Part shown: positions 1 to 42,713 of the stretch, one piece after another
How the letters are laid out: each line of letters begins with the position of its first letter
Position numbering within the stretch: position 1 is the stretch's first letter
Virus record (IMG/VR): IMGVR_UViG_2636415959_000003
Span: 1-42,713 of that record
DNA length: 42,713 bases
Source of the DNA: a virus
Lineage: Duplodnaviria; Heunggongvirae; Uroviricota; Caudoviricetes
Strand: one strand, 5' to 3'
Program-made: the position numbers and the translations under genes
Notes under the pieces: generated by a model
The model's database searches: none
Told to the model about the DNA's origin: nothing
Seen by the model: the letters and a program-made list of their open reading frames with translations, nothing else

Positions 1-549
1 TCAGCTAGCTGGAAACTTTTTATACAGAGTTGAGAGCCCTACTCCATACGTTTTTGATACGCTTTGTCGTGATTCACCGGTTGCCATCCGCTCCCCCATT
101 TCCCGCCATTGCTCATCCGTGAACTTAGGCCTGCGACCACCAACTCGCCCTTTTGCCCTGGCTACGGCCAGCCCTGCTAAGGTACGTTCGCTATTAAGAT
201 CAGATTCATATTGTGCTGCGGAAAGGATGTTACGAAAGTTATAGCGGCCGCTGGCTGTTTTGAGATCCACGCCATCGGTAATACTGCGGAAGTTGATACC
301 CTTTTCCTGTAACTGCTGGAACATCAACAGCGCATGCAGAACGTTGCGGCCTATCCTGTCCAGCTTCCAGACCACCAGTTCATCCCCCGGCTGCATAGTG
401 GCGATCAGCCGTTTTAGAACCGGCCGATTCGATTTCCTCCCGCTGGCATGCTCTTCAAAAATTTTCTCACAACCCGCTGACTTGAGCGCCGTTAGTTGCA
501 ATTCAGTGTCCTGGTGGTTTGTTGATACTCGGGCATAACCGTAAATCAT
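1..549 (-). CDS. Serine DNA invertase (Hin/Gin/Pin/Cin family)
   Basis: 183 aa from ATG at 549 (GGAG RBS upstream) to stop at 1-3. N-terminal MIYGYARVSTNHQ catalytic-serine motif, VVWKLDRIGR, C-terminal HTH (GLSTLYKK), closely resembling Gin/Hin as recalled. Confidence 0.9.
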   Translation of the reverse strand: MIYGYARVSTNHQDTELQLTALKSAGCEKIFEEHASGRKSNRPVLKRLIATMQPGDELVVWKLDRIGRNVLHALLMFQQLQEKGINFRSITDGVDLKTASGRYNFRNILSAAQYESDLNSERTLAGLAVARAKGRVGGRRPKFTDEQWREMGERMATGESRQSVSKTYGVGLSTLYKKFPAS

Positions 550-601
550 GGGATTTCTCCTGTTATGAAAACAGGAGAAACGGCGAAGCATCACCAGATT
601 T

Positions 602-1132
602 TTGATGGTTATAAAAAAGGTTGGTTTGGGAGAAGGTTCAGCATTACCGGTTGGTGTGCCTGTTCCGTGGCCTTCAGCTACACCACCGACAGGCTGGTTG
701 AAATGCAATGGTGCAGCTTTTTCTGCTGAAGAATACCCGGAACTGGCAAAGGCTTACCCGACAAATAAATTGCCTGATTTACGCGGTGAGTTTATTCGTG
801 GCTGGGATGATGGACGCGGTGTGGATACGGGGAGGGCAATATTATCATCTCAGGGCGATGCCATACGTAATATCTATGGTGAGTTCAAGACTGTAAACGC
901 CGAAAATTATTCAATATGGGAATCAGTAGACTCTTTTAAGGGGGCAGTGGTGCCTTTGAACCCCTCAACGGACAATAGTTATTTCTCCATAATCAATAGT
1001 ATGTTGACACAAAGAACAGATGGCTCTGTTTACCCAACAGTGATTGGCCTTGATGCTTCAAGAATTGTTCCAACTGCAAACGAAAACCGTCCACGAAATA
1101 TTGCATTTAACTTTATCGTGAGGGCTGCATAA
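602..1132 (+). CDS. Alternative tail-fibre C-terminal variable segment (silent in this orientation)
   Basis: ORF in frame with the GLGE crossover codons (623-634). No credible own start (TTG/ATG inside the gix site). Would fuse to the constant fibre N-terminus after inversion. Confidence 0.6.
   Translation: MMVIKKVGLGEGSALPVGVPVPWPSATPPTGWLKCNGAAFSAEEYPELAKAYPTNKLPDLRGEFIRGWDDGRGVDTGRAILSSQGDAIRNIYGEFKTVNAENYSIWESVDSFKGAVVPLNPSTDNSYFSIINSMLTQRTDGSVYPTVIGLDASRIVPTANENRPRNIAFNFIVRAA
609..634. other. gix/hix-like inversion crossover site (left): TTATAAAAAAGG-TT-GGTTTGGGAGAA
   Basis: 26-bp site (12+2+12). Inner half-site GGTTTGGGAGAA is the exact inverted copy of TTCTCCCAAACC at 2478-2489. Resembles Gin/Hin site architecture. 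Confidence 0.7.
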
Positions 1133-1734
1133 TGGATAACGCTGTATTAAATAGCGAGCTTATTGCCACGAAGGCGGGGAATATTACCGTCTATAGCTAT
1201 GATGGTGAAACTCGGGAATATATTTCCACTTCAAATGAATATCTTGCCGTTGGCGTCGGTATCCCGGCATGTTCTTGTTTAGATGCACCAGTTACACATA
1301 AAGCTGGTTATGCAATCTGCCGTTCTGCAGATTTTAACTCATGGGAATATGTGCCAGACCATCGCGGTGAAATCATCTATAGCACCGAAACAGGAGAATC
1401 GAAAGAAATCACAGCTCTGGGTGATTACCCTGAAAATACAACCACTATCGCCCCGTTAACGCCATATGATAAATGGGATGGTGAGAAATGGGTGACAGAT
1501 ACTGAGGCACAGCATAGTGCCGCAGTAGACGCGGCAGAAGCACAGCGCCAGTCACTGATTGATGCAGCAATGGCTTCCATTAGTCTGATTCAGCTGAAAT
1601 TACAGGCCGGACGTAAACTGACGCAGGCAGAAACAACCAGACTTAACGCCGTGCTGGATTACATTGACGCGGTGACGGCAACAGATACCAGCACCGCGCC
1701 GGATGTCATCTGGCCTGAACTGCCGGAGGCGTAG
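1132..1734 (+). CDS. Tail fibre assembly protein (alternate copy)
   Basis: 200 aa; C-terminal STAPDVIWPELP motif typical of Tfa/Mu U-type chaperones. TAATG coupling to the upstream ORF. Confidence 0.7.
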   Translation: MDNAVLNSELIATKAGNITVYSYDGETREYISTSNEYLAVGVGIPACSCLDAPVTHKAGYAICRSADFNSWEYVPDHRGEIIYSTETGESKEITALGDYPENTTTIAPLTPYDKWDGEKWVTDTEAQHSAAVDAAEAQRQSLIDAAMASISLIQLKLQAGRKLTQAETTRLNAVLDYIDAVTATDTSTAPDVIWPELPEA

Positions 1735-2125
1735 GCCATTCAATATCGAGTGCTGTTGAAGTATTAATACGCATCAATAGCACTCGATATTCTTTCCATG
1801 CCAGTAACAGTTTCGTTTCATCATCTGTTGCCATACCTAAATCAACCGCATCCTGAAGCGGAGCTATTACATTCGTTGCCTCTGCTATCAGTGCAGATTT
1901 CTTTTCATCATTTATTAAGGCTAATTGTTCTGGTGTTGGAGAAGGACGGTCAACAATGACAGGATGACCGTTCTCACCACAGGTAATCATTTTTGTTACA
2001 CTCTGTGCATTAATCAGTGTTTTCCACTCTGATTCCGAGATTTCCACTGCATCATCAGGAATATTGGTGCCGTGAAATTCAGTCGAATAAAATCCGTTTG
2101 TCGATGCAGAATAAAAATATGACAT
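1706..2125 (-). CDS. Tail fibre assembly protein (currently expressed copy)
   Basis: Starts MSYFYSAS at 2125. C-terminus APLQDA..AWKEYRVLL..TSTALDIEWP resembles lambda Tfa C-terminus as recalled. Confidence 0.7.
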   Translation of the reverse strand: MSYFYSASTNGFYSTEFHGTNIPDDAVEISESEWKTLINAQSVTKMITCGENGHPVIVDRPSPTPEQLALINDEKKSALIAEATNVIAPLQDAVDLGMATDDETKLLLAWKEYRVLLMRINTSTALDIEWPTPPAVQAR

Positions 2126-2129
2126 TTCG

Positions 2130-2759
2130 TTAATATCCCATTGCAATGTAATACGCATCAGCAGATGAACCATATCCTGAACCGGGCGACACTGTAATAT
2201 TAAATCCAGTGTTCTGGACATTTGTCGCCGATACAGTCGGCTGCCCTGACGCGCCAGTAACGTTCAATGTAACTGTGACAGCAAGGACTCTTGAGAATGT
2301 CATCGGGAACCTTATCTCGTATGTTGAAGAAACATTCGGGGAGCCATTCAACTGACCGCACTGTAAAATTAAACCAGACGGAAATTTTTGCGCAGCAGCC
2401 GTTGCGGTATTACTTGACGCGAACAGGCTCATATCAGGTATCTGATTCGCCCCTGTACCTACATTCCTTTTAGCTGCTTCTCCCAAACCAAGGTTTGTGG
2501 TAATCGCTGTCGCCAGCTTTGCCACCAGTCCATCAACGTCACCATCATCGAGCGCGTCCAGTTCGGCGTTCGCGATAAACTGCCCCAGTACAGCCGCCAT
2601 CGTCGACGGTTGGCGCAGCGCTTTACTGACCTGTGCGCTGGATGCTTTACCCGAGGAGAATCCTTTCTTCAGTGCGGTTAGCGTCTCCCATTCCTCCTGC
2701 GAGGTAACATTTGCATTAGCATCTGTCGCAAACGCTTTAAAATCATTAGTTCCAGCCAT
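2130..2759 (-). CDS. Tail fibre protein (constant N-terminus 2759-2492 plus variable C-terminus 2489-2130)
   Basis: ATG at 2759 overlaps upstream stop (TAATG). The gix site lies in frame inside the gene (…TTNLGLGE…). Confidence 0.7.
   Translation of the reverse strand: MAGTNDFKAFATDANANVTSQEEWETLTALKKGFSSGKASSAQVSKALRQPSTMAAVLGQFIANAELDALDDGDVDGLVAKLATAITTNLGLGEAAKRNVGTGANQIPDMSLFASSNTATAAAQKFPSGLILQCGQLNGSPNVSSTYEIRFPMTFSRVLAVTVTLNVTGASGQPTVSATNVQNTGFNITVSPGSGYGSSADAYYIAMGY
2478..2503. other. gix/hix-like inversion crossover site (right): TTCTCCCAAACC-AA-GGTTTGTGGTAA
   Basis: 26-bp imperfect dyad inside the tail-fibre gene; inverted partner of the 609-634 site. Confidence 0.7.
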
Positions 2760-3439
2760 TAAAGTAATCTCCCCCATGCGCCGTCATCAAAACCGGCGAT
2801 GTATTCGTTATCCATGTCAAATCCAAAGAATTTTGTTCCTTCGGACGGTGTTTCGACCGAGGGTGTTTCAACGCCGCCAGCCCATACACCAGCAGCTTTA
2901 ACGGTGAGATAACCCTGTTTGATAGCGGCTATCAGTTCGAGTGACACATCAGAAATATCAGTCTCGGGAAAAACCCAGACCGATATCGTCATGTCCTGGT
3001 TATCGACGATCTGCATCTTCAGTCCAGAGCCTGCGGTAGCAGCGTCAAGGATGGGAGGCAGAGAGTCGTTCCGACCATCCCAGTTGTTGATAGCGATTTT
3101 CGCTTTCAGAATGATGCGGTACGTCTCATCACCCAGCGTCGTATAGCCAGAATCAGGATCATATGGCCCTTGCCAGATGCCCTGGTCATATCCGAGCCCG
3201 TCAGTGTCCCAGCTGAAATAAACGCCGCTAATTGGCTGGCTGACTATACGACTACGCCCAATCCACAGGCCGAGGATATCGAGTTGCACGCCAACCGCCG
3301 TATCGATATCGAAGGCTGTTACAAGCCCTGACATAGTGCTGGACACATCAATCAGCGGGCGGGTGCTCAGATCTATATGGTCAAAAAAGAGTGGCTTGGT
3401 AGCATGGTAGTTAGTGATCAGTTCGGTGTATTTGCTCAT
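2759..3439 (-). CDS. Baseplate/tail protein (Mu gp48-like, tentative)
   Basis: Position immediately upstream of the tail fibre; ATGA coupling at 3436-3439. Family assignment from gene order only. Confidence 0.45.
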   Translation of the reverse strand: MSKYTELITNYHATKPLFFDHIDLSTRPLIDVSSTMSGLVTAFDIDTAVGVQLDILGLWIGRSRIVSQPISGVYFSWDTDGLGYDQGIWQGPYDPDSGYTTLGDETYRIILKAKIAINNWDGRNDSLPPILDAATAGSGLKMQIVDNQDMTISVWVFPETDISDVSLELIAAIKQGYLTVKAAGVWAGGVETPSVETPSEGTKFFGFDMDNEYIAGFDDGAWGRLL

Positions 3440-4635
3440 GAGGTCACCGTGATAGTGACGTGACTCGCAACGCATGACGCAGATTCGTCATAAGCAATAT
3501 CGATATTTCCGCTTGCGACTGAGTCAGAGGATTTGCCGATGAGCAGCTCCTGAATGTCGTAATAGCGAGCACTGCCTCCGCTTACCACGCCAAGGTTTGC
3601 CGGGGAATAAATACGACTCAGCAGAACGTCATCGCCAATTGCCAGGCCATTTATATAATCGGCAACAGCCTGTTTAATCTGCTCGCCGATTTGAGAGGTA
3701 TAGCCGGTAAAAACTTTCAGGGTAATGGCTACGAAAATTGGCACATCGGTAGAGCGCGAAAAACTGATGACGTGTGGATTACCGTAAGTATCCGGCACCG
3801 TGACAGAAGTTTTACCGTAAGTTGCGGTTCCCTGCCCTTTATTCCCCCTGATGGTCTGGGCTATCTCGGTAACATCCCCTCCATCGACGATGGCGGAAAT
3901 AGAGTGTGGCGGCAGCCCGTTGCTGTCGGTTGCCCCAGTGTCGTTCTCATATAGTTTGTGACGTGTCACGCCAGCAACATTAGCGATAGCACCGTCGACA
4001 CCTTCAAACGGTGTGATCGATGGTAGCGCGACGCTTTGCCCCTGCCGAATGCGCAGCTCTGCGTCGGTTTCGGCTGGTGAACCGACAGTAGCCGCAACTG
4101 GATTGGTTACCGACACCCAACCTCGGGTCGGGGTGTTGATAGTGGTAATAGTCCCGGCCAGCGCCGCAACCGAACCGCTATTCGCACATGTGGCCGTCAC
4201 CAGCACAGTACCATCAACGCCGATCGCTACACTTGCGGGAAAATTCCAGATAATGCCGTTTTTATCCCGTGCGGAGCCATTCGTGATAGTCGTGCCTGCC
4301 GTACCGGTTAACAGAAGGTCAGCAGTAGAGTTTGTCGCTACTTTTCGCGTGATCCCGTTAATTTTCACATTGCTGCTAAGCGCTGCGGCCTGCGCTGTCG
4401 TCGGTGAAAAAGAGTTGTAGATCCCGATAGCGGTATTGTTAGCGTCATGCACCGCAAGAGCCACCAGCGCGACCATTTGCCCATCTTTGCTGTCTGGTTC
4501 GAGGTAGGCATCACTACCGTAAATCTGCCTGAAATAGCTGGTCAGTGTATCTAGGATTGTCTGGTAATCAGGCGCACTAATCCCCTGGGCGGTTACCGTT
4601 GCCGATAGCCCCAGCGTGTCGAGGTTCAAAGCCAT
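3436..4635 (-). CDS. Baseplate J-like protein (Mu gp47 / P2 gpJ-like)
   Basis: 399 aa; position and size in a myovirus baseplate cluster. Confidence 0.6.
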   Translation of the reverse strand: MALNLDTLGLSATVTAQGISAPDYQTILDTLTSYFRQIYGSDAYLEPDSKDGQMVALVALAVHDANNTAIGIYNSFSPTTAQAAALSSNVKINGITRKVATNSTADLLLTGTAGTTITNGSARDKNGIIWNFPASVAIGVDGTVLVTATCANSGSVAALAGTITTINTPTRGWVSVTNPVAATVGSPAETDAELRIRQGQSVALPSITPFEGVDGAIANVAGVTRHKLYENDTGATDSNGLPPHSISAIVDGGDVTEIAQTIRGNKGQGTATYGKTSVTVPDTYGNPHVISFSRSTDVPIFVAITLKVFTGYTSQIGEQIKQAVADYINGLAIGDDVLLSRIYSPANLGVVSGGSARYYDIQELLIGKSSDSVASGNIDIAYDESASCVASHVTITVTS

Positions 4636-4989
4636 TTATGCCTCGCTTGTTACAGTCGTCTGGCCGTAGATTGTGTCAATGGAGGAAGTGAAGGTGACGC
4701 GACGGCTGGTGCCGTCATAATTGGTATCAAAGGAAAGAATCGACAGAACGCCCGGTGTGTCCTGTATGCGTTCGCGTATAGCCAGGATGTAGACGTCAGA
4801 ACGCTGCTTACCCAGCACTGACTGGACATACGGCGTGCCTTCTGTCAGGTCGAGAAACCACTGACCTCGCCACAGCTCGAAACGGGTTTTTACGGCCTGG
4901 GCAACGCACTCCGGGCTGTCGATAAGGAAGGTGTTGTCACCCTGCCCGAAAGTGTAATCGCCGTCAGCATCTTCGCGTCGGTATCGCAT
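4636..4989 (-). CDS. Small baseplate protein (gp46 / gpW-like, tentative)
   Basis: 117 aa between spike and J-like genes; coupled stops and starts. Confidence 0.45.
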   Translation of the reverse strand: MRYRREDADGDYTFGQGDNTFLIDSPECVAQAVKTRFELWRGQWFLDLTEGTPYVQSVLGKQRSDVYILAIRERIQDTPGVLSILSFDTNYDGTSRRVTFTSSIDTIYGQTTVTSEA

Positions 4990-5729
4990 TATTGCGGCCC
5001 TCCGGTAGTTCCCCCGCCAGTCTGTACTCCGCCATGTTTATGCGTGGCGACACTGATACCAGAAGCTGTTACGTCATTCGTTACCGTCACCGGCCCAAGC
5101 ATCGTCGCAGTACCGCCGCTTTCTCCCATTCCCTGAGACAGGTTACCGTTAATCGTTACGTTGCCGTTCAGCGTGATAGTCGGGGATGTGATTGTCGTTC
5201 CACCCTCAGCCGTAGCCGTGAGCTGGCCCGGTGTTTGAACGGTGATGTTATGTCCTGCGGCAACCTCTACGAACGCCGCACCATCATCGGTTCGCAGCTG
5301 CGCGGCGCTGGTACTGATACCGCTGATTTTCTGTGCTTGCGACTGCGGGCCAACGATGGCGAACGCATCAGATAAGTCATGCTGGCGCGGGTCGACGGTC
5401 TCCTGAACGCCGCCGCTCTGCCACCAGAAATCGATACAACGGTCGGCAAAGATCAGCAGGCACTCATCGCCTTCTTTTACCGGAAAGGTCAGCGTGCAAC
5501 CACCGCCGCGAGGAAAGATAACCGGCACATCCACCAGCGGTTTTAATTCGGTGGAGCCGTCGCCAACAATACCGCGAAGCGCCACCTCTGCTGTGCAGGT
5601 AACAGTATCAGGATCGAACGACTGAATGATGCCAGGCATCGCTACGCGCATCTGGGTAGACACCGAATCGGCAATGGCCTGCGCGGTCTGCTGCTCTCCG
5701 CCGATCTGTGATTGAGTTGGAATTGGCAT
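4989..5729 (-). CDS. Baseplate spike/hub protein (Mu gp45 / gpV-like)
   Basis: Start MPIPTQ at 5729 with GGAG RBS. Gly/Thr-rich C-terminus (HKHGGVQTGGGTTGG). Confidence 0.5.
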   Translation of the reverse strand: MPIPTQSQIGGEQQTAQAIADSVSTQMRVAMPGIIQSFDPDTVTCTAEVALRGIVGDGSTELKPLVDVPVIFPRGGGCTLTFPVKEGDECLLIFADRCIDFWWQSGGVQETVDPRQHDLSDAFAIVGPQSQAQKISGISTSAAQLRTDDGAAFVEVAAGHNITVQTPGQLTATAEGGTTITSPTITLNGNVTINGNLSQGMGESGGTATMLGPVTVTNDVTASGISVATHKHGGVQTGGGTTGGPQ

Positions 5730-5745
5730 AAAAACTCCATAAAAA

Positions 5746-5765
5746 AACCCGCTCGGCGGCGGGTT
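5746..5765 (-). terminator. Rho-independent terminator (7-bp stem AACCCGC/GCGGGTT followed by U7 on minus strand)
   Basis: Hairpin plus T-run read on the minus strand, immediately upstream of the gp45-like RBS. Confidence 0.55.
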
Positions 5766-5944
5766 ACTGATCAAACGTCAGGGTTTGAAGGCTGATTTGT
5801 CCGTGCTATTTATCTTCTTTGCAGCCCTGAATGTAGGTCTTGCTTAAAACTACGGTAACGTCGTGGTTTGTAGCGAGATACAGGCTGCCAAGGAAAAGCC
5901 GCAAGGCAATTTTTAGCTTCTCACGATAGGGGCCGGATACCTTT

Positions 5945-6295
5945 ATGCCAAAATCAGAAACAACCATAAAATTTACTCCAGCAATAGGCAAAGAATTGCT
6001 CTCCGTAATCCAGGATAACATACCTGAAAGTGACTATAAAATACGCAGGCGAATCAGAACTGCTGACTCAATTAATGCGGTTGGCACGCTCGTCGACATA
6101 ACTATCATCGTAGCCACGTCGTCACCAGCTTGTATAGCCATTGCATCTATCGCAAGAAAATGGATACAGACCAGATCATCCAAAAAAATAACAATGACCA
6201 CAGAGAAAGGTAAAATCGAAGTAGAAAACCTGACGTCAAAAGAACTGATTGAAGTAATGGAGCAGTGCAAGAACATCAGCTTCAAAGAGGAATAA
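5945..6295 (+). CDS. Hypothetical protein with central hydrophobic segment (moron, opposite strand to late operon)
   Basis: 116-aa ORF in an AT-rich island with a terminator 7 nt downstream; weak RBS. Overlaps a 71-aa minus-strand ORF (5806-6021) at the 5' ends, so one of the two is probably spurious. Confidence 0.45.
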   Translation: MPKSETTIKFTPAIGKELLSVIQDNIPESDYKIRRRIRTADSINAVGTLVDITIIVATSSPACIAIASIARKWIQTRSSKKITMTTEKGKIEVENLTSKELIEVMEQCKNISFKEE

Positions 6296-6301
6296 CTTGG
6301 C

Positions 6302-6329
6302 GCGCCGGTCAACCCGGCGCTTTTTCTTT
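6302..6329 (+). terminator. Rho-independent terminator (GCGCCGG-tcaac-CCGGCGC followed by T-run)
   Basis: Perfect 7-bp GC stem followed by TTTTTCTTT on the plus strand. Confidence 0.7.
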
Positions 6330-6333
6330 ATAC

Positions 6334-6684
6334 CTACTTCACCTTCACGCAGTCGTATGTTGCATACTGACGCGGCGCATTCATGCTGGCTTGCAGCCAC
6401 TGGGCATTGAGAATGGCTTTGCCGTTGCGCTTGATGTACTCAAGCCCAACCCAGCGGCCGGGTTGATTAGTTGCAACCGTCCATTCCATCTTGAGATTTT
6501 GATAATCTTCCTTGGCTTTCAGAAAGGTCATTTTCTGGTTTTCTGGCTTTACACCATTAATATGCATAAAACCATCATTACCTGCGGTGAGGCGATATGG
6601 CCCGCATTGGGTATCAGCCATTGCAGTTGAAGCTCCGACCAACGAAAGAACGGCTCCGCAGATAACATTCCTAATTTTTGTCAT
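6334..6684 (-). CDS. Secreted/periplasmic protein of unknown function (signal peptide MTKIRNVICGAVLSLVGASTAMA, AxA cleavage site)
   Basis: ATG at 6684 with AGGTG RBS, coupled (TGAtATG) to the upstream tail gene. Two Cys in the mature part. Sits in the AT-rich island. Confidence 0.6.
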   Translation of the reverse strand: MTKIRNVICGAVLSLVGASTAMADTQCGPYRLTAGNDGFMHINGVKPENQKMTFLKAKEDYQNLKMEWTVATNQPGRWVGLEYIKRNGKAILNAQWLQASMNAPRQYATYDCVKVK

Positions 6685-6685
6685 A

Positions 6686-7780
6686 TCACACCTGTACTTT
6701 TTGGAGCGTCGACTGACTATATAATTCACGACTGCCACGCGCGAAGCACATCAAATCCATGTACCATGCCTGACCTCTTGTGTCGCCAGTATAGTCGATA
6801 GCTTTGACGATATAAACGCCATCTGTCGCAATGCTTGCTGGTTGACTGACAGTGCCGTTAACGACGAGATTACCATTCATGTCGCTCTCTTGCAGCTTTG
6901 GTGAGGGTATGATATTTCCATTCTCGTCGTATTTGACCGCACGAAGATCTTCATTGTTTAACTGCGTTCGGTACACCGAAGCCTGATCGAGCTGGATAAG
7001 ACCATTAATGCGGATGTTCGGGTTTATCAGGCACCGCACGTTTACGCCGCCGCCCATCGTCTGTTGCGGCATACCAATCAGGCCAGTATTGGCATTCAAC
7101 ACAATGGCTTCGTGAATATATTTATCCTCCGGCACCATCTGGACCTGACCATCCACCAGCTGCCATGTCGCTTTGCACTGCGCTGCAATATTATCCATCA
7201 CGTTACGAGTGGATGAGTAAATCGCTCGGCCACGAGGAAACACGGTATCAGGAAAGTCGCCGGTAATGCCCTGCGTCACGCCGAACGCGTTAAAATCCTG
7301 CATCGTCGCCCGGTGCAGATCCGCTACGGTATAGCCAGCGGCAAGCGTGGTGATGGTAGTCGCGTAGAGGAACGCTTCATGATCTCCAATAGCCTGAATC
7401 AACACCCAGGAATCCGTAATGTTGTCCTTCCCGGTGACGGTGAAGCGAATATCACCGTCAAATATCAGGCCGTAGTTCTGACCGTTCACCTGCCCTACCT
7501 GGTCTGGTGAAATCTCCCGGGCGACACCAACCTGGCTCGCATCAACATCCGGCGCAATACCGTCATACCCGGCAATGATGCGAATTTTTGCAAACTCCTG
7601 CCCCAGTATCTTGTTCGTGGTATCGGTCGAAAGGTTGTAAATTTTCACGTTCGCCACGCGCGGCCAGCTTGTATCTGCCCACTCGATCTGGAACGTGACC
7701 TTAAAATCAGACAGGGAAACGCCATGCCCGTTCTGGTCCAACAGTTGCAGCTCAAAATGGCGCATCCAGTTAAGAGACAT
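6686..7780 (-). CDS. Tail/baseplate hub protein (Mu gp44 / P-like, tentative)
   Basis: 364 aa; size and position in a Mu-like tail cluster. Confidence 0.55.
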   Translation of the reverse strand: MSLNWMRHFELQLLDQNGHGVSLSDFKVTFQIEWADTSWPRVANVKIYNLSTDTTNKILGQEFAKIRIIAGYDGIAPDVDASQVGVAREISPDQVGQVNGQNYGLIFDGDIRFTVTGKDNITDSWVLIQAIGDHEAFLYATTITTLAAGYTVADLHRATMQDFNAFGVTQGITGDFPDTVFPRGRAIYSSTRNVMDNIAAQCKATWQLVDGQVQMVPEDKYIHEAIVLNANTGLIGMPQQTMGGGVNVRCLINPNIRINGLIQLDQASVYRTQLNNEDLRAVKYDENGNIIPSPKLQESDMNGNLVVNGTVSQPASIATDGVYIVKAIDYTGDTRGQAWYMDLMCFARGSRELYSQSTLQKVQV

Positions 7781-7782
7781 TT

Positions 7783-8088
7783 CTACTCCTGCACGAAAAT
7801 GAGGTGGCTGTGTGTGCCGAGGTTGGTTTTGGTGGGCTCGTCCGGTGCGCCTACATCGCAGCCAACGAGCAGCGCCCCGTTAATACCTAGTTGAGGATAT
7901 TGCTCAAGAAGATTTACACCGGTTACCAGCGGCACGCCAGAAAGAAGCGGTTCGCCACTGCTATCTTGTACATCCAGAATCCAGCCAGCAGAATCACGCC
8001 AAATGACTCTCAGCGTGTATGTTGTCTCTGCTAACTGAATGCGAAATAGCTGGTTATCCGGCGATAAAGGGATTTCAGTTACATTCAT
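7783..8088 (-). CDS. Small tail protein
   Basis: 101 aa; ATGA coupling to the upstream ORF; inside the tail cluster. Confidence 0.45.
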   Translation of the reverse strand: MNVTEIPLSPDNQLFRIQLAETTYTLRVIWRDSAGWILDVQDSSGEPLLSGVPLVTGVNLLEQYPQLGINGALLVGCDVGAPDEPTKTNLGTHSHLIFVQE

Positions 8089-8711
8089 TGGATACCTATA
8101 AAGTTACCAAGTCTGGTTCCTTTTAGTCCATCAAGCCACCCTGTTGACTTAATTACCGATTCATTTACTGGGGTGGTGGATTTAGTCCCGGAATTCTGCA
8201 CCGCCGATGTGCTGACGCCATCCTGCATATCTGATTTATCAGCAACGCTAACGCTCTGCGTCTGCGACATGATCACTTCACGCAGGGTAAGCGTGCAGTT
8301 CAGCACGTTCTCGCTGGTTTTGTCCGTTGTCACCTCAATGGCACGCACCAGCATATTGGTGTACACCCTCTTCCCGGTAACCACATCGAACGGTACGCGC
8401 TCAAGCTGCATATCCAGCAGCTTTTGGTATGTCTCCTTTGGGCTAAGCCCAGCGCTAAGACCGATTGAAGATGTATCAATGAAGTCCAGCAACGAACCGC
8501 CACCAGCGAAGCCGCATTCCATCGTGACTTCGCTTGGGCGCTTATACGCATGATCGGCGATGAAACCCGACGCGCTATTCGTTGTTGGCTTCTCCACCGG
8601 GTGCTCAGTAATTTCGAGCGCATCAGAATGCTTTTCAGAAACAACCACGCTGGGGATTAATATTCCAATTCGCCGGGATTTCTGGCGAAAAATAGCGGAG
8701 AGAATATCCAT
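8085..8711 (-). CDS. Tail protein of unknown function (immediately after tape measure)
   Basis: 208 aa; start overlaps tape-measure stop. Confidence 0.45.
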   Translation of the reverse strand: MDILSAIFRQKSRRIGILIPSVVVSEKHSDALEITEHPVEKPTTNSASGFIADHAYKRPSEVTMECGFAGGGSLLDFIDTSSIGLSAGLSPKETYQKLLDMQLERVPFDVVTGKRVYTNMLVRAIEVTTDKTSENVLNCTLTLREVIMSQTQSVSVADKSDMQDGVSTSAVQNSGTKSTTPVNESVIKSTGWLDGLKGTRLGNFIGIQ

Positions 8712-18686: not shown

Positions 18687-20004
18687 TCTCGATATCCTCG
18701 TCGGTAATGGATGCCCCGATGCCGGTGACGTCAGAGTTTTCGCGCAGGTCGGTCATCGCCGCCTTACGCGTCATCAATCCGTCGCCCAGCGCGGTACTGA
18801 TCGCGTTGGTGGTGTTTACGGCCACCGTTGATCGGTCAACGTCAGACATTTGCCATAGCGGGTTAAACTCAAACGTGAAATCGTCCGGCAGCGGCTTACC
18901 GAGTTCCGAGCGGTGCATAATGTCCAGTATCCGGCGCATCGGCAGCCGTAAGCGGCGCTCCTGCAATGAGCTCACCCGGTCGTAATAGTTGGCGAGGTCT
19001 GCGTCACCAGTAGAGAAGCCTTTCGGGGATTGACCGAACAGGCGTACCAGCGGGATACCAACGGCACCGCTGATCTGCTCAGCAAACTGCGAAAGAATGT
19101 CATCCAGACCGCTGAAGCTGTACTGGTGGGTTTCGAACTTATCCCGCGAGTCCATGAGCGTCATGCCTTCATTGCTCTGGAACTGGCGGATCAGGTCGAT
19201 GTTCTTCAGCAACGCTTCGAACGCCGGGCCTCCAAGCGCGATAAGCTCGCGCAACTTCTCCACGCTATAGGTACGCAGATGCGCTTTATAGACCAGCTGC
19301 GCCGCGCCGACAGTAGCGCTATCGAACGCAGTAAGCCGATCCCAGATACGCTCTACAACCGACATTCCCCATTCGTTTTCGGTCATCTTCTGCTGGAATG
19401 GCAGCGTGACGCCATCAAAGCGGATCAGGCGGCTGTGATGGATGCGCCAGGCCGGAATGCCCGTTGCGGTGGTCACCACGTCGTAAAACTCAGGCTTGCC
19501 GAGGTCCGGCCCCATCTCTTTAATGCGGCGTGTCAGCACCGGGTTAATCATCCAGCGGTCGAGCGGGAGAATGCCCTTAAACTTGCCCTCGCCAATGGTT
19601 TCGAGTCGCAGCGGGGTCATTGGTGCTTGCCCCTCGATCATGATGAAGCCGACCGCGCCGCCGTAGAGGCGCGACCATTTCAGCACGTCGTTCAGCGCAT
19701 CCCAGATCTGCAACTCATCCAGTTGCGCTTCGAGGGTGCCACGGTCTTTGGCGTCAATCTCCGAAGTGATGCGAATGCCTTTGCGGGTCATATCGTCCGG
19801 GATAGCGTCGACCGCTTCGCCGATAACCCACGAACCGCGATATGACCATTCCACCAGCATGCGGTTGCGGCTGGTGAAGTTCGCCCGGTAGGTCGATGCT
19901 GAATGCTGGTTAGGCGTCTGCATCCCCACGCGGGCGACAAAGTTCTCATAGCCATCAGCGGTGGCCTGCGCCGTTCGCTGAGAGGCTTGCTTGTTTCGTG
20001 CCAT
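18535..20004 (-). CDS. Portal protein
   Basis: About 490 aa from ATG at 20004 (GGGAGG RBS, overlaps terminase stop); position after the terminase large subunit. Confidence 0.75.
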   Translation of the reverse strand: MARNKQASQRTAQATADGYENFVARVGMQTPNQHSASTYRANFTSRNRMLVEWSYRGSWVIGEAVDAIPDDMTRKGIRITSEIDAKDRGTLEAQLDELQIWDALNDVLKWSRLYGGAVGFIMIEGQAPMTPLRLETIGEGKFKGILPLDRWMINPVLTRRIKEMGPDLGKPEFYDVVTTATGIPAWRIHHSRLIRFDGVTLPFQQKMTENEWGMSVVERIWDRLTAFDSATVGAAQLVYKAHLRTYSVEKLRELIALGGPAFEALLKNIDLIRQFQSNEGMTLMDSRDKFETHQYSFSGLDDILSQFAEQISGAVGIPLVRLFGQSPKGFSTGDADLANYYDRVSSLQERRLRLPMRRILDIMHRSELGKPLPDDFTFEFNPLWQMSDVDRSTVAVNTTNAISTALGDGLMTRKAAMTDLRENSDVTGIGASITDEDIENAEDEAPPGIGELGDKPPEPPGGDPISNEPTADSAGGRGYRKWSLRWFKR

Positions 20005-21449
20005 CAGGCTTGCCTCCCGAGCAATTCCCAAATATCCATTGTTGTATCGGTCGGCGCGAACGCCATTATGAAAGCGTCGGCAATGTTAGGTGAGGGGATA
20101 TCGCGCTTAGCCAAATCTTTCTTGCTTTCAACCATAACCCTACCGTTACGATCAAAGTCTCGGTGCGGGGTCGTCAGCTCAAGCTTTAGTTTCTCCAGGT
20201 GCGGGCACGATGAATCGATACTTATCAACTCATCAACAGGATATTCCTCTCCATTTTTCACCGCGTTGAACGTATTACGAAAGCGATCAGCTACCAGCCA
20301 CCATGCCTGGGCTTTCAGATTGGCAAAGAAGTCTTTATTCGGAATGCCGTTATATTCAGAATCTGGCTCGTTCACACCAGCGCCAGCATTGAAGCGTTGA
20401 TAATTAACTGGTCGTGAATAAGGATTTTCACGTCGTCTGTCTTCGTTAATTTCCGAGAATTTAGCACCAGCAGAAGCGCCAACACCAATGGAGTCATAAA
20501 CGATATCAGCACTTCTCTCTGTGGCTGCCTGATATGCCCGCTGGCAGCTTTTAAGAAGCTCGTCTTCTTTTGCCTTCCATTCATCAGCCCAATACACAAC
20601 GGAGCCATGACGATAAACATTGGAGCACTTATCCGCACCGCTATCGGCAACGTCGAAGCCTATTCGCTTTCGTCCGTTTGGCTCAAAACCAAGCACCTTA
20701 TGGGCATCTATTGCAGCCTCAATCCACGAAAGTTTAATAATTGCCGCGTCATCATCAGATTCGGGAACCCCCATATAAACGTGGTCAAACCCCTCCGGAT
20801 CACGACGCTTTGCAGCCGAGATAACCTTAAGCATGGTGTCTGAGAGGAATGGGTTTTCGTCGTAATTGATTTTTCGCACCAACGTATCTTCTGGTGGATC
20901 AACAACGAAATTACGCCATACAAAGTCAGTCACCAGACCAGGGTTAAAAATAAACCAGCATTCAGATCCGCTTTTACGAATGGTTGGTTCCAGTATCTTC
21001 CACTGGTATTCCGTTAGTGCATGGGCTTCTTCAAGCCACAAAACGCTGATACCTTCCAGGGATTTAATTTCTTCGATATTGCGCCATAAACCGTAAAACA
21101 CGAATTCTGAGCCAGTGACCCGGTTGATAATTTTATTATTCAGAATTCGGAAGCGATGCCGCAGCCCAAACCGTTCAATCTGTATTTTGAGCAGGGTATA
21201 AACCGACTCTTCGATTTTGTTCTGAATTTGACGTGCGCAACAGAAACGCAGGTTGTATTTATTTGCCAGAAAGACAGCAAACCCAGCAGCATCCCATGAC
21301 TTTGACGATGAGCGCCCACCAAAAAGTACTTTATTTCGAGCCTGTGTCGTCCAGAAGTTCCTTAGGGCCGGATTCAGGGTCGGTTTGGATGTCAGAGTAG
21401 AAGTCATTAAGGTCACGATCTCCATTACCGTCATCAACGCCAGCATCAC
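20004..21449 (-). CDS. Terminase large subunit
   Basis: Walker A-like GGRSSSKS near the N-terminus; about 480 aa. Start may be internal (ATG at 21407). Confidence 0.85.
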   Translation of the reverse strand: MMLALMTVMEIVTLMTSTLTSKPTLNPALRNFWTTQARNKVLFGGRSSSKSWDAAGFAVFLANKYNLRFCCARQIQNKIEESVYTLLKIQIERFGLRHRFRILNNKIINRVTGSEFVFYGLWRNIEEIKSLEGISVLWLEEAHALTEYQWKILEPTIRKSGSECWFIFNPGLVTDFVWRNFVVDPPEDTLVRKINYDENPFLSDTMLKVISAAKRRDPEGFDHVYMGVPESDDDAAIIKLSWIEAAIDAHKVLGFEPNGRKRIGFDVADSGADKCSNVYRHGSVVYWADEWKAKEDELLKSCQRAYQAATERSADIVYDSIGVGASAGAKFSEINEDRRRENPYSRPVNYQRFNAGAGVNEPDSEYNGIPNKDFFANLKAQAWWLVADRFRNTFNAVKNGEEYPVDELISIDSSCPHLEKLKLELTTPHRDFDRNGRVMVESKKDLAKRDIPSPNIADAFIMAFAPTDTTMDIWELLGRQA

Positions 21450-22086
21450 GACGAAGGCGATCCGCTTCCAGAGACACTTTGTCAGTGGAGGCGAGCCGAT
21501 GCTCTATAGATGCCTTTGTGAATTCCAGCGACTCAATGCGGGCCGTGTTACGGTGCATGGCTTTTTGCGCAGATGAAATTAGCTCGTGAAGATTATTGGC
21601 GGTATCGCCATCAGCTATTTCAAGCTCAGTCTGCCAGCGGCCAATATTTTCAGCAGCGGTAAGGTTCGCCGCACGCAACCAGAAAAGCTCATCATCAAGA
21701 GTGAGCGCCTGAGCATCCTCGGTAATGGCATCAGATAGAAGCATTCGGCGTCCATAGCCACCATGCTTCAATGCGTTCTGATTTCCGGGTCTGGAATTAT
21801 AATGAGCGCGTTTCGTTTCTGGTGAGTTTGATGGTTTTGCGACTTCGCAGTTATCCACTAAGCCCGCTGGTGGCTTACTCTTTGCCACTTTCTCCTTTTG
21901 CGAATTCGCAGTTTTATTCGCACTTTTCTTTTGCGAATTCGCACTACCATTCGCAATTTTGATATAGCGCTTTGCAGTCGAGTAATTCAGTCCCTGCGCT
22001 TCGCACCATTCTTTGGGGGAAATGCCGGTTTTGGCATGTTCGGACAGGAACCGTTGCTGAAGCTCGCCCCAGTCCGGCTTTGCCAT
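21331..22086 (-). CDS. Terminase small subunit (HTH DNA-binding N-terminus)
   Basis: 251 aa immediately upstream of the large subunit; N-terminal HTH-like segment (GISPKEWCEAQGLNYSTAKRYIK). Confidence 0.65.
   Translation of the reverse strand: MAKPDWGELQQRFLSEHAKTGISPKEWCEAQGLNYSTAKRYIKIANGSANSQKKSANKTANSQKEKVAKSKPPAGLVDNCEVAKPSNSPETKRAHYNSRPGNQNALKHGGYGRRMLLSDAITEDAQALTLDDELFWLRAANLTAAENIGRWQTELEIADGDTANNLHELISSAQKAMHRNTARIESLEFTKASIEHRLASTDKVSLEADRLRRDAGVDDGNGDRDLNDFYSDIQTDPESGPKELLDDTGSK
21844..21955. repeat. Cluster of TTCGCA motifs including two exact 16-bp direct repeats (CTTTTGCGAATTCGCA) inside the small terminase gene; candidate pac region
   Basis: Five TTCGCA copies; 16-mers at about 21895-21910 and 21928-21943. 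Confidence 0.3.
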
Positions 22087-22143
22087 GAATATTTCCTCTT
22101 AATGACATTATCGAAGCCCCTCAGTGAAGAGCTTCTGTAATGG

Positions 22144-22401
22144 CTACTTCGTTTTTGCTTCCGCTCTTTTACGGCGGCGCTCTTCTTTCTTCTCGGCGTT
22201 TGCCATGTCCATGAATGCCTGCATGATCGAGTTCCTCATCATGTAACTGACAAAGTGATGATTGACGCAGCCGTTGAGACGGAGTTGCTCGCCAAACTCA
22301 TCCACCGAGGCCAATGCTTCCATCATGCCCTTCTCGCCTTTCATGAACTCTGAGAAGTCGCGCCCCGCTCTGGAGGCGCATTCAATGACACGATCACTCA
22401 T
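22144..22401 (-). CDS. Hypothetical small protein
   Basis: 85 aa; ATGA-coupled to the KilA-N gene. Confidence 0.45.
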   Translation of the reverse strand: MSDRVIECASRAGRDFSEFMKGEKGMMEALASVDEFGEQLRLNGCVNHHFVSYMMRNSIMQAFMDMANAEKKEERRRKRAEAKTK

Positions 22402-22895
22402 CCCGGAAGCCCGGGGATCGTAATCTGCAGCTGGTTAGCCAGGGAGTTAATCTCAGCGACCAACACTGGCTTCGTATAGCGCCATGCTGCCAGCCCTTGT
22501 CCGCAGAAGCTCGCCATGTCTTTCTTCTGGTCAAACTCATGACATTTCATGTTGAGCTGCGCACTTAAGCTGTTGCGATGCTGAAGTTCTCCGGTGAAGT
22601 AGTCATCGAGGACTTTATAGGCCGCGTACTTGAACCCGGGGTTTAACCAAGCCGCATAATCGTAAGCAACAAACTTCCCGCCATATGTTCCACCGTGTAC
22701 ACCGCGCTCAGTAAAAACCACAGATTCGTGGTTTTTCTCCAGCTCGGCTAAGAACTCTTTGGTCTGCTTGTTTCGCAGGTAGTGGTAAGGCGATTCAGAT
22801 TCACTTTTACCACTGGCTTTCCACATATCAGTGAGGCAGATCATGCCATCTTCACCGATACGAATTGGTTGATTGAAGAGGGTTAATGATTTCAT
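22398..22895 (-). CDS. KilA-N domain protein (possible antirepressor-like)
   Basis: Start MKSLTLF at 22895. N-terminal DGMICLTDMWKASGK…YLRNKQTKEFLAEL matches the KilA-N pattern. Confidence 0.6.
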   Translation of the reverse strand: MKSLTLFNQPIRIGEDGMICLTDMWKASGKSESESPYHYLRNKQTKEFLAELEKNHESVVFTERGVHGGTYGGKFVAYDYAAWLNPGFKYAAYKVLDDYFTGELQHRNSLSAQLNMKCHEFDQKKDMASFCGQGLAAWRYTKPVLVAEINSLANQLQITIPGLPG

Positions 22896-23043
22896 TTCGC
22901 TGATACCTTTTGGTGGTTGAGCCTGTTCTCGTAGATACGGGCAGCCCAAGAGCGGTCAGCGTTACCACTGCCCTATCTCAAGCTCTACCCCGAAAGGCTC
23001 TTGGTTGATATGCGCACGAGAATGCGCGGTTTACTGCGGACAT

Positions 23044-23067
23044 AAAAAAGCCCGACCGAAGTCAGGC
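23044..23067 (-). terminator. Rho-independent terminator after lysis cassette (UUCG tetraloop hairpin plus U-run)
   Basis: Stem GCCTGAC/GTCGGGC with TTCG loop, followed by a T-run on the minus strand. Confidence 0.55.
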
Positions 23068-23087
23068 TCTGTTATTTGGGTAACGAA

Positions 23088-23561
23088 TCATTTAAGACAC
23101 TGCTCTTTGATGTAGTCCTGCATGCCGCGAATCATCTTGTCAGCGGTTGCGATTCCGTCCCGGTGATCGAAATAATTCCGTCGAGCGTCTGGAGTAAGTT
23201 CGGGGGCTCCTGCATCATCCACGCCGGTGGAGGAGGTGGCTTTTGGCACTCCAGGGCAGGTTGCGGCGATGCGCAGCCGTTTAGCGCCAGAATCGACATC
23301 CCGACGCAAATCGTTAATGGTTTTTTTCGCATCGGACAATTCCTTCGTGTATTTGGCATCCAGCGCAGCAACATCGCGCTGACGCACCTGCATGTCTTTG
23401 ATGGTGGCGTTCGCCAGGCGGAGACTCTTGGTGGCTTTGTCGCGCTGGTCTTTGTAGGTGATGGCGTTGTCGCGGTACCGGTTTACGAAGAACGCCAGCA
23501 CGCCGATTAACGCCACCACCAGCAGCTGCAACCAGTAACGTTTGACCATATCGCCAATCAT
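23088..23561 (-). CDS. Rz-like i-spanin
   Basis: N-terminal TM helix (WLQLLVVALIGVLAFF), coiled-coil periplasmic part; ATGA overlap with lysozyme stop. Confidence 0.7.
   Translation of the reverse strand: MIGDMVKRYWLQLLVVALIGVLAFFVNRYRDNAITYKDQRDKATKSLRLANATIKDMQVRQRDVAALDAKYTKELSDAKKTINDLRRDVDSGAKRLRIAATCPGVPKATSSTGVDDAGAPELTPDARRNYFDHRDGIATADKMIRGMQDYIKEQCLK
23132..23332 (-). CDS. Rz1-like o-spanin (embedded in Rz, +1 frame)
   Basis: MRKKPLTICVGMSILALNGC lipobox-like signal followed by a Pro-rich segment (PPPPPA), entirely inside Rz. Confidence 0.6.
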   Translation of the reverse strand: MRKKPLTICVGMSILALNGCASPQPALECQKPPPPPAWMMQEPPNLLQTLDGIISITGTESQPLTR

Positions 23562-23998
23562 GACAGGAACAGAGCCCGCTCTGCCTCCCGGCGACGGGTG
23601 AGCCCATTCAGGACTTTACCACCAGCTTTATTCCAGCGCAGGAACTCATCGGCAGCGCCAGCGTAATCACCGGCGTTGAGTTTTCGCAGAAGGGTCGATG
23701 TCGACAGTGACCGGGCGCCGAGGTTGTAAGTGAACGACACCAGAGCATCGAATTGCCCCTGAGTCAGGTCAACTTTGACCAGGCGGGACACGTCGTTTTC
23801 ATAGCTGACCAGCCCGGTCTTCAGCAGGCGTTCTGCAGTTTCCTGCTTAATCGTCATCCCGGCTCGGATCGGTTTGCCGTCGACAGGCTTGGTCCAGCCA
23901 TAGCCGATCGTCCACACTCCGACGCTGTCCTGATACGCGGTGAGCTTGCAGCCTTCGAACTGCTTGATCAGGGCAATGCCTTTATCACTGGTTTGCAT
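23558..23998 (-). CDS. Endolysin (phage lysozyme, GH24-type)
   Basis: FEGCKLTAYQDSVGVWTIGYG catalytic Glu/Asp/Thr motif region; 146 aa. Confidence 0.9.
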   Translation of the reverse strand: MQTSDKGIALIKQFEGCKLTAYQDSVGVWTIGYGWTKPVDGKPIRAGMTIKQETAERLLKTGLVSYENDVSRLVKVDLTQGQFDALVSFTYNLGARSLSTSTLLRKLNAGDYAGAADEFLRWNKAGGKVLNGLTRRREAERALFLS

Positions 23999-24302
23999 TC
24001 TTCATCCCCGTCAGACGTTCCCAGAAATAGGTCAGAGCCACGGAGCCCATCGCCCCGCTAATGCCTGACGTAACCAGAATCATGTAAAGGCTCAGCCCAC
24101 TTTCTACGCTGATTAGGCCACCAATAAGACCGGTAAAGCCGGACACTGCAATTTGTGCCAGCGCATTAATCCAGCTCCAGGTGGCTTTGTTCTGCTTAAC
24201 GTCAATAAGGTATCGGACCAGGCCGCCCCAGCATGACAGAGCAAGGACAATCAGCCATGACACTCCGGCAATGCTTTCTTTATCTTGCATACGTTTAGCC
24301 AT
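23985..24302 (-). CDS. Holin (class I-like, dual-start motif MAKRM)
   Basis: 105 aa with three hydrophobic segments; GGAGGTG RBS; overlaps lysozyme start. Confidence 0.75.
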   Translation of the reverse strand: MAKRMQDKESIAGVSWLIVLALSCWGGLVRYLIDVKQNKATWSWINALAQIAVSGFTGLIGGLISVESGLSLYMILVTSGISGAMGSVALTYFWERLTGMKNANQ

Positions 24303-24400
24303 ATCACCTCCGAAAGAACGGGGTGCTGTTTGTAGTAAGGGATCAGGCCCTCGGGACGATTTAACAAGTAGGCGTGTCGATGATGGTTCCCGGAGCCTGA

Positions 24401-24427
24401 AATAAAAAAACCCGGCGACAGGCCGGG
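24401..24427 (-). terminator. Rho-independent terminator (tR'-like) between Q and holin
   Basis: CCCGGC-ctgtc-GCCGGG followed by U7 on the minus strand. Confidence 0.6.
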
Positions 24428-24500
24428 AAGATGAGGGCAAGTTAATGTCGGCTCTCTGGCCGAAGGGTCCCAGGCAGTGGGTTCTGTGTGCGGCGTACCG

Positions 24501-24531
24501 CAAATAAAAAAGCCCCGCACGATGGCGAGGC
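24501..24531 (-). terminator. Second candidate terminator hairpin plus U-run between Q and holin
   Basis: Imperfect 7-bp stem followed by TTTTTTATTT on the minus strand. Confidence 0.35.
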
Positions 24532-24593
24532 TTGGCATTCATTCATGTCACACACAACAACGGCAACATATACGATTTATTCTGCTCATTTGT

Positions 24594-25094
24594 TCATTGA
24601 AAAGCAAGCGCGTTATGAGGATTTTTTGCAATTTTCCTCACATTTTCGCGATTGTTAAACGCATTTTGCAGCGGTTGGTACAAACAGAACAGTGAGGCGT
24701 TGATGATTTGCTTCACCTCTCTACGGATTGTCGAGATGCTTGGGTGTTTATACTGATTTCCGCCACGCGTCTTCATCAGGCGAGGCTTACTTACTGCATG
24801 CTGCCATGATGCAATTCGGATCTCGCTGGAGTTACAAACGTAGTAGGCGAAGACAACCCGCCAGGCATTTTCATCCACATTCTTCAGATAGTGACGAATG
24901 ACAGCATCAATGAGCATCCCGTCATCATCACTACATACCGGTCGTGATGCTTGCTGGGGCTCGACGGTAGCCATGAATCTGGCAATCATGTTGATCATCG
25001 CTTTATCAATCTTGCCGGTCTGGCACCATGCGCCCCACAACTGGAGCCACTGGTCTACCCATTGATGCTGGTCGTTGGTTAATTCCAGTTTCAT
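24594..25094 (-). CDS. Q: Late-gene antiterminator Q (Q82-type family, tentative)
   Basis: 166 aa immediately upstream of the late promoter/terminator region and lysis cassette. Confidence 0.65.
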   Translation of the reverse strand: MKLELTNDQHQWVDQWLQLWGAWCQTGKIDKAMINMIARFMATVEPQQASRPVCSDDDGMLIDAVIRHYLKNVDENAWRVVFAYYVCNSSEIRIASWQHAVSKPRLMKTRGGNQYKHPSISTIRREVKQIINASLFCLYQPLQNAFNNRENVRKIAKNPHNALAFQ

Positions 25095-25206
25095 TATGCG
25101 GCTTCCTTCTGTGGCTGGTTGGTTTTGGTCTGGCTGTGCTTTGCTATTGGCGGCAGGTTGGCGCGCTTAACGCTTTCTGCCTGGTAGCGGATAATCTGGT
25201 CACGTG

Positions 25207-25590
25207 TCATTCGTCCACCCTCTCGTTCTGCCAGAGAGGAAGTGGTGACTTATCCCCAGCGCGGCGTATGCGGGATTTGGCGTTCTTCTCAATCTGAATG
25301 AGTTTCTCGATATTCTGACGGCGCTGCTTTTCTTCCCGGCGGAGATATTTCACGTTCTCCATATAGCGAGACTCCTGGTCGCAGAGCGTCATCAGGAAGT
25401 CAAAAGGCTCGATCAACGTTTCGCACTTCCTGCAGCGTAAGGTCCGGTCCTTTTCGTTAACCCAAACGGTGGAGTGCAGGCACATTACCTTCTGTCCTTC
25501 GCGCTGAATAACGAGCCCATCCTGTAGGTCGTTATTCTTTGACGGGAAAGCGACAACCTTGCCCAGTTCAATTTCTGTTTCTGTGCTCAT
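25207..25590 (-). CDS. Hypothetical nin-region protein (Cys-containing)
   Basis: 127 aa; ATGA-coupled to NinG. Confidence 0.45.
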   Translation of the reverse strand: MSTETEIELGKVVAFPSKNNDLQDGLVIQREGQKVMCLHSTVWVNEKDRTLRCRKCETLIEPFDFLMTLCDQESRYMENVKYLRREEKQRRQNIEKLIQIEKNAKSRIRRAGDKSPLPLWQNERVDE

Positions 25591-26228
25591 GCGGCCTCCC
25601 GTTGTTTCAATGCTTTGAGTTTGGCGCGGTACTCATCGCGGATCCGGATGAAATCTTCCCGGCGGTAGTTGGTCATTTCGTGGGGGCCATTGAGCCAGTC
25701 GACGTATTCCTGTCCGTAACGAGCAACCAGACCGGCTTCGTATTGCTGCGCTACGGTCGCCTCCTTGGCGGTGTACTTTCCGGCACCGGCATTACACGAT
25801 TTGCACTGCTTATGGGCGTTGCGCTCTTCAAAGCGAAGTTCTGGGTTGGCGCCGACCGTTTTGAAGTGGCCGCAGTCCCACTGGCCGCCATGTAAATCAG
25901 GTGGATTGGTCTCTCCGCAGCTGATGCATGGCAAATCAGCGTCACGCGCTCGGATGTAGGCGTTGAACGCCTGCTGAGCCTGCGCCTTGTAGTAACCGGC
26001 AGGCCGAAGCTCTGCCAGCCGTTCCTTGCGGCGTTTGCGACCGGCCTTCTCGGCGTCCTTCTGCTCCTTGATGCGCTTAGCAGCGGCTTTCACCTTCTCC
26101 TTTTCGCGTTCTTCCATTGCGAGGATTGTGCCGTGCTCAGGGCTGCACCAGCGGATCCGGATGTCGTGGAATTTAGGCACGAAGTATTCACCGCATACTT
26201 TGCACTTACGGCGGGATGGTTTACGCAT
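25587..26228 (-). CDS. ninG: NinG / Rap recombination-associated protein
   Basis: 213 aa; Cys-rich pattern (CKVCGEYF…CISCGE…CGHF…CKSC) typical of NinG. Confidence 0.75.
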   Translation of the reverse strand: MRKPSRRKCKVCGEYFVPKFHDIRIRWCSPEHGTILAMEEREKEKVKAAAKRIKEQKDAEKAGRKRRKERLAELRPAGYYKAQAQQAFNAYIRARDADLPCISCGETNPPDLHGGQWDCGHFKTVGANPELRFEERNAHKQCKSCNAGAGKYTAKEATVAQQYEAGLVARYGQEYVDWLNGPHEMTNYRREDFIRIRDEYRAKLKALKQREAA

Positions 26229-26391
26229 GACCTCTCCTCGCCGCGAGACGCAGCCATTTCTGATCCACCAGGCGGGCGGTGTAGCCTTTCAAGGTCGGGA
26301 TGTCGGACGGCTTAACCGCGGGCTTACGCTTGCGGCGCGCAGGAACGCGGAAGATTTCGTTTGTGATGACGCGGGAAAGTGGAGTAGACAT
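26221..26391 (-). CDS. Small basic protein (56 aa), not in the supplied ORF track
   Basis: ATG at 26391 overlaps the NinB stop (TGATG); GGAGG RBS; stop overlaps the NinG start. Translation MSTPLSRVITNEIFRVPARRKRKPAVKPSD… read directly. Confidence 0.4.
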   Translation of the reverse strand: MSTPLSRVITNEIFRVPARRKRKPAVKPSDIPTLKGYTARLVDQKWLRLAARRGHA

Positions 26392-26846
26392 CAGGCCTCC
26401 TGCTTATCGCGTAGTTGCTGGTACTCGCAGCTCTGCGGGATGGTCAGGTGGCAGCCGATATTCATCGCCCAGGCTTCGACTTTGCACAGGAAAATGTACA
26501 TCTCGCCCGTTTCCAGCTCTGACGTATGACGTAGGGATTGGACGGTGGTGACCTCGCCAGACACGACGTCTACACGGTCCTTGCTTTCGTAGCCGAGATA
26601 GGTGTGCTTCATCGCGTCTTTGACCCACTCAGGCGTAGCGAAGGTCTTGCCGCGCGCGATCAGGTACTCGCTAATTTCCGTGTACCACATGTGGCTGAGC
26701 GCGTTCTGCGACAGGCTGCGCTTCTCGCGCCATGGCTTAACCTGAAGGCGGAAGCATTGCCCGTCATTCAGAAGTGGGTGAAGGTGCTGGGTGATAGCAT
26801 TAATATTGCCACGATGAAGCTTGATGCCGTCTTTTGGGAGAATCAT
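26391..26846 (-). CDS. ninB: NinB recombination protein
   Basis: Start MILPKDG at 26846 with GGAGGTG RBS; KRSLSQNALSHMW motif similar to lambda NinB (RSLDQN) as recalled. Confidence 0.7.
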   Translation of the reverse strand: MILPKDGIKLHRGNINAITQHLHPLLNDGQCFRLQVKPWREKRSLSQNALSHMWYTEISEYLIARGKTFATPEWVKDAMKHTYLGYESKDRVDVVSGEVTTVQSLRHTSELETGEMYIFLCKVEAWAMNIGCHLTIPQSCEYQQLRDKQEA

Positions 26847-27019
26847 ACGCCACCTCCGAGAGGTAACGCAGAATACAGAAAATCGCAGGTGCATTTCTGC
26901 ATCTGTGACAATGTGAGGAGTTCAGATTGTGGTCGCATTTAAGTCCCCTTAAATGCGCAGAAGTCACTGACGGGTGTTCAGGCCGTCAGCAAAGAAAGTA
27001 TGGACGGTTGATTCAACAA

Positions 27020-27052
27020 AATCAACTAAAGAGAAAGGCCTCCGAAGAGGCC
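27020..27052 (-). terminator. Rho-independent terminator upstream of nin region (tR2-like position)
   Basis: GGCCTC-cgaa-GAGGCC hairpin followed by a U-rich tract on the minus strand. Confidence 0.45.
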
Positions 27053-27096
27053 CTGGGCGGGTCGATATGTGAATCCCCATATCGCTTGTATGGTAG

Positions 27097-27339
27097 CTAT
27101 GTCAACTCAGGCAGTTTGAAGCCAGCCATGTCTTCTGCCCGGATGGGAGGTGACAGGCAGTCAGCAAAGACCAGTGAACCATCGAGCAAGATAACGAAAC
27201 TCCACCCTCTGAACAGGCTGGCGCTACACCAGTCGGCCTTAAGCGGCACATCTGGCATCCTGTCCGGGAAGGTTGGGTAATGCTCTGCAAGCCACTCCAT
27301 GGCGTCGCAGCGGTTGATGGTGTAATTGTCGTACATCAT
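27097..27339 (-). CDS. Hypothetical protein
   Basis: 80 aa; ATGA-coupled. Confidence 0.4.
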   Translation of the reverse strand: MMYDNYTINRCDAMEWLAEHYPTFPDRMPDVPLKADWCSASLFRGWSFVILLDGSLVFADCLSPPIRAEDMAGFKLPELT

Positions 27340-28247
27340 GCCTCCTGCTGTGGTGCTGCTGGTGCAGCGGCGAGCATTTTCGAGTAGCAATGCACTGTAT
27401 TCAGCCAGAACCCAACCACCGATTGCCCCGCACGCAACATATCTTTTGTTGGGTCAATCGGAACGAGTTTCCATCCATTAGGAATGGAGGAGGTATTAAC
27501 GCTTTCCCCCTGAAGCGCGGCAGCGGCTCGCTCCAAAAGCTCAGGTGATTTGATCTCTCCTTTTTCTCGAAGATATTTAGCTCTACCAGTAAGCATGCAA
27601 ATAAAATCATCTGGCAATTTGTAAGCCGTCGTTACAGGTTCAACCATATTGTTGGAGTCACCGGAATGGTCAACCATAGCGAGCTTATCCTCGGTATGGT
27701 TGGTTATCGCTTCCTGAAAGCGTTCAAGCTCCACGTACTCCTGGCATGACCAACCGCCATCAATGAAATCACGAGCTTCAACAGCGTCGAAAGTGAATGA
27801 TGTTTCGCTGCCAGTTGGTGAGGTTAAGCCGTACAGGTCTGCTACCGGCTTAAACTGTGTGGCTGGAATATTTTCAGGAATATTTTGTTGTCGATTTTGT
27901 TGCTCGGCACCCTGAAGCATGGCGGCGAACTCCTTCATGCCTGTATCATGTTCTGCTCGCTGCTCTGGTGTCATAGCCTCAAGCTCAGCATAATACTCTG
28001 CGCGCCGCCGTAATGCTCCAAGCATTGTTCTAGTAGGCACTCCTTTGCCGAATTTCAAACCAGGCTCCAGCATCACTGGGCATGGCAAGGTTTCAGGGTA
28101 ATCAGGCACAGATGCCGGCGCTGGCGGGGAGGCGAGCATGGACATCAACGCGCATATGGTGTCCTCGCCGATTTCAAACATACCACTGGCGTTCTGCTCC
28201 GAAGCTTTCAGGTCTTCGATTAACTGCTCTCTGGTAATAGTGCTCAT
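27336..28247 (-). CDS. Hypothetical protein (303 aa)
   Basis: Long ORF, ATGA-coupled on both sides within the early-right operon. Confidence 0.5.
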   Translation of the reverse strand: MSTITREQLIEDLKASEQNASGMFEIGEDTICALMSMLASPPAPASVPDYPETLPCPVMLEPGLKFGKGVPTRTMLGALRRRAEYYAELEAMTPEQRAEHDTGMKEFAAMLQGAEQQNRQQNIPENIPATQFKPVADLYGLTSPTGSETSFTFDAVEARDFIDGGWSCQEYVELERFQEAITNHTEDKLAMVDHSGDSNNMVEPVTTAYKLPDDFICMLTGRAKYLREKGEIKSPELLERAAAALQGESVNTSSIPNGWKLVPIDPTKDMLRAGQSVVGFWLNTVHCYSKMLAAAPAAPQQEA

Positions 28248-28654
28248 GATGCCTCTCCTTTACCGGCTGCGGCGACCTTCACGCCAACTTCTTCAAGCGC
28301 CCTGAAAAACTCAAGGCGGACACCAACCAGAATATCTTCACGCTCACGGTGAGTTACTTCGGCAAGGTAATCACGAAGCATTTTTAACTCAGGCAATTTC
28401 ACCTCCCGCGCCTCCAGCTCAGCGATCCGCTTCTCTGCGGATTCCAGCTCATCCAGCAGCGCCAGCACGGTGGCGGGGTTGGCTGCGGCGATAAATGCAG
28501 CATCACGCGCTTCGTTTTCACTGAATACCATGGCTATTTGCTCATGGTTCACGCCGTCAGTGGAGTAAATCTCATCGTCGAACTCAACAGCCCACCGGCC
28601 TTTCGTCGCCTTCTCCTCCGCTTCACGCAGAGCCTGGTAATTAATCTCGCTCAC
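28244..28654 (-). CDS. Ea22-like coiled-coil protein (tentative)
   Basis: 136 aa; coiled-coil ELESAEKRIAELEAREVKLPELK segment. Confidence 0.45.
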   Translation of the reverse strand: MSEINYQALREAEEKATKGRWAVEFDDEIYSTDGVNHEQIAMVFSENEARDAAFIAAANPATVLALLDELESAEKRIAELEAREVKLPELKMLRDYLAEVTHREREDILVGVRLEFFRALEEVGVKVAAAGKGEAS

Positions 28655-29172
28655 TGGTTGCCTCCTTTGCGAAGCTGGGCGGCGATATCTTCGAGAACGC
28701 CATCAGAGAATGAGCGGTCAAAATCGCCTTCCGGCGCATTAGCCATAAACTCAGTAGAGGTAAGAATCATCCTGGCAATATCCGCGGCGTTCTTTGCAGT
28801 ATCATCAATAAAACCAGCTTCCCAGGCAGCCAGCATTCTGTTCGCCACAAAGTAAGCTCCCTCCTTGCGTGCTTCAGTCTTCACTTCAGCCAGGAAAGCG
28901 TCGGTCGCCGGTGTTGGTTCTTGTGGTGATACAGCAACGCGAATGGTTTCAAGTGCCGGGTCTGTTTCCACTGTCGGAACCTGGATATAACCAAGCTGCA
29001 CCCCATTCATGATGAACGTGCGACGGTCTTCACACACCGCCTTCAGCCCCGCATTCTCCGCTGCCATCTGCGCCAGCTTCATCTCCATATTATCGATTGT
29101 GATATCAGTCTGGCGGCCGTAGCGCTCTGACTCGATGAGCTTCTGCTCTAACTCTTCATAACTCGGTTTCAT
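28651..29172 (-). CDS. Hypothetical protein
   Basis: Start MKPSYEELEQKL at 29172, ATGA-coupled. Confidence 0.45.
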   Translation of the reverse strand: MKPSYEELEQKLIESERYGRQTDITIDNMEMKLAQMAAENAGLKAVCEDRRTFIMNGVQLGYIQVPTVETDPALETIRVAVSPQEPTPATDAFLAEVKTEARKEGAYFVANRMLAAWEAGFIDDTAKNAADIARMILTSTEFMANAPEGDFDRSFSDGVLEDIAAQLRKGGNQ

Positions 29173-29510
29173 GCTCTCACCCCGTATACGCTTAAAATTC
29201 TTTTCATCGCCGCGCTGTTGCGGCACTCCTGGCAGATCACGTTTGTGTCCGTCCGCTGAATTAACTTCGACTTACCCTGCTTCATGCCAGGTATCGTGTC
29301 AGGGGCGAAGCGCATTCCGTAGCTGGTCAGGCTGTAAAGGCGCTGGCCGTATTTTCCTTCGCAGCGGATCAGGCCGTCTGCCAGCAGCGTGCTCACCGTT
29401 CCGGATATCTTTTTGGTGTCCATGCCGATAAGCCCTGCCAGTTTGGCGTTGTTCAACCCTGGGTTGTTGCGCAGGGCTGCCAGCACCTGCTCACGGATTG
29501 TTATGTTCAT
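29169..29510 (-). CDS. Hypothetical protein (possible winged-helix)
   Basis: Start MNITIREQVLAAL at 29510. Confidence 0.45.
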   Translation of the reverse strand: MNITIREQVLAALRNNPGLNNAKLAGLIGMDTKKISGTVSTLLADGLIRCEGKYGQRLYSLTSYGMRFAPDTIPGMKQGKSKLIQRTDTNVICQECRNSAAMKRILSVYGVRA

Positions 29511-29511
29511 G

Positions 29512-30201
29512 TCACACCATCCCGTTCGACTTGTTGCGGTTGTACTTGGCCAGCAGCAGCTGGATCGGCGTCGGCCCTTGCTCGGCAGCTGGTGCGGCAA
29601 TAGCCCGGCGTACCGGCGGCACTGGCTTACCCTCGGTGACGCGCCTTTCCCACATGTCCAGCAGATCGCCTGCCTCGCGTGCCAGTTCACCATGCGTTAA
29701 CTGGCGCTCGGTGCTGCGGTGGCGCAATTCTACGCAAATGTGGTACATGACCGGCTGCGACCATGGAAATTGCTCGCTGGAGATGAATTCGAACGAGCGG
29801 TTACGCCAGTCCCAGTATTCGGCGATCACCTGGTCAACGTTGACGCCCAGCGCGCCGCCGCTCTGCTTGCACCAGGCGACGAACTGGCCCGGCGACGGCA
29901 GGAATGGGCGCTCCTGGCGGCGGGCAATGCGCATGCCGGCATCGACCTGAGCCATGGTGTGGATCCCGTTCTCCTGAAACGCCAGCAGCCACTGACGGCG
30001 GAATTCGTTCAGGTCTTCCTGGGTGCGGAAGTTCGCCATGCTGGCCGGGAACGCGGCGCGCAGCTCGTTGAACAGCTTGTTGAATACCTGCGCCACCTGC
30101 TCGACCGGCGCGCACTCCTGGTACTGCTCTGGCAGGTTATGGGCCATGCGGCTCATCTGCTCGCGGTCGTGGTTACGCATCTGCTCTGCAAGAGATTTCA
30201 T
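29512..30201 (-). CDS. P: Replication protein P (DnaB helicase loader)
   Basis: MKSLAEQMRNHDREQMSRMAHNLPEQY…RPFLPSPGQFVAWC closely matches lambda P as recalled. Confidence 0.85.
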   Translation of the reverse strand: MKSLAEQMRNHDREQMSRMAHNLPEQYQECAPVEQVAQVFNKLFNELRAAFPASMANFRTQEDLNEFRRQWLLAFQENGIHTMAQVDAGMRIARRQERPFLPSPGQFVAWCKQSGGALGVNVDQVIAEYWDWRNRSFEFISSEQFPWSQPVMYHICVELRHRSTERQLTHGELAREAGDLLDMWERRVTEGKPVPPVRRAIAAPAAEQGPTPIQLLLAKYNRNKSNGMV

Positions 30202-31106
30202 CGGATCACCCCATAGGCCCAGTCAGTGTTGTTGAAGTCCAGATCTGGCTTGACAGCGCGCTGCTCACCTCCGGCGTTACGCTGCATTGTCAGCTTGTCC
30301 CACTGCTTACGCAGGCTTTCGGGACTCAGGATGTTGGTCTGCCAGAAGTGGTGTTTGCTAGCCCAGTCATACAGCGCGCAGATGTCCTGGTGCGACCGGT
30401 TGTCTATCTGGCGCATCAGGCGAACAGTGTTAGACCAGGAGGTCATGTCCGGGGCTTTGCAGGTTGGGTTAATCAGCTTCACCCTGGAGGAAATCCACTT
30501 AGCTGTCTCGAGGTCTTCAGCAGAGCCCCACTTCGCACCGGATGGTGTGTAGACCGCAGCTTCAGGATGAGTTGATAAAAATTTCTTCAGACGTGCGTCA
30601 GAGGATTCGTCAGAATTCTCGGACGAAGATCTTTTAATACTGTTCTTGTTCTTGTATTGGGTGTCTACCGTTTTCGGGAAGGTTATTCCTGATTTCGGGA
30701 AGGATTTTCCCGTTTTCGGGAATTTTCTTCCCGTTTCCGGTTTGTCTAAAATCCATGCTGAAAGGTCAGTGTTTACACCGACGATTTTCATCATGCCCTG
30801 CTTCTGTGAAAAGATGATTTTGCGTTCTGCGAGAGACTTAAGCGCGTCCGATACATGCGTATCGCTCAGGCCCGTAAGCTCGGCAATAACCGTATTTGTC
30901 ACGCGGTCCTGTTTCTTGTTCCAGCCGTAGGTAAGCCAGATCACCGCCTCAAAACATTGCCATTCCCGGCCTGACAGTCTCAGGCGAGGCTTAAGCTGTT
31001 GGATCTCGTTAGCGACCTTGGTATACCCGTTCGACAGGTCGGCCATACGACCTCCCGGTTGTTCGGTTTTATTTGGGAAATTGATTATTTCAGCGGTGTT
31101 TGACAT
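30198..31106 (-). CDS. O: Replication initiator O
   Basis: MSNTAEIINFP…TYGWNK…SSENSDESSD…NTDWAYGV closely matches lambda O as recalled; GGGAG RBS. Confidence 0.9.
   Translation of the reverse strand: MSNTAEIINFPNKTEQPGGRMADLSNGYTKVANEIQQLKPRLRLSGREWQCFEAVIWLTYGWNKKQDRVTNTVIAELTGLSDTHVSDALKSLAERKIIFSQKQGMMKIVGVNTDLSAWILDKPETGRKFPKTGKSFPKSGITFPKTVDTQYKNKNSIKRSSSENSDESSDARLKKFLSTHPEAAVYTPSGAKWGSAEDLETAKWISSRVKLINPTCKAPDMTSWSNTVRLMRQIDNRSHQDICALYDWASKHHFWQTNILSPESLRKQWDKLTMQRNAGGEQRAVKPDLDFNNTDWAYGVIR
30668..30743. repeat. Replication origin iterons (four TTTCGGGAA-containing repeats) inside the O gene
   Basis: Iterons tgatTTCGGGAAgga / ccgTTTTCGGGAAttt etc. at about 20-bp spacing, followed downstream by an AT-rich tract. 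Confidence 0.7.
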
Positions 31107-31143
31107 ACTTACTCCCGTTACTTGGCGTAACACAGTGTGATAA

Positions 31144-31184
31144 GGGCCTTTGAAGTTACCGCTTCAAGGGCTTTTTCTTTTCTT
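31144..31184 (+). terminator. Plus-strand rho-independent terminator antisense to the early-right operon (OOP-like RNA terminator)
   Basis: About 10-bp stem (GGCCTTTGAAG/CTTCAAGGGC) followed by TTTTTCTTTTCTT on the plus strand, between O start and YdaT-like stop. Confidence 0.4.
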
Positions 31185-31191
31185 GTGCCTC

Positions 31192-31734
31192 TCATATAAC
31201 CCCCAGCATCGATGTAACCATCGTCATCAGTGGGCCTGCCTGCTCCGGCATGAGGCGGAAGAGCGACGCTATACCCTCGCTTACCTCTTTCAGCTTCTGA
31301 TGCTCTGGAGCGTCCAGCAGCACGGCCTGTTTAGCCTCTGCGAGTTCTTTCTCGGCCTCAGCCAGGCGAGACATTTTGCAATCGGCACCGATCAGGCGAG
31401 TGCGATACTCAACCGGCAGGACCGCCATGATTGCCGGTGTCAGCTGGCGCACGTTCTCGCGGTACTGCTCAGAGTCGAAGCGGTTATCCAGAAAGCGAAA
31501 TAGCTTCTGCCGCGCCCGGCTGATGTCTTCCGGAAAGCTGATGGCGTTCCCGCCCTGCTCCCGGTATTCGTTGATGATCAGCGCCGAAACGACGTCCTGA
31601 TTGTCCAGCGCCGACGACCATGCCCGGACCGCATCGCGGATCTTTTCGTGGTCTGGCGCCGCCTTAGGTTGAGCGCGGTTTATCATCGCTCCCGGGTGTA
31701 TTCCGGTATTGTGTTGATACGCAAGTGAATGCAT
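31192..31734 (-). CDS. YdaT-like protein in the cII position
   Basis: LIINEYREQGG…LTPAIMAVLPVEYRTRL resembles Rac prophage YdaT as recalled. Start at 31734 or 31686. Confidence 0.5.
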   Translation of the reverse strand: MHSLAYQHNTGIHPGAMINRAQPKAAPDHEKIRDAVRAWSSALDNQDVVSALIINEYREQGGNAISFPEDISRARQKLFRFLDNRFDSEQYRENVRQLTPAIMAVLPVEYRTRLIGADCKMSRLAEAEKELAEAKQAVLLDAPEHQKLKEVSEGIASLFRLMPEQAGPLMTMVTSMLGVI

Positions 31735-31763
31735 TGCTTTCCCTTTCGTGGTTAGGGCCGCCG

Positions 31764-31985
31764 TTAGGCGGCAAAGATACTTGGATATAGAACTTCGCGA
31801 GGAAGCCCCGTCACTTCTTCGTACTTACGCATTTTTGTTACTGGAAGGCTGCCACCTCGCTTTTTAAGCATATTGATGGCCTGTGGCGTTACGCCGACCT
31901 TTTCAGCAAGCACCTTTTGAGAGCCGCCCACTGCATTAATGGCTTTCTCAAGCGGGGTGCTTGCGTTGGATTCTTTGTTGATCAT
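31764..31985 (-). CDS. cro: Cro-like HTH regulator (YdaS/Cro type)
   Basis: 73 aa HTH (QKVLAEKVGVTPQAINMLKK); divergent from cI; GGAG RBS. Confidence 0.7.
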   Translation of the reverse strand: MINKESNASTPLEKAINAVGGSQKVLAEKVGVTPQAINMLKKRGGSLPVTKMRKYEEVTGLPREVLYPSIFAA

Positions 31986-32102
31986 GTTTTGCTCCGCTCA
32001 TGTGTAATCAACACCATGTTAATTCATGATGTGGATTAAATCAACATTATGGTGATGGAAAAAATCCACATGTTGTTTACCATGCATGGAGCGGAGGGTT
32101 TT
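31986..32102. promoter_or_regulatory. Right operator/promoter region (OR with PR and PRM)
   Basis: Minus-strand promoter TTGATT-17-TAACAT with the motif ATCCACATCATG between -35 and -10. Further copies of ATCCACATG/AAATCAACA motifs in the cI-cro spacer. Confidence 0.6.
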
Positions 32103-32813
32103 ATGAGTAGCATTTCTGAAAGAATTAAATTTTTACTGGCAAGGGAAGGCTTGAAGCAGCGGGATTTGGCTGAGGCTTTGTCGACTAGCCCACAGACCGT
32201 CAACAACTGGATAAAAAGAGACGCGTTAAGTCGTGAGGCGGCGCAACAAATATCTGAAAAATTCGGTTATTCTCTTGACTGGTTATTAAATGGAGAGGGT
32301 TCTCCAAAGAAGGATCTGGAGAGCAACATCCCGCCAGAGTCTGAGTGGGGAACTGTCGACGCTTGGGACAAAAATACCCCCCTACCTGACGATGAGGTGG
32401 AAGTACCGTTTCTGAAGGATATCGAGTTTGCGTGTGGTGATGGGCGTGTTCATAGCGAAGATCATAACGGCTTTAAACTGAGGTTCTCCAAGGCAACGCT
32501 CAGAAGGGTGGGTGCAAATAGTGATGGTTCTGGAGTGCTTTGCTTTCCCGCTTCTGGTGACAGCATGGAGCCCGTTATTCCTGACGGCGCAACGGTAGCA
32601 GTCGATACAGGCAACAAGCGGATTATTGACGGCGAACTCTATGCTATTAACCAGGGCGATTTAAAGCGCATAAAGCAGCTTTATCGAAAGCCTGGTGGGA
32701 AGCTATTAATACGAAGCATCAATCGCGATTATGACGATGAAGAGGCTGATGAGGCAGATGTCGAGATAATCGGTTTTGTGTTCTGGTACTCGGTATTGCG
32801 ATATCGCCGATAA
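32103..32813 (+). CDS. cI: CI-type repressor (HTH_XRE plus LexA-like S24 autopeptidase domain)
   Basis: N-terminal HTH (KQRDLAEALSTSPQTVNNW), C-terminal GDSMEP…K catalytic Ser/Lys pair; GGAGGG RBS. Confidence 0.9.
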   Translation: MSSISERIKFLLAREGLKQRDLAEALSTSPQTVNNWIKRDALSREAAQQISEKFGYSLDWLLNGEGSPKKDLESNIPPESEWGTVDAWDKNTPLPDDEVEVPFLKDIEFACGDGRVHSEDHNGFKLRFSKATLRRVGANSDGSGVLCFPASGDSMEPVIPDGATVAVDTGNKRIIDGELYAINQGDLKRIKQLYRKPGGKLLIRSINRDYDDEEADEADVEIIGFVFWYSVLRYRR

Positions 32814-32818
32814 TTTTA

Positions 32819-32931
32819 GTGGCCTGAAGAGACGTTTGGGTGATAAGAGAATATCTGATAGTAGGCGTGGTTACTTTGCTCTCGGTTGTTGCGATCGTGC
32901 TTATGGTGGCCTGATGAGACGTTTGGGTGAT
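32819..32931. repeat. Two 26-bp direct repeats GTGGCCTGA(A/T)GAGACGTTTGGGTGAT (25/26 identical), 87 bp apart
   Basis: Copies at 32819-32844 and 32906-32931, starting 6 bp after the cI stop. Confidence 0.6.
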
Positions 32932-33079
32932 GGGCAAGGTGTTCTGGTCGGCGCATAGCTGGTGAAAAAATTATTTAATGCGGTGTATTGGCTGATTGTA
33001 ACCCCATGTAACATCTTGCCGTCACCATTTCGGTGGTTAGATTTTTAATAAAAAAAACAAATGTATAGCAAGGTTTTTT

Positions 33080-33559
33080 ATGGATAAAATTAATTACCCA
33101 CCCCTGTTTGAGCCAGGGCTCCATGACATGGATGAAGCTGGATTAAAATCGTATTGTGTCGATTGCTTTCCTTCATCATCCAGGCGAGGCATGCTATACT
33201 GTAATTTTATACAGCTACTCGAATCTATTCGAGAATTATCTGCTCAATATGGCTGTTTTACAGAAATATGGGTTGATGGTTCATACACCACGTCTAAACC
33301 AGAGCCTGATGATATTGATATTTTGTTGGTATGTGACTATAGCAATATAAACTCAATACCTGTCATGCTTCGGGGCCGCGTCGATAATTTGCTTGACCGA
33401 AACTACATCAAACAAAACTACAAAATTGATGTCCTACTACTCATGAAGAATTTAGATGACCCTAACTATGATTATGAGTACTGGCGTAGCTACTGGCGCG
33501 GTTGGTTTGGTTTTGATCGCAGTGAAAACCCGAAAGGGTTAGTGAGGATTTTTTTATGA
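33080..33559 (+). CDS. Nucleotidyltransferase-fold protein (minimal Pol-beta-like NTase), cargo gene A
   Basis: 159 aa; WVDGSYTTSKPEPDDIDILLV fits the hG[GS]-x9-13-DhDh NTase signature, with a later acidic residue (KIDVLLL). AT-rich; AAGG RBS. Confidence 0.55.
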   Translation: MDKINYPPLFEPGLHDMDEAGLKSYCVDCFPSSSRRGMLYCNFIQLLESIRELSAQYGCFTEIWVDGSYTTSKPEPDDIDILLVCDYSNINSIPVMLRGRVDNLLDRNYIKQNYKIDVLLLMKNLDDPNYDYEYWRSYWRGWFGFDRSENPKGLVRIFL

Positions 33560-34488
33560 ATGATAAATCAATGTTTAAAAATTGCGATAAACGCATTGAT
33601 TTCATTCAAAAAGAAGTCGATGCAATGAAGCAAAACAAAACCAGGTCCTTTGCTGACATGCTTCTTTATCGCTCCATGGATTCTCATCTGAGCGATTTGA
33701 AGGCCGAAAAATTAAAGCAAGATAGTCGGCACCCACTTATCGATTTTTTTGAGCTGCGGCTGAAAGGCTCTGAGGTTGACTTTGGCTCTATTCCTTTAGA
33801 GCTGCTTGGGGCTATTTCAACAAATCTTGCAGCGCTAATACAAAGAGCAACACACAAAATTGCCTCAGGCAAGGACTCAAAAAAAGTTCCCTACGACGTG
33901 AAAAGCTCCTTAAACCTCAGGCTGGCTGATTTATCCCCTGGGTCTACAAAATTGGGCGTCACCTTCTCTACAGGAATAGCAGAATTAGTAGAAACAGTAC
34001 CCAGCAAGGCTGTAAAAGGCATATTCGATTTGTTGTTAAGCGATGACGACAACAACTTCATGAATCACGTCGCTGAAATTGGATACAATTCCACTGTAAG
34101 CCTTAAGAGAATCGTAGAGGAATGCGATAAACACAACTTAACATTTGATGCAAGTTGGACCGGTCCATTTAGTAATGGCACCAAGGTGGCAACTATTGAC
34201 TCCAATAAAATTAAGTACTTGGTGAGTAGACTTACATCAACCATTTCATCCCCTCCCATTACTGAAACGGTTACAGGCGAACTGGTCGTTCTATCCAAAT
34301 ATGGGAAGCTGGAGCTTGATGTTGGTGGTGAACATTTAAAGGCTTCCTATCCGATTGAAATGCTAGATTTAATACAAAAAAAACACAAGGTCGGACAGAT
34401 TGTTTCTCTTTTAGTGGAGACTACTGAGATTCACAATGATCGCATAGGTCTGTACCGTAAAAACCATCTTGTTAAATCGGTTCTTTAA
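33556..34488 (+). CDS. Hypothetical 310-aa protein, cargo gene B (partner of the NTase-fold protein)
   Basis: ATGA overlap with gene A (33556-33559); no TM segments. One Rx4H match (RSMDSH), not diagnostic. Confidence 0.55.
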   Translation: MNDKSMFKNCDKRIDFIQKEVDAMKQNKTRSFADMLLYRSMDSHLSDLKAEKLKQDSRHPLIDFFELRLKGSEVDFGSIPLELLGAISTNLAALIQRATHKIASGKDSKKVPYDVKSSLNLRLADLSPGSTKLGVTFSTGIAELVETVPSKAVKGIFDLLLSDDDNNFMNHVAEIGYNSTVSLKRIVEECDKHNLTFDASWTGPFSNGTKVATIDSNKIKYLVSRLTSTISSPPITETVTGELVVLSKYGKLELDVGGEHLKASYPIEMLDLIQKKHKVGQIVSLLVETTEIHNDRIGLYRKNHLVKSVL

Positions 34489-34495
34489 TATCTCA

Positions 34496-34520
34496 CCCGG
34501 CCACCGCGCCGGGTTTTTTA
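34496..34520 (+). terminator. Rho-independent terminator after cargo operon
   Basis: CCCGG-ccaccgcg-CCGGG followed by TTTTTTA, 8 nt after the gene B stop. Confidence 0.65.
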
Positions 34521-34603
34521 TTGCCCACCCATAAAGCCATCCTCCATTCTGCCGATAACTATCCAGCCTGAAGCTGATAACAATAACTATCGCAACACTA
34601 CCT

Positions 34604-34628
34604 GCCCGCCCGTGCGGGCTTTTTTATT
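34604..34628 (+). terminator. Second tandem rho-independent terminator
   Basis: GCCCGC-ccgt-GCGGGC followed by TTTTTTATT. Confidence 0.65.
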
Positions 34629-34821
34629 GTCCTTTCCGCACTATCTCAGCTGCATCCCTGTTCACACCCTTACCTATCACGTTTCCCGTTTCCTTCCGGT
34701 ACCGTTCCAGCTTGTCGATGATGTTTTGCTGGGTCATAGGTAAATCTGCCAGTGACAACTCCATGACCGCCCGCCCCATGGCGTGAACCATCATGTTCAC
34801 TCTTTCTTCATCCAAGTCCAT
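34624..34821 (-). CDS. Hypothetical small protein (65 aa) divergent from PL
   Basis: ORF ending at the second terminator; no convincing RBS inspected. Confidence 0.35.
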   Translation of the reverse strand: MDLDEERVNMMVHAMGRAVMELSLADLPMTQQNIIDKLERYRKETGNVIGKGVNRDAAEIVRKGQ

Positions 34822-34860
34822 TACCCACTCCTTTTTGATGTTTTTTTCAGCATATCACTT

Positions 34861-34965
34861 ATGCCACCAAAAAATAAATCAACATAAAAATCAACAGTAA
34901 ACGATTAAATCAACAAAATAAATCCACAAGGTGTTGACCTACAAATCCACATGATGTTTAATTAC
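34861..34965 (+). promoter_or_regulatory. Left operator/promoter region (OL/PL)
   Basis: Plus-strand TTGACC-17-TTTAAT with ATCCACATGATG between -35 and -10 (same motif as in OR), plus three AAATCAACA repeats upstream. Confidence 0.55.
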
Positions 34966-35026
34966 TCCATCGAAACGAAACATCGACAGCTGAGCGAAGT
35001 TAGCCAGCGGCGGACAGCAAGTCGCC

Positions 35027-35039
35027 TGCTTTTTAACAA
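35027..35039 (+). promoter_or_regulatory. boxA-like element TGCTTTTTAACAA in PL leader
   Basis: 12 of 13 match to the rrn boxA TGCTCTTTAACAA as recalled; about 70 nt downstream of the PL -10. Confidence 0.35.
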
Positions 35040-35378
35040 CATGCAGATTTACAGCGTCAATGACCTGTTAAGACCCCTACACGTAAACGTGCTGTATCAC
35101 CGGGTGCGATCCGGTCGGTGAGAGAGTATCCCCGCGCGAGAGCGAGAACGGCGTGAGAACGGGCAACACTGGCAGGGAGTTGGCGCTGACCAATACAGGG
35201 AATGTTATGGGATGTGGTGAAGGGTTCATGGACGGGAATATGTCGCACGTAAAGCGGCGAGGCCCGAGGAGCTATTGCCGAAGATAAGTAGGCCGAATCG
35301 GGTCGAAATGGGTCTCCCACCTACCACAGCACCAAAGCATTTCTCCCGCATCAGCGGGTAACTAAGTGGAGAGTAAGT

Positions 35379-35567
35379 ATGCACAAGTGTCAATTCTGTG
35401 GGTACTTTCTGGCATCTGAAGAGATGCAGAGAATATCTGTAAACATGGTTGGCAGGCCTTACAACATCTGCATTCCATGCTCAGAAAAGTACAAAAAGAA
35501 AGGCCTGTGGGATTCGGCAAAAAACGATATCGACTGGAAAGCACTTCCATGCGTCGATGAGACATAA
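35379..35567 (+). CDS. Small zinc-ribbon-like protein (CxxC…CxxC)
   Basis: 62 aa; first ORF of the PL operon; GGAGAG RBS. Confidence 0.5.
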   Translation: MHKCQFCGYFLASEEMQRISVNMVGRPYNICIPCSEKYKKKGLWDSAKNDIDWKALPCVDET

Positions 35568-35600
35568 CCGCATCAGCGGGTAACGACAGAGGGTAAGGGG

Positions 35601-35897
35601 ATGATCGACGACATCAAGCGCATCGACTCAATGATAAATGCGCTTCGCAATATGAAACAGGACATCAAGCGTCAGCAGAAACTAAGTGAAATAAACAGTT
35701 TAGACCTGTCGCCGAAGCAAGCTCAAAAGCGCAATGCCGATGCTGACTGGATTGCGATGGAACAGATTAAGCGTCGGCATGAGCTGCACGCTCTGTCTGT
35801 TGAGCTTGGGTTCGCTGAGCGCCGGGAAAGTTATGCTCCATTTGAATTAACTGACGGGTGGCACCGATTCGACCACAAGCCGCGCGAACCTCAATAG
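35601..35897 (+). CDS. Hypothetical protein (98 aa)
   Basis: AGGGTAAGGGG RBS; followed by a terminator. Confidence 0.5.
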   Translation: MIDDIKRIDSMINALRNMKQDIKRQQKLSEINSLDLSPKQAQKRNADADWIAMEQIKRRHELHALSVELGFAERRESYAPFELTDGWHRFDHKPREPQ

Positions 35898-35918
35898 CCG
35901 CCTAACCAGCGGCTTTTT
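35897..35918 (+). terminator. Intra-operon rho-independent terminator (tL1-like)
   Basis: GCCGC-ctaacca-GCGGC followed by TTTTT directly after the stop at 35897. Confidence 0.55.
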
Positions 35919-36052
35919 CATACCTGGAGTCATTTACGAGTGGCTCAAGTTATGACAACCGGCGGCCATCCACCGCCCATTGAAACACTGAATAAATGCG
36001 TTGAAGTCTTGTATTAACCGTTCCGTTCGCCGCGATAAGGCCAAGAGGATTT

Positions 36053-36262
36053 ATGAGTGATTTGGAGTTGGGCTTAAAGATATACGCATTATGGTTTGTC
36101 GGGACGTTTCTGCTCGGCATAGCAATCAACTCGCTGACGAAAAAAGAACATCGCCAGCCACTTTCAAAACTAGCCATTGACCATGTACGCATGTCTTCCG
36201 CAATAACCATTGTGGGCCTGATTGTGTGCGGTATGGGCTGGTTCTTATTCAAGGTGGTGTGA
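36053..36262 (+). CDS. Small membrane protein (two predicted TM helices)
   Basis: 69 aa; hydrophobic segments IYALWFVGTFLLGIAI and ITIVGLIVCGMGWFLF. Confidence 0.5.
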   Translation: MSDLELGLKIYALWFVGTFLLGIAINSLTKKEHRQPLSKLAIDHVRMSSAITIVGLIVCGMGWFLFKVV

Positions 36263-36263
36263 G

Positions 36264-36422
36264 ATGACAGTCACCCACAACGGCAAGCAGTACACCGCCA
36301 AAAAGCTCAACGATAACGAGTGGCAGCTGACGTCGGTATCTAACCCGCGTGAAAAGCTGACGATGAACCGCTGGCATATGAAGCTGGCTGGCCTCCTGGA
36401 ACAGGTTGAGGTGAAGGCATGA
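36264..36422 (+). CDS. Hypothetical small protein
   Basis: ATG at 36264, coupled to upstream stop. Confidence 0.4.
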   Translation: MTVTHNGKQYTAKKLNDNEWQLTSVSNPREKLTMNRWHMKLAGLLEQVEVKA

Positions 36423-36628
36423 TCAACCACTACGGCACCACCCCGCTCATTCGCCAGTGCGTCACGCCCGGCATGATGGCATTGCATGAAGGCCGCACAT
36501 ATCGCGTCTCAGCAGTCATTCAGGAGCGCAAATGGGTATACCTGCACACTGACGCAGAAATAATCCGACTCAGTGACTGCGTGATTGACGTCCTTCTTGA
36601 CGGTCACGGCAACCCTATCCAGCACTAA
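36419..36628 (+). CDS. Hypothetical small protein
   Basis: ATGA coupling. Confidence 0.45.
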   Translation: MINHYGTTPLIRQCVTPGMMALHEGRTYRVSAVIQERKWVYLHTDAEIIRLSDCVIDVLLDGHGNPIQH

Positions 36629-36698
36629 CCACCCTATTCAACCGATCGGCCTGGCTCAATGCGGGCGGGATCTGCACATCCAAATTTCAGGAGAAACC

Positions 36699-37670
36699 AT
36701 GAGCGAAGTAACGGACTTAACTGTCATCGAAATCAAGCCGGAGCAGGCGCCAGTGCTTTACGTAGCCGGCGGCCTTGACGCTTATCTCGAACAGATCCGC
36801 CAGGCAGTAAACGAAGTGCCGGACCTGTCCACGAAGAAAGGCCGTGACCGTGTTGCCTCTCTGGCAGCACAGGTGTCCCGCAGCAAGACGGCAATCGAAA
36901 AGCCGGGCCGTGAATACCTGAAGCGCCTGAAAGAGGCTGTGCGCCCTGCTGAGGCCGAAATTAAGCGTTTCGTTGATGCCTGTGATGAGCTGCGCGACGC
37001 CACCCGCCGACCACTCACCGAATGGGAAGCCGAGCAGGAACGAATCCGGGTGGAAGAAGCTTGGAACGCCATGCACGAAGAAGCACTGGTGATGAACAAG
37101 ATGTTCGATGACCAGCGCGCCGCGCAGATCGAAGCAGACCACGAAATGGCTCTGCTGATGAATGACAAGTTTGACCGTGACCGCGAAGAGCAGCGCCGCC
37201 AGGCGGAACAGGCACAGCGTGAACACGAAGAGCGCATTAAGCACGAAGCGGCAGAACAAGCCCGCCGCGATGCCGAAGCGAAGCACAAAGCAGAGATAGA
37301 AGCTGCAGCGCGCCGTGAAGCTGAAGAGAAAGCACGTGCAGAAGCTGCGGAACGCCTACGCATTGAAACGGAGCAGCGTGCGGCGCGTGAGAAGCAGGAA
37401 GCGGAAGCCCGGGCGGAACGCGAAAAAGCCGCGGCGGTTGAAGCCGAGCGCCTGAAGGCAAAACAGGCCGAAGATGCTCGCCTGGCCGAAGAGAAGCGCA
37501 AAGCCGACGAGCAAGCCAAGCGCGAAGCTGACGTGAAGCATCGCAAGACGGTCGGCACCAACATCGTTAACGCGCTCACCAGCCACACCAGCTTAACCCG
37601 CGAACAGGCTATCGAAGTGCTCACCGCACTGAAAGATGACCTGATCCCCTGCGCGAAAATTCATTACTGA
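36699..37670 (+). CDS. Protein with long Ala/Glu/Arg/Lys-rich coiled-coil region (TolA-like low complexity)
   Basis: ATG at 36699 with AGGAGA RBS; 323 aa; highly charged central repeats. Confidence 0.55.
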   Translation: MSEVTDLTVIEIKPEQAPVLYVAGGLDAYLEQIRQAVNEVPDLSTKKGRDRVASLAAQVSRSKTAIEKPGREYLKRLKEAVRPAEAEIKRFVDACDELRDATRRPLTEWEAEQERIRVEEAWNAMHEEALVMNKMFDDQRAAQIEADHEMALLMNDKFDRDREEQRRQAEQAQREHEERIKHEAAEQARRDAEAKHKAEIEAAARREAEEKARAEAAERLRIETEQRAAREKQEAEARAEREKAAAVEAERLKAKQAEDARLAEEKRKADEQAKREADVKHRKTVGTNIVNALTSHTSLTREQAIEVLTALKDDLIPCAKIHY

Positions 37671-37677
37671 GGCAGCC

Positions 37678-37956
37678 ATGAACGCATACCTCACTTACGA
37701 CCGCATCGAAGATCGGCGGTGGGTTGAGCAGCAGCTCACCGACGAGAAAGAGAAGTGGATCGACGACCGGGCGAAAGAGTTGATCGCCATGTTCCCTGCG
37801 AAACCTCTGGAAATGAGCAGCTTGTTCCTGCCCCAGGAAGCCCAGTTTGCGCTTATCGGAGAAAAGGCCGAAGAGGCATACAACGAATACATTTCGGCCT
37901 GCGCATATGCCCGCGCCGAAGAAGAATGGCAGCGTCAAGCGCCCTGCCCGTTCTAA
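37678..37956 (+). CDS. gam: Gam-like host-nuclease (RecBCD) inhibitor
   Basis: MNAYLTYDRIEDRRWVEQQ… resembles the lambda Gam short form (MNAYYIQDRLEAQSW…) as recalled; position upstream of annealase and exo. Confidence 0.65.
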   Translation: MNAYLTYDRIEDRRWVEQQLTDEKEKWIDDRAKELIAMFPAKPLEMSSLFLPQEAQFALIGEKAEEAYNEYISACAYARAEEEWQRQAPCPF

Positions 37957-37965
37957 GGAGTGATC

Positions 37966-38883
37966 ATGAGCTTAACCCTTGTTGATTTCGTCAAACAACA
38001 GGAGCCGCTTTTCATTAAGGCGGCCACTGACGAGCGGATGGTGTGGGCGAAGGAAAGTCAGTTCGCCATCCAGCTATTTCAGAACAACGACTACCTCGCG
38101 AAAGTCGCTTTCCAGAACCAGACCAGCACACAGAACGCAATCATCAACGTTGCGGCTATCGGTATTTCGCTAAACCCAGCTCAGAAGCTGGCTTACCTGG
38201 TTCCGCGTAAAGGGGCTATTTGCCTAGACATCAGTTACATGGGCCTGATGCACATCGCGCAGCAGTCTGGCGCCATTAAGTGGTGCCAGTCGGCTATTGT
38301 TCGAAGAAACGACCAGTTCCGCCGCGAGGGGCTCGATAAGCCGCCAATCCACATCTACAACGACTTCGATACTGAAGAGCAGCGCGGGGACATCGTAGGC
38401 GCGTATGTAACGGTAAAAACTGACGATGGTGATTACCTCACCCATACGATGCGCATCGATGCCATCTACTCCATCCGTGACCGGTCTGAAGCATGGAAGA
38501 AGTACAAATCTGACAACAGCAAGAAGTGTCCATGGGTCACCGATGAAGAGCAGATGATCCTAAAGACGGTCGTGAAGCAGGCAGCAAAATACTGGCCTCG
38601 ACGTGAGCGCCTGGATGCCGCCATCGACCATGTTAATACCGAGGGTGAGGAAGGTATCAACTTTACAGCAGAGCGTCAGCCTGAGCGCGATATAACGCTG
38701 CTTAGCGAAGCCACGCAGAAAGAGATAAACGACCTCCTTGTCTCTTTGGATAAGACATGGGATGCCGATCTTCTCCCTCTCTGTTCACGCATTTTCAAAC
38801 GCCCTATCTCGCAGCCAGCCGACCTAACAGAAATGGAAGGTGTTAAGGCTCTCGGGTTCCTCAGGCAAAAGGCGGCAGCATGA
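37966..38883 (+). CDS. Single-strand annealing protein: RecT-family core with lambda Bet-like C-terminal tail
   Basis: Core has RecT-like motifs (…[18 protein letters not shown]…, [10 protein letters not shown]). C-terminal about 80 aa ([11 protein letters not shown]…[17 protein letters not shown]…[13 protein letters not shown]) resembles the lambda Bet C-terminus as recalled. AGGAG RBS. Confidence 0.75.
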
Positions 38884-39560
38884 CACCAGAAATTATCCTG
38901 GCCCGGACCGGTATCGACGTAACTACTATCCAGCAAGGCGACGAGGCATGGCACCGGCTGCGCCTCGGCGTTATCACCGCCTCTGAAGTGCACAACGTCA
39001 TCGCCAAGCCAAGATCGGGAAAGAAGTGGACAGACATGAAAATGTCCTACTTCCACACGCTGCTCGCCGAGGTATGCACAGGCGTCGCGCCAGAGGTTAA
39101 CGCCAAGGCGCTGGCCTGGGGCAAGCAGTATGAAGAAGACGCCCGTGCTCTCTTCGAGTTCACAACGAACGTAAAAGTCACGGAGTCTCCGATCCTGTTC
39201 CGTGACGAGAGCATGCGCACTGCGTGCTCTCCTGACGGCCTTTGTAGTAACGATTTCGGCCTTGAACTGAAATGCCCATTCACCTCCCGAGACTTTATGA
39301 AATTCCGCCTTGGCGGTTTTGAAGCCATCAAGTCTGCGTACATGGCCCAGGTGCAGTACAGCATGTGGGTGACCGGAAAAGACGCCTGGTTCTTTGCCAA
39401 CTACGACCCGCGCATGAAGCGCGAAGGAATTCACCACATCGTCGTTGAGCGGGATCCGCAATACATGTCCGAGTTCAACGAAATGGTGCCGGAGTTCATT
39501 GAGAAGATGGACGAGGCGCTGGCGGAGATCGGATTCACGTTCGGGGAGCAGTGGAAATGA
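38880..39560 (+). CDS. exo: Lambda-type exonuclease (Red alpha)
   Basis: [14 protein letters not shown]…[23 protein letters not shown]…[12 protein letters not shown] is near-identical to lambda Exo as recalled; ATGA coupling. Confidence 0.9.
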
Positions 39561-39985
39561 AACGCACACCCTTTTACCGCAGGCCCGGGAGAACCGGGCA
39601 ATTCTCCGGCCTCCGTGAGCGCGTTATCTGGATGATCCAGACGCGCGGCCGCCCGGTAACCGGCAGCGAAATTGCCGAGAAGTTTGGCGTAACGCTCATT
39701 GAGTTTAACCGGGTGGCCAACGGCATTACCCGCGGCGCCGGACAAATAGCGCAGATTGTCGCGTCGGAAAAATGGCTCAACGAGGACGGCATCTGCGACC
39801 GGACTTTCGACTTGGTAACGAAGCCAAAGGTCGTAACGCCACAGGGTAAATCGCGGCTGTTCACCCGGCGCGCCATAAAGCAATCGCAAGAAGGAAGGCG
39901 GCAGGAGTGCATTGATCGTGCCGCCCGCCGTCGCCGCCTGATTGCTCAGGGCCTCTACATCGACGAAATGGAGTCCATCCTATGA
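39557..39985 (+). CDS. Hypothetical protein
   Basis: 142 aa; ATGA-coupled to exo. Confidence 0.45.
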
Positions 39986-40140
39986 CTCACGCTCACGACG
40001 ACATCAGGGTTGGCACACTGTGCCTTCCCTGGCTCAAAGAGAAAAACGGATGGTTGCTGCCGTGGGGTGATGTCGTTACCAACCCACTGAAGGCGCAACG
40101 ACTGGCTGAAGAACTTAACGAAAAGCAGGTGGCAGCATGA
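39982..40140 (+). CDS. Small hypothetical protein (52 aa), not in ORF track
   Basis: ATGA-coupled at both ends, filling the gap between neighbouring genes. Confidence 0.35.
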   Translation: MTHAHDDIRVGTLCLPWLKEKNGWLLPWGDVVTNPLKAQRLAEELNEKQVAA

Positions 40141-41042
40141 ATTACGGATTTGTAAGTGTTTGCGTTGAGCAATTCAATGAAGCGGTTAAGCTGCCACCCG
40201 CACACAATCCAGCATCACGAATTTGGCAGCGCCCGTTCCTTAAATGGGCTGGCGGCAAATATTCGCTGCTGCCGGAACTGGATCGCCTGATCCCCGCAGG
40301 GAAACGCCTTATTGAGCCTTTTGTGGGTGGCGGCTCGGTGTTCCTTAACTCAGACAAGCACGAACGCTTTCTTCTGGCTGACGTCAACGCTGACCTGATT
40401 AACCTGTATCAGATGCTGGCGGTGGTCCCCGACTCGGTGATCTATGAGGCAATGAAGGCATTCAGGCATCTGAATGATGCCGAAAACTACACGGTAATTC
40501 GTGAAGCATTCAACGCGCAGCGGCTGGATGCGGTCGAGCGCGCAGCAGCGTTCCTTTACCTCAACCGGCACTGCTTCAACGGGCTGATCCGTTATAACCT
40601 GGACGGTTTTTTTAACGTCGGCTTTGGGAAATATAAAGCGCCATATTTCCCGGAAGAAGAGATCAGGGCATTTAAGCGGAAGGCTCACGCATGCGTATTC
40701 ATGAATGCAGGCTTCAGGCGCACGCTCGCGCTGGCAGGTGATGGTGACGTCGTTTACTGCGATCCGCCTTATGAACCGCTGCCCGGCACCGCTGGTTTCA
40801 CTAACTACGCGGCTGGTGGGTTCTCATGGGATAGCCAGGTAGAGCTTGCGGAAAGCTGTGTGGCAGCCCACCAGCGAGGTGCAAAAGTGGTGATCAGCAA
40901 TTCTACCGCTCCGCGCGTAATTGAACTTTACGAACAGCACGGCTTCACGCTGCACCGCGTCAATGCTCGCCGGGCTATATCCTGCAAAGGCAGCACCCGC
41001 GAAACAGCGAGTGATGTCGTAGCCACTTTGGGGGTGCAGTGA
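40137..41042 (+). CDS. dam: DNA adenine methyltransferase (Dam-like, orphan)
   Basis: DPPY catalytic motif (VVYCDPPYEP), N-terminal SAM-binding region; 301 aa. Confidence 0.85.
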   Translation: MNYGFVSVCVEQFNEAVKLPPAHNPASRIWQRPFLKWAGGKYSLLPELDRLIPAGKRLIEPFVGGGSVFLNSDKHERFLLADVNADLINLYQMLAVVPDSVIYEAMKAFRHLNDAENYTVIREAFNAQRLDAVERAAAFLYLNRHCFNGLIRYNLDGFFNVGFGKYKAPYFPEEEIRAFKRKAHACVFMNAGFRRTLALAGDGDVVYCDPPYEPLPGTAGFTNYAAGGFSWDSQVELAESCVAAHQRGAKVVISNSTAPRVIELYEQHGFTLHRVNARRAISCKGSTRETASDVVATLGVQ

Positions 41043-41284
41043 TGATGAAGCTGATTAATCGCAGTAAGCAATCACCTATTGGTCGCCGCGCTTGCGATGT
41101 TGCGCTGGCGGCTCACTTGCAAACATATGGCGACTATGGGCGAAGCAAGATGAAAGAGACTTATACGGTGAAGGTTGAAGGCGTGAAAGTCTGGGTGGAG
41201 GTGGTGAACCGAAAGGCGAGCTACGTGGCCACAGCGATGACCGGCATGCGCCGTCTCCGCTCCCTGCCCTGGCAGGTTGGTTGA
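41042..41284 (+). CDS. Hypothetical protein
   Basis: 80 aa; coupled to the dam stop. Confidence 0.45.
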   Translation: MMKLINRSKQSPIGRRACDVALAAHLQTYGDYGRSKMKETYTVKVEGVKVWVEVVNRKASYVATAMTGMRRLRSLPWQVG

Positions 41285-41325
41285 AAAAGATTTTGAATGG
41301 CCCGAACGGGCAACTGGAGAGAGCT

Positions 41326-41523
41326 ATGGATGATATTTTGGTAACGTCAGACCTGACCAGTCGCTACAAAATTTCACGCAAAACCCTTTGGTCATGGCAA
41401 AGTGCAGACACAATGCCTCGGGGCTTCGTATGCCCGTTCCCACCCCCTGACTGGCCCGGCAACCCTAACCGCTGGCGCTCTGAGTCAATCAAAGAGTGGG
41501 AGGATAAAAAGAAGATAAATTAA
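41326..41523 (+). CDS. xis: Excisionase / AlpA-like DNA-binding protein (tentative)
   Basis: [27 protein letters not shown]-like segment; adjacent to integrase; GGAGAG RBS. Confidence 0.5.
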
Positions 41524-42713
41524 CTGAAGGGCTCTCCGATGATCTCTTCAAGATGGCTCTGCCAAACGCGGAGCCAGTGTTTCTGATCATCGATATAGTC
41601 ATGAAGGTTGTAATGCGCCATAACCCCCACCATCTGATGCCCGAGCAGCTTTTCAATTACGTGCGGCGGGCAACCTAACTCAGAGAGATTTGTGGCTATC
41701 GTCCGCCTCATATCATGAAGCGACCACTCTGCCATACCTGTTCCATTCCAAATAGAACGGGCGTAATTGGATGCCACAGGTGAATGAACGGGCGAATCTT
41801 TGATCCCGCCATCAATTTTACGTTGTGAAGTCACCAGGTGATTGGTGTTTATTTTCTTGAGGTGATTTCTGACCAGGTTAACGGCGGCGTCTGAGAGTCC
41901 CCTTCTAATATGTACCCGAGTTTTATAACTGCCCGCAGGCACGACCCACTCATTATCATCCAATCGAAACCATGATCTCTCACTAAGTCGAATCTCAGCC
42001 GTACGGCATCCGGTAAGCATAATAAATTTCACCAGGAAAACGGACTCTATCGACATATGGCTTTTCAACCACTGATAGATTTTGCGCAGATCGTCATCGT
42101 CCATCCTGCGAGTTCTCTTTTTAGGCTTTTGCCCGACATCAGATGGCAGTAATCCCTCGAGTGGGTTTGAGGCGATCACACTTCTGTTAACGCAGAACCT
42201 AAACGCCCGTTTGCACAGCGAAAGCATGTAATGAGCCATCACCCTGCTTTCTATAGAATCGAAGACGTTGATCCAGTGCATTTTCGCTGTGTTATCGACT
42301 TTGACATTCTTCATCGGTTCGGCGATATGTTTCTCAAACACCTGGCGATAGTAATCGACTTTAACTAGCCCGTTAGCGATACAGTGCCTTTCAATCCAGT
42401 AATTGAACGCTTCGGCAACGGACATCGCTTCCTGTCGGGTCTGCTTATCCAGCTTCACCTGCTCTCGCGGATCCAGACCCTCAGTTAACCAGTTTCTGAA
42501 TTGTTGGCGACGCTCTCTTGCCTGGGTGATACTCATTGCAGGATAATCACCAACATTGAGTTTTACCGCTTTACCGGCCCAGCGATACCGATAGAAAAAT
42601 GATATTTTTCCGGCCTGGCTGATTCTGGCGTTGAGCCCGTGCGAATCAGAAATAATCTCGATATCATCTCTTTTCTTGCCGAGCGCCTTCCTGAGCTTTG
42701 TGTCGGTGATCAT
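41520..42713 (-). CDS. int: Tyrosine integrase (phage integrase family)
   Basis: 397 aa from ATG at the window edge (42713). C-terminal catalytic region with R…HxxR…Y pattern (HDMRRT…LLGH…AHY). N-terminus could extend beyond the window. Confidence 0.85.

Follow-up and report, generated by a model that had tools for sequence, protein, structure and literature searches.

We identify, with high confidence, a phage tail-fibre switch that works by site-specific DNA inversion in the window, a stretch of 42,713 bases that comprises a complete SEN34/Omnitron-like E. coli prophage (an intact, 42.7-kb myovirus) at a phi80-type attachment site beside yciI. The DNA flip-switch is real and very probably working; its mechanism has been known since the 1980s, and this is an ordinary case of it. 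No account of this switch emerged from literature searches on SEN34, Omnitron and mEp237.

The fibre gene is the last structural gene of the late tail operon; its first ~90 codons are fixed, and its receptor-binding C-terminus and the matching chaperone lie inside a 1,871-bp segment between inverted 26-bp sites. According to the proposed mechanism, the adjacent small serine recombinase would bind both sites, cut the central AA/TT via Ser9, turn one pair of half-sites by 180 degrees and religate, a chemistry taken from homology to Gin/Hin. A Gp53-like C-terminus and a 139-aa chaperone would thereby be replaced by a Collar C-terminus and a 200-aa chaperone, with both fusions kept in frame by shared LGLGE codons, and a population of lysogens would release two kinds of virion with differing receptor specificity.

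Crossover sites and fibre cassettes

The features of the switch are collected in Table 1. Using a repeat finder and exact matching, we located two 26-bp sites in inverted orientation that have the half-site TTCTCCCAAACC in common and AA/TT as their core, just where the initial annotation had placed a pair of sites with a common half-site and a 2-bp core. The repeat finder reported arms of 27 nt (609-635 and 2477-2503) that are 81% complementary with 1,841 nt between them, and an inverted repeat of such quality is alone not rare (18 pairs within 5 kb). The 12-mer TTCTCCCAAACC has exactly two copies in the 42,713 bases, one per strand (623-634, minus; 2478-2489, plus), and the chance expectation for a given 12-mer, calculated from length alone, is ~0.005. 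In a common sense, the right site reads TTCTCCCAAACC-AA-GGTTTGTGGTAA and the reverse complement of the left site reads TTCTCCCAAACC-AA-CCTTTTTTATAA; compared with cix, gix and pix from reference records, both are imperfect 26-bp palindromes, inverted and with the same 2-bp core. The invertase-proximal site is identical in Omnitron, PSJ-22, COL60J, L011, L012, L016, L017, L019 and L020, and an identical copy of the fibre-side site occurs throughout the lineage. The inner half-site of both is the inner half-site of e14 pix (cf. PMC12529663). Two further half-site matches with two mismatches each (464-475 and 1932-1943) lack an AAACC-NN-GGTTT centre and were rejected as extra crossover sites; the switch is therefore a two-site and not a multi-site (Min-type) one.

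Table 1. Features of the inversion switch and its neighbours, by position in the window
Feature	Position	Strand	Details
Serine DNA invertase gene	1..549	-	182 aa, MIYGYARVST..., Ser9 nucleophile
Candidate enhancer, region of the invertase gene (+19..+90)	460..531	-	Homology to the annotated P1 cin recombinational enhancer
12-bp hairpin, invertase leader	553..581	-	Shine-Dalgarno AGGAG in the 3' arm
Small GC hairpin and U-rich tract, upstream of invertase	582..595	-	Terminator-like match 596-581, - strand
Invertase-proximal crossover site, pix-like	609-634		Core TT at 621-622
Silent alternative fibre C-terminus, phage tail Collar domain	623..1132	+	Pfam Collar E=1.1e-15
Silent tail-fibre assembly chaperone, 200 aa, paired with Collar cassette	1132..1734	+	Pfam Caudo_TAP E=1.2e-32
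Currently expressed tail-fibre assembly chaperone, 139 aa	1706..2125	-	Pfam Caudo_TAP E=4.4e-31
18-bp-stem palindrome	1742..1791	+	Inverted repeat, 94% complementary
Variable fibre C-terminus, currently expressed (Gp53-like_C / H-type lectin-like)	2130..2489	-	Pfam Gp53-like_C E=1.8e-14; H_lectin E=5.6e-4, under the curated cutoff
Fibre gene	2759..2130	-	209 aa, Gp53-like_C
Fibre-side crossover site, pix-like	2478-2503		Core AA at 2490-2491
Constant fibre N-terminal part, ~90 aa	2492..2759	-	MAGTNDF...TTNL; 100% identical in L012, L017, L020
Baseplate wedge gene, DUF2612	2759..3475	-	Pfam E=8.5e-46; directly upstream of fibre
Baseplate_J gene	3436-4635		Pfam E=3.4e-15

Between the sites lie two convergent cassettes, each made of a fibre C-terminus and a chaperone, and the constant N-terminus of the fibre lies outside them. 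The open reading frames of the invertase, the fibre tip, the two chaperones and the Collar set are present as the initial annotation described them, except for the fibre start, which is most likely the ATG at 2759 (MAGTNDF...) and not 2777. This ATG shares one base with the stop codon of the DUF2612 wedge gene (TAATG), and the resulting 209-aa product is an exact public protein (WP_047400862.1); NCBIfam assigned neither the fibre nor the chaperone proteins to a named family. Its DUF2612 and Baseplate_J neighbours indicate that the late tail operon ends with the fibre gene, and a systematic survey has found DUF2612 neighbours to be enriched beside inversion-targeted genes (PMC9881135).

The reading frame is compatible with both orientations. 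The GLGE codons sit in the inner half-site at both ends, and the TT/AA core falls inside the preceding Leu codon. When we flipped 621-2491 in silico, the frame was kept, the junction changed from ...TTNLGLGE|AAKRNV... to ...TTNLGLGE|GSALPV... and the fibre became 259 aa long instead of the present 209 aa, in agreement with the earlier claim that GLGE stays in frame while the cassettes are swapped. Six related loci share this arrangement of a constant N-terminus and convergent, in-frame cassettes with cognate chaperones. The Collar cassette lacks its own start codon in frame with a promoter, and its expression requires inversion; both silent open reading frames are open and full length. The stretch 623-1734 should not be annotated as two independent or truncated genes. 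Since the locus encodes two full-length fibre products (209 and 259 aa), a prediction of host range must consider both, and the unrelated domains of the two tips (Gp53-like_C versus Collar) suggest that host range or adsorption would change between orientations. The palindrome at 1742..1791 begins 8 nt past the stop of the 200-aa chaperone gene, within the 3' end of the opposing chaperone gene, and folds with a minimum free energy of -30.3 kcal/mol (z = -7.5); it is also present in EC12/EC15 and is probably a terminator for the flipped state.

Inversion among related genomes

Comparisons between relatives captured the segment in both orientations. In two pairs of loci, L017 (PSJ-22) with L022 and L012 with L028, the segment (1,848 and 1,986 bp, respectively) is 100% identical and reversed, and both 1,500-bp flanks are 100% identical; these loci carry the window's exact sites and constant region, together with an invertase gene that is 99.8-100% identical to its own. 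In a third pair, EC12 with EC15, flanks that are 100% identical enclose a reversed segment that is 97% identical to the window's, and the outer half-sites, which differ in sequence, have changed places precisely at the AA/TT core. Relatives thus display strand exchange at the core (EC12/EC15) and perfect inversion with the window's sites and enzyme (the other two pairs). Moreover, the fibres obtained by flipping L011, L012 and L017 in silico are exact proteins in public data, and 9 complete E. coli genomes fuse the window's constant region to a gp53-type cassette and 4 to a Collar-type one. The expectation that the switch is functional is thus supported by E. coli assemblies in which the same invertase, sites and constant region occur in either orientation. 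The initial annotation had also called it locked in one orientation, which the data do not show; an assembly reports the majority orientation only.

These differences between genomes could in principle have arisen through homologous recombination at short inverted repeats, or through replacement of cassettes, and such cassette exchange clearly also happens, the cassettes being highly mosaic between relatives. However, the identity at the junctions extends for only ~15-16 bp, which is probably too short for efficient RecA-mediated exchange; the swap of the EC12/EC15 outer half-sites exactly at the central dinucleotide speaks against homologous exchange, and cassette replacement would not produce the two pairs whose segments match at 100% over their entire length and differ only in direction. 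We consider this origin hardly credible and retain site-specific inversion.

A second question is which enzyme performs the inversion. The EC12/EC15 segment flips even though the adjacent invertase gene has been truncated to a 200-bp fragment, so inversion can be driven in trans, and a flipping enzyme supplied by PinE, PinQ, PinR or another prophage would leave the adjacent gene dispensable or otherwise specialised. In keeping with this, the inner half-sites are those of e14 pix, PinE, PinQ and PinR each invert the e14 P segment (PMC12529663), and mEp237 and L013 encode the exact invertase as an orphan accompanied by no more than one site. Against it, the invertase-proximal site (AAACC-AA-CCTTTT) is conserved at ~60-70 bp before the start of the invertase gene throughout the clade, in several genera, both clean inversion pairs carry the window's invertase intact, and the intact gene with its invariant distinctive motifs indicates purifying selection. 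An enzyme acting in trans is consequently improbable, and we infer that the adjacent invertase does the flipping.

The invertase and its control

The adjacent gene was proposed to encode a Hin/Gin-family invertase, and its product contains Resolvase (Pfam, E=3.6e-39) and HTH_7 (E=1.5e-9) domains and matches, over its full length, the Gin structures 3UJ3/4M6F (E=1.4e-56, the best among solved structures); NCBIfam gave distant, below-cutoff matches only. Its length falls within that of small serine recombinases (~180-195 aa), and it has their N-terminal catalytic Ser and C-terminal helix-turn-helix. A mutation of the catalytic Ser in MIYGYARVST had been named as a possible sign of inactivity, but Ser9 is intact, as are the remaining conserved residues of the catalytic domain, with Y5, R7, S9, D64, R65 and R68 all conserved in the invertase alignment. 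At least 1,000 E. coli contigs, as well as phage mEp237, encode exactly this protein, and its gene accompanies the phi80-type attP/integrase module in lambdoid, Mu-like-tailed and SEN34-like phages alike.

Eight canonical invertases are 64-80% identical to Gin, whereas the window protein is 48-55% identical to them (48-55% to Gin/Pin/Cin/Fin and 55% to PinE) and is therefore no close relative of the canonical Gin/Hin/Cin/Pin members. It groups instead in a clade whose proteins are 62-100% identical and carry the invariant motif SGRYNFRNILSAAQYESDLNSERT, an altered helix E. Judged by fold and domains, the invertase is a Hin/Gin-family member, yet one of a separate clade, and this clade is the sole part of the system that could teach something new.

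The invertase leader is predicted to be strongly structured. The region 540-612 (minus strand) folds with a minimum free energy of -23.1 kcal/mol (z = -4.8), and 0 of 200 shuffles fold as well. Because AGGAG lies inside an arm of the hairpin at 553..581, this structure probably limits translation of the invertase, and covering the ribosome-binding site in this way would keep its expression low. The leader hairpin and the GC hairpin at 582..595 are both kept in the subclade 87-100% identical to the window invertase; in mEp237, both arms of the leader hairpin have changed with pairing kept (U-A to C-G). The GC hairpin may insulate the invertase from late-operon read-through.

Canonical inversion also relies on negative supercoiling, on host Fis and on a cis-acting enhancer with two Fis sites in the 5' part of the invertase gene, which the P1 record annotates at +19..+90 of cin; canonical family members can complement one another. 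The corresponding stretch is the window gene's best-conserved DNA versus canonical invertase genes (windowed identity of 0.62-0.72, versus 0.55-0.60 overall), and synonymous-site conservation is raised at codons 1-24 in the clade without the second canonical peak at codons 25-36; both measures are suggestive but confounded by a strongly conserved catalytic motif, and are proof in neither direction. The proximal block GTATCAACAAA is kept, whereas the clade lacks the distal block of canonical invertase genes (nt 71-85, G...C), for which the window has CAGCGGGTTGTGAGA. A scan of invertase gene 5' ends for Fis sites (G-N13-C 15-mers with an A/T-rich centre) returned no clean, consistent pair, even in gin, cin and pinE.

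The Hin residues that contact Fis or the enhancer (Q151, R154, L155 and basic residues at 47, 48 and 51) are described as conserved among Fis-dependent invertases (PMC3798978). In the window invertase, E150, E153 and R154 replace the first three, the first two basic residues are kept as K46 and R47, and the third is A50; the clade is variable at these positions, with two of its members retaining R-L. Hin F105, H107 and M115, in the region of the helix-E dimer lock (PMC4513852), correspond to N104, R106 and Y114, and the clade likewise has Asn for Phe105, Arg for His107 and Tyr for Met115. In Hin, the substitution F105N renders cleavage and inversion Fis-independent. With helix E altered in the clade and the Fis-contact residues replaced in the window protein, dependence on Fis and the enhancer is unproven. 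We put forward tentatively, as a rather unlikely reading of these residues and of the conserved leader hairpin, that the invertase represents a distinct, widespread enterobacterial clade that is Fis/enhancer-independent or weakly dependent and is checked instead by very low translation. Should the clade prove able to work without them, nature would have supplied an equivalent of the hyperactive Hin/Gin mutants made in the laboratory, and perhaps a compact recombinase for use as a tool.

The same features bear on whether the switch in this prophage could be a fossil, anatomically intact but with no meaningful inversion rate owing to a degenerate enhancer or a barely expressed invertase. The altered distal block and the strong hairpin that occludes the invertase ribosome-binding site would fit such decay, as would the record of the exact segment, which is in a single orientation (2 contigs). 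The window's own flipped fibre (259 aa) was not found by exact look-up in a collection of 15 billion proteins, although, with the present form on two contigs only, its absence says little either way. However, the invertase gene, sites and constant region are identical to those of recently flipped loci, both silent reading frames remain open at full length, and conservation of the leader hairpin suggests regulation rather than decay. We therefore judge a fossil very improbable and a working switch the better account.

Comparison with known inversion systems

The closest relative of the switch is the P segment of the defective E. coli K-12 prophage e14 (PinE; pix; stfP/tfaP and stfE/tfaE), and not the 3-kb Mu G segment. 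The architecture is the same in mirror image, with a constant N-terminus, two convergent tip/chaperone cassettes and an invertase reading away. The TTCTCCCAAACC inner half-site and AA core of e14 are identical to the window's, as is the published repeat TTGGTTTGGGAGAAGG, and a gp53-like cassette is common to both (PMC12529663). The segments are of similar size (1,797 bp in e14 versus 1,871 bp) and both serve a short fibre; the window's Collar cassette can be aligned to the first part of e14 stfE, the invertase-to-cassette stretch is 74.8% identical and the 200-aa chaperone gene is 92.5% identical to tfaE at the nucleotide level. The e14 P segment, with the same inverted-repeat sequence and architecture, inverts experimentally (PMC12529663; PMC4272514), and its system was recently tied to anti-phage defence (PMC12529663). 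The two differ in their outer half-sites and in their enzymes, PinE being of another clade and 55% identical to the window invertase. In addition, e14 is a decayed element at icd, whereas the window's switch resides in an intact prophage at the yciI/phi80 site, and so adds an intact, inducible-looking relative of the decayed system.

The Mu G (Gin, gix) and P1 C (Cin, cix) segments likewise have an invertase beside a segment that swaps a fibre C-terminus and chaperone, and their sites share with the window's the 26-bp length, the AAACC-NN-GGTTT centre and a 2-bp core. Unlike the window's segment, they serve long fibres and measure 3.0 and 4.2 kb, respectively; Mu has GA/TC as its core. The window invertase is 51-52% identical to Gin/Cin, differing from them in its helix-E motif and its replaced Fis-contact residues. 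Hin/hix, the Fis/enhancer-dependent invertasome of Salmonella flagellar phase variation, belongs to the same enzyme family and presumably works by the same chemistry and subunit rotation. The window's site resembles hixL, TTCTTGAAAACC-AA-GGTTTTTGATAA, and the start of the invertase gene lies at a Hin-like spacing of ~70 bp from the crossover site. Hin, however, flips a promoter, whereas the switch in the window flips a coding cassette.

Crossover sites and reading frames of the segment

The half-site TTCTCCCAAACC occurs exactly twice in the 42.7 kb, once per strand, and both occurrences fall where the initial annotation had predicted inverted sites, at 609-634 and 2478-2503; these sites are real. 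Read in the same sense, they are TTCTCCCAAACC-AA-GGTTTGTGGTAA and TTCTCCCAAACC-AA-CCTTTTTTATAA, with the 12-2-12 layout of the cix (P1) and gix (Mu) sites taken from reference records. A repeat scan described the arms as 609-635 and 2477-2503 (27 nt, 81% complementary), and the same scan of 5 kb returned 18 inverted pairs, so that such repeat quality alone is not statistically special. Both pix sites of the e14 P segment, the invertible fibre segment of a defective E. coli K-12 prophage, have an inner half-site and core identical to those of the window, which also match the published P segment repeat TTGGTTTGGGAGAAGG (PMC12529663).

The segment carries two convergent sets of genes, and the expressed fibre gene is translationally coupled to the upstream DUF2612 wedge gene. 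Reversing 621-2491 in silico converts ...TTNLGLGE-AAKRNV... (209 aa) into ...TTNLGLGE-GSALPV... (259 aa). The core dinucleotide lies within a Leu codon and the frame is undisturbed, which bears out the earlier claim that the sites keep the frame in both orientations. The initial coordinates and description were otherwise correct, the sole adjustment being the fibre start, which we take as ATG 2759 because it gives the exact public-database protein. At their 3' ends, the chaperone genes of the two sets share 29 bp, and tfaP and tfaE of e14 likewise overlap.

Features of the window
Feature	Position	Strand	Remarks
Serine invertase, 182 aa	549..1	-	Resolvase and HTH_7 domains
12-bp hairpin	553-581	-	3' arm contains invertase Shine-Dalgarno; -23.1 kcal/mol, z = -4.8
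Small GC hairpin and U tract	582-595	-	Invertase leader
Collar-domain reading frame	623..1132	+	Convergent on fibre/chaperone genes
Chaperone, 200 aa	1132..1734	+	Caudo_TAP; convergent on fibre/chaperone genes
Palindrome	1742-1791		Near-perfect 18-bp stem; -30.3 kcal/mol, z = -7.5
Chaperone, 139 aa	2125..1706	-	Caudo_TAP; after fibre gene
Fibre, 209 aa	2759..2130	-	Gp53-like C-terminal domain
ORF, 116 aa	5945-6295	+	Borderline EACC1 match
Tyrosine integrase	41520-42713	-	

Both orientations among related prophages

The window itself represents one orientation. By exact look-up, its own flipped fibre is absent from the protein collection; only two contigs carry the present fibre. Relatives carry the segment in both orientations, and they settle the initial proposal that the switch is likely functional. 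Three E. coli isolates from one hospital contain a P2-like prophage whose segment matches that of the window at 97% identity; it is oriented one way in EC12 and reversed in EC15 and EC18. EC12 and EC15 agree at 100% identity across about 3 kb of flanking sequence on either side, and the two non-identical outer half-sites have been swapped exactly at the AA/TT core. General recombination is a very unlikely source of these inversions between genomes, because the shared identity amounts to only about 15-16 bp and the exchange falls exactly at the core.

The exact window invertase is present on thousands (at least 1,000) of E. coli contigs, and in several of ten sampled invertase loci both 26-bp sites and the constant fibre region are 100% identical to those of the window. 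We flipped the sampled loci in silico, looked up the predicted fibres by exact sequence and fetched the matching contigs; three of five predicted flipped fibres were present in public data. PSJ-22 (L017) and SRR12849843 (L022) share a 1,848-bp segment that is 100% identical and reversed, between 1,500-bp flanks that are both 100% identical. The same holds for a 1,986-bp segment and its flanks in GCA_001412995 (L012) and GCA_001413475 (L028). The switch is unlikely to be a fossil in the window prophage, because its invertase gene, sites and constant region are identical to those of recently flipped loci and its silent reading frames are open.

Of 5,426 complete E. coli genomes, 9 have a gp53-type cassette fused to the constant region and 4 have a Collar-type cassette there. 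Less related loci carry strongly mosaic cassettes, with identity ending exactly at the sites' outer edges, a pattern that would be expected of a module both inverting and exchanging cassettes. Two sampled loci hold naturally locked or decayed versions of the same switch: L014 has an IS66 family element within the 200-aa chaperone, and L015 has IS1 beside a truncated gp53-like cassette.

In EC12 and EC15 (L003/L004), the recombinase gene adjoining the segment is only a 200-bp fragment; the flip between them therefore implies an invertase encoded elsewhere in the genome. For the segment of the window, flipping by an invertase acting in trans is a less likely possibility. Throughout the invertase clade, the proximal site is kept about 60-70 bp upstream of the invertase, which favours action in cis.

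The invertase, its mechanism and its expression

The alignment of the window invertase to Gin, for which crystal structures exist, spans the full length (E=1.4e-56). A mutated catalytic Ser in MIYGYARVST had been named as evidence that would count against the switch; in the alignment Ser9 is kept, along with other conserved catalytic-domain residues. The best-supported account of the switch is the classical invertase mechanism, in which the enzyme would bind both sites, cleave at the central dinucleotide via Ser9, exchange half-sites by subunit rotation and religate them. Where the late tail operon ends, inversion would exchange the receptor-binding tip together with the chaperone dedicated to it, and the segment would need no internal promoter.

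In an alignment of 22 sequences, members of the canonical group share 64-80% identity with Gin, and the window invertase shares 48-55% with that group; judged by sequence, it is not closely related to Gin, Cin, Pin, Fin or Hin. Its clade-mates (62-100% identical) come from Trabulsiella, Kluyvera, Pseudocitrobacter, Shimwellia, Apirhabdus, Citrobacter, Erwinia, Morganella and one jumbo phage record. Helix E reads SGRYNFRNILSAAQYESDLNSERT in the clade, invariant except for three substitutions in phage record L049, and MGRFFFHVMGALAEMERELIVERT in the canonical group. In Hin numbering, the clade has Asn at Phe105, Arg at His107, Ile at Met109 and Tyr at Met115. The inactive Hin dimer is locked by Phe105 and Met109, and the Hin F105N mutant cleaves independently of Fis, inverts faster in vivo and induces SOS (PMC4513852). 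Fis activation of Hin requires Arg154 and Leu155, described as conserved among Fis-dependent invertases (PMC3798978). The window invertase has Glu153 and Arg154 at these positions, which vary within the clade. The initial Hin/Gin-family assignment thus stands as family membership and does not extend, by alignment, to the Fis-contact residues or to close sequence kinship.

The invertase gene may still contain a recombinational enhancer. DNA conservation between clades is highest in the stretch that corresponds by homology to the enhancer annotated in P1, and synonymous sites are constrained over codons 1-24; both overlap the catalytic motif, where coding constraint confounds the comparison. A second conserved block of canonical invertase genes is missing from the clade's synonymous-site profile, a comparison likewise confounded by coding constraint.

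The palindrome begins 8 nt past the stop of the silent 200-aa chaperone, inside the 3'-terminal coding sequence of the expressed 139-aa chaperone; after a flip it would serve as the operon's terminator. In the present orientation, read-through from the late operon would enter the invertase gene in the sense direction, reaching first the GC hairpin and then the 12-bp hairpin. The subclade whose invertases are 87-100% identical to that of the window has kept this leader, more distant clade members have a different one, and the leader hairpin of phage mEp237 has a pairing-preserving change on both arms. This conservation and paired change suggest that invertase expression is kept deliberately low.

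Prophage setting and comparison with known systems

The window is a complete temperate myovirus prophage, bounded by the invertase stop codon at base 1 and by the tyrosine integrase start codon at the other end. Between these two genes lie a CI-type repressor, a Dam-type methyltransferase, the large terminase, a DUF3383 sheath-like protein and a baseplate module. Its structural half is matched at 95% identity over 69% of its length by Citrobacter phage Omnitron; with Salmonella phage SEN34 and a group of induced E. coli phages the identity is about 83-85%. The 116-aa ORF, on the strand opposite to the neighbouring baseplate genes, looks like a moron inserted among tail genes; its match to EACC1 (Effector Associated Constant Component 1) scores at the cutoff (E=5e-5), and it is found in some relatives (L020, L025, L028).

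E. coli assembly GCA_000768425.1 has a 100% identical copy of window bases 1-3475 with yciI just past the invertase gene, and this position is the phi80-type attachment site. The identical 182-aa invertase lies beside yciI in prophages with three unrelated tail backbones (L010-L019, L043): SEN34-like (DUF2612 wedge), Mu-like baseplate (Gp45/46/48) and lambdoid siphovirus (GpJ). Decayed prophage remnants also carry it. Phage mEp237 has a 100% identical invertase directly beside its annotated attP and integrase. In mEp237 and locus L013 the invertase is an orphan that lacks an invertible segment and has only a single crossover site. The invertase gene appears to move with the attP/integrase module, not with the fibre module. 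L010, a lambdoid prophage with the same invertase, has no TTCTCCCAAACC half-site; two convergent Peptidase_S74 (intramolecular chaperone) ORFs lie at its positions 3193-4376, between the side tail fibre gene and the invertase, and the enzyme may here act on another type of cassette or at another site.

We file the element as one that works like the Gin/Pin system, with an enzyme of the same family. Among known systems, the e14 P segment comes closest: it shares the mirror-image gene order as well as the inner half-site and core. A gp53-like cassette occurs in both segments, the Collar cassette of the window can be aligned to the beginning of e14 stfE, and the window's 200-aa chaperone is 92.5% identical in DNA to e14 tfaE. 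Inversion of the P segment has been shown experimentally, with PinE, PinQ and PinR acting on it in trans (PMC4272514; PMC12529663). A systematic survey of programmed inversions found tail-fibre proteins among the targets, with tail-fibre assembly and DUF2612 proteins enriched as neighbours (PMC9881135). The switch is an ordinary element, correctly read, of a kind already known.

Follow-up and report, generated by a model that had tools for sequence, protein, structure and literature searches.

A predicted EACC1-family gene and an overlapping small partner gene in a cargo slot of the baseplate region, flanked by the hub and spike genes, of a Brunovirus-like prophage

Organization of the hub-spike interval

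The window (the entire stretch of 42,713 nucleotides analyzed here) belongs to a lambdoid, Brunovirus-like myophage prophage. In its late region, the genes for the baseplate hub and the gpV-type baseplate spike flank an interval of about 1 kb (Table 1), which contains a gene for an exported protein with a signal peptide (SP gene) behind the hub gene, followed by an EACC1-family gene on the opposite strand and a small gene, orf53, on the strand of the late operon. The GC content of the slot between positions 5,730 and 6,333 is 0.44, whereas that of the whole window is 0.52. By gene, it is 0.40 for EACC1, 0.44 for orf53 and 0.48 for the SP gene, with values of 0.51 and 0.575 for the flanking hub and gpV genes, respectively.

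Table 1. Positions in the window of the hub-spike interval, its flanking genes and the late antiterminator gene. Substitutions are given for codon positions 1/2/3.
Feature	Position	Strand	Evidence or description
gpV-type baseplate spike gene (downstream flank)	4989-5729	minus	PF18352 (gpV N-terminal), E 7e-41, and Apex motif
Intrinsic terminator of orf53	5746-5765	minus	7 pairs followed by TTTTTTT, -11.1 kcal/mol
Non-coding spacer, orf53 3' UTR	5766-5805	minus	Conserved
orf53, gene for a 53-aa protein (MVVSDFGIKVSGPYREKLKIALRLFLGSLYLATNHDVTVVLSKTYIQGCKEDK)	5806-5967	minus	GGAG Shine-Dalgarno sequence; substitutions 35/23/131
Gene for predicted EACC1-family protein, 116 aa	5945-6295	plus	Pfam PF19953; substitutions 145/85/360
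Intrinsic terminator of EACC1	6302-6320	plus	Seven G-C pairs followed by TTTTTCTTT, -14.9 kcal/mol, z -2.4
Gene for exported 116-aa protein (SP gene), phrog_3443	6334-6684	minus	SPase-I-type signal peptide, 8-stranded beta-barrel (predicted)
Baseplate hub gene (upstream flank)	6686-7780	minus	PF22759 (E217_GP41) and phrog_196 'baseplate hub'
Q antiterminator gene, late operon	24594-25094	minus	PF06530, E 2e-21

The original prediction had described this interval as AT-rich accessory DNA of about 1 kb, unexplained by the tail module, encoding a secreted protein with an SPase I signal and two cysteine residues, coupled to the upstream tail gene, and an independent plus-strand ORF of 116 codons reading against the late operon, with its own terminator 7 nt past its end. 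It had also placed a minus-strand terminator ahead of the ribosome-binding site of the downstream gene and had suggested that Q-modified polymerase would read through it. These ORFs, hairpins and flanking genes were all found at their predicted positions. The analysis supported the accessory nature of the DNA, the view of the plus-strand ORF as an independent gene equipped with a terminator, and the signal peptide and cysteine pair of the SP product. Read-through of the internal terminators is plausible because the prophage encodes a Q antiterminator. The phi80 Q protein was considered for this role and rejected, a different Q (PF06530) being found instead.

The two hairpins are the top-ranked terminator-like sites of their respective strands (6302-6320, plus; 5765-5746, minus) in the first 20 kb, a region in which the total number of terminator-like matches was not above chance (27 versus 19.9 +/- 4.4). 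EACC1 and the SP gene converge on the plus-strand terminator, which may also be active on the minus strand; its stem displays a compensatory change in relatives, from GCGCCGG/CCGGCGC to GTGCCGG/CCGGCAC. The minus-strand terminator is located 40 nt downstream from the orf53 stop codon, directly upstream from the ribosome-binding site (GGAG) and start codon of gpV. No convincing sigma-70 promoter was detected upstream from EACC1 or orf53, as the matches in the scan lay within coding sequence and their total number was at chance level.

The EACC1-family gene and its overlapping partner

The codon-position substitutions of the plus-strand ORF are those of a genuine coding gene, and sequence comparison assigns its product to the EACC1 family, with a score against PF19953 that lies exactly at the gathering cut-off (23.6 bits for a cut-off of 23.6, E 5.3e-5) and is thus borderline. 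PF19953 was nevertheless matched by 12 of 12 diverse members of the subfamily (best E 1.1e-6), and homologues carry precomputed PF19953 matches and the NCBI name 'effector-associated constant component EACC1'. All the homologue clusters (21/21) came from Enterobacterales prophages. A PADLOC match to SngB of the Shango system (E 0.002, 15 bits) was dismissed as noise, a remote member of the subfamily having no PADLOC match.

The hallmark of EACC1 is a small protein in which a central hydrophobic helix with a small-residue patch has alpha+beta extensions on either side, and the gene is normally paired with a 3' caspase gene, in an arrangement known as 'System 4' (Kaur, Burroughs, Iyer & Aravind 2020, PMC7159879). 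The characterized EACC1 is a protease-activated pore former with a role in phage-triggered defence: its N-terminal domain is inhibitory, and removal of this domain by cleavage at Asp49 yields a toxic C-terminal fragment that forms pores and causes liposome leakage (Evans et al. 2025, bioRxiv 10.1101/2025.11.14.688446). The AF2 model of the window protein (pLDDT 66.6, moderate confidence) predicts an N-terminal beta-alpha-beta unit, a linker, a hydrophobic segment and a C-terminal alpha/beta part (beta-beta-alpha); a fold search with this model was uninformative. The hydrophobic segment, at about residues 45-73 (ATSSPACIAIAS, also given as VGTLVDITIIVATSSPACIAIASIARKW), is rich in small residues, and close homologues show no variation at S59, S60, P61, A62, A65, A67 or S68. 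The linker motif T39-x-D41-(S/A) is invariant in 13 of 13 variants, and T39-x-D41 is placed by the model in a loop (residues 39-47). By analogy, D41 fits the Asp cleavage site of the characterized protein, although this invariant residue could have a structural role instead.

The original prediction had overlooked orf53, the gene to which the minus-strand terminator belongs. We consider orf53 to be a genuine coding gene because most of the substitutions affected third codon positions (Table 1); the other frames are interrupted by stop codons in relatives. The orf53 homologues comprise 14 close clusters and further proteins of 51-63 aa with 31-45% identity; when remote members were added, the alignment diverged too much to be used in the pattern scan. 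A contig scan for orf53 among species representatives yielded just one locus. No match was found in Pfam, PHROG, NCBIfam or PADLOC, and no similarity to any known antitoxin was detected. A longer minus-strand ORF of 71 aa, starting at position 6021, was rejected, given that the start codon of the 53-aa ORF and its Shine-Dalgarno sequence are conserved in relatives. The idea that orf53 arose by inverted duplication of the N-terminal domain of EACC1, or mimics this domain, was also rejected at sequence level (hhalign probability of 0.3%; profile-profile comparison with column shuffles, z 0.14, or -0.94 minus the residues encoded by the overlap).

The start codons of EACC1 and orf53 overlap head-to-head by 23 nt, and any transcript of one gene must run antisense across the 5' end of its partner. 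The 13 distinct EACC1 variants, with identities as low as 36%, were always accompanied by orf53, with the same 23-nt overlap and in the same slot, and orf53 was present beside every intact EACC1, including pairs with identities of 31-45% for orf53 and 36-47% for EACC1. Both genes have decayed in one relative (L025), and another (L013) has a truncated EACC1 and an intact orf53. The pair has co-diverged as a unit that is always located in the hub-spike slot.

The canonical two-gene arrangement of EACC1 with a protease is absent from this locus. There is no protease gene 3' of EACC1, where the stem of the terminator begins 7 nt beyond the end of the stop codon, with the convergent SP gene coming next. 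No caspase-like protease was found near EACC1 in five independent homologue neighbourhoods, which contained only tail genes within 5-6 kb, and a Pfam scan of about 40 ORFs of the window identified no caspase-like peptidase, the sole peptidase domain being that of the S24 repressor.

A two-position cargo slot and the exported protein

Comparison of relatives showed the hub-spike interval to be a cargo hotspot with two positions. The first, directly behind the hub gene, is occupied by a gene for an exported protein, here the conserved phrog_3443 protein, a predicted beta-barrel. The second holds a swappable cassette, here extending from 5746 to 6320, with EACC1 opposite to the late operon and orf53 on its strand. 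The variable segment is bounded by the SP stop codon and, on the gpV side, by the hairpin at 5746-5765; a hairpin and T-run occupy this position in every cargo variant, with different stem and loop sequences. Within the EACC1/orf53 cassettes, the spacer sequence TTACTGATCAAAyrTCAGGrTTT is near-invariant even when the flanking genes are about 50% identical. At least eight different occupants of the slot were observed: Phd/Doc (in E. coli ECONIH5 and ABWA45), DUF4236 and at least five others are present in relatives. The flanks are common to 45 E. coli genomes, only 12 of which carry the cassette; among 5426 complete E. coli genomes, it occurred in 12. Natural lysogens with the cassette include E. 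coli C 236-04A, CX12 and E89. No match to EACC1 was obtained by tblastn in 50,697 phage records or 72,556 plasmids. The only defence-related annotations in the slot were Phd/Doc (one co-occupant class) and EACC1; the other occupants had no match among the PADLOC defence models, so the slot could be called a "defence hotspot" only tentatively. The literature searched contained no account of this hotspot.

The SP ORF starts 1 nt past the hub stop codon, and its translation is coupled to that of the hub. This coupling to the late operon implies that its product is made at least in lytic growth. The N-terminus (MTKIRN-VICGAVLSLVGAS-TAMA|D) consists of a K/R n-region and a hydrophobic core, followed by an A-M-A|D site, with no lipobox. 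In 46 homologues, the sequence of this region varies, but it remains hydrophobic and ends with A-x-A or a similar motif before the conserved mature part, in which Cys27 and Cys112 are invariant. Judged from this pattern, the protein has the features of a Sec/SPase I substrate. Its AF2 model is an 8-stranded beta-barrel, with residues 5-16 forming a detached low-confidence helix. A BFVD fold search with this model yielded nothing significant, and the sole fold match was to a generic small beta-barrel fold. The eight-stranded up-and-down barrels of the avidin/calycin type were considered as possible relatives, an assignment that would be tentative. In some records, the protein bears the NCBI name 'STY1065/STY2022 family phage-derived protein'; a literature search on STY1065/STY2022 found nothing pertinent.

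The SP gene follows the hub gene in almost all relatives, in phages of E. coli, Klebsiella, Salmonella and Yersinia. It is retained across hub identities of 51-91%, including relatives at only 51-60%, and is present in 20 isolated temperate phages from at least four genera (e.g. SEN34 and Mulock). This conservation behind the hub and in isolated phages indicates that the gene is ancient in the lineage and lies outside the mobile unit; it is a lineage-conserved accessory gene rather than recent cargo. Unrelated signal-peptide proteins or lipoproteins replace it in five relatives (L010, L013, L021, L022 and L030), and it is therefore not strictly essential. Among close relatives, the SP protein evolves faster than the hub (59-97% versus 88-91% identity).

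The comparison of relatives over the 5.75-6.7 kb segment thus bears out the original prediction in part. The presence/absence pattern expected of inserted DNA was observed for 5746-6320, but the SP gene is conserved behind the hub, so the view of the whole segment as a single inserted island does not hold. The proposed lysogenic-conversion or virulence locus was not upheld either: the cargo consists of a predicted pore effector of the defence-linked EACC1 family, together with orf53.

Possible roles of the cassette and comparison with known systems

We tentatively interpret the cassette, from its sequence features, as a prophage accessory module of toxin and partner, the likeliest explanation, to which we give somewhat less than an even chance. 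Lysogens would produce EACC1 as a membrane-active toxin in latent form, with an effector role in abortive infection, exclusion or addiction. Control would fall to orf53 in place of the missing dedicated protease or sensor, and this partner would most likely be an antidote or a regulator. Q-driven late transcription through the slot would be antisense to the entire EACC1 gene and sense for orf53, such that the toxin would be silenced, the partner raised and the lytic cycle of the prophage itself spared. Candidate triggers are the loss of orf53 and a protease that an invader or the host would provide in trans. The SP protein would be an independent periplasmic factor expressed late, most plausibly active at the envelope in exclusion or as an inhibitor. 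A more specific proposal, which we consider unlikely but worth stating, is that of a protease-less EACC1 system in which orf53 restrains the toxin and the direction of transcription serves as the switch, cells infected by foreign phages being killed and the carrier spared. In the lysogen, plus-strand transcription would yield the toxin proform; on induction, Q-antiterminated late transcription would silence EACC1 by antisense collision and over-produce orf53. If true, this would be a novel way of controlling gasdermin-like pore formers in bacteria, and the hub-spike hotspot of Brunovirus-like prophages would gain its first defined function.

The same two genes might instead form a purely addictive module, stabilizing the prophage or the slot by post-segregational killing, with no anti-phage role. 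The presence of Phd/Doc in the same slot, the association of a membrane toxin-like protein with a tiny, tightly co-evolving partner, and the joint decay of the two genes in L025 would all be consistent with this explanation, which is nonetheless unlikely: the characterized role of the EACC1 family is phage-triggered defence (bioRxiv 10.1101/2025.11.14.688446), and divergent genes with overlapping starts and separate terminators are unlike classical toxin-antitoxin operons. The retention of orf53 beside a truncated EACC1 in L013 would fit both views, and a single module could serve in addiction and abortive infection alike.

It is improbable that the whole 5.75-6.74 kb segment is one lysogenic-conversion island with a secreted host-fitness or virulence factor as its main product and an unrelated accessory gene on the opposite strand. 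The GC content of the segment is below that of its flanks, the SP gene does encode a signal peptide and a cysteine pair, and other exported proteins or lipoproteins are swapped in, but the persistence of the SP gene across divergent hubs and in isolated temperate phages, the variable boundary at its stop codon and the left hairpin, and its late-operon coupling all argue against a single island, and no similarity of its product to toxins or adhesins was found. EACC1 might serve the lysis of the phage itself, through an auxiliary holin-like lesion, or counter-defence, as a decoy for a host caspase-type protease. EACC1 is membrane-active (bioRxiv 10.1101/2025.11.14.688446), the gene lies within the late region and a decoy could be cleaved at the invariant T-x-D. 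Such a role is decidedly improbable, as late transcription opposes EACC1, which is on the opposite strand with its own terminator, the phage already encodes a holin, a lysozyme and Rz, few relatives have the cassette, which is dispensable, and the homologues, all from Enterobacterales prophages, had no caspase partner in the neighbourhoods examined. Finally, despite its constant position and coupling to the hub in most relatives, it is very improbable that the SP protein has a structural or assembly role in the baseplate and only looks secreted, given a cleavable Sec-type signal peptide conserved in nature rather than in sequence, periplasmic export that is incompatible with cytoplasmic virion assembly, its replacement by unrelated exported proteins and its divergence relative to the hub.

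The interpretation of the cassette as a toxin/partner module raises a question of control. EACC1 has only recently been shown to be a protease-activated pore former and has always been described beside a neighbouring caspase-like protease; an enterobacterial prophage lineage that has dropped the protease and has a 53-aa overlapping partner leads us to ask how a latent pore toxin is controlled without its licensing enzyme. The cassette provides a genetically tractable E. coli model for this question, although it would be just one more moron if orf53 were irrelevant or EACC1 inactive. In a widespread group of temperate myophages, moreover, the hub-spike interval emerges as a cargo hotspot not described before, and a conserved exported protein, a predicted beta-barrel, is flagged in the same interval.

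The predicted EACC1 resembles that of the EACC1-caspase 'System 4' in family (PF19953), size (about 116-122 aa), the small-residue patch of its hydrophobic segment and an inter-domain linker with an invariant Asp (here D41) comparable to the Asp49 site. The locus differs in having a terminator and a convergent gene in place of the 3' caspase-like protease or sensor, a divergent 53-aa protein with an overlapping start codon as the partner, a location within a phage tail operon, and a distribution in Enterobacterales prophages rather than in actinobacteria, cyanobacteria and other multicellular taxa. An autoinhibited monomer forming pores once the inhibitory segment is removed, as reported for EACC1 (bioRxiv 10.1101/2025.11.14.688446), is reminiscent of bacterial gasdermins and other pore formers licensed by a protease, to which EACC1 has no sequence or fold relationship; the cassette has no adjacent protease. 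Toxin-antitoxin modules are also small two-gene units, and one such pair occupies the same slot in relatives. Here, the membrane-toxic candidate and its tiny co-evolving partner differ from type II systems, such as Phd/Doc, in being divergent, not co-transcribed and without a match to a toxin-antitoxin family, and from type I systems in that orf53 has the codon signal of a conserved protein, rather than being just an RNA, and in that EACC1, with 116 aa, exceeds type I toxins in size.

Exported exclusion proteins are encoded in the tail regions of phages, as for Cor of phi80 and N15 and Llp of T5. The SP protein has no sequence or structural match to these proteins and is predicted to be a soluble periplasmic beta-barrel rather than a lipoprotein, but it is likewise small, exported and encoded among the tail genes of temperate phages, and lipoproteins replace it in some relatives. 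Moron or accessory hotspots are known from lambda (lom/bor) and from the defence hotspots of P2 and P4. The hub-spike slot differs from these in its location in Brunovirus-like myophage tails, with the hub gene on one side and the spike gene on the other. It shares with them a fixed site between conserved structural genes, varied cargo of lower GC content with its own terminators, some cargo reading against the operon, and a late operon that tolerates internal terminators because it is Q-antiterminated.

The prophage and its tail module

The window is a complete lambdoid prophage, with an integrase 100% identical and an S24 repressor 98.7% identical to those of phi80. The Q antiterminator gene is followed, on the minus strand, by genes encoding a LydA-type holin, a lysozyme and Rz, and then by those of the terminase, portal, a Mu-F-like protein, DUF2213, a cement protein and the major capsid protein. 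The contractile tail is encoded by an E217/XM1/Pam3-like module in the order sheath, tube, tape-measure, Dit-like, plug, hub, spike gpV, W and J. Among isolated phages, Citrobacter phage Omnitron is the nearest, together with Brunovirus-like temperate myophages (SEN34 and Mulock, for example).

Positions 1-2800 contain a Gin/Cin-type invertible tail-fibre (host-range) switch, in which the silent fibre tip and its chaperone are oriented toward the expressed pair. The gene of a KilA-N/ORF11CD3 domain protein separates the lysis cassette from the terminase genes, a position typical of an anti-repressor-like moron. At the immunity region, the DUF6932 gene, just downstream of the cI-like repressor gene, overlaps a 310-aa ORF without a Pfam match, and the two may form another lysogen-expressed accessory or defence pair. 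The capsid-to-tail transcript ratio may be set by the strong G+C hairpin directly downstream of the major capsid gene, as an internal attenuator or terminator.

Features of the prophage and of its hub-to-spike interval
Feature	Coordinates	Strand	Remarks
Serine invertase	1-708	minus	Resolvase + HTH_7
Inverted repeats	609-635, 2477-2503		27 nt
Silent alternative fibre tip	602-1132	plus	Collar domain
Chaperone of silent tip	1132-1734	plus	Caudo_TAP
Chaperone of expressed fibre	1706-2221	minus	
Expressed fibre	2130-2777	minus	
J	3436-4635		
Sheath initiator/W	4636-4989		
Spike gpV	4989-5729		
Terminator hairpin	5765-5746	minus	T7; abuts gpV ribosome-binding site
Non-coding stretch	5766-5795		30 nt
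orf53	5806-5967	minus	53 aa; GGAG Shine-Dalgarno sequence
EACC1	5945-6295	plus	
EACC1 terminator	6302-6320	plus	seven G-C pairs + T-run; -14.9 kcal/mol
Signal-peptide (SP) gene	6334-6684	minus	
Hub	6686-7780		
Plug	7783-8088		
Dit-like protein	8085-8711		
Tape-measure	8711-10714		SLT domain
Capsid-gene hairpin	15178-15195	minus	
Major capsid gene	15205-16146		
KilA-N/ORF11CD3 protein	22398-22949	minus	
Q antiterminator	24594-25094		PF06530, E 2e-21
cI-like repressor	32049-32813		
DUF6932 protein	33080-33559	plus	E 1.7e-24
310-aa ORF	33556-34488	plus	

The hub-to-spike interval

The AT-rich interval of the original prediction was recovered as about 1 kb of reduced GC content running from the hub stop codon (6686) to the start of gpV (5729), with values of 0.44 in the cargo slot (5730-6333) and 0.40 in the EACC1 ORF, versus 0.575 in gpV, 0.51 in the hub gene and 0.52 in the window. 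The predicted coupling of a secreted-protein ORF to the upstream tail gene was confirmed (the SP gene begins 1 nt past the hub stop codon), as were a plus-strand ORF ending before a GC-stem terminator (its stem starts 7 nt past the final base of the stop codon) and a minus-strand terminator at the gpV ribosome-binding site. The two hairpins were the top-ranked terminator-like sites, each on its own strand, in the first 20 kb, over which the total number of such sites was not above the shuffled expectation (27 vs 19.9 +/- 4.4). Both are credible because of comparative data: the right-hand stem displays a compensatory change (GCGCCGG...CCGGCGC to GTGCCGG...CCGGCAC) in diverged cassettes, and every cargo variant compared has a hairpin and T-run at its gpV-proximal edge.

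The SP protein belongs to phrog_3443 (E 1.4e-45), and its homologues form 103 clusters across Enterobacterales. A homologue (45-97% identity) lies directly after the hub both in every close E. coli relative and in Citrobacter prophages with hubs just 51-60% identical; the same position is kept in 20 temperate phages that have been isolated, among them SEN34 and Mulock, with hub, SP, a single cargo gene and spike in that order. The SP gene is thus not recent cargo. With this gene conserved after the hub, the proposed single moron island encoding a secreted conversion factor does not hold; what stands of that reading is accessory, independently terminated cargo. The N-terminus of the SP protein is variable in sequence among homologues and always a signal peptide, and the mature part has an invariant cysteine pair (C27 and C112). 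The AlphaFold2 model (pLDDT 84.7) predicts an eight-stranded beta-barrel behind a detached N-terminal helix. As Sec export is incompatible with virion assembly in the cytoplasm, we take the SP protein to be an accessory factor of the periplasm and not a part of the tail. Consistent with an accessory role, it evolves more quickly than the hub does (59-97% vs 88-91% identity among close relatives), and at five of the relatives' loci (L010, L013, L021, L022 and L030) unrelated signal-peptide proteins or lipoproteins take its place. By likeness to Cor and Llp, we would guess at a role in envelope-level exclusion or inhibition.

A megablast search with the flanks matched 45 of 5426 complete E. coli genomes, only 12 of which contained the EACC1 cassette (5746-6320). 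Plus-strand DUF4236 genes were the commonest occupants of the slot; others were Phd/Doc, a 70-aa protein with a membrane protein of 185 aa, three further proteins (210, 181 and 128 aa), and larger genes that take the place of the SP gene as well. No known defence model matched any occupant, with the sole exceptions of Phd/Doc and EACC1, and the slot is therefore best described as a cargo hotspot, a defence hotspot being unproven. No copy of the cassette was found in 50,697 phage records or 72,556 plasmids, and among species-representative genomes just one had it. The last ~60 residues of the hub (6686-6900) occur in two unrelated versions (...NNEDLRAVKYDENGNIIPSPKLQESDMNGNLVVNGTV... and ...ALGNSEIAQSPGRITETEENGNRVLTGTT...) in relatives otherwise 88-91% identical (L001-L005), and the mature SP protein is likewise mosaic in its N-terminal half; recombination breakpoints therefore reach into the genes bordering the hotspot.

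EACC1 and its small partner

The product of the plus-strand ORF matched Pfam PF19953 with a score (23.6 bits, E 5.3e-5) exactly on the gathering cut-off of 23.6 bits. The same family was matched by 12 of 12 members of a diverse subfamily alignment (best E 1.1e-6), and homologues bear precomputed PF19953 matches and the NCBI product name "effector-associated constant component EACC1". Substitutions at codon positions 1/2/3 numbered 145/85/360 in four diverged copies. The protein, which we assign to the EACC1 family on these sequence matches, has a hydrophobic segment rich in small residues (ATSSPACIAIAS) and an invariant T39-x-D41-(S/A) motif within a variable Gly/Ala-rich linker, modelled by AlphaFold2 (pLDDT 66.6) as a loop that separates an N-terminal beta-alpha-beta unit from the remainder.

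The starts of orf53 and EACC1 overlap head-to-head by 23 nt. The substitutions in orf53 by codon position (35/23/131), together with stop codons in the alternative frames in relatives, clearly point to a coding gene, more conserved among relatives than EACC1 (79-91% vs 66-75% amino-acid identity). It had no match in Pfam, PHROGs, NCBIfam or PADLOC, and its sequence had no recognisable similarity to EACC1 or the N-terminal domain of EACC1. A profile search of 1.84 billion representative proteins yielded only a handful of relatives (51-63 aa, 31-45% identity); the three placed in IMG/VR contigs all lie in the hub-spike slot, each adjoining a diverged EACC1 (36-47% identity) with an identical 23-nt start overlap. 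Among 13 distinct EACC1 variants, an intact orf53 was found beside every intact copy. Both genes are decayed in IMG/VR locus L025 (3640-4180). In E. coli M172-1 (L013, 2541-2845), orf53 is intact and EACC1 is truncated after codon 42, a recent deletion having removed its 3' part in the same replacement that exchanged the SP gene for that of a 240-aa lipoprotein.

The minus-strand terminator, 40 nt downstream of the orf53 stop codon, past a conserved spacer, moves with the cassette. The intervening non-coding stretch (TTACTGATCAAACGTCAGGGTTTGAAGG) is near-invariant among cassettes with coding regions 20-35% diverged, and might act as a regulatory or recombination site or as an RNA element.

A possible mode of EACC1 control

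Kaur et al. (PMC7159879) described a two-gene conflict system in which EACC1 is the constant 5' gene and the 3' partner encodes a caspase-like peptidase joined to variable domains with sensor or effector roles; in EACC1 they observed a conserved transmembrane helix bearing a small-residue patch. A Ktedonobacter EACC1 was shown to be cut at Asp49 by the Avs12 caspase domain, to yield a toxic C-terminal fragment and, once cleaved, to permeabilise liposomes (Evans et al., bioRxiv 10.1101/2025.11.14.688446).

The cassette is self-contained, with two genes, one per strand, overlapping at their 5' ends and a terminator at either end, and sits inside the Q-antiterminated late operon. Late transcription would have to traverse both hairpins to reach gpV, W and J, and its transcript would be antisense to the whole of EACC1 and sense for orf53. 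We tentatively propose, at somewhat below even chances, that the lysogen makes EACC1 as a latent membrane toxin, an effector of abortive infection, exclusion or addiction, that orf53 is its controlling partner (antidote or regulator), standing in for the missing protease or sensor, and that the prophage's own induction shifts the balance to orf53. Much of the remaining probability falls to a pure addiction role for the pair. Licensing by proteolysis may persist, the protease being supplied in trans, as suggested by the invariant T-x-D.

The known EACC1 system has a 3' protease gene, whereas EACC1 in the window is followed by its terminator and the convergent SP gene. A Pfam scan of ~40 of the larger ORFs in the window revealed no caspase-like peptidase, and solely tail genes were found within 5-6 kb of five EACC1 homologues (Citrobacter, Klebsiella, Symbiopectobacterium and Enterobacter). 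What emerges is a protease-less, prophage-borne EACC1 paired with a novel, obligate small partner, in a tail-module hotspot of which the literature searched contained no description, and the cassette offers a tractable way into the control of EACC1 in E. coli.

What the first reader, a model, noticed from the sequence alone, without database searches (positions are those of the whole stretch)
26221..26391. Unannotated 56-aa basic ORF between ninB and ninG
It has a strong GGAGG RBS and start/stop overlaps with both neighbours, and it is below the 60-aa threshold of the ORF track.
Basis: seen in the sequence. Interest (0 to 1): 0.2.

Follow-up and report, generated by a model that had tools for sequence, protein, structure and literature searches.

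The report
Known lambdoid phage gene ninE
The 56-codon reading frame is real and conserved, but it is the long-known small phage gene ninE, whose biochemical role is still unknown, so the finding is ordinary.

Summary
The ORF exists as described, on the minus strand (26391 to 26221). It encodes a 56-aa protein with pI 11.9 and net charge about +10.6. An AGGAGG ribosome-binding site lies 4 nt upstream. The start overlaps the stop of the upstream Orf-family gene (ybcN type) by 1 nt, and the end overlaps the ninG/rap start by 8 nt.

It is only "unannotated" with respect to a 60-aa ORF cut-off. It is a full-length member of the NinE family:
- NCBIfam NF007245: 113.7 bits against a cut-off of 88.
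- Pfam PF05322: 28.6 bits against 25.
- phrog_288, the same PHROG as lambda NinE.

The exact protein is already in NCBI as "NinE family protein". Homologues are annotated in phi80, HK225, HK639 and phage 82 (orf56, "related to nin60 (ninE)").

Across 96 related loci the frame is kept: 0 of 85 alleles has a stop, pN/pS is 0.18, and third codon positions vary about 2.5 times more than first or second positions. The core stays constant while both neighbours are swapped.

The function is unknown in the searched literature, and the gene lies in the dispensable nin region. The best inference is a translationally coupled, nucleic-acid-binding accessory protein of the Orf–Rap/RusA recombination module. 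Verdict: already known, low interest.

The parts
26221..26391 (-). ninE coding sequence (56 codons plus TAA), DLP12/phage 82/phi80 type
   Evidence: ORF. NF007245 113.7 bits over 1-56/56. PF05322 28.6 bits against a cut-off of 25. phrog_288 at 1e-32. Purifying selection and frame conservation. Exact protein named NinE family protein in NCBI.
26396..26401 (-). Shine-Dalgarno AGGAGG for ninE, 4 nt before the ATG, inside the last codons of ybcN
   Evidence: Read from the sequence. The same AGCAGGAGGCCTGATG context occurs in 54 of 96 loci, and close variants in most others.
26391..26393 (-). TGA stop of ybcN, sharing its A with the ninE ATG (TGATG, 1-nt overlap)
   Evidence: The 1-nt overlap is present in 75 of 96 loci.
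26391..26846 (-). Upstream gene: YbcN-type member of the Orf/NinB recombination-mediator family (151 aa)
   Evidence: NF007281/PRK09741 264 bits over 1-151/151. phrog_72 NinB/Orf at 3e-50. Pfam NinB 24.0 bits against 23.8. YbcN biochemistry is described in PMC4118853.
26234..26239 (-). Shine-Dalgarno GAGGAG for ninG, encoded by the ninE codons Ala-Arg-Arg (GCG AGG AGA)
   Evidence: Read from the sequence. The last residues of NinE co-vary with the downstream gene.
25587..26228 (-). Downstream gene: ninG/rap junction-specific endonuclease (213 aa); its start overlaps ninE by 8 nt
   Evidence: Pfam NinG 195.5 bits. phrog_171 at 1.5e-97. The 8-nt overlap occurs in 37 loci.
24594..25094 (-). Q antiterminator, the end of the same delayed-early gene chain (context)
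   Evidence: Pfam Phage_antitermQ 76.5 bits. phrog_943.
27035..27054 (-). Terminator-like hairpin about 190 nt upstream of ybcN, in the position of lambda tR2 (context, a consensus match only)

Best explanation
This is ninE, a genuine protein-coding gene of the nin region of a lambdoid prophage.

Shown:
- It encodes a conserved 56-aa, very basic, cysteine-free protein of the NinE family.
- It sits in the rightward early operon, which runs on the minus strand here: cII-like, O-like, P-like, ..., ybcN(orf), ninE, ninG(rap), a 127-aa gene, a 38-aa ORF, Q, then lysis genes.

Inferred from anatomy:
- It is translated as one link of a chain of interlinked genes. Its SD lies in the last codons of ybcN, and its ATG shares a base with the ybcN stop.
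- Its own last codons carry the SD and ATG of ninG.
- So ribosomes are probably passed from orf to ninE to rap.

Inferred, low confidence (about 0.3):
- The product is a small protein that is mostly helical or folds only on binding. It has a basic RRKRKP linker and a 19-residue C-terminal helix.
- It probably binds nucleic acid, or a partner bound to it, as an accessory of the Orf plus Rap/RusA recombination module.
- It is dispensable for plaque formation, like the rest of the nin region.
For: Family membership:
- Searches give Pfam, PHROG and NCBIfam hits above their cut-offs.
- Lambda NinE falls in the same PHROG.
- The exact sequence is named NinE family protein on 96 contigs.
- It is annotated ninE in phi80, HK225, HK639 and phage 82.

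Coding and selection:
- There are 85 distinct alleles and none has a stop in the true frame. Four other frames have stops in 78-85 of 85 alleles, and the antisense frame of the 167-aa ORF in 25 of 85.
- pN/pS is 0.18, against 0.4-2.6 in the other frames.
- Entropy at codon position 3 is 0.70, against 0.29 and 0.28 at positions 1 and 2.

Coupling signals are conserved.

Synteny:
- An Orf-family gene lies directly upstream in 84 of 96 loci (66 YbcN type, 18 lambda NinB type).
- Directly downstream is NinG/Rap in 45 loci, YbcO (usually followed by RusA) in 31, and NinI (usually followed by NinG) in 13.
- The central 50 residues stay constant while only the terminal 2-3 residues track the neighbour.

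Physical character:
- pI 11.9 and charge +10.6.
- The AlphaFold model has mean pLDDT 72.7 and pTM 0.33, with helices at residues 4-13 and 34-52. The C-terminal helix has pLDDT 76-90.

Dispensability: the nin genes are scored non-essential in PMC10695390.
Against: Nothing argues against the gene call. The points below weigh against the functional inference.
- No experiment assigns NinE any activity.
- The lambda yeast two-hybrid map found only a single low-confidence U-NinE pair, and no NinE-NinB or NinE-NinG interaction (PMC3224144).
- The model is not a compact fold (pTM 0.33), and no structural or sequence relative exists in the PDB.
- Synteny in mosaic lambdoid genomes can reflect shared history rather than shared function.
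- The gene is often found broken or hybridised in prophages, so selection on it is not strict everywhere.
Confidence: 0.9

Rival explanations
1. NinE is a host-directed small protein, for example an inhibitor of a host defence or housekeeping factor. On this view it is not a recombination accessory, and its place between orf and rap is historical.
For: Small, highly charged early phage proteins in dispensable regions are often host-directed (general knowledge). The nin region is non-essential in the laboratory. No interaction with NinB or NinG was seen in the lambda two-hybrid map. The family is narrow: only 40 clusters at 50% identity among 1.84 billion representatives, all from enterobacterial lambdoid elements.
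Against: The position is fixed directly after an Orf-family gene in 84 of 96 loci, even though both neighbours change type. Sequence conservation is high, with pN/pS 0.18 and a near-invariant 50-residue core. That is unlike the rapid turnover typical of counter-defence genes. The PADLOC defence library was not searched, and no direct test was done.
Confidence: 0.2
2. The arginine-rich peptide binds RNA and acts in gene regulation of the early operon, in the manner of arginine-rich-motif peptides such as lambda N.
For: The composition fits: RRKRKP and a C-terminal WLRLAARR helix with net charge +10.6. The gene also lies between a terminator-like hairpin and Q.
Against: There is no sequence similarity to N or to any RNA-binding family. 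No Rfam element or conserved RNA structure was found in the window. Lambda nin deletions remove ninE without a known regulatory defect beyond loss of terminators (own knowledge).
Confidence: 0.08
3. The reading frame matters only as a translational-coupling spacer that carries ribosomes from ybcN to ninG, and the peptide itself has no function.
For: The overlaps at both ends, and the SD of ninG embedded in the last ninE codons.
Against: A spacer would not constrain amino acids. Here pN/pS is 0.18 and 50 central residues are nearly invariant across alleles with dS up to about 2. The same core is kept next to four different downstream genes and two upstream gene types. It is shared at 39% identity with lambda NinE, which sits between ninD and ninF.
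Confidence: 0.03
4. It is a chance ORF, or the conservation is due to an overlapping antisense gene or a DNA/RNA element.
For: A 167-aa ORF (26026..26529, + strand) covers the same bases, and GC-rich DNA gives many long ORFs.
Against: The antisense frame has pN/pS 1.00 and stops in 25 of 85 alleles, and the other frames have stops in 78-85 of 85. Variation is concentrated at third positions of the minus-strand frame. There are no Rfam or tRNA hits and no terminator-like site inside the ORF.
Confidence: 0.01

Closest known systems
NinE of phi80 and HK225, and phage 82 orf56 (the E. coli K-12 DLP12 prophage ninE type; NCBIfam NF007245 / PRK09689)
   Same: Same length (56 aa) and the same position directly after the YbcN-type orf gene with a 1-nt stop/start overlap. 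Identity is 93% to phi80 and HK225 and 70% to phage 82 orf56. The model match is full length.
   Different: Only the downstream partner differs: ninG here, the ppp/NinI phosphatase in phi80, and ybcO-rusA in phage 82. The last 2-3 residues change with that partner.
Bacteriophage lambda NinE (Nin60; Pfam PF05322, phrog_288)
   Same: Both are small basic proteins of the nin region, located between orf (ninB) and rap (ninG). They share the C-terminal core R-x-R-x-K-P ... S-D-(I/V)-x-T ... Y-T-A-x-L-x-D-x-(K/R)-W-L-R ... A-R-(R/K), and they fall in the same Pfam family and PHROG.
   Different: Identity is only 39%. The Pfam match covers profile positions 24-58, so the N-terminal 17 residues are unrelated. 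Lambda has ...ICENCKYL... with two Cys, whereas this protein has none. Lambda carries a 3-residue insertion in the basic stretch. Lambda ninE lies between ninD and ninF rather than touching orf and rap.
Arginine-rich-motif peptides (e.g. lambda N) and the basic extensions of ribosomal proteins
   Same: Composition only: a short, highly basic segment predicted to be helical or disordered, likely to fold on a nucleic acid.
   Different: There is no detectable homology. The only PDB hits are insignificant: eS17 at E of about 0.8 and uL4 at Foldseek E of about 8. This is a resemblance, not membership.

Membership tests
NinE family (Pfam PF05322) | Score at or above the Pfam gathering cut-off (25 bits) | tested here: met
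   28.6 bits, E 1.3e-6. Residues 18-53 match profile positions 24-58 of 58, so only the C-terminal core matches.
NinE family, DLP12/82 subfamily (NCBIfam NF007245, PRK09689) | Full-length match above the curated cut-off (88 bits) | tested here: met
   113.7 bits over 1-56 of 56.
NinE family (PHROG 288) | Same PHROG as the type member, lambda NinE | tested here: met
   The window protein scores 112.9 bits over 1-56/56. Lambda NinE scores 94.2 bits in the same PHROG.
NinE family | Conserved core residues shared with lambda NinE | tested here: met
   S29, T33, Y37, T38, L41, D43, W46, A51 and R52 are invariant in a 10-sequence alignment that includes lambda and a Cronobacter phage. P17, R20, K23, P24, S29, T33, Y37, T38, L41, W46 and R48 are at least 90% conserved in 49 sequences.
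NinE family | Size of about 55-60 aa and a location in the nin region between an orf/ninB gene and a junction resolvase (rap or rusA), upstream of Q | tested here: met
   56 aa, in the order ybcN-ninE-ninG-...-Q. The same arrangement is seen in 96 loci.
NinE family | A defined biochemical activity | not testable with these tools
   None is defined for the family. The literature searches found no functional study.
Arginine-rich-motif RNA-binding peptides (lambda N type) | Sequence homology to N, or a cognate RNA hairpin (boxB-like) target | tested here: not met
   No family or PDB sequence match. No Rfam element in the window. The resemblance is in composition only.

The most novel reading that the evidence does not exclude
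NinE is a dedicated nucleic-acid-binding adaptor of the lambdoid recombination module. It would act physically with the Orf-family mediator and/or the Rap/RusA resolvase. In some phages it would work as one polypeptide with the zinc-ribbon-like NinD, as the natural NinD-NinE fusion in Cronobacter phage ENT47670 hints. That would give a first function to a gene that has been orphan since the lambda sequence.
Probability: 0.25. Interest if true: 0.3.

Novelty: already known. Interest (0 to 1): 0.05.

Why it matters
It matters little. The result shows that a 60-aa ORF threshold hides real, conserved phage genes. It also shows that start/stop overlaps plus an SD site are good flags for them. NinE itself remains a decades-old orphan of the best-studied phage family, so an assigned function would be a modest but real addition to lambda biology. 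This window adds nothing beyond another ordinary copy.

Tried and rejected
Structure and homology
- PDB sequence searches gave nothing significant: no hits with the single protein, and only eS17 at E of about 0.8 with a 49-sequence profile.
- Foldseek of the AlphaFold model against the PDB gave nothing better than E of about 8. The model is not globular (pTM 0.33), so no fold inference was drawn. The AFDB and viral libraries were not searched because the model is too weak.
- The exhaustive search of 1.84 billion representatives was run to look for informative domain fusions.
  - The longer hits that were inspected are read-throughs or deletion hybrids with the neighbouring genes ybcN, ybcO and ninG.
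  - The hits over 1000 aa match only the lysine/arginine-rich stretch and were not inspected. None of them was used as functional evidence.

RNA elements
- The Rfam and tRNA scans of the window were empty.
- No terminator-like site lies inside the ORF.

Literature
- A search for NinE-related phrases was swamped by the word 'nine'.
- Targeted searches found no functional study: ninE+ninB+ninG+lambda, ninE+ybcN+DLP12, b0548, and ninD/ninF/ninH.

Analysis details
- The antisense 167-aa ORF was rejected as a gene.
- A first attempt to classify downstream neighbours by the nearest start codon failed. It was replaced by tblastn mapping.

Full report
**Observation**

The window holds an ORF at 26221..26391, on the minus strand. 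It encodes MSTPLSRVITNEIFRVPARRKRKPAVKPSDIPTLKGYTARLVDQKWLRLAARRGHA.

Reading the minus strand gives ...GATAAGC AGGAGG CC TGA TG TCT...:
- An AGGAGG Shine-Dalgarno sequence (26401..26396) sits 4 nt before the ATG (26391..26389).
- The A of that ATG is also the last base of the TGA stop of the upstream gene.
- At the other end the sequence is GCG AGG AGA GGT CAT GCG TAA. The ATG of the downstream gene (26228..26226) lies 8 nt inside the ORF.
- The two rare arginine codons AGG AGA form that gene's Shine-Dalgarno sequence.

The protein has 14 Lys+Arg, 3 Asp+Glu, no Cys, pI 11.9 and charge +10.6.

An ORF of 56 codons is not significant by itself in this GC-rich DNA. One search lists 53 ORFs of at least 30 aa in 4 kb, one of them a 167-aa antisense ORF over the same bases.

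**Identity**

The protein is a member of the NinE family:
- Pfam PF05322: 28.6 bits against a gathering score of 25, covering profile positions 24-58.
- NCBIfam NF007245 'NinE family protein': 113.7 bits against 88, full length 1-56/56.
- phrog_288: 112.9 bits, full length. Lambda NinE falls in the same PHROG.

The neighbours were also identified:
- The upstream gene (26391..26846) is the YbcN type of the Orf/NinB recombination-mediator family. It scores 264 bits on PRK09741 and matches phrog_72. Pfam NinB just passes at 24.0 against 23.8.
- The downstream gene is NinG/Rap, at 195.5 bits.

The exact 56-aa sequence is already in NCBI as 'NinE family protein [Escherichia coli]', on 96 contigs, in a 90%-identity cluster of 656 members. 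Close homologues are annotated NinE in phi80, HK225, HK639, several Klebsiella phages and many E. coli prophages. In the phage 82 record X92588 it is 'orf56; related to nin60 (ninE) of bacteriophage lambda'. The nearest phage, Enterobacter phage CobraSix (97.5% DNA identity), calls it hypothetical.

So 'unannotated' applies only to the 60-aa ORF track.

**Conservation**

I collected 96 loci with a homologue: IMG/VR viral contigs, species-representative genomes and GenBank phage records.
- Gene length: 92 genes are exactly 171 nt, three are 168 nt and one is 174 nt.
- Stops: among 85 distinct 171-nt alleles, none has a stop in the true frame. Four of the other frames have stops in 78-85 of 85 alleles, and the frame of the 167-aa antisense ORF in 25 of 85.
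- Selection: pN/pS is 0.18 in the true frame, 1.00 in that antisense frame and 0.4-2.6 in the rest.
- Codon position: entropy is 0.29, 0.28 and 0.70 at positions 1, 2 and 3.
- Divergence: against the window allele, median dS is 0.26 and median dN 0.027. Distant alleles such as phage 82 show dS of about 2.4 with dN 0.24.

**Anatomy across relatives**

- The 1-nt stop/start overlap with the upstream gene is present in 75 of 96 loci. The AGCAGGAGGCCTGATG context is identical in 54.
- The gene directly upstream is an Orf-family gene in 84 of 96 loci: 66 YbcN type and 18 lambda NinB type.
- The gene directly downstream is NinG/Rap in 45 loci, YbcO (usually followed by RusA) in 31, the NinI phosphatase (usually followed by NinG) in 13, and NinF in lambda.
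- The first two or three residues track the upstream gene: MST with YbcN, and VGS, MNN or MSS with lambda-type NinB.
- The last residues track the downstream gene, because they overlap its start: HA* with NinG, HG* with YbcO, KSA* with NinI.
- The roughly 50 central residues stay nearly invariant.

NinE is therefore an independent, selected unit at a recurrent mosaic joint, not an appendage of either neighbour.

**Context**

The window is a lambdoid prophage with its rightward early operon on the minus strand. In order it carries:
- a CI-like repressor (32049..32813, + strand);
- CII-like, O-like and P-like genes;
- several genes of unknown function;
- a terminator-like hairpin (27054..27035);
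- ybcN, ninE and ninG;
- a 127-aa gene and a 38-aa ORF;
- Q (24594..25094);
- terminator-like hairpins, an endolysin and an Rz-like spanin.

This is the classical nin region, long described as a chain of interlinked genes with overlapping stops and starts (own knowledge of the lambda literature).

**What it does**

No paper in the searchable library assigns NinE a function.
- It is listed as non-essential and was not testable in the lambda CRISPRi screen (PMC10695390).
- The lambda two-hybrid map reports a single low-confidence U-NinE pair, and no pair with NinB or NinG (PMC3224144).

An AlphaFold2 model was built from 49 sequences spanning the DLP12 and lambda types. It has mean pLDDT 72.7 and pTM 0.33. 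It shows a weak helix at residues 4-13, an extended basic linker (VPARRKRKPAVKP) and a more confident helix at 34-52 (pLDDT 76-90). Nothing in the PDB resembles it by sequence or fold.

The family is narrow: 40 clusters at 50% identity in 1.84 billion representatives, all from enterobacterial lambdoid elements. The longer database 'fusions' that were inspected are read-throughs or deletion hybrids with neighbouring genes.

From charge, predicted shape and fixed position, my best inference is a small nucleic-acid-binding, or partner-binding, accessory of the Orf plus Rap/RusA recombination module, made by translational coupling. I hold the functional part at about 0.3. The rivals are a host-directed small inhibitor (0.2) and an RNA-binding regulator (0.08). 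A pure coupling spacer and a chance ORF are effectively excluded by the selection on amino acids.

**Verdict**

The gene is ninE and is already known. Interest is low.

Noticed in passing
window 25094..25210, minus strand: A second sub-60-aa ORF lies in the same gene chain: 38 aa, MTRDQIIRYQAESVKRANLPPIAKHSQTKTNQPQKEAA, between the 127-aa gene and Q. It has an ATGA overlap upstream and a TAATG overlap with the Q start. It has no hit in Pfam, PHROGs or NCBIfam. Even so, it is present full length in 64 of the 96 ninE loci. None of 58 alleles has a stop, and third-position entropy is 0.39 against 0.12 and 0.09 in codons 9-38, with pN/pS 0.47. It always sits directly upstream of a Q gene, and those Q genes are of several types. 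PGAP calls it 'hypothetical protein'. It is not annotated in the phi80 record, where the gap is at L092 4170..4286. As a family-less conserved gene it is more interesting than ninE.
   Followed up: partly
L096 2384..2647 (Cronobacter phage ENT47670, HQ201308.1 at about 22125..22388): An unannotated 87-aa ORF joins a nearly complete NinD (PF17466, 97.7 bits, residues 1-59) to the NinE core (PF05322, 39.3 bits, residues 49-83) in one frame. In lambda, ninD and ninE are separate genes that overlap by 34 nt. This could be a natural fusion hinting that NinD and NinE work together, or a frameshift product.
   Followed up: partly
window 27035..27054, minus strand: A terminator-like hairpin, AGGGCCTCTTCGGAGGCCTT followed by TCTCTTTAGT, lies about 190 nt upstream of ybcN. 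This is the position of lambda tR2 and of the IR4 inverted repeat annotated in phi80. It is a consensus match only.
   Followed up: no
L084, L088, L094, L095 against L093 and the window (ninE alleles): Some alleles combine a DLP12-type or Klebsiella-type N-terminal half with a lambda-like C-terminal half (..KPSDIPT FHYTAHLADVRWLR..). This indicates recombination inside ninE at the conserved KPSDIPT segment.
   Followed up: partly
proteins P0236, P0247, P0251, P0259, P0268, P0239: Public databases hold many hybrid proteins. Examples are a NinE N-half joined to a YbcO C-half (P0236, on 26 contigs), a NinG N-part joined to a NinE C-half (P0251), and a YbcN-NinE read-through (P0268). The phage 933W 'NinE' diverges after residue 23. 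ninE is therefore a frequent deletion or recombination end point in prophages.
   Followed up: partly
window 25207..25590, minus strand: A 127-aa gene lies between ninG and the 38-aa ORF. It belongs to phrog_1621 (unknown function) and has no Pfam or NCBIfam hit. It recurs after ninG or rusA in several related loci.
   Followed up: no
window 26026..26529, plus strand: A 167-aa antisense ORF spans ninG, ninE and ybcN. Over the ninE part it is a shadow ORF, with pN/pS 1.00 and stops in 25 of 85 alleles.
   Followed up: yes
L091 3001..3171 (Enterobacter phage CobraSix, OK499971.1): In the closest sequenced phage (97.5% DNA identity), ninE, ybcN and several neighbours are annotated only as 'hypothetical protein'. 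These names could be updated.
   Followed up: no

Follow-up and report, generated by a model that had tools for sequence, protein, structure and literature searches.

A two-gene cassette between the repressor and OL/PL

The DNA analysed here (the window) is the whole of a 42,713-nucleotide viral record, IMGVR_UViG_2636415959_000003, and represents a phi80-like prophage. Directly 3' of the cI repressor gene, and in the same orientation, are two genes that are called A and B in the following. The features of this region are:

32049..32813, plus strand: phi80-type cI repressor (Peptidase_S24 4.8e-19, Phage_CI_repr 2.5e-10, phi80 homology)
32814-32844 and 32901-32931, plus strand: left junction, two 31-nt direct repeats (repeat search; alignment with phi80 and mEpX1)
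32906..33079, plus strand: AT-rich region 5' of gene A, which travels with the cassette (99.5% identity to mEpX1 from 32906)
33080..33559, plus strand: gene A, 159 aa (open reading frame, Pfam and PADLOC profiles, alignment, AF2 model)
33556..34488, plus strand: gene B, 310 aa (open reading frame, PADLOC profiles, alignment, AF2 model)
34495..34520, plus strand: intrinsic terminator 1, the tImm equivalent and right junction (terminator scan; sequence comparison)
34604..34628, plus strand: intrinsic terminator 2 (terminator scan)
34624..34821, minus strand: 65-aa antisense open reading frame (phrog_3975), between the terminators and OL/PL
34877..34962, plus strand: OL operators and pL (mapped from the phi80 annotation)

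The stop codon of A and the start codon of B overlap by 4 bp as ATGA (33556-33559), and the two genes form a genuine operon with coupled translation. Both reading frames are present as the initial annotation had claimed, and transfer of the phi80 annotation bears out its view that they occupy a rex-equivalent slot, 3' of and co-oriented with cI and upstream of OL/PL. By this transfer the operators are at 34877-34896, 34921-34939 and 34944-34962, and pL has its -35 element at 34934-34939 and its -10 element at 34957-34962. The cassette was also correctly described as richer in AT than the phage backbone. It has a GC content of 40.3%, compared to 52.2% for the whole window, and of all 1.4-kb stretches in the window it has the lowest; just 0.4% of segments of the same size are equally low. 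Each gene is a member of a large conserved family, and comparison with an 87%-identical homologue gives a dN/dS of ∼0.06–0.07 for both, indicating purifying selection. Given these families and the low dN/dS (∼0.06), the pair is more than a chance arrangement.

The region upstream of gene A (32906-33079) contains a ribosome binding site, AAGG, and the terminator scan finds a weak terminator-like hairpin at 33018-33037. A promoter scan gave no sigma-70 promoter upstream of gene A at its threshold; by eye, a weak promoter candidate for the cassette can be seen (TTGCCG-16-TAGATT). Upstream regions are unconserved between divergent cassettes, and an Rfam search of 31500-36500 gave no match.

The borders of the cassette can be placed by comparison with related phages. 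Both 31-nt repeats on the left are remnants of the 3' end of a lambda-type cI gene (..WPEETFG stop), and 58 nt of this junction match the cI 3' ends of lambda, 434, HK544 and SfI. When the window is aligned with phi80 and mEpX1 together, its sequence resembles phi80 up to a crossover inside the second repeat copy and mEpX1 from there on. On the right, terminator 1 (stem 34495-34514) consists of a hairpin, CCCGGCC..GCCGGG, and a T-run that are common to mEpX1 and to phi80, where they are found 3' of gene 40A; the hairpin is kept even in cassettes with a mere 55% identity. Terminator 2 (stem 34604-34619, also followed by a T-run) is located in a window-specific segment of ∼95 bp (34530-34625) that is missing from phi80 and mEpX1. 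The two tandem terminators that had been proposed to insulate the cassette from PL were thus both found by the scan, but terminator 1 alone is part of the mobile unit, and the 65-aa antisense reading frame, which is phage backbone and outside the cassette, precedes OL/PL. The cassette is thus a lysogenic-conversion moron that is exchanged horizontally; between cI and PL it stands in place of gene 40A, the different cargo of phi80. It entered by homologous recombination, using the cI-3'-end remnant on the left and the conserved terminator hairpin on the right. The majority of distinct prophage contexts have a terminator within ∼25 nt after the B stop codon. Superinfection-exclusion genes of lambdoid phages classically reside in the cI-to-PL slot, and new occupants of the slot, together with their exchange points, are an aid to reading prophage immune repertoires.

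The products of genes A and B

Gene A matches Pfam DUF6932 (E 1.7e-24) and, over residues 1-158, the PADLOC model PDC-M63A (PDLC04744, E 4.2e-41). The Pol-beta signature noticed in the initial annotation is real and invariant in the family, but the spacing is GS-x9-DIDIL and not x10 as stated there. Among 49 sequences, down to 34% identity, G67, S68, D78 and D80 are invariant and D117 is found in ∼90%; a C-terminal motif, RSYWRGWFGF-R-E-PKG (R136-G153), is also conserved across the family. Some relatives match PF01909 as well. The maximum 19-residue hydropathy mean is 1.25. The AF2 model (pLDDT 95.9) has a nucleotidyltransferase (NTase) alpha/beta fold. The Foldseek comparison of AlphaFold models that had been suggested as a check gave NTase neighbours for A and an OB fold for the C-terminus of B, but the matches of A are weak: the top hits in the PDB are mostly NTases (2rff, MNT antitoxins, CdnC, AadA) with a probability of at most 0.94, a best E-value of 2e-3 and a TM score of ∼0.3. 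By sequence, the best match of A in the PDB is DNA polymerase beta (E ∼0.1), with weak similarity to its palm, and there are weak echoes of CdnC and CdnE in fold and sequence. Sequence and model together identify the product of gene A as a minimal nucleotidyltransferase of the Pol-beta superfamily.

Gene B is built from three parts:

aa ∼1-57, nt 33556-33726, plus strand: N-terminal helical hairpin (AF2 model)
aa 58-232, plus strand: central alpha/beta region (fold search; conserved E63, R68, R122, G129, S130, W201)
aa ∼233-310, nt 34252-34485, plus strand: C-terminal OB fold (AF2 model and structure search)

It was initially described as having no transmembrane helix and no recognisable family. 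The first part of this stands (the maximum 19-residue Kyte-Doolittle mean is 1.38), as does the lack of a Pfam or NCBIfam family: no Pfam family recurs across 134 members of the B family, and NCBIfam gave none. The protein does, however, have a family in PADLOC, PDC-M63B (PDLC04749, E 7.5e-45, and five further PDC-M63B models). There is no match in the PDB by sequence. In the AF2 model (pLDDT 92.3), no matching fold was found for the central alpha/beta region; a Cas10 or adenylyl-cyclase palm was considered for gene B and rejected (Foldseek probability 0.13–0.33, TM ≤0.2). By structure comparison the C-terminal domain is an OB fold, a five-stranded beta-barrel that superposes on SSB, RPA or domain I of RuvA. 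In the family alignment this domain has no strongly conserved aromatic or basic residues, and the alignment shows no conserved catalytic residues in gene B. Gene B has no recognisable HTH, HEPN, nuclease, TIR, phospholipase, dNTPase, SAVED or other known killing domain. When compared to the phi80 40A family (DUF7946/DUF7947) with hhalign, gene B gives a probability of 7.5% profile to profile (E 0.0047, B residues 64-197), and 1% when a single sequence is used. It is likely that gene B is a non-catalytic partner of gene A that ends in an OB fold.

Conservation of the pair, its published test and its other partners

In viral genomes the order A-then-B with the 4-bp overlap is found at 54 of 54 loci. 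The deep B alignment has no conserved stretch on which to base a pattern scan, and an alignment of close homologues of B and the A alignment served in its place. Among 80 genomes that span many phyla, at least 56 have a full-length B-family gene directly 3' of A. The pair might still be a passenger, either a moron that serves host physiology or decaying cargo with no current function. No phenotype is known for it, and the enterobacterial clade of B has lost D142, G145 and W212, which are typical of the family. Nevertheless, the motif is conserved in this clade in a form of its own, A and B keep their order and coupling across phyla, and both genes are under strong purifying selection, so that a passenger role is very unlikely.

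The module was thought to be undescribed, but the pair is already listed as the PADLOC candidate PDC-M63, with the same adjacent and co-oriented A-then-B order. Payne et al. arrived at PDC-M63 and the other entries of a set of 145 candidates by looking at genes that lie embedded in BREX, DISARM or type I restriction-modification (RM) systems, an approach called "guilt-by-embedding" (bioRxiv 10.1101/2024.01.29.577857). The catalogue entry is a name only, without a validated phenotype, domain description or mechanism. A literature search found no mentions of DUF6932, PF22014, the phrog ids or the RefSeq accessions, and the mEpX1 papers make no statement on genes A and B. What is new here beyond the PDC-M63 entry is the NTase, the helical-hairpin adaptor, the OB fold, the swapping of partners and the junctions of the slot. 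In the only published test, deletion of PDC-M63AB from its native host, E. coli NILS69, left efficiency of plating and liquid infection unchanged; the challenge was with 10 dsDNA phages, all of them virulent (PMC12409345). This negative result may reflect the choice of virulent phages only, as the targets of a prophage system carried at this position may be competing temperate phages.

The same result could be taken as a sign that the pair is a toxin-antitoxin-like module for addiction or stabilisation with no direct anti-phage role, in which the NTase neutralises or poisons by nucleotidylation (as in MNT-HEPN or AbiEii/MenT) and which persists since its loss is costly. A small operon of two overlapping genes would fit this, MNT antitoxins are the closest solved folds of A, and the pair often stands alone among housekeeping genes, as toxin-antitoxin loci do. 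Gene A is not a DUF1814/AbiEii protein, however, and gene B has neither a HEPN Rx4-6H motif at a conserved position nor another toxin signature. The whole PDC-M63 locus could also be deleted in NILS69 without reported difficulty (PMC12409345). Natural disruptions point the same way: in strain KL53 an IS insertion disrupts A and leaves B intact, and at another locus (L062) B alone is disrupted. Although each is a single case, together they argue against an orphan partner that is strongly toxic. An addiction module therefore seems unlikely. The initial suggestion of a toxin/effector pair likewise finds no direct support, given these disruptions and a B protein without conserved catalytic residues or a known killing domain. 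It is worth noting that many toxin-antitoxin modules are themselves defence systems.

Gene A is also found with partners other than B. At five Bacteroidota loci it is coupled to an HsdR-like nuclease-helicase of 852–860 aa that matches PADLOC REase_I with E 7.6e-52. The N-terminal ∼60 residues of this enzyme match the PDC-M63B models, so that the N-terminal hairpin is common to both partners. Two of the loci, L126 and L133, have a methylase gene in the same orientation just upstream of A (N6_Mtase; in L133 also Methylase_S), and at a third (L140) an N6_Mtase reading frame is ∼2.5 kb upstream. An acidobacterial A gene has as its partner a TPR protein with the same N-terminus as PDC-M63B. Some genomes have defence-type neighbours, such as GmrSD_N, Mrr_N and NERD, or elsewhere an MmeI RM system with a Gp49/HTH pair. 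Among 25 diverse genomes, enrichment in defence islands is not evident, as the six nearest neighbours are mostly housekeeping genes; only a handful of neighbours in these genomes match PADLOC models (SoFic, one MTase_II, PDC-S24 and PDC-S09). In Bermanella, a single case, the pair adjoins imuA-imuB-dnaE2, and in one metagenomic context (L068/L069) it is found among N6_N4 methylase, Lar-like, RadC and LPD28 genes.

These contexts bear on two further explanations. One is that the pair is an accessory to or regulator of DNA transactions such as restriction control, repair or damage tolerance, in which the NTase modifies DNA ends or a partner that binds or translocates DNA. The position of A between a methylase gene and an HsdR-like subunit in type I-like operons of Bacteroidota would agree with such a role, as would the SSB/RuvA/RPA type of the OB fold in B, the weak profile resemblance of A to the polymerase beta palm and the imuA-imuB-dnaE2 neighbours in Bermanella. 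Set against this, the latter neighbourhood is one case, no aromatic or basic residue of the OB domain is strongly conserved, and the genes next to the cassette in the prophage include no partner for restriction or repair. Moreover, its conserved position directly after the immunity repressor is one that exclusion or defence cargo typically takes. We give this explanation a small chance of being correct. The other is an anti-defence or establishment function for the mobile element, for example in shielding incoming DNA. The neighbours at L068/L069 are typical of anti-restriction regions of mobile elements, and an OB fold could bind ssDNA. Yet in at least 50 of 53 prophage loci the cassette is upstream of PL and directly follows a repressor gene that reads in the same direction; these repressors are of at least five types. 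From this position and orientation, expression is expected in the lysogen and not in early infection. Presence inside RM operons also fits defence better than counter-defence, and the explanation is highly improbable.

A possible exclusion module and its relation to known systems

A defence role for the cassette is plausible, and there is about an even chance that it is a lysogen-expressed, NTase-based anti-phage module. In such a module the cassette would be transcribed in the lysogen, like rexAB, by read-through from PRM/PRE or from its own weak promoter, while the terminators would keep this transcription out of OL/PL. Gene A would be the sole enzyme, an active minimal Pol-beta-type nucleotidyltransferase. 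The N-terminal hairpin of B may dock or couple B to A, as suggested by the domain swapping only, and its central domain and OB fold might bind nucleic acid or a ligand derived from the phage. Nucleotidyl transfer would then be the regulatory or effector step of the A-B complex, with a conserved site on B itself (e.g. the invariant S130) or an RNA or DNA end as possible targets. As the outcome, superinfecting phages, probably temperate or lambdoid ones, would be blocked. This anatomy makes PDC-M63 testable through mutants of D78/D80 in A and S130 in B and through deletion of the hairpin.

More tentatively, the DUF6932 NTases may be an uncharacterised modular class of conflict systems, in which a hairpin adaptor of ∼55 residues joins the NTase to interchangeable modules and nucleotidylation acts as the switch. 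The modules would be the alpha/beta plus OB-fold protein (PDC-M63B), the HsdR-like nuclease-helicase and the TPR protein, and the partner would be armed or restrained when it, or a nucleic-acid end that it presents, is nucleotidylated. Such a class is possible but doubtful; if it is real, the cassette is a new lysogen-expressed exclusion system with a mechanism unrelated to RexAB.

Several known systems resemble the pair in part. The HEPN-MNT type VII toxin-antitoxin systems (7ae2, 7ae9, 7bxo) have an NTase of about the size of A, as MNT, and the NTase gene comes first. The best neighbours of A among solved structures are MNT antitoxins (weak matches, E 2e-3 to 5e-3, TM ∼0.3), proteins that control a partner through AMPylation. 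Gene A differs from them in its unique conserved C-terminal RSYWRGWFGF motif. Membership in this group was rejected, as gene B has no Rx4-6H at a conserved position. AbiE and MenAT are also two-gene systems with a Pol-beta-fold NTase as the enzyme. Here, gene A is a DUF6932 protein of 159 aa with no DUF1814/AbiE match at E ≤1 in Pfam or PADLOC, and these systems were rejected too; in addition, gene B lacks the wHTH of AbiEi and MenA features, and the gene order is reversed compared to AbiE. CBASS CD-NTases, Hailong HalB and Clover CloB again combine an NTase with a second protein, and by analogy gene B could bind a nucleotide or oligonucleotide product. Gene A, in contrast to CD-NTases, has no SMODS architecture and is half the size. 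CBASS was rejected: PADLOC gave no CBASS match, and gene B has a SAVED match of E 1.2 and no effector domain.

The likeness to type I RM systems is in the coupling of the DUF6932 gene to an HsdR-like subunit in the five Bacteroidota loci, and in its location near a type I-like methylase in at least three. In contrast to these systems, the window has no HsdM, HsdS or HsdR, and B and the HsdR-like proteins share the ∼60-residue N-terminal hairpin only. It is suggested that the DUF6932 NTase family employs the adaptor at the N-terminus of B in its coupling to a type I restriction enzyme as well. RexAB of lambda, SieB of P22 and BstA of BTP1 are found in the same slot as the cassette, after the repressor and before a terminator and OL/PL, in the same orientation. 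As the initial annotation had stated, the pair is not RexA/RexB; homology was rejected because PADLOC gave no Rex match at E ≤1, neither protein has a transmembrane helix, and sizes and folds are unrelated. What the cassette has in common with RexAB-type cargo is that both are horizontally exchanged and presumably expressed in the lysogen, with a remnant of a lambda-type cI 3' end marking the junction of the cassette.

The cassette and its setting in the immunity region

The initial annotation regarded the two-gene cassette between cI and OL/PL as undescribed, which does not hold. In a PADLOC-DB search, gene A is matched by PDC-M63A (E 4.2e-41) and gene B by PDC-M63B (E 7.5e-45) as well as by five further B models, PDC-M63 being a phage defence candidate family that appears in its source candidate set as cassette CAS_00189 (10.1101/2024.01.29.577857). 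It is catalogued as a name alone. PHROGs lists both genes as of unknown function, and a literature search for DUF6932 (the Pfam family of A), the PHROG ids and the RefSeq accessions returned no mention of them.

Comparison with phi80 (71% covered, 93% identity) identifies the window as a phi80-like prophage. ORF calls and domain matches bear out the two genes proposed there, which overlap by ATGA at 33556-33559 and lie downstream of a cI-type repressor in the same orientation. The position assigned to the slot also stands, except that an extra antisense ORF lies between the terminators and OL/PL. A terminator scan recovered both of the tandem terminators, the second of them inside a 95-bp segment specific to the window. 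The cassette is indeed AT-richer than the backbone; at 40.3% GC, versus 52.2% for the window, it is the window's lowest-GC 1.4-kb stretch.

Features of the immunity region (operators, pL, nutL boxA and N transferred from the phi80 annotation)
31764-31985, cro-like gene, divergent from the repressor
32049-32813, + strand, cI-type repressor (Peptidase_S24 and Phage_CI_repr matches)
32814-32844 and 32901-32931, 31-nt direct repeat, both copies lambda-type cI 3'-end remnants
33080-33559, + strand, gene A, 159 aa
33556-34488, + strand, gene B, 310 aa
34495-34514, stem of terminator 1, followed by a T-run
34604-34619, stem of terminator 2, followed by a T-run
34624-34821, - strand, antisense ORF, 65 aa, phrog_3975
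34877-34896, 34921-34939 and 34944-34962, three CI operators
34934-34939 and 34957-34962, -35 and -10 of pL
35027-35035, nutL boxA
35601-35897, N, 100% identical to phi80 N

The antisense ORF points towards the cassette and has no match in a Pfam search. The same sequence is present, unannotated, in phi80, and at least 10 further prophage loci have a 90-aa homologue at the equivalent position. A GC-rich leader (35000-35346, ~350 nt, about 52-55% GC) separates pL/nutL from the first PL-operon gene and is nearly identical in phi80, with two mismatches near its 3' end; no convincing ORF and no Rfam match were found in it. Between this leader and N lies a 222-bp insertion relative to phi80 (within 35347-35585), bordered by the 17-nt direct repeat CCGCATCAGCGGGTAAC at 35347-35363 and 35569-35585. 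It encodes a 62-aa ORF (35379-35567, phrog_19863) with a zinc-ribbon-like CxxC...CxxC pattern, and looks like a small moron directly ahead of N.

Pairing of the nucleotidyltransferase gene with modular partners

Gene A matches DUF6932 (E 1.7e-24), and its similarity to DNA_pol_B_palm is below the Pfam threshold. The nucleotidyltransferase (NTase) signature that had been proposed is present, but with the spacing GS-x9-DIDIL instead of x10. Among 49 homologues with identities down to 34%, G67, S68, D78 and D80 are invariant, D117 is conserved in about 90%, and a C-terminal motif, RSYWRGWFGF-R-E-PKG (R136-G153), is near-invariant. AF2 models the protein with confidence (pLDDT 95.9), and a structure search agrees with the expected NTase fold: almost every top-ranking PDB entry is an NTase (the minimal NTase 2rff from Sulfolobus, MNT antitoxins from HEPN-MNT systems, CdnC, AadA), although the matches are weak (best E 2e-3, TM about 0.3). 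From sequence and model, A is concluded to be a divergent minimal NTase of the Pol-beta superfamily, predicted to be catalytically intact.

At 50% identity the B family falls into 267 clusters, with lengths almost always of 300-325 aa. As the initial annotation held, B has no recognised family; neither it nor 133 other members match Pfam or NCBIfam. The AF2 model is again confident (pLDDT 92.3, pTM 0.84), with a helical hairpin at residues 1-57 and a central region (58-232) for which a structure search gave no convincing match. Conserved in the family are E63, R68, G77, P80, R122, G129, S130 (100%) and W201, and a PDLFG motif is replaced in the enterobacterial clade by that clade's own conserved version. 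No classical catalytic constellation, conserved Rx4-6H or, as had been noted, TM segment was found in B, which is an apparently non-enzymatic OB-fold protein.

The two genes are found in the order A-then-B with a 4-bp overlap in 54 of 54 IMG/VR loci, and the same arrangement recurs in every distant B context opened, in one case with the A gene uncalled. A search from A covered 80 genomes of Proteobacteria, Bacteroidota, Firmicutes, Nitrospirae, Planctomycetota, Verrucomicrobia, Chloroflexi and Parcubacteria, and at least 56 of these have a full-length B-family gene directly 3' of A. In five Bacteroidota genomes (loci L126, L133, L136, L138 and L140), A instead overlaps the downstream gene of an 852-860-aa HsdR-like enzyme with a PD-ExK motif and ResIII, Helicase_C, EcoEI_R_C and PADLOC REase_I (E 7.6e-52) matches, the initial ~60 residues of which match PDC-M63B models. 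A co-oriented methylase gene adjoins A on the 5' side in L126 and L133 (N6_Mtase; in L133 also Methylase_S); in L140 the distance from A to an upstream N6_Mtase ORF is about 2.5 kb. In a Pyrinomonadaceae genome (L066/L067, 8001-9464) the DUF6932 partner is a 336-aa TPR protein that has only its N-terminal ~52 residues in common with B. In an alignment the N-termini of the partners are colinear, as helix, NP-x-SF turn and helix. The A/B pairing is obligate and the partner modular, and the N-terminal hairpin, judged from these sequences, probably couples different modules to the NTase.

The Pyrinomonadaceae pair is located amid pyrimidine-biosynthesis genes, with pyrR-, pyrB- and pyrC-like genes on one side and pyrD and pyrF on the other.

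Cassette exchange at defined junctions

Of 53 prophage loci examined, 50 or more have an immunity repressor directly upstream and co-oriented, and these repressors are of at least five unrelated types (several HTH+S24 kinds; HTH-only). In phage mEpX1 a 99.5% identical cassette follows a different cI and precedes N and Nun. This allele occurs in 18 of 5426 complete E. coli genomes; a second, about 55% identical, is found in E. coli prophages as well. Purifying selection is strong on A (dN/dS 0.067) and on B (0.059). In phi80 the slot holds gene 40A (L009, JX871397, 2089-2955), with DUF7946 and DUF7947 and a weak PADLOC match to PDC-S42 (E 1e-5); its GenBank note, 'acetate kinase superfamily', has no corresponding match in Pfam. 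A profile-profile comparison of the 40A and B families gave an hhalign probability of 7.5% (E 0.0047) over B residues 64-197.

At the left junction, the sequence switches from phi80-like to mEpX1-like within the second 31-nt copy. Both cI remnants are present in phi80 too, behind its own unrelated cI. They are a fossil of past immunity-region exchanges and apparently a reusable recombination linker. The right junction is a terminator hairpin, CCCGGCC..GCCGGG, common to the window, mEpX1 and phi80, and found again after cassettes that are merely 55% identical. Most of 39 prophage-type downstream sequences have a terminator-like hairpin no more than about 25 nt after B (in two, at about 77 nt). 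Cassettes are exchanged at defined junctions.

Possible defence role and relation to known systems

An anti-phage role is about as likely as not, and any particular chemistry is much less probable. In favour are the "embedding" origin of the PADLOC family, independently reproduced in the type I-like RM operons of Bacteroidota, the conserved lysogeny-side position, as for rexAB-type cargo, the low GC and mobility of the cassette, and the defence genes that adjoin the pair in some genomes (GmrSD_N, Mrr_N and NERD; an MmeI RM system and a Gp49/HTH pair). Against it stands the single functional test of PDC-M63 found in the literature, in which deletion of the prophage-located PDC-M63AB from E. coli NILS69 left the response to 10 virulent dsDNA phages unchanged (PMC12409345). 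The neighbours of the pair in 25 diverse genomes, mostly housekeeping with a handful of PADLOC matches, and the absence of an effector domain from B also speak against defence.

Each gene has been disrupted separately in nature. In E. coli KL53 (L070, NZ_CP030919, 1744-3284), an IS4-family element (ISVsa5/IS10-like) inside A leaves a 111-aa remnant and an intact B in an otherwise identical prophage; in another locus (L062), B is interrupted and A intact. These knock-outs make a classical TA pair with strong toxicity slightly less likely.

Two further settings were seen. In Bermanella-type contigs (L064/L065, 2355-9364) the pair divergently adjoins an imuA-imuB-dnaE2-like SOS mutagenesis cassette, a single case. 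In a metagenomic mobile element (L068/L069) it is among many small genes, including N6_N4 methylase, Lar-like, RadC and LPD28, a setting reminiscent of the anti-restriction or leading regions that mobile elements carry.

Like rexAB, the cassette would be expressed in the lysogen, with OL/PL shielded by the terminators. A may bind the N-terminal hairpin of its partner, and nucleotidyl transfer would be the switch. Its target could be the partner, by analogy with MNT and possibly at the invariant S130, or else the end of a nucleic acid that the OB or central domain holds. Superinfecting phages would be excluded as a result.

In membership tests the cassette falls outside AbiE/MenAT, CBASS and RexAB, the last as the initial annotation had proposed, and also outside HEPN-MNT, with no conserved Rx4-6H in B. 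As it is catalogued in PDC-M63 and fails these tests, it is neither "undescribed" nor understood. What is new and testable are the adaptor with its partner swapping and the precise slot junctions. The cassette belongs to PDC-M63 as a catalogued candidate family, and in its working it would be most like the NTase-regulated two-gene conflict systems, of which HEPN-MNT is an example.

What the first reader, a model, noticed from the sequence alone, without database searches (positions are those of the whole stretch)
32819..32931. Pair of 26-bp direct repeats immediately after the cI stop, upstream of the cargo cassette
GTGGCCTGA(A/T)GAGACGTTTGGGTGAT occurs twice (32819-32844 and 32906-32931; 25 of 26 identical). 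Candidates: binding sites for a regulator of the downstream cassette, a duplicated recombination scar marking cargo insertion, or part of a small RNA. An ORF (32776-32958) spans them but overlaps the cI 3' end and looks like a by-product.
Basis: seen in the sequence. Interest (0 to 1): 0.4.

Follow-up and report, generated by a model that had tools for sequence, protein, structure and literature searches.

The report
Leftover repressor-gene ends marking a recombination joint
The two 26-base repeats are non-coding leftovers of the last seven codons plus stop of lambda-type cI repressor genes, and they sit at the seam where phi80-like prophages swap the defence-gene cassette behind their repressor, which is an ordinary mosaic joint rather than a new regulatory element.

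Summary
The repeat is real: 32819-32844 and 32906-32931 match at 25 of 26 bases, with none expected by chance. In the cI frame both copies read W-P-E/D-E-T-F-G-stop, the exact 3' end of lambda-family cI genes. In this window neither copy is coding. They lie behind a phi80-type cI that has its own stop codon.

Phage phi80 carries the same cI, both copies and the same 61-bp spacer, but a different downstream gene. Its homology to the window ends inside copy 2. Homology to phage mEpX1, whose cI genuinely ends in this motif, begins there and runs through the cargo, a PDC-M63 candidate defence pair.

Across public phage contigs the motif is an island of identity between about 18 upstream and about 40 downstream sequence classes. 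The whole 113-bp two-copy unit occurs in at least 8 upstream and 9 downstream contexts.

The copies do not resemble phi80 CI operators. They match no Rfam family, do not fold better than shuffled sequence, and do not flank the cargo.

Best reading: stacked recombination scars that serve as passive homology for cassette exchange.

Unresolved: the spacer holds a 24-codon hydrophobic ORF with codon-like periodicity. It is open in every copy found, but there is too little variation to test it.

The parts
32103..32813 (+). cI repressor of phi80 type (236 aa, HTH plus S24 peptidase domains). It ends ...FWYSVLRYRR-TAA.
   Evidence: ORF list. Pfam Peptidase_S24 and Phage_CI_repr. About 93-97% nucleotide identity to phi80 cI. 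Same 236-aa length as annotated in JX871397 and X13065.
32819..32844 (+). Repeat copy 1, a non-coding relic of a lambda-family cI 3' end. 32820-32843 reads TGG CCT GAA GAG ACG TTT GGG TGA (W P E E T F G stop). It is in frame with the resident cI but separated from it by TAA and TAG.
   Evidence: Sequence. Identical to the real 3' end of lambda and mEpX1 cI apart from the last Gly codon. It is the left joint shared with prophages that carry unrelated repressors.
32845..32905 (+). 61-bp spacer of the two-copy unit. It is nearly invariant wherever the unit occurs and has T-rich 3-base periodicity. No homolog was found outside the unit.
   Evidence: 34 units with the same 87-nt period and very few SNPs. 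T periodicity reached by 17 of 5000 shuffles. Only phi80 matches among 50,697 phage records. Similarity to real cI 3' ends is weak (30 of 300 shuffles reach it).
32840..32914 (+). Hypothetical 24-codon hydrophobic ORF (GTG start; M/V-IREYLIVGVVTLLSVVAIVLMVA). Its start overlaps the relic TGA of copy 1 and its stop lies inside copy 2. Status unproven.
   Evidence: Open in all 34 units. Periodicity. No Pfam or NCBIfam family. Not annotated in phi80 or in RefSeq E. coli genomes. Too few substitutions to test for constraint.
32906..32931 (+). Repeat copy 2, a non-coding relic (32907-32930 = W P D E T F G stop). It is the left crossover between phi80-type sequence and the mEpX1-type cargo.
   Evidence: Phi80 homology runs 31900-32930 and mEpX1 homology runs 32906-34532. 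Alignments. Relic-type decay is seen in other units: stop loss and Gly to Trp or Glu changes.
32933..32965 (+). Third relic. It reads G K V F W S A H S W stop, the 3' end of another S24 repressor family. It is also present in lambda's cI-rexA spacer.
   Evidence: Real genes in L031 and L236 end RIIGRVFWSSHSW-stop with 262 open codons. My own count from the sequences printed there is 26 of 33 matching nucleotides. Lambda, 434, SfI, HK544 and VT1-Sakai match window 32906-32961/32963.
33080..34488 (+). Cargo: a two-gene candidate defence system PDC-M63 (A = DUF6932, 33080-33559; B = 33556-34488). It occupies the slot that rexAB occupies in lambda.
   Evidence: PADLOC PDC-M63A E 4e-41 and PDC-M63B E 7.5e-45. 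Pfam DUF6932. 99.5% identical to phage mEpX1 genes 042/041.
34495..34525 (+). Conserved intrinsic terminator, the probable right-hand boundary of the cargo slot.
   Evidence: Terminator scan. The same 26-mer (3 or fewer mismatches) is found at more than 20 different distances (527-2926 nt) downstream of the cI-end motif in 50 of 149 loci. mEpX1 homology ends at 34532 and phi80 homology resumes at 34631.
32006..32081 (.). OR operators (three phi80-type CI sites). Listed to show what real CI sites look like here.
   Evidence: Identical to the operators annotated in phi80. Matrix scores 18.7-21.9.
34921..34962 (.). OL operators (two strong phi80-type CI sites). The cargo slot lies between cI and these.
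   Evidence: Matrix scores 18.2 and 21.1. Phi80 annotation of OL and pL.

Best explanation
Each 26-mer is a vestige of the 3' terminus of a lambda-family cI repressor gene: codons W-P-E/D-E-T-F-G plus the TGA stop. These vestiges were left behind when immunity modules and the cargo behind them were exchanged between lambdoid phages.

The stretch right after the resident phi80-type cI is a stack of such leftovers: WPEETFG-stop, a 61-bp spacer, WPDETFG-stop, then GKVFWSAHSW-stop from a third repressor family. The relics are not translated as part of cI, and no sequence-specific factor needs to be invoked.

Their effect is passive. They are a short patch of near-identity shared with many other lambdoid phages, sitting exactly at the boundary between the repressor gene and the hypervariable cargo slot that lies between cI and OL/pL. 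Homologous or homeologous recombination (phage Red-type or host RecA) can cross over in this patch on the left. On the right it can cross over in a shared terminator or OL-side sequence. The result is replacement of the cargo.

What is shown: the identity of the repeats, their non-coding state here, and the position of the phi80/mEpX1 breakpoint inside copy 2. What is inferred: that recombination used the patch as homology, rather than the patch being a hitch-hiking remnant of illegitimate events, and which enzymes were involved.
For: 1. Identity. The only similarity between this region and lambda, 434, SfI, HK544 or VT1-Sakai is 56-58 nt at about 94-95% identity, covering the last 25 nt of their cI genes plus about 31 nt downstream. 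In frame, both copies read WPE/DETFG-stop.

2. Non-coding here. Copy 1 is preceded by TAA and TAG. Copy 2 has only 14 open codons upstream.

3. Breakpoint. Phi80 has the same cI, both copies and the spacer, then diverges immediately after the TGA of copy 2. Phi80 homology covers 31900-32930, mEpX1 homology covers 32906-34532, and phi80 homology resumes at 34631. In mEpX1 the motif is the true end of cI.

4. Generality. In the pooled occurrences of the motif (which include loci fetched by the two-copy scans), it ends a long cI ORF in 88 cases and is a relic behind unrelated repressors in 89. There are about 18 upstream and about 40 downstream classes. In 80 loci chosen by protein identity to lambda cI (98% or more), 17 different sequences follow, diverging from the third base of the last Gly codon.

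5. Portability. The two-copy unit, always with an 87-nt period, has at least 8 upstream and 9 downstream contexts, plus one more of each in L268. In L104 and L268 copy 1 is the real end of an open cI frame. The cargos include phi80 gene 40A, PDC-M63, bstA with its aba element, and a bare terminator.

6. Decay. Copy 2 shows stop loss and Gly to Trp or Glu changes in some units, as expected of a non-coding relic.

7. Stacking. A third repressor-end relic sits at 32933-32965.

8. Literature. The cI-N interval is a described hotspot of mosaic diversity (Degnan 2007, as cited in PMC8585504). Module exchange through short conserved flanking sequences, and a minimal homology of about 30 bp for Red and RecA, are stated in PMC2327257.
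Against: About 25 bp of imperfect identity is at or below the roughly 30-bp minimal efficient homology quoted in PMC2327257. Crossovers in the patch would therefore be rare, and some joints may stem from illegitimate recombination filtered by selection for an intact cI.

The motif scans were exact-match scans, so the 100% conservation of the core is partly ascertainment. A synonymous-tolerant scan shows that about 35 of 120 sampled sites carry synonymous variants.

The scar model does not explain why the 61-bp spacer is nearly invariant, why it has codon-like T periodicity, or where it came from.

No experiment or transcript data were available.
Confidence: 0.8

Rival explanations
1. The unit is a tiny gene. 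The spacer encodes a 24-aa single-helix membrane peptide (M/V-IREYLIVGVVTLLSVVAIVLMVA, 32840-32914). Its GTG start overlaps the TGA of the cI-end motif (GTGA), so translation would be coupled to cI where copy 1 is the real cI end. The two 26-mers are then just the linker sequences on either side, which let this mini-cargo move between phages.
For: The ORF is open in all 34 units, including the most diverged one, which loses the GTG but keeps an ATG one codon later. The spacer has strong T periodicity at codon position 2 (13 of 20; reached by 17 of 5000 shuffles) and an 18-residue window with 15 hydrophobic residues (121 of 5000 shuffles). The two SNPs in the hydrophobic core that are not L to M are synonymous. 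In L104 the unit is the only thing between a real cI end and its terminator. The unit keeps its integrity across at least 8 by 9 contexts.
Against: A 25-codon open frame is unremarkable; by my own estimate roughly 30% arise by chance. There are too few substitutions for any test of constraint. There is no convincing Shine-Dalgarno sequence (from reading the sequence). In the window and in phi80, the cI stop lies 27 nt upstream of the GTG, so coupling would be weak. No family match. No homolog outside the unit. Never annotated. The periodicity could be a fossil of former coding sequence.
Confidence: 0.12
2. The repeats are binding sites for a regulator (phi80 CI or another protein), or a DNA-based self-immunity element like aba of the BstA system, controlling or protecting against the downstream cargo.
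For: There are two direct copies 87 bp apart, between the repressor gene and a candidate defence cassette. A DNA element with terminal direct repeats at this position (aba) is known for bstA (PMC8585504).
Against: The best phi80 CI operator-matrix score in 32790-32945 is 1.7, against 18-22 for the five strong OR and OL sites. In most phages the motif is single-copy and is coding sequence. The unit occurs with at least 9 unrelated downstream cargos and with no cargo at all, so it is not cognate to any one system. In L050 the unit lies upstream of bstA's own, different aba sequence. The copies accumulate changes, including in the stop codon.
Confidence: 0.03
3. The region encodes a small RNA or a structured 3'-UTR element of the cI transcript. 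Prophage NC-SV, for example, has been proposed to encode the sRNA svsR at the 3' end of its cI.
For: The region is probably transcribed from pRM as part of the cI-cargo message. No terminator or promoter was predicted between cI and the cargo apart from a weak hairpin at 33018-33037. A published claim places an sRNA at the 3' end of a lambdoid cI (PMC12803456).
Against: No Rfam match above noise. The minimum free energy of 32805-32965 is no better than shuffles (z = 0.10). The NC-SV cI ends ...MPQTYRKHG, and the NC-SV region contains nothing closer than 10 mismatches to the 26-mer, so svsR is unrelated. No compensatory variation is available.
Confidence: 0.03
4. The repeats are a target-site duplication, or att-like scars, made when the cargo cassette was inserted by a transposase or integrase.
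For: They are direct repeats next to a cargo cassette.
Against: Both copies lie on the same (left) side of the cargo. The identical pair exists in phi80 with another gene downstream. 26 bp with a fixed 61-bp spacer does not resemble a target-site duplication. No transposase or integrase lies in the cassette.
Confidence: 0.02

Closest known systems
Short conserved boundary or linker sequences at module joints of lambdoid phages (Clark et al. 2001, as cited in PMC2327257), within the cI-N mosaic hotspot (Degnan et al. 2007, as cited in PMC8585504)
   Same: A short island of near-identity shared by phages whose flanks are unrelated. It sits exactly at a module boundary, and actual exchange breakpoints map to it.
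   Different: Here the linker can be identified as the last 7 codons plus stop of lambda-type cI, surviving as a non-coding relic behind unrelated repressors. It is present twice in tandem and stacked with a relic of a third repressor family. I could not read Degnan 2007 or the 1988 phi80 sequence papers, so I do not know whether this was already noted.
3' end of the lambda cI gene and the start of the lambda cI-rexA intergenic region (J02459 37196-37251)
   Same: 94.6% identical over 56 nt to window 32906-32961. Same reading W-P-E-E-T-F-G-stop followed by the GKVFWSAHS relic.
   Different: In lambda the motif is translated as the C-terminus of CI. In the window it is downstream of another repressor's stop codon and is not translated as part of cI.
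Phage phi80 cI-40A intergenic region (JX871397 about 34474-34590; X13065)
   Same: Same cI, both copies and the same spacer, with two substitutions within the 113-bp unit.
   Different: Phi80 continues into gene 40A, while the window continues into the mEpX1-type PDC-M63 cassette. The region carries no annotation in phi80.
The aba (anti-BstA) DNA element downstream of cI in prophage BTP1 (PMC8585504)
   Same: A short element with direct repeats, located between cI and a defence gene.
   Different: aba is cognate to one BstA variant, overlaps the bstA start codon, and has 6-bp terminal repeats. The unit here is found with many cargos and sits upstream of the real aba in L050.
svsR, a proposed sRNA at the 3' end of cI of prophage NC-SV (PMC12803456)
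   Same: Position at the 3' end of a lambdoid repressor gene. NC-SV carries a diverged DUF6932-type cassette behind its cI.
   Different: The NC-SV cI has a different 3' end, and nothing in that region resembles the 26-mer.

Membership tests
Lambdoid mosaic joint / conserved linker sequence | Short stretch of high identity shared by phages whose sequence on one or both sides is unrelated | tested here: met
   About 18 upstream and about 40 downstream classes around the motif. 17 downstream classes behind 98%-or-more identical lambda cI. The only similarity to lambda, 434 and SfI is 56-58 nt.
Lambdoid mosaic joint / conserved linker sequence | Lies at a boundary between functional modules | tested here: met
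   It lies between the repressor gene and the cargo slot that ends at OL/pL.
Lambdoid mosaic joint / conserved linker sequence | Observed exchange breakpoints coincide with it | tested here: met
   The phi80/mEpX1 switch lies inside copy 2. The switch between repressor types lies at the left edge of copy 1.
Lambdoid mosaic joint / conserved linker sequence | Recombination actually uses it as homology (dependent on Red or RecA) | not testable with these tools
   This needs marked phage crosses. Only the roughly 30-bp minimal-homology figure from PMC2327257 is available.
Functional 3' end of a lambda-family cI gene | The motif terminates a long S24-repressor reading frame | tested here: not met
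   Copy 1 has 0 open codons upstream and copy 2 has 14. The resident cI stops at 32813.
phi80 CI operator | Match to the 19-bp operator consensus (AATCaACAnnnTGTTgAtt-like, partly palindromic) | tested here: not met
   Best matrix score 1.7, against 18.2-21.9 for the OR and OL sites.
Known RNA family or structured RNA | Covariance-model match, or folding energy better than shuffled sequence | tested here: not met
   There are no Rfam matches inside 32819-32931. All matches in the 4-kb scan have E of 0.8 or higher and lie far below their gathering scores. Folding z-score 0.10.
Target-site duplication of an inserted element | The repeats flank the inserted DNA and are absent from the empty site | tested here: not met
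   Both copies are on one side of the cargo, and the pair is present in phi80 with different cargo.
aba-like cognate self-immunity DNA element | Co-varies with, and is specific to, one defence gene | tested here: not met
   The same unit occurs with at least 9 downstream contexts, including a bare terminator.
Small membrane protein or type I toxin-like peptide | Conserved ORF with evidence of coding constraint and translation signals | tested here: inconclusive
   The ORF is open in 34 of 34 units and has codon-like periodicity. There are only about 7 variable sites, no clear RBS, no family match and no homolog elsewhere.

The most novel reading that the evidence does not exclude
The 113-bp unit is a miniature mobile gene rather than a scar. 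It would encode a 24-residue membrane peptide, translated by coupling to the cI stop codon (GTGA overlap) and expressed in lysogens from pRM. It is bracketed by two copies of the cI-end linker, which let it hop between immunity regions by homologous recombination. That would make it the smallest cargo yet seen in the rexAB/bstA defence slot.
Probability: 0.12. Interest if true: 0.55.

Novelty: new member of a known kind. Interest (0 to 1): 0.25.

Why it matters
The result explains a conspicuous repeat in a widely used phage. The same unit sits in phi80 and therefore in DH5alpha-type laboratory strains. No new regulator or RNA needs to be invoked.

It also gives a concrete, sequence-level picture of how the defence-gene slot behind lambdoid repressors is reshuffled. 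On the left there is a portable patch made of the last codons of cI. On the right there is a shared terminator. Fossil repressor-gene ends accumulate in layers at the joint.

That is useful for annotating prophages, since relics of this kind should not be called as genes or sRNAs. It is also useful for predicting where defence cassettes can be exchanged, and for designing cassette swaps by recombineering. It does not change any concept in the field.

Tried and rejected
1. Rfam scan of 31500-35500 at a permissive E-value gave only noise.

2. An RNA fold of 32805-32965 was no better than shuffled sequence.

3. The hammerhead idea, prompted by CTGATGAG in copy 2, was dropped. There is no GAAA or stem arrangement, no Rfam hit, and copy 1 has CTGAAGAG.

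4. A phi80 CI operator matrix built from the annotated operators does not match the repeats.

5. svsR (PMC12803456) was a promising lead because it lies at the 3' end of cI. I located prophage NC-SV in E. coli NC101. Its cI ends differently and the 26-mer is absent, so the lead was rejected. The exact svsR sequence is not in the held text or supplements.

6. I tested whether the spacer derives from a cI 3' end. The best local match is a 10-mer (GGTTGTTGCG) shared with L104-type cI, and a 13-of-16 match to an IVGKVI-coding stretch. 30 of 300 shuffles score as well, so this is suggestive only.

7. I searched for diverged two-copy units to test coding constraint. Exact and synonymous-tolerant double-motif scans of viral contigs, metagenome contigs and species-representative genomes returned only near-identical units, and none in the representative genomes.

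Pfam and NCBIfam gave nothing. tblastn and blastn of the spacer against 50,697 phage records found only phi80.

9. Degnan et al. 2007 could not be read because it is not held. A full-text search for WPEETFG found no paper.

Full report
OBSERVATION. GTGGCCTGAAGAGACGTTTGGGTGAT lies at 32819-32844 and GTGGCCTGATGAGACGTTTGGGTGAT at 32906-32931, matching at 25 of 26 bases. The match extends to 31 nt at 90% identity, and the start-to-start spacing is 87 nt. Even with 3 mismatches allowed these are the only two sites in the window, and no shuffled window gave any. Copy 1 begins 5 nt after the TAA (32811-32813) of a 236-aa HTH plus S24 repressor at 32103-32813.

WHAT THE REPEAT IS. A megablast of 32700-33100 against 50,697 phage records split into three groups. 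Phi80 matches 32713-32930, covering the cI 3' part, copy 1, the spacer and copy 2. Phage mEpX1 matches 32906-33100, from copy 2 onward. Lambda, 434, SfI, HK544, VT1-Sakai and others match only 32906-32961/32963.

In lambda that short match covers the last 25 nt of cI plus about 31 nt of the cI-rexA spacer. Read in that frame, copy 1 is TGG CCT GAA GAG ACG TTT GGG TGA (W P E E T F G stop). Copy 2 is the same with GAT (D) in place of GAA. Lambda and mEpX1 CI really end ...QWPEETFG-stop.

In the window neither copy can be part of cI. Copy 1 is in frame with cI but separated from it by TAA and TAG, and copy 2 has 14 open codons upstream. The repeats are therefore two non-coding vestiges of the 3' terminus of lambda-family cI genes, sitting behind a repressor of a different C-terminal type (...FWYSVLRYRR-stop).

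THE JOINT IN THIS WINDOW. Aligned with phi80, the window is collinear through cI, copy 1, the 61-bp spacer and copy 2. It loses all similarity immediately after the relic TGA of copy 2. BLAST of 31900-36000 gives the following:
- phi80 homology at 31900-32930, resuming at 34631-35362 and 35568-36000;
- mEpX1 homology at 32906-34532, at 99.5% identity.

Relative to phi80, gene 40A has thus been replaced by the mEpX1-type two-gene cassette at 33080-34488. The left crossover falls within the 25 bp shared at copy 2.

The cassette is DUF6932 plus a 310-aa partner. This pair is the PADLOC candidate defence system PDC-M63 A/B. It occupies the position of rexAB, between cI and OL/pL. The phi80-type operators are at 32006-32081 (OR) and 34921-34962 (OL).

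HOW GENERAL THIS IS. Pooled with the other loci, the motif ends a long cI frame in 88 occurrences and is a relic with fewer than 40 open codons in 89. The second figure is inflated by the scans that targeted two-copy units. There are about 18 upstream and about 40 downstream sequence classes. Identity collapses 3 nt upstream of the core and right after the stop codon.

The core itself was fixed by the scan pattern, so I ran two controls. First, 80 loci were chosen by protein similarity to lambda CI (98% or more identical). These have 17 different downstream sequences, diverging from the third base of the last Gly codon. Second, a scan tolerant of synonymous changes shows that about 35 of 120 sampled sites carry synonymous variants. 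The core is therefore not invariant.

Cargos seen directly after the motif include rexAB (lambda), phi80 40A, PDC-M63, bstA preceded by the published 63-bp aba sequence, and simply an intrinsic terminator. A conserved terminator identical to window 34495-34525 lies at more than 20 different distances (527-2926 nt) downstream of the motif in 50 of 149 loci. It is the likely right-hand boundary of the slot.

Published work agrees with this picture. [quoted passage not shown] Module exchange via short conserved flanking sequences is also described (Clark 2001, cited in PMC2327257).

THE TWO-COPY UNIT. Scans for two motifs 54-84 nt apart found 18 viral and 11 metagenomic contigs. None were found in one-genome-per-species representatives. 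A degenerate version of the scan added one more contig. With phi80, CB7286, KL53 and the window, that makes 34 units.

All 34 have the 87-nt period and an almost invariant spacer. They fall into at least 8 upstream and 9 downstream contexts. Upstream contexts include phi80-type cI, two other unrelated repressor types (the CB7286 type, and the NC-SV type ending ...MPQTYRKHG), and lambda-family cI genes for which copy 1 is the genuine gene end (L104, at least 144 open codons; L268, at least 105).

The same [copy 1 - spacer - copy 2 - PDC-M63] block follows three different repressor types, so for those comparisons the joint is at the left edge of copy 1. Phi80-type cI plus the unit is followed by three different cargos, so for those the joint is at the right edge of copy 2. 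Copy 2 carries changes that a coding copy would not tolerate: TGA to CGA, and GGG to TGG or GAG.

63 of 5,426 complete E. coli genomes carry the unit. Most are laboratory strains with phi80 material, such as DH5alpha, TOP10 and NEB 5-alpha.

A THIRD RELIC. Directly after copy 2, 32933-32965 reads G K V F W S A H S W stop. Real S24 repressor genes in L031 and L236 end ...RIIGRVFWSSHSW-stop with 262 open codons, and are themselves followed by a WPEETFG relic. By my count from the sequences printed, 26 of 33 nucleotides match. The same fossil is the conserved start of lambda's cI-rexA spacer. The region behind the repressor gene is therefore a stack of repressor-gene ends left by successive exchanges. 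That accounts for direct repeats in one orientation on one side of the cargo.

ALTERNATIVES TESTED.
- CI binding: a matrix built from the annotated phi80 operators scores the five strong OR and OL sites at 18-22, and nothing above 1.7 in 32790-32945.
- RNA: there is no Rfam match above noise and no excess folding stability (z = 0.10).
- svsR: this published sRNA claim at the 3' end of a lambdoid cI (PMC12803456) was followed to prophage NC-SV in E. coli NC101. That cI ends differently, and the region has nothing within 10 mismatches of the 26-mer.
- Target-site duplication: excluded, because both copies lie left of the cargo and phi80 has them with another cargo.
- aba-like cognate element: excluded by the many cargos the unit accompanies.

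WHAT REMAINS OPEN. The 61-bp spacer is not explained by the scar model. It has no homolog outside the unit. It resembles real cI ends only weakly, with 30 of 300 shuffles scoring as well. It shows a marked three-base periodicity of T: 13 of 20 in one phase, reached by 17 of 5000 shuffles.

That phase is codon position 2 of a 24-codon ORF at 32840-32914 encoding M/V-IREYLIVGVVTLLSVVAIVLMVA. Its GTG overlaps the relic TGA of copy 1 (GTGA) and its stop lies in copy 2. The ORF is open in all 34 units, including the most diverged one. There are only about seven variable sites, there is no clear ribosome-binding site, no family matches, and the ORF has never been annotated. The periodicity could equally be a fossil of older coding sequence. 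I put this reading at about 0.12.

VERDICT. They are vestigial lambda-type cI 3' ends that act, at most, as passive homology at a known mosaic hotspot. This is a new, nicely resolved example of a known kind of feature. Interest is low to moderate.

Noticed in passing
window 32933-32965: A third fossil directly after copy 2. GGCAAGGTGTTCTGGTCGGCGCATAGCTGGTGA reads GKVFWSAHSW-stop, the 3' end of another S24 repressor family. Real genes in L031 and L236 end RIIGRVFWSSHSW-stop. The same fossil is the conserved start of lambda's cI-rexA intergenic region.
   Followed up: partly
window 33080-34488: The cargo behind cI is a two-gene candidate anti-phage system, PADLOC PDC-M63 A (DUF6932) plus B, 99.5% identical to phage mEpX1 genes 042/041. 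Prophage NC-SV of E. coli NC101 carries a DNA-diverged version of the same pair behind its own repressor (L141 7371-8773).
   Followed up: partly
window 34495-34525 (and 34604-34619): An intrinsic terminator right after the cargo is conserved in 50 of 149 motif-bearing loci, at more than 20 different distances from the cI end. It looks like the right-hand boundary of the cargo slot. A second strong terminator follows at 34604-34619, in the 34533-34630 stretch that matches neither phi80 nor mEpX1.
   Followed up: partly
window 35363-35567: An insertion of about 205 bp relative to phi80, just upstream of the N gene. It holds a Cys-rich 62-aa ORF at 35379-35567 (MHKCQFCGYF...CIPC, zinc-ribbon-like).
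   Followed up: no
L005 (E. coli KL53, NZ_CP030919) 4618-5826: The genome whose sequence is 100% identical to the window across the repeat region has an IS4-like ISVsa5 transposase inserted in the DUF6932 gene. The window has the gene intact, so it comes from a different but very close prophage.
   Followed up: no
L050 7546-7720 (also L138, L147): In these contigs the two-copy unit is followed by the published 63-bp aba element and bstA (Owen et al. 2021). A characterised abortive-infection system therefore uses the same docking point.
   Followed up: partly
L004 (E. coli CB7286) 3470-3530; many viral contigs: Behind the CB7286-type repressor, the TGA stop is followed in frame by 16 sense codons ending ...IADSQWPEETFG-stop. 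The relic here extends further into the former cI, and it also contains a piece resembling the ...HSW-stop repressor end, so relics are nested.
   Followed up: no
window 32845-32905: The spacer shows T at every third base in 13 of 20 positions (p about 0.003 by shuffling). This is a codon-like signal in a stretch annotated as intergenic in phi80 and in all RefSeq genomes.
   Followed up: partly

Follow-up and report, generated by a model that had tools for sequence, protein, structure and literature searches.

The region annotated as nutL in phage phi80 appears, on comparative sequence analysis, to belong to a new RNA family, a conserved 113-nt four-way junction led by an rrn-type boxA. It lies in the leader behind the left early promoter pL of the viral sequence analysed here (IMGVR_UViG_2636415959_000003:1-42713; the whole stretch of 42,713 nt is referred to as the window). 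For processive antitermination, a textbook system, two solutions are known from the lambdoid phages, namely N/nut and put RNA, and both the nut and the put systems have left and right copies. As the conserved boxA and RNA occupy the slot of N plus nutL or of a put RNA, the leader RNA is probably a signal which lets RNA polymerase read through terminators.

Results

The left early operon and its modular leader

Comparison with phi80 (JX871397) identified the phage as a mosaic phi80-like lambdoid phage and, judged by its sequence, the locus is one that is already known, namely pL/nutL/N of phi80. The phi80 segment pL-nutL-"N"-tL1 aligned with 34900-36000 of the window at 99% identity, barring one 222-nt insertion; the identity amounted to 99.6% over 34900-35362 and 100% over 35568-35650, with near-identity onward to 36000. 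The features of the region, together with the terminator-like site of the pR operon, are as follows:

34877..34962 (+): pL promoter and OL, read in the sequence and taken over from the annotation of phi80 JX871397 (99.6% identity)
34969..35026 (+): 5' leader segment (module A), from local alignments, with a putative transcription start
35027..35039 (+): rrn-type boxA TGCTTTTTAACAA, whose first 9 nt (35027-35035) are the phi80 'nutL boxA, putative'
35064..35176 (+): four-way-junction RNA, 113 nt, from RNAalifold, pair counts and a covariance model
35064-69/35171-76 (+): P1, from RNAalifold
35075-77/35161-63 (+): P2, from RNAalifold
35080-83/35088-91 (+): P3 hairpin, the phi80 'nutL core, putative' (35080-35091), from RNAalifold
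35092-35106/35112-35126 (+): P4 with the invariant apical GGGYGCGAUCC, from RNAalifold
about 35132-35151 (+): P5 with a GAGA tetraloop, from RNAalifold and comparison of variants
35180..35193 (+): small hairpin UUGG-CGCUGA-CCAA, from comparison by eye and alignment variants
35197..35345 (+): long imperfect hairpin, a variant of the lambda N-leader hairpin, from alignment and folds
35347..35378 (+): hairpin CCCGC-AUCA-GCGGG with a Shine-Dalgarno sequence 3' of it, from the sequence and the phi80 alignment
35379..35567 (+): 62-aa CxxC...CxxC ORF, PHROG 19863 ("unknown function"), an insertion relative to phi80
35601..35897 (+): 98-aa protein, PF26859, 100% identical to phi80 'N'
35896..35918 (+): intrinsic terminator tL1A, from a terminator scan (site at 35896-35914) and the phi80 annotation
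27054-27035 (-): terminator-like site in the pR operon, from a terminator scan

A previous reading of this DNA, made from the sequence alone (the sequence-only reading), had proposed a PL-like promoter consisting of TTGACC (34934-34939), a 17-nt spacer and TTTAAT (34957-34962), which is the same as the pL annotated in phi80 JX871397; a generic promoter scanner missed it because the -10 element has T at position 2. Three CI operators (OL) taken from the phi80 annotation are located at 34877-34896, 34921-34939 and 34944-34962. The statement that the stretch from pL to 35379 lacks ORFs of at least 60 aa was borne out for the + strand, the largest ORFs encoding 56 and 44 aa. On the - strand a mechanical 87-aa GTG ORF was noted at 35057..35320. 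Reading any of these three ORFs as a coding function of the leader was rejected because the P3 loop lengths vary by single nucleotides, the helices covary and the modules recombine independently. The leader had furthermore been described as GC-rich, which is correct only marginally (54.4% G+C vs 52.2% in the whole window); with 31% G and 24% C it is better called G-rich. Both of the intrinsic terminators that had been assigned to the early operons are present, on the left (35896-35918, +) and before the nin region (27054-27035, -). For none of the small proteins was an NCBIfam model found.

Local alignments against related phages revealed that the leader consists of exchangeable modules and is a mosaic with several breakpoints. 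Module A (about 34969-35026), which is common to HK639, HK225, KO-TP1 and ENT1, contains a weak hairpin (35009-35026) with a U-tract overlapping boxA. Module B (35027-35214) is 94% identical to the Oslovirus/Eru1 Stx phages phi191, PA2 and phi346, and module C (35208-35337) shows 91% identity to the region just 5' of N in HK97, a match that is also found 5' of N in the 933W-type Stx phages Min27 and Stx2 phage 86. The hairpin and ribosome-binding site at 35347-35378 are common to KO-TP1, ENT1 and CobraSix. A 17-nt core of this last region, CCGCATCAGCGGGTAAC, recurs at 35568-35584, and the two copies are direct repeats which flank the 222-nt insertion relative to phi80. The 62-aa CxxC ORF (35379-35567) is also present in HK225. 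Owing to the insertion, the distance from pL to the homologue of phi80 'N' is about 630 nt and not 400. The 1985 phi80 record holds a 278-nt 'nutL regulatory signal' which equals 34990-35267 of the window, so that boxA, all of the junction RNA and the beginning of the long hairpin fall within it.

A boxA-led four-way-junction RNA

The boxA element proposed previously at 35027-35039 is real, near the rrn consensus and conserved across the family. The only exact copy of TGCTTTTTAACAA in the window is located at this position, and it deviates by one mismatch from the functional boxA consensus GYTCTTTAANA (PMC5725501). Among the matches listed, this consensus is perfect in 10 of 58 distinct family sequences and occurs as a one-base variant in most others; in the alignment of 24 representatives boxA is nearly invariant and lies about 25 nt upstream of P1. 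With its proximity to the rrn consensus the element is a candidate NusB/S10 site, and the affinity of NusB for the rrn boxA is about 17-fold tighter than for the lambda nutL boxA (PMC2800207). A boxC-like element was not seen in the leader.

Folding of the whole leader, as suggested by the sequence-only reading, was uninformative with a single sequence, yielding an unremarkable energy (z = -1.2), and comparative analysis alone revealed the structure. IMG/VR was scanned with a 17-nt pattern corresponding to the P4 apex, which returned at least 120 stretches; after filtering and together with loci from phage collections, at least 113 true loci with at least 85 distinct sequences were obtained, from which 24 representatives at <97% identity were aligned for RNAalifold. 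The resulting structure comprises 28 pairs with compensatory changes in 12 of them. Across 58 distinct sequences 97.1% of the paired cells were able to pair, vs 35-44% when the 3' partners were slid, and 12 pairs were altered on both sides, vs 1-5 in the slid controls. The observed pairing score was reached by none of 500 shuffles.

Covariation was found in several arms. In P3, which is a 4-bp stem with a variable loop of 4-6 nt (UAAA, AAAA, AGAAA, CAAA), A-U alternates with G-C (13/11) and G-C with A-U (10/9), and at the base of P4 one pair occurs as CG (12), GC (7) or AU (4) and another as UA (12) or CG (9). The invariance of the P4 apex in the pattern-found set is a matter of ascertainment, since the apex was the search pattern. 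In an independent set ascertained via PF26859, however, 95.2% of the cells were paired vs 31-44% in the slid controls, and the inner P4 pairs covary (CG to UA, GC to AU). P5 exists in several GNRA versions (CGC-GAGA-GCG, CCC-GAGA-GGG, CAC-GAGA-GUG, CUC-GAAA-GAG), and elsewhere other hairpins replace it. As the G-U pairs of the structure are valid only on the + strand, the functional strand is the pL transcript.

The covariance model scored the window copy with 195 bits and, with filters off, found no second copy in the window. Likewise, neither boxA/P3 pattern searches nor blastn-short of the leader against the rest of the window produced a copy in the pR operon, and phi80 has no annotated nutR. 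No match to the model was obtained in HK97, lambda, HK639 or the PF26859-encoding virulent phages. Rfam 15 gave no match at gathering scores for the whole window and only chance-level matches at E<=10 in 34900-35950; ARAGORN reported no tRNA or tmRNA, the cloverleaf-like junction notwithstanding. A full-text literature search for leader strings (boxA with its flank, the P4 apex in three forms and the P2'-P1' strand) returned no match among the papers covered.

Distribution and neighbours of the RNA

The boxA and junction RNA were found in more than 100 enterobacterial prophages, and the hosts comprise Escherichia, Enterobacter, Klebsiella, Kosakonia, Edwardsiella and Xenorhabdus. The element is carried by 223 of 5426 complete E. 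coli genomes (4%), DH5alpha and DH10B included, and none of the E. coli matches listed coincides with an annotated feature. A scan of genome contigs added at least 7 true matches, in Enterobacter and Kosakonia genomes and in the loci L349 and L364, most of the other matches being GC-rich chance matches. In 87 of 110 unique contexts among the matches listed, a CI-type repressor is encoded upstream of the RNA.

The first gene 3' of the RNA is highly variable. Among the matches listed, 100 contexts had sufficient downstream sequence, and these contained a PF26859 gene (7), a gene for a small, basic HK225_041-like protein (8), an ARM N (2) or none of these (83). Both contexts encoding an ARM N are Edwardsiella phages, so that the RNA does not always replace N; the Edwardsiella phage Edno5 has an ordinary nutR, composed of boxA and GCGCC-GAUACA-GGCGC. 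Viewed from the side of the protein family, 64 viral PF26859 loci were preceded by the junction RNA (17), by an ARM-type N (21) or by an HK639-type put-like RNA (about 6-9), with none of them detected at the rest, and the loci with the junction RNA overlap neither the ARM N set nor the put-like set. At locus L397, a partial put-like stretch and a weak N-like fragment may be present together. On this evidence the RNA family seems to be inherited independently of phi80 'N' and to be essentially exclusive of ARM N and put, which appears to be a new observation.

The equivalence of the slots is most directly visible in HK639. In this phage, pL and the first ~45 nucleotides of the transcript are shared with the window (CCATCGAAACGAAACATCGA.AGCTGAG.GAAGTTAGCCAGCGGCG), and beyond this common start its annotated putL-like RNA is located at the place where the window has boxA and the junction RNA. 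A second instructive case is given by the Eru1 Stx2a phages, which were reported to be without N, CII and CIII (PMC8044961). In these phages the RNA is followed by a strong terminator (AGACGCGCCAGCGTCT-T7) and then by the first gene, rha, and no credible gene was detected between the RNA and rha. Over the matches listed, intrinsic terminators 3' of the RNA were not clearly enriched under strict criteria (24/82 in sense vs 18/82 in antisense orientation).

Relation to nut, put and rrn leaders

Like a lambda-type nut site, the element of the window is located just 3' of pL, begins with boxA and has in P3, the nutL core of the phi80 annotators, a hairpin whose loop is A-rich, and a long leader hairpin comes next, with a tL1 terminator after the first genes. 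It differs from nut in that its boxA is of the rrn type, that of lambda (CGCTCTTA) being weaker, and in that P3 (35080-35091) is 40 nt away from boxA instead of about 8 nt. P3 is moreover an arm of the 113-nt junction and not a free-standing 5-bp boxB with a GNRA-like pentaloop, and the window has neither an ARM N nor a right-operon copy.

The sequence-only reading had named as possible a cis-acting RNA antiterminator of the HK022 put type or a boxA-dependent host mechanism. An RNA-centred mechanism is plausible, as a covarying RNA is indeed located in the position of HK639 putL; a put-like two-stem RNA was not found, the RNA being a boxA-led four-way junction in one copy. With the put RNAs of HK022 and HK639 it shares the slot, the PF26859 gene family, which follows either element in different phages, and the occurrence in phages without N. 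Put RNAs, however, are RNAs of about 70 nt that form two stem-loops, lack a boxA, are Nus-independent and come as putL and putR (PMC9378689), whereas the RNA of the window is a single-copy four-way junction behind boxA. It displayed no sequence similarity to HK639 putL, and the covariance model gave no match on HK639. Membership in the put class was rejected on account of the 113-nt junction, the single copy and the lack of similarity.

With the rrn antitermination leaders the element has in common a boxA which is essentially GYTCTTTAANA, an untranslated structured transcript and the absence of a phage-type N. Unlike in the rrn leaders, the adjoining RNA structure is unrelated, no boxC-like element was seen and the element belongs to an early operon of a phage, in which intrinsic terminators are present.

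The hairpin of module C is a further link to lambda. The family outer stem CTTTGGGGTGTGGTG / CACCTACCACACCACCAAAG closely resembles that of the lambda N leader, GGCTTTGGGGTGTGTG / CACACACCACCAAAGCT, with the consensus CTTTGGGGTGTG / CCACACCACCAAAG common to the family and lambda; the window itself has GTTATGGGATGTGGTG / CACCTACCACAGCACCAAAG, in which a few positions differ. The basal stem covaries (GAAUG/CAUUUC, GUGAAC/GUUCAU, AGUGC/GCACU). The hairpin of the window (35197-35345) is also positioned like that of lambda, 3' of the nut-equivalent element and 5' of the first ribosome-binding site, but its interior sequence differs and here it precedes genes other than N. The same cassette occurs 5' of a lambda-type N (L142), of HK97/933W-type N genes (L003, L005, L148), of other ARM N genes (L149) and of non-N genes, and in phi191 and HK225 it is lost while the junction RNA is kept. 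The lambda N-leader hairpin is reportedly an RNase III site which modulates N translation.

The protein named N in phi80

The ORF at 35601-35897 encodes the very protein that three phi80 records name N (100% identity), and all 120 homologues listed carry the precomputed Pfam label PF26859 'Phage_N_antitermin'; its PHROGs entry reads 'unknown function'. Against PF25694 (N_peptide) the 98-aa ORF gave no match, while HK97 N scored 57.8 bits in the same search, and BLASTP produced no alignment with lambda N. An arginine-rich N was not found anywhere in the window by tblastn with seven N-like queries. Lambda N is a disordered arginine-rich peptide. For the 98-aa protein, which is basic, AlphaFold2 predicted two long helices and a beta hairpin with a pLDDT of 90, so that by sequence and model it is a well-folded helical protein and not an ARM-type N. 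A Foldseek search with the model revealed no significant relative in the PDB; coiled-coil matches to Gfh1 and DksA2 had E values of about 1-3 and were not taken as evidence.

The genomic neighbourhoods of the family are more informative. At the Proteus and Serratia loci the gene directly 5' of PF26859 is an arginine-rich N (ARMs SQRRYERRAEFLARKRE, ANRRHARRKAEA and KERCKLRRKLRRAAERA), in Erwinia phage 59 an ARM N (KSRYKARRAAKVAERR) is located two genes upstream of the PF26859 copy, and in Xenorhabdus prophages the gene directly 5' encodes a 78-aa protein without a canonical ARM. Of the copies which are almost or fully identical to the protein of the window, a 96%-identical one lies about 1 kb downstream of a lambda-type N (MDAQARRRERRAAKQ..., L391) and a 100%-identical one behind an HK639-type put-like RNA (L379). 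PF26859 homologues occur also in virulent phages, where the junction RNA is absent. 'VTARG' C-termini were discounted as a mark of the N family, since the codons concerned coincide in part with the ribosome-binding site, itself conserved, of the PF26859 gene.

By these comparative data phi80 'N' is not an N homologue, and true N genes co-occur with it in other phages; its family would ordinarily be the gene after N, which appears to be new, and on balance the 98-aa protein is probably not the specificity factor. The earlier statement that no N gene is recognisable thus holds for an arginine-rich N (Pfam, BLASTP and tblastn). That reading had itself named an N homologue among the small ORFs as evidence against its claim, which is therefore formally challenged by the identity of 35601-35897, one of the two small ORFs to which it had pointed, to a protein named N; as the comparative data speak against homology to N and the family co-occurs with true N, the underlying suspicion nevertheless survives.

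Discussion

On sequence grounds, boxA and the junction RNA are most economically read as the left-operon antitermination determinant of this type of phage. We infer that they act in antitermination and do so with Nus factors; the function would be nut- or put-like and the architecture distinct from both. Because of the distribution of the RNA and its rrn-type boxA we lean, tentatively, towards a cis-acting RNA which is assisted by the Nus factors of the host and needs no N-type protein. In this mechanism boxA would emerge about 60 nt after the start and recruit NusB/S10 and then the Nus complex, while the junction RNA would fold co-transcriptionally about 35 nt further on, fill the role of boxB-N (lambda) or put RNA (HK022) and stabilise a persistent RNA-Nus-polymerase complex. 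The polymerase modified in this way would pass tL1A (35896-35918) and the later terminators of the left operon, with no part taken by an arginine-rich N protein. By analogy with lambda, the long hairpin (35197-35345) may be a separate cassette tuning translation and processing of the first gene. Slot equivalence, the inconstant gene company of the RNA, in which no phage protein is regularly present, the N-less Eru1 carriers, the span of the 1985 'nutL regulatory signal', the covariation and the conserved boxA speak for this mechanism. Against it stand the missing pR-operon copy of the RNA, despite the terminator at 27054-27035, its presence beside an ARM N in two Edwardsiella phages, the weak enrichment of terminators and the z-score of the whole-leader fold (-1.2). 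The 1985 phi80 work, which reportedly attributed antitermination to the 98-aa protein, likewise counts against it. That the boxA-linked junction RNA forms, after N/nut and put, a third class of early antitermination determinants in lambdoid phages, self-sufficient and working with host Nus factors only, seems more doubtful still.

An alternative that we regard as unlikely, but to be taken seriously, is that the 98-aa protein is an unconventional N, which would bind the nutL RNA (boxA and P3, or the whole junction) and antiterminate at tL1 with Nus factors, the junction RNA serving as its specific recognition site. In the phi80 records the protein bears the name N and its gene is surrounded by annotated nutL and tL1, Pfam has adopted the name for the family, the protein is basic and its model is confidently folded; furthermore, the RNA is present at 14 of 20 loci with a near-identical (at least 96%) protein, and a Xenorhabdus prophage also pairs a divergent RNA copy with PF26859. 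However, 47 of the 64 PF26859 loci are without the RNA, and 93 of 100 RNA contexts, among the matches listed, are without PF26859. Identical or 96%-identical copies behind a put-like RNA or a lambda-type N (L379, L391), the position of the gene after an ARM N in Proteus, Serratia and Erwinia phages and the homologues in virulent phages without the RNA all argue in the same direction, as do the lack of similarity to lambda N and of an N_peptide match; a nutR is neither annotated in phi80 nor found in the window.

It is rather improbable that boxA, the junction RNA and the long hairpin serve not antitermination but a post-transcriptional control in which a Nus-boxA loop and RNase III processing set translation or stability of the first left-operon genes. 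Such control would have precedents in the autoregulation of lambda N and in suhB, as boxA-Nus complexes repress translation of suhB and, over a distance of about 200 nt, also that of lambda N (PMC5725501), and it would suit the single RNA copy upstream of the first gene as well as module C, which varies the N-leader hairpin of lambda and immediately precedes the first ribosome-binding site. The first gene, however, differs among the carriers, a terminator or more than 200 nt often separates it from the RNA, module C can be lost from leaders that keep the junction RNA (phi191, HK225) and the slot equivalence with N and put favours a transcriptional role. We consider it highly improbable that the junction RNA is set free from the pL transcript, as could happen by RNase III cleavage at the adjacent hairpin, and acts in trans as a stable RNA, be it a decoy or sponge for a host factor or an anti-defence RNA. 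In favour of this are its place as the earliest product of transcription after infection or induction, its compact fold, a four-way junction whose loops include a GNRA tetraloop and an invariant apical one, and its independence of neighbouring genes. However, a trans-acting RNA would leave the tightly linked, conserved boxA without an obvious role, no terminator or processing site was seen at the 3' end of the RNA, and it is neither a tRNA or tmRNA nor a match to an Rfam family. The mosaic leader with its several breakpoints might finally be taken for a non-functional relic of recombination between phages, which is scarcely credible, given that compensatory changes across 65-80%-identical lineages in six genera require selection on structure.

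If the antitermination reading is true, RNA polymerase would be reprogrammed by a third and novel route, one which would naturally link the nut sites of phages to the ribosomal boxA system. It would explain left-operon expression in N-less phages, including the Eru1 Stx2a phages of outbreak EHEC strains, and the RNA carried by these phages may accordingly control early expression in phages of highly virulent EHEC. Phi80 'N' and the Pfam family named after it would then be misnamed, the name having been in use for 40 years for a gene that normally lies behind a real N or a put RNA. As DH5alpha, DH10B and altogether 4% of the complete E. coli genomes carry the RNA, unannotated, these proposals are testable with standard strains.

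A minor observation concerns the small hairpin at 35180-35193, which by eye resembles a 3'-truncated boxB of the P22/HK97 type (GGCGCUGAC...) when it is compared with HK97 boxB, GGCGCTGACAAAGCGC, and may be related to it.

Hairpins flanking boxA and the junction RNA

Two small hairpins border the putative antitermination elements of the leader RNA, the untranslated stretch that follows the early-left promoter pL.

35009-35039, weak terminator-like hairpin GGCGGACAGCAAGTCGCC together with the rrn-type boxA that it immediately precedes
35180-35193, hairpin UUGG-CGCUGA-CCAA, 3' of the conserved four-way junction RNA

The U-tract of the former is boxA itself, and if the pairing were extended the first boxA bases would be sequestered; this hairpin is not kept in the more distant members of the junction-RNA family. 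The downstream hairpin looks like a 3'-truncated boxB of the P22/HK97 type (GGCGCUGACAAAGCGC), judged by its sequence. At its position other lineages carry hairpins of the GUGCGAAGCGC type, and the small basic protein encoded after them (HK225_041: PKKRQKPRKQAIKEAQ) could be an N analogue.

The clearest instance of the junction RNA and the N/nut systems together is Edwardsiella phage Edno5, which has this RNA at its pL, encodes an arginine-rich N and carries a conventional nutR between the cro-like gene and the following gene.

L372 (Edno5), 395-432, nutR: CGCTCTTTAAAAA and GCGCC-GATACA-GGCGC

In the chromosomes of the E. coli cloning strains DH5alpha, DH10B and NEB 5-alpha, boxA and junction RNA occur at 100% identity, with no annotated feature over them among the matches listed; these copies are taken to be remnants of phi80dlacZdeltaM15.

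Small genes of the left operon

The 98-aa protein at 35601-35897, called N in phi80 records, belongs to PF26859 ('Phage_N_antitermin'). Members of this family usually lie directly after the gene of a genuine arginine-rich N or behind a put-like RNA (loci L367-L371, L391 with a lambda-type N and L379 with a put-like RNA), and they are found in virulent phages as well. The family name probably does not match the actual function. The predicted fold consists of two long helices arranged as a hairpin, together with a small beta hairpin.

Upstream of this gene, an ORF is inserted relative to phi80, and the same cassette is present in HK225.

35379-35567, 62-aa CxxC...CxxC ORF

The insertion is flanked by 17-nt direct repeats CCGCATCAGCGGGTAAC (35347-35363 and 35568-35584), each consisting of a hairpin and a ribosome-binding-site motif; the hairpin appears to serve as a junction for swapping small genes in the left operon.

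In Eru1/Oslovirus Stx phages, the interval between leader and rha holds a second promoter-like site followed by a strong intrinsic terminator.

L002 (phage phi346), 3333-3361, TTGACT-17-TATATT; 3423-3438, terminator

The 37-65-aa ORFs called there by PHANOTATE are probably spurious; three of them overlap the leader RNA.

Genes between cI and pL

33080-34488, plus strand, two genes matching the PADLOC candidate defence system PDC-M63
34624-34821, minus strand, 65-aa ORF just upstream of pL, PHROG 3975 (unknown function)

Both genes of the pair match PDC-M63 (A, 4e-41; B, 7.5e-45), the first being also a DUF6932 protein, and they occupy the slot held by rexAB in lambda and by gene 40A in phi80. 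Two strong terminators follow (34495-34514 and 34604-34619). The 65-aa ORF is kept in phi80, HK225 and HK639, irrespective of the antitermination element after pL.

What the first reader, a model, noticed from the sequence alone, without database searches (positions are those of the whole stretch)
35346..35584. Identical 17-nt hairpin motif CCGCATCAGCGGGTAAC 15-16 nt upstream of two consecutive start codons
Exact copies at about 35346-35362 and 35568-35584 each form a 4-bp stem with a tetraloop (CCGC-atca-GCGG) and sit at the same distance from the RBS and ATG of the first two PL-operon genes. This spacing suggests a shared translational operator or RNA-binding-protein site rather than chance.
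Basis: seen in the sequence. Interest (0 to 1): 0.4.

Follow-up and report, generated by a model that had tools for sequence, protein, structure and literature searches.

The report
Conserved hairpin junction for swappable phage genes
The repeated 17-base hairpin is the invariant core of a ~49-base leader segment that, in phi80-like phages, sits in front of whichever of dozens of unrelated small genes occupies the first slot of the early-left operon; this phage has two copies because it carries two such genes in tandem.

Summary
CCGCATCAGCGGGTAAC occurs exactly twice (35346-35362, 35568-35584), and each copy ends 16 nt before an ATG. The window is a phi80-like phage. phi80 has one copy, in front of N. 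The window differs by a precise 222-bp indel, equal to the repeat spacing, which holds a 62-aa zinc-ribbon ORF plus one repeat copy.

In other viral contigs the 17-mer is the core of a ~49-nt block: AAAGCATTTCTC, then the 17-mer, then GACAGAGGGTAAGGnnATG.
- At least 48 unrelated ORF families follow it, starting at the ATG.
- About 39 different leader types precede it, giving 117 left/right combinations in 132 contexts.
- Its left arm is the 3' strand of a covarying long-range leader helix (P1).
- The hairpin stem is essentially invariant, and the 17-mer is more conserved than nearby synonymous sites.

Best reading: it is a portable hairpin-plus-ribosome-site module that also serves as the homologous-recombination joint for gene-cassette exchange, and it was duplicated by cassette stacking. 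I found no evidence for a specific operator or binding protein. It is not a terminator and matches no Rfam family. The 14-nt match to a type I-E CRISPR repeat hairpin is probably a generic GC hairpin. I class it as a new variant of a known kind, of moderate interest.

The parts
34934..34962 (+). PL promoter (-35 TTGACC 34934-34939, -10 TTTAAT 34957-34962). The whole unit is transcribed from here.
   Evidence: Mapped from the phi80 GenBank annotation (JX871397), which is 99.7% identical here. The sequence was read.
35027..35091 (+). phi80-type nutL: boxA (35027-35035) and the 'nut core' hairpin CACGTAAACGTG (35080-35091). It is a separate feature from the motif.
   Evidence: phi80 record annotation transferred by identity. 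Only 24 of 107 leader contexts in relatives have a boxA-like sequence, and 8 have this core.
35199..35212 (+). 5' strand of the long-range leader helix P1 (GGAATGTTATGGGA).
   Evidence: It pairs with 35329-35343 in the minimum-free-energy fold of the leader. Covariation across 67 distinct contexts: 14 pairs, 6 with changes on both sides, and a top pair of GC 32 / CG 13 / AU 12. The score was 0.141 against 0.090 in shuffles (0 of 500 reached it) and at most 0.055 for slid registers.
35329..35343 (+). 3' strand of P1. Its last part (AAAGCATTTC) is the conserved 'left arm' of the junction block.
   Evidence: In this window the top pair is broken (A35212 opposite G35329; phi80 has A-U). This is consistent with a recombination tract starting about 18 nt left of the 17-mer.
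35346..35362 (+). 17-mer copy 1. The hairpin spans C35345-G35358 (5 bp, AUCA loop) and is followed by UAAC.
   Evidence: It is invariant in 126 of 126 collected instances by construction. In anchor-selected relatives it is exact in 53 of the 63 that carry an exact or variant copy.
35363..35378 (+). Ribosome-site spacer of the zinc-ribbon cassette (TAAGTGGAGAGTAAGT, SD GGAG at 35368-35371). This version diverges from the consensus.
35379..35567 (+). 62-aa CxxC...CxxC zinc-ribbon ORF (phrog_19863, function unknown). This is the extra cassette that phi80 lacks.
   Evidence: It is 99.2% identical to HK225_040. It is absent from phi80.
35568..35584 (+). 17-mer copy 2. The hairpin spans 35568-35579 (4 bp). 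It has no left arm, because the ORF's stop codon TAA abuts it.
35585..35600 (+). Consensus ribosome-site spacer GACAGAGGGTAAGGGG before the N start codon.
35601..35897 (+). phi80-type 'N' gene (98 aa). It is one of at least 48 alternative occupants of the slot.
35896..35918 (+). Intrinsic terminator tL1A. It marks the right-hand conserved boundary of the variable slot.
   Evidence: phi80 annotation and terminator scan. In about 100 of 109 relatives, homology resumes within -29 to +61 nt of the cassette's stop codon.
35363..35584 (+). The 222-bp segment present here and absent from phi80. It is equally well described as 35346-35567. It is bounded by the 17-bp direct repeat.
   Evidence: The megablast match to phi80 comes in two pieces that cover 1179 of 1401 nt. 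The missing 222 nt equal the repeat spacing.

Best explanation
The 17-mer is the invariant core of a ~49-nt module, AAAGCATTTCTC-CCGCATCAGCGGGTAAC-GACAGAGGGTAAGGnn-ATG. In phi80-like temperate phages of Enterobacteriaceae this module joins the structured PL leader RNA to the first gene of the early-left operon.

Shown:
- That first gene is a hypervariable single-ORF slot. It is bounded on the left by this module and on the right by the tL1A terminator.
- Leader types and cargo ORFs reassort almost freely across the module.
- The window carries two cargo ORFs in tandem, a zinc-ribbon gene and then N, each preceded by a copy. It differs from phi80 by exactly one 222-bp repeat unit.

Inferred, with strong support:
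- The duplication arose when a cassette was gained or lost by homologous or single-strand-annealing recombination within the conserved block. These phages encode RecT, and about 30 bp of homology is enough for such recombinases.

Inferred, with weaker support:
- In the mRNA, the small GC hairpin acts as a structural boundary. Together with helix P1, it locks up the upstream sequence so that the purine-rich ribosome-binding region stays single-stranded whatever leader or ORF is attached.
- It may also act as a stabilising 5' or intercistronic stem-loop.
- This would be why the module is kept under purifying selection and remains available as a recombination joint.
For: - **phi80 comparison.** phi80 has one copy, in front of N. 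The window adds 222 bp, which equals the repeat spacing.
- **The cassette assorts independently.** The same zinc-ribbon cassette is flanked by both 17-mers in HK225 and three viral contigs, with 3 different left and 4 different right neighbours.
- **Census.** Conservation runs from -13 to the ATG and drops to background on both sides.
- **Cargo diversity.** 122 downstream ORFs fall into 48 unrelated families, almost all starting 16 nt after the 17-mer.
- **Reassortment.** 132 unique contexts comprise 39 left types and 56 right types in 117 combinations.
- **Right boundary.** Homology resumes at the stop codon or tL1A in about 100 of 109 loci.
- **Position.** The slot lies between cI/PL and gp44/kil.
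- **Constraint.** Pairwise identity is 0.988 for the 17-mer against 0.854 at third codon positions of gp44 about 0.7 kb away.
- **Cross-genus conservation.** The hairpin is unchanged in 9 of 10 hits in Citrobacter, Enterobacter, Scandinavium and Trabulsiella.
- **Variant spectrum.** Variants are mostly in the loop. Stem variants are rare, and 3 of 5 loci with one keep pairing as G.U.
- **Left arm.** It is explained as the 3' strand of the covarying helix P1.
- **Fold predictions.** The hairpin is predicted to form at p = 0.97 in 106 natural contexts. Deleting it lowers SD-AUG accessibility from 0.51 to 0.45, with a decrease in 86% of contexts.
- **Other junction types.** These place a different hairpin, or a terminator hairpin, before the same ribosome site.
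- **Recombination machinery.** RecT of phi80 promotes mosaic formation, and about 30 bp is cited as the minimum for Red-beta recombination (PMC3945230).
Against: - There is no compensatory covariation in the hairpin, so its RNA role rests on invariance and on a few G.U variants. By distinct variant types, the loop-versus-stem contrast is weak (5 types in 4 loop sites against 4 types in 8 stem sites).
- The predicted gain in accessibility is small and depends on the folding model.
- 13 of 76 anchor-selected relatives lack the element, and mEp213 has the same leader end and TAAC...SD without the 20-nt hairpin segment. The hairpin is therefore dispensable for expressing a first gene.
- The 17-bp repeat alone, and the 24-29 bp of identity available on each side of the zinc-ribbon cassette, are at or below the length usually quoted for efficient RecT/Red recombination.
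- Repeated homogenisation by recombination could mimic purifying selection.
Confidence: 0.6

Rival explanations
1. Translational operator. A trans-acting phage or host RNA-binding protein recognises the hairpin and co-regulates translation of whatever gene follows.
For: - The whole 17-mer is strongly conserved at the sequence level, including UAAC outside the stem, with no compensatory stem changes.
- Its distance to the ATG is fixed at 16 nt.
Against: - The hairpin does not overlap the SD or AUG.
- There are only 1-2 sites per genome, so a dedicated regulator would serve a single site.
- The cargo is unrelated in 48 families, which rules out autoregulation by the product.
- No gene family within +/-4 kb tracks the element's presence.
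- Natural variation is concentrated in the loop, which is the part such proteins usually read.
Confidence: 0.12
2. RNA-processing landmark. The structured leader, with P1 enclosing a minihelix or tRNA-like domain ending in ...ACCA, is cut by RNase P or RNase E. The hairpin then becomes the protective 5'-terminal stem-loop of the mature first-gene mRNA. This would uncouple the mRNA from the nut/antitermination RNA, as RNase III cleavage does in the lambda N leader.
For: - The hairpin sits 1-2 nt after the 3' strand of the covarying helix P1.
- Many leader types end in a hairpin plus a 7-nt strand plus ACCA, and ARAGORN calls a tRNA-like fold ending 13 nt before the motif in 5 loci.
- phi80 is known to induce a small RNA (M3) that is an RNase P substrate (cited in PMC11143913 and PMC5499578).
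- That 5' stem-loops stabilise E. coli mRNAs is from my own knowledge (ompA).
Against: - The Rfam tRNA model does not hit any leader, and ARAGORN finds nothing in the window.
- I could not verify where M3 RNA maps.
- The second copy in the window follows an ORF, not a leader domain.
- Stx phages carry the same leader domain without the hairpin.
Confidence: 0.15
3. Vestigial terminator. The hairpin is a decapitated intrinsic terminator that lost its U-tract and now has no RNA function. It persists only because it lies inside a patch that is continually homogenised by recombination.
For: - Internal junctions in relatives have a real terminator hairpin plus T6 followed by ACGC(CCGTCAGC)GGGTAAC and the same ribosome site. 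Deleting GCGGCC-T6-AC from GGCCGCATAACGCGGCCTTTTTTACGCGGGTAAC would give almost exactly the 17-mer.
- The longer version, CCCCGCATCAGCGGGG, is a common generic terminator stem in 111 unrelated viral contigs.
Against: - The 17-mer is more conserved than both arms of the same patch and than synonymous sites nearby.
- Stem changes are rare, and 3 of 5 loci with one preserve pairing as G.U.
Confidence: 0.15
4. CRISPR-repeat mimic. The hairpin imitates the Cas6e-binding stem-loop of type I-E CRISPR repeats. It would act as an RNA anti-CRISPR, or recruit Cas6e to cut the leader.
For: - CCCGCATCAGCGGG is identical to the inner 14 nt of the terminal repeat of the E. coli K-12 I-E array, GTGTTCCCCGCATCAGCGGGGATAAACCG.
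- The following UAAC loosely resembles AUAAAC.
- It lies in the first early transcript, next to small genes of unknown function. This is the setting described for Racrs (PMC10651486).
Against: - The stem is 1-2 bp shorter and lacks the base pair at the cleavage site.
- The 8-nt 5' handle AUAAACCG is not conserved.
- No full-length repeat-like version turned up. The 16-mer CCCCGCATCAGCGGGG occurs in 111 viral contigs, many of them terminator-like, and is never followed by ATAAACCG.
- The consensus I-E loop is GCCA, not AUCA.
- There is no Rfam CRISPR-DR hit.
Confidence: 0.04
5. Chance repeat with no biological meaning.
For: About 0.05 exact 17-mer direct repeats are expected somewhere in a 42.7-kb random sequence (my arithmetic), so such a repeat is not impossible.
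Against: - It sits at homologous positions in more than 120 contigs.
- The spacing equals the indel relative to phi80.
- It is more conserved than nearby synonymous sites.
Confidence: 0.01

Closest known systems
PeSLs (promoter-early stem-loops), the mobile regulatory cassettes of T4-type phages (Arbiol et al. 2010, PMC2839356; PMC4122927)
   Same: Both are short conserved intergenic regulatory motifs that contain a stem-loop. [quoted passage not shown] In both cases, recombination between copies shuffles genes.
   Different: PeSLs combine a strong sigma-70 promoter with a functional terminator, and they occur many times across hyperplastic regions. This element has no promoter and no U-tract. 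It consists of a hairpin plus a ribosome-binding site, occurs once or twice per genome at a single slot, and abuts a structured leader RNA.
Susskind-Botstein 'linker' model of lambdoid module exchange: short conserved sequences at module boundaries used for homologous recombination (my own knowledge). Relaxed recombination by Rad52-like recombinases is described in PMC3945230.
   Same: A conserved ~49-nt sequence lies exactly at a mosaic boundary. Leader and cargo reassort across it, in phages that encode RecT.
   Different: The model proposed linkers as a general feature of lambdoid genomes. This is one specific junction, and its sequence has plausible expression functions of its own.
Lambda N leader: nutL, an RNase III-processed structure, and the N ribosome site (my own knowledge)
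   Same: It occupies the same genomic position. A long structured leader lies between PL/nutL and the first gene, and RNA structure next to the ribosome-binding site could influence first-gene translation.
   Different: There is no sequence or structural homology. Here the first gene is interchangeable (N in only 6 of 122 instances), so N-specific autoregulation cannot explain the element. No RNase III-type long duplex is evident.
5'-terminal or intercistronic stabilising stem-loops, such as the ompA 5' UTR hairpin and REP-type hairpins (my own knowledge)
   Same: It is a small, stable GC hairpin (-8.9 kcal/mol) just upstream of a ribosome-binding site, or just after an ORF.
   Different: No 5' end or decay data exist for this RNA. 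The hairpin would be 5'-terminal only if the leader is processed.
RNA anti-CRISPRs / solitary repeat units (Camara-Wilpert et al. 2023, PMC10651486)
   Same: It is a promoter-proximal non-coding hairpin in a phage early transcript, with a 14-nt identity to a type I-E repeat hairpin.
   Different: The similarity covers only part of the repeat. The stem is shorter and the handle is not conserved. A control scan shows the hairpin to be a generic terminator-type stem.

Membership tests
PeSL-type mobile regulatory cassette | A conserved intergenic motif flanks the indels and replacements between closely related phages. | tested here: met
   The 222-bp indel relative to phi80 is bounded by the repeat. 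The same cassette occurs with different neighbours. There are 117 left/right combinations.
PeSL-type mobile regulatory cassette | Contains a strong sigma-70 early promoter. | tested here: not met
   No promoter-like site was found in 34800-36300 apart from the annotated PL upstream, and none at the motif.
PeSL-type mobile regulatory cassette | The stem-loop is an effective terminator, and there are many dispersed copies. | tested here: not met
   There is no U-tract after either copy. There are only two copies in the window and one or two per relative.
Intrinsic (rho-independent) terminator | A GC-rich hairpin immediately followed by a U-tract. | tested here: not met
   A hairpin is present, but it is followed by UAACGACAG or UAACUAAG. 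The terminator scan lists tL1A (35896-35914) but neither motif copy.
Lambdoid nut site (boxB) | A hairpin near boxA in the PL/PR leader that is matched to the phage's own N protein. | tested here: not met
   The phi80 nutL boxA and core are annotated about 260-320 nt upstream (35027-35091). The element accompanies 48 unrelated first genes, with N in only 6 of 122. Only 24 of 107 leaders have a boxA-like sequence.
Translational operator of an RNA-binding repressor (MS2 coat or T4 RegA type) | The site overlaps or occludes the SD or AUG of the regulated gene. | tested here: not met
   The hairpin ends 20 nt before the ATG. The SD lies 4-12 nt downstream of the 17-mer.
Translational operator of an RNA-binding repressor (MS2 coat or T4 RegA type) | A cognate binding protein exists. 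| not testable with these tools
   No gene family within +/-4 kb co-occurs with the element. Host factors and distant phage genes could not be examined.
CRISPR solitary repeat unit / Racr (type I-E) | Similarity to a host repeat over its full length, including the 5'-handle part. | tested here: not met
   Identity is contiguous for 14 of 29 nt only. AUAAACCG is replaced by UAACGACA. No repeat-like full version turned up in viral contigs. There is no Rfam CRISPR-DR hit.
CRISPR solitary repeat unit / Racr (type I-E) | The repeat-type stem-loop geometry bound by Cas6e: a 6-bp stem with cleavage at its 3' base. | tested here: not met
   The phage stem is 5 bp (copy 1) or 4 bp (copy 2), and the basal C-G pair is missing. 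Binding itself cannot be tested here.
Integron attC-type cassette recombination site | A long imperfect inverted repeat (about 57-141 nt) at the 3' end of each cassette, plus a dedicated integrase. | tested here: not met
   The palindrome is 12-14 nt long. Single cassettes end at the tL1A terminator, not at a copy of the motif. No cassette-associated recombinase gene was seen among neighbouring families.
Any curated RNA family (Rfam 15) | A covariance-model match at or near the gathering score. | tested here: not met
   The whole window gave no hit at gathering threshold. At E<=10 in 34900-35950 there were only spurious eukaryotic hits. The leaders of 14 relatives were not hit by any family.

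The most novel reading that the evidence does not exclude
The hairpin is a functional mimic of the Cas6e-binding stem-loop of type I-E CRISPR repeats. It shares 14 contiguous nt with the terminal repeat of the E. coli K-12 array. On this reading, the very first early transcript of these phages either titrates Cas6e, acting as an RNA anti-CRISPR embedded in an mRNA leader, or uses Cas6e to cut the leader off the first-gene mRNA. The hypervariable ORF behind it would then be an anti-defence gene slot.

A second unexcluded novel reading is that the 17-mer is a dedicated cassette-exchange site, not merely a patch of homology.
Probability: 0.05. Interest if true: 0.8.

Novelty: new variant of a known kind. 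Interest (0 to 1): 0.5.

Why it matters
Whether mosaic joints in lambdoid phages arise at conserved 'linker' sequences or by illegitimate recombination followed by selection is an old question. This locus is a clear, quantifiable case of a conserved linker. A ~49-nt block is more conserved than synonymous sites, and about 39 leader types and about 56 cargo ORFs reassort across it.

It also changes how the phi80 'N' position should be read. It is a plug-in slot for the first gene expressed after infection or induction, and it is filled mostly by small proteins of unknown function. Such a slot is where anti-defence or host-takeover genes would be expected.

The module of P1-closed leader, hairpin and strong ribosome site is a natural 'insulated expression socket' that could be tested directly and reused. 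None of this is established experimentally.

Tried and rejected
- **Rfam.** The whole window at gathering threshold, the locus at E<=10, and the leaders of 14 relatives all gave nothing relevant.
- **tRNA/tmRNA.** ARAGORN found none in the window. It made tRNA-like calls in only 5 of 119 relatives' leaders, and the Rfam tRNA model did not confirm them.
- **Covariation in the hairpin.** I scanned with the hairpin masked in 185,579 species genomes and in viral contigs, and also used an anchor-gene sample. There were no compensatory double changes. The structure therefore cannot be proven this way.
- **An extended SD-sequestering structure** (left arm UUUCU pairing with AGAGG). It is predicted in short constructs, but the z-scores are only -1.2 to -2.4. 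The left arm is better explained as the 3' strand of P1.
- **CRISPR-repeat mimicry.** The control scan showed the longer hairpin is a generic terminator stem.
- **Terminator.** Rejected, because there is no U-tract.
- **boxB.** Rejected, because nutL is annotated elsewhere and N is only one of 48 cargo families.
- **Cargo function.** Pfam, PHROGs and NCBIfam gave almost only 'unknown'; the named hits were Nmad5 and DUF2528.
- **A co-occurring binder gene.** None was found within +/-4 kb.
- **Literature.** The only text hit for the sequence was the K-12 CRISPR repeat. The paper on phi80 M3 RNA (PMC430417) is not held, so I could not map M3 RNA.
Full report
**1. Observation**

CCGCATCAGCGGGTAAC occurs exactly twice in the window, at 35346-35362 and 35568-35584 on the + strand. 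No further match with up to three mismatches occurs on either strand. Shuffles gave a mean of 0.14 matches, and one shuffle in 100 reached two. Each copy ends 16 nt before an ATG: 35379, which starts a 62-aa ORF, and 35601, which starts a 98-aa ORF.

The CCGC/GCGG stem with an AUCA loop is real. Copy 1 has a fifth pair, C35345-G35358. Copy 2 is preceded by A and has four pairs. The isolated hairpin folds at -8.9 kcal/mol, z = -4.25.

**2. What the locus is**

The region is 99.7% identical to phage phi80. The features are as follows.
- PL lies at 34934-34962.
- The annotated nutL boxA and core lie at 35027-35091.
- The second ORF is the phi80 'N' gene.
- The tL1A terminator lies at 35896-35918.

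The phi80 match comes in two pieces and lacks 222 nt of the query, which is exactly the distance between the two motif copies. Reading phi80 directly shows a single copy in front of N (...AAAGCATTTCTCCCGCATCAGCGGGTAACGACAGAGGGTAAGGGGATG). The window therefore differs from phi80 by one precise repeat unit: the 62-aa CxxC...CxxC zinc-ribbon ORF plus one 17-mer.

Phage HK225 has the same ORF (99.2% identity) flanked by the same two 17-mers, but with different genes on both sides. In all, five loci carry this cassette between two 17-mers, with three different left neighbours and four different right neighbours.

**3. Census**

Aligning the contexts shows that conservation extends from -13 to the ATG. 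The consensus is (C)CAAAGCATTTCTC - CCGCATCAGCGGGTAAC - G/T ACAGAGGGTAAGGnn - ATG, and identity drops to background on both sides.

The ORFs that start at that ATG fall into 48 unrelated families among 122 instances, almost all starting 16 nt after the 17-mer. phi80 N accounts for 6 of them and the zinc-ribbon ORF for 4. Nearly all have no known function; the named hits were Nmad5 and DUF2528.

The slot lies between cI/PL on the left and a conserved tL1 region, gp44 and kil on the right. In about 100 of 109 loci, homology to the window resumes within -29 to +61 nt of the cargo's stop codon. So what is exchanged is essentially a single ORF.

Clustering 120 nt to the left and 150 nt to the right of the block in 132 unique contexts gives 39 left types, 56 right types and 117 combinations. 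One leader type is joined to 22 different cargos, and one cargo to 13 different leaders.

The element is also present elsewhere.
- It occurs in prophages of Citrobacter, Enterobacter, Scandinavium and Trabulsiella.
- It occurs in 111 of 5,426 complete E. coli genomes. Many of the listed hits are laboratory strains such as DH5alpha and NEB 5-alpha, presumably with phi80 derivatives.

**4. Anatomy**

*The left arm.* It is not just a spacer. AAAGCAUUUC is the 3' strand of a long-range helix, P1. Its 5' strand (GGAAUGUUUUGGG-N) lies 86-250 nt upstream; in the window, 35199-35212 pairs with 35329-35343.

I tested this on 67 distinct contexts. Each was an artificial concatenate of the two strands, and the three nucleotides that form the top of the helix were not used to find the 5' strand.
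- 14 pairs were 92.5% paired.
- Six pairs changed on both sides.
- The top pair was G-C in 32, C-G in 13 and A-U in 12.
- The covariation score was 0.141, against 0.090 in shuffles (0 of 500 reached it) and at most 0.055 for slid registers.

The leader therefore contains a genuine structured RNA domain closed by P1, with variable contents. Some versions have a T-arm-like GGTTCGAATCC, a 7-bp acceptor-like stem and ACCA, and ARAGORN calls these tRNA-like. The Rfam tRNA model does not hit them.

The same domain, without the hairpin, occurs at 95% identity in a non-coding stretch of Stx phages.

In the window itself, the top P1 pair is broken: A opposite G, where phi80 has A-U. The window's GCACC matches a different leader type. 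This suggests that the imported tract began about 18 nt to the left of the 17-mer.

*The hairpin.* It follows P1 after 1-2 nt. It is not a terminator, because there is no U-tract.

*The right arm.* It is a strong double SD, GAGGG...UAAGG.

*Other junction types in relatives.* Internal junctions keep ...GGGTAAC-(G/T)ACAGAGGGTAAGG-ATG but precede it differently.
- Some have a bona fide terminator, with covarying stems and T6, followed by ACGCCCGTCAGCGGG, which forms a different small hairpin.
- Others have a terminator followed by ACGCGGG.
- mEp213 has the leader end CCAAAGC joined directly to TAAC...SD, without the 20 nt ATTTCTCCCGCATCAGCGGG.

**5. Constraint**

I drew a sample through the unrelated anchor gene gp44. 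Of 76 informative loci, 53 had the exact 17-mer, 10 had a variant and 13 had none.

Pairwise identity in this sample was 0.988 for the 17-mer. It was 0.854 at gp44 third codon positions and 0.948 for the 43-nt element as a whole.

A second sample was anchored only on the arms. Its 120 loci were about 80% canonical.

Pooling both samples gives the following.
- Loop changes occur in 16 loci, of 5 distinct kinds.
- Stem changes occur in 5 loci, of 4 kinds.
- Three of those five loci keep pairing as G.U (CUGC twice, and GUGG in L155).
- No compensatory double change was found.

The stem is thus the most conserved part. By distinct variant types, though, the contrast with the loop is modest, and covariation cannot prove the hairpin.

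Across 106 natural contexts the hairpin is predicted to form with p = 0.97. Deleting it lowers predicted SD-AUG accessibility from 0.51 to 0.45. This effect is small and depends on the folding model.

**6. Interpretation**

*Shown.* The 17-mer is the core of a conserved junction at a hypervariable first-gene slot. The two copies in this window bracket an extra cassette.

*Strongly inferred.* Cassettes are gained, lost and swapped by homologous or annealing recombination within the conserved block, with the tL1 region serving as the right-hand homology. These phages encode RecT; a RecT-like ORF lies at 37960-38883. RecT of phi80 has been shown to drive mosaic formation on short, diverged homologies, and about 30 bp is cited as the minimum for Red-beta (PMC3945230).

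The block offers about 43-49 nt of homology. The zinc-ribbon cassette has only 29 nt of shared sequence on the left and 24 nt on the right, which is marginal. Loss of the cassette by annealing between the 17-bp repeats is equally possible.

*Weakly inferred.* The module persists because it is a context-independent expression socket. P1 and the hairpin lock up the upstream sequence, and the ribosome site stays open. The hairpin may also stabilise the mRNA.

**7. Rivals**

The invariance of the sequence, including UAAC, leaves this open. Against it: the hairpin does not overlap the SD or AUG, the cargo is unrelated, the variation is in the loop, and no neighbouring gene co-occurs with the element.
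- **Processing landmark.** This idea is linked to the tRNA-like leader. phi80 induces M3 RNA, an RNase P substrate (PMC11143913, PMC5499578). The reading is attractive but unverified, because I could not obtain the M3 sequence.
- **Vestigial terminator.** This is plausible as the origin of the hairpin, but it does not explain why the 17-mer is more conserved than its arms.
- **CRISPR mimic.** A text search turned up that CCCGCATCAGCGGG is the inner hairpin of the terminal repeat of the E. coli K-12 type I-E array. However, the stem is shorter and the handle is not conserved. The 16-mer version occurs in 111 unrelated viral contigs, many of them terminator-like, and is never followed by ATAAACCG. 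I treat this as a low-probability lead.

**8. Comparison with known systems**

In the way it works, the closest known systems are the PeSL cassettes of T4-type phages (PMC2839356) and the Susskind-Botstein linker idea. It is not a member of the PeSL family: it has no promoter, no terminator activity and no dispersed copies. It is not a boxB, an attC, a terminator or any Rfam family (see the membership table).

**9. Novelty and limits**

I found no description of this element. The only literature hit for the sequence is the CRISPR repeat, and the phi80 and HK225 records leave the element unannotated. I rate it a new variant of a known kind and of moderate interest.

The limits are these.
- All functional statements are inferences.
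- The collection scans were capped, so the counts are lower bounds.
- Counts of loci are not counts of independent events.
- The leader-type and cargo-type clusters depend on my thresholds.

Noticed in passing
window 33080-34488 (+): Two overlapping ORFs (159 aa, DUF6932; and 310 aa) lie between the cI region and PL. They match both components of the PADLOC candidate defence system PDC-M63 (A: E = 4e-41; B: E = 7.5e-45). They occupy the position where phi80 has gene 40A and lambda has rexAB.
   Followed up: partly
window 35199-35343 (+), within the PL leader 34970-35345: A structured leader RNA domain is closed by a covarying 14-bp helix, P1. Its interior differs between about 39 leader types. 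Some interiors have a T-arm, an acceptor-like stem and ACCA, and ARAGORN calls these tRNA-like. It matches no Rfam family. It might correspond to the phi80-induced M3 RNA, an RNase P substrate, but I could not check this.
   Followed up: partly
window 35027-35343; locus L123 2501-2817 (Stx phage vB_EcoP_phi346 and about 170 other Stx phages): 317 nt of the phi80-type leader, comprising a boxA-like sequence, the nut core and the P1 domain, recur at about 95% identity in an unannotated or spuriously annotated stretch of Stx phages. The stretch lies downstream of a restriction-modification gene pair and a terminator. The match ends at AAAGCATTTC, just before where the hairpin would be.
   Followed up: partly
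window 35601-35897 (phi80 'N'): The gene annotated as antiterminator N in phi80 occupies a slot that in relatives holds at least 47 other unrelated small ORFs. N is present in only 6 of 122 instances. Only 24 of 107 leader contexts have a boxA-like sequence, and 8 have the phi80 nut core. How most of these phages read through tL1A is therefore unclear.
   Followed up: partly
window 35212 and 35329: The top pair of P1 is mismatched in this phage (A opposite G), whereas phi80 has A-U. The window's 3' strand (GCACC) belongs to a different leader type (GGGC/GCACC). This is a likely scar of the recombination that brought in the zinc-ribbon cassette.
   Followed up: yes
loci L157, L158, L166 (type B); L176, L181, L187, L191 (type C): Internal cassette junctions in relatives have an intrinsic terminator, with different stems in different loci and T5-T6, followed by ACGC(CCGTCAGC)GGGTAAC and the same ribosome site. 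This suggests the 17-mer hairpin and these terminators share an origin.
   Followed up: partly
locus L218 (E. coli K-12 MG1655, 2877400-2878800, - strand): The terminal, iap-proximal repeat of the K-12 type I-E CRISPR array has the loop variant GTGTTCCCCGCATCAGCGGGGATAAACCG. Its inner 14 nt equal the phage hairpin. The other repeats have the loop GCCA, and one has GUUA.
   Followed up: yes
locus L330 1100-1170 and 1690-1750 (phage mEp213): mEp213 has the same leader end (…CCACCAAAGC) joined directly to TAAC-TGACAGGAG-ATG of its N gene, without the 20-nt ATTTCTCCCGCATCAGCGGG. Its 72%-identical zinc-ribbon homologue directly follows N. That homologue is followed by a hairpin plus a T-rich run, GCCGCATAGTCGGCCTTCTTTT.
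   Followed up: partly
locus L004 8444-8588: The SraC/RyeA and SdsR/RyeB small-RNA locus lies a few kb from one of the prophage copies of the element. This is presumably host DNA next to the prophage end.
   Followed up: no
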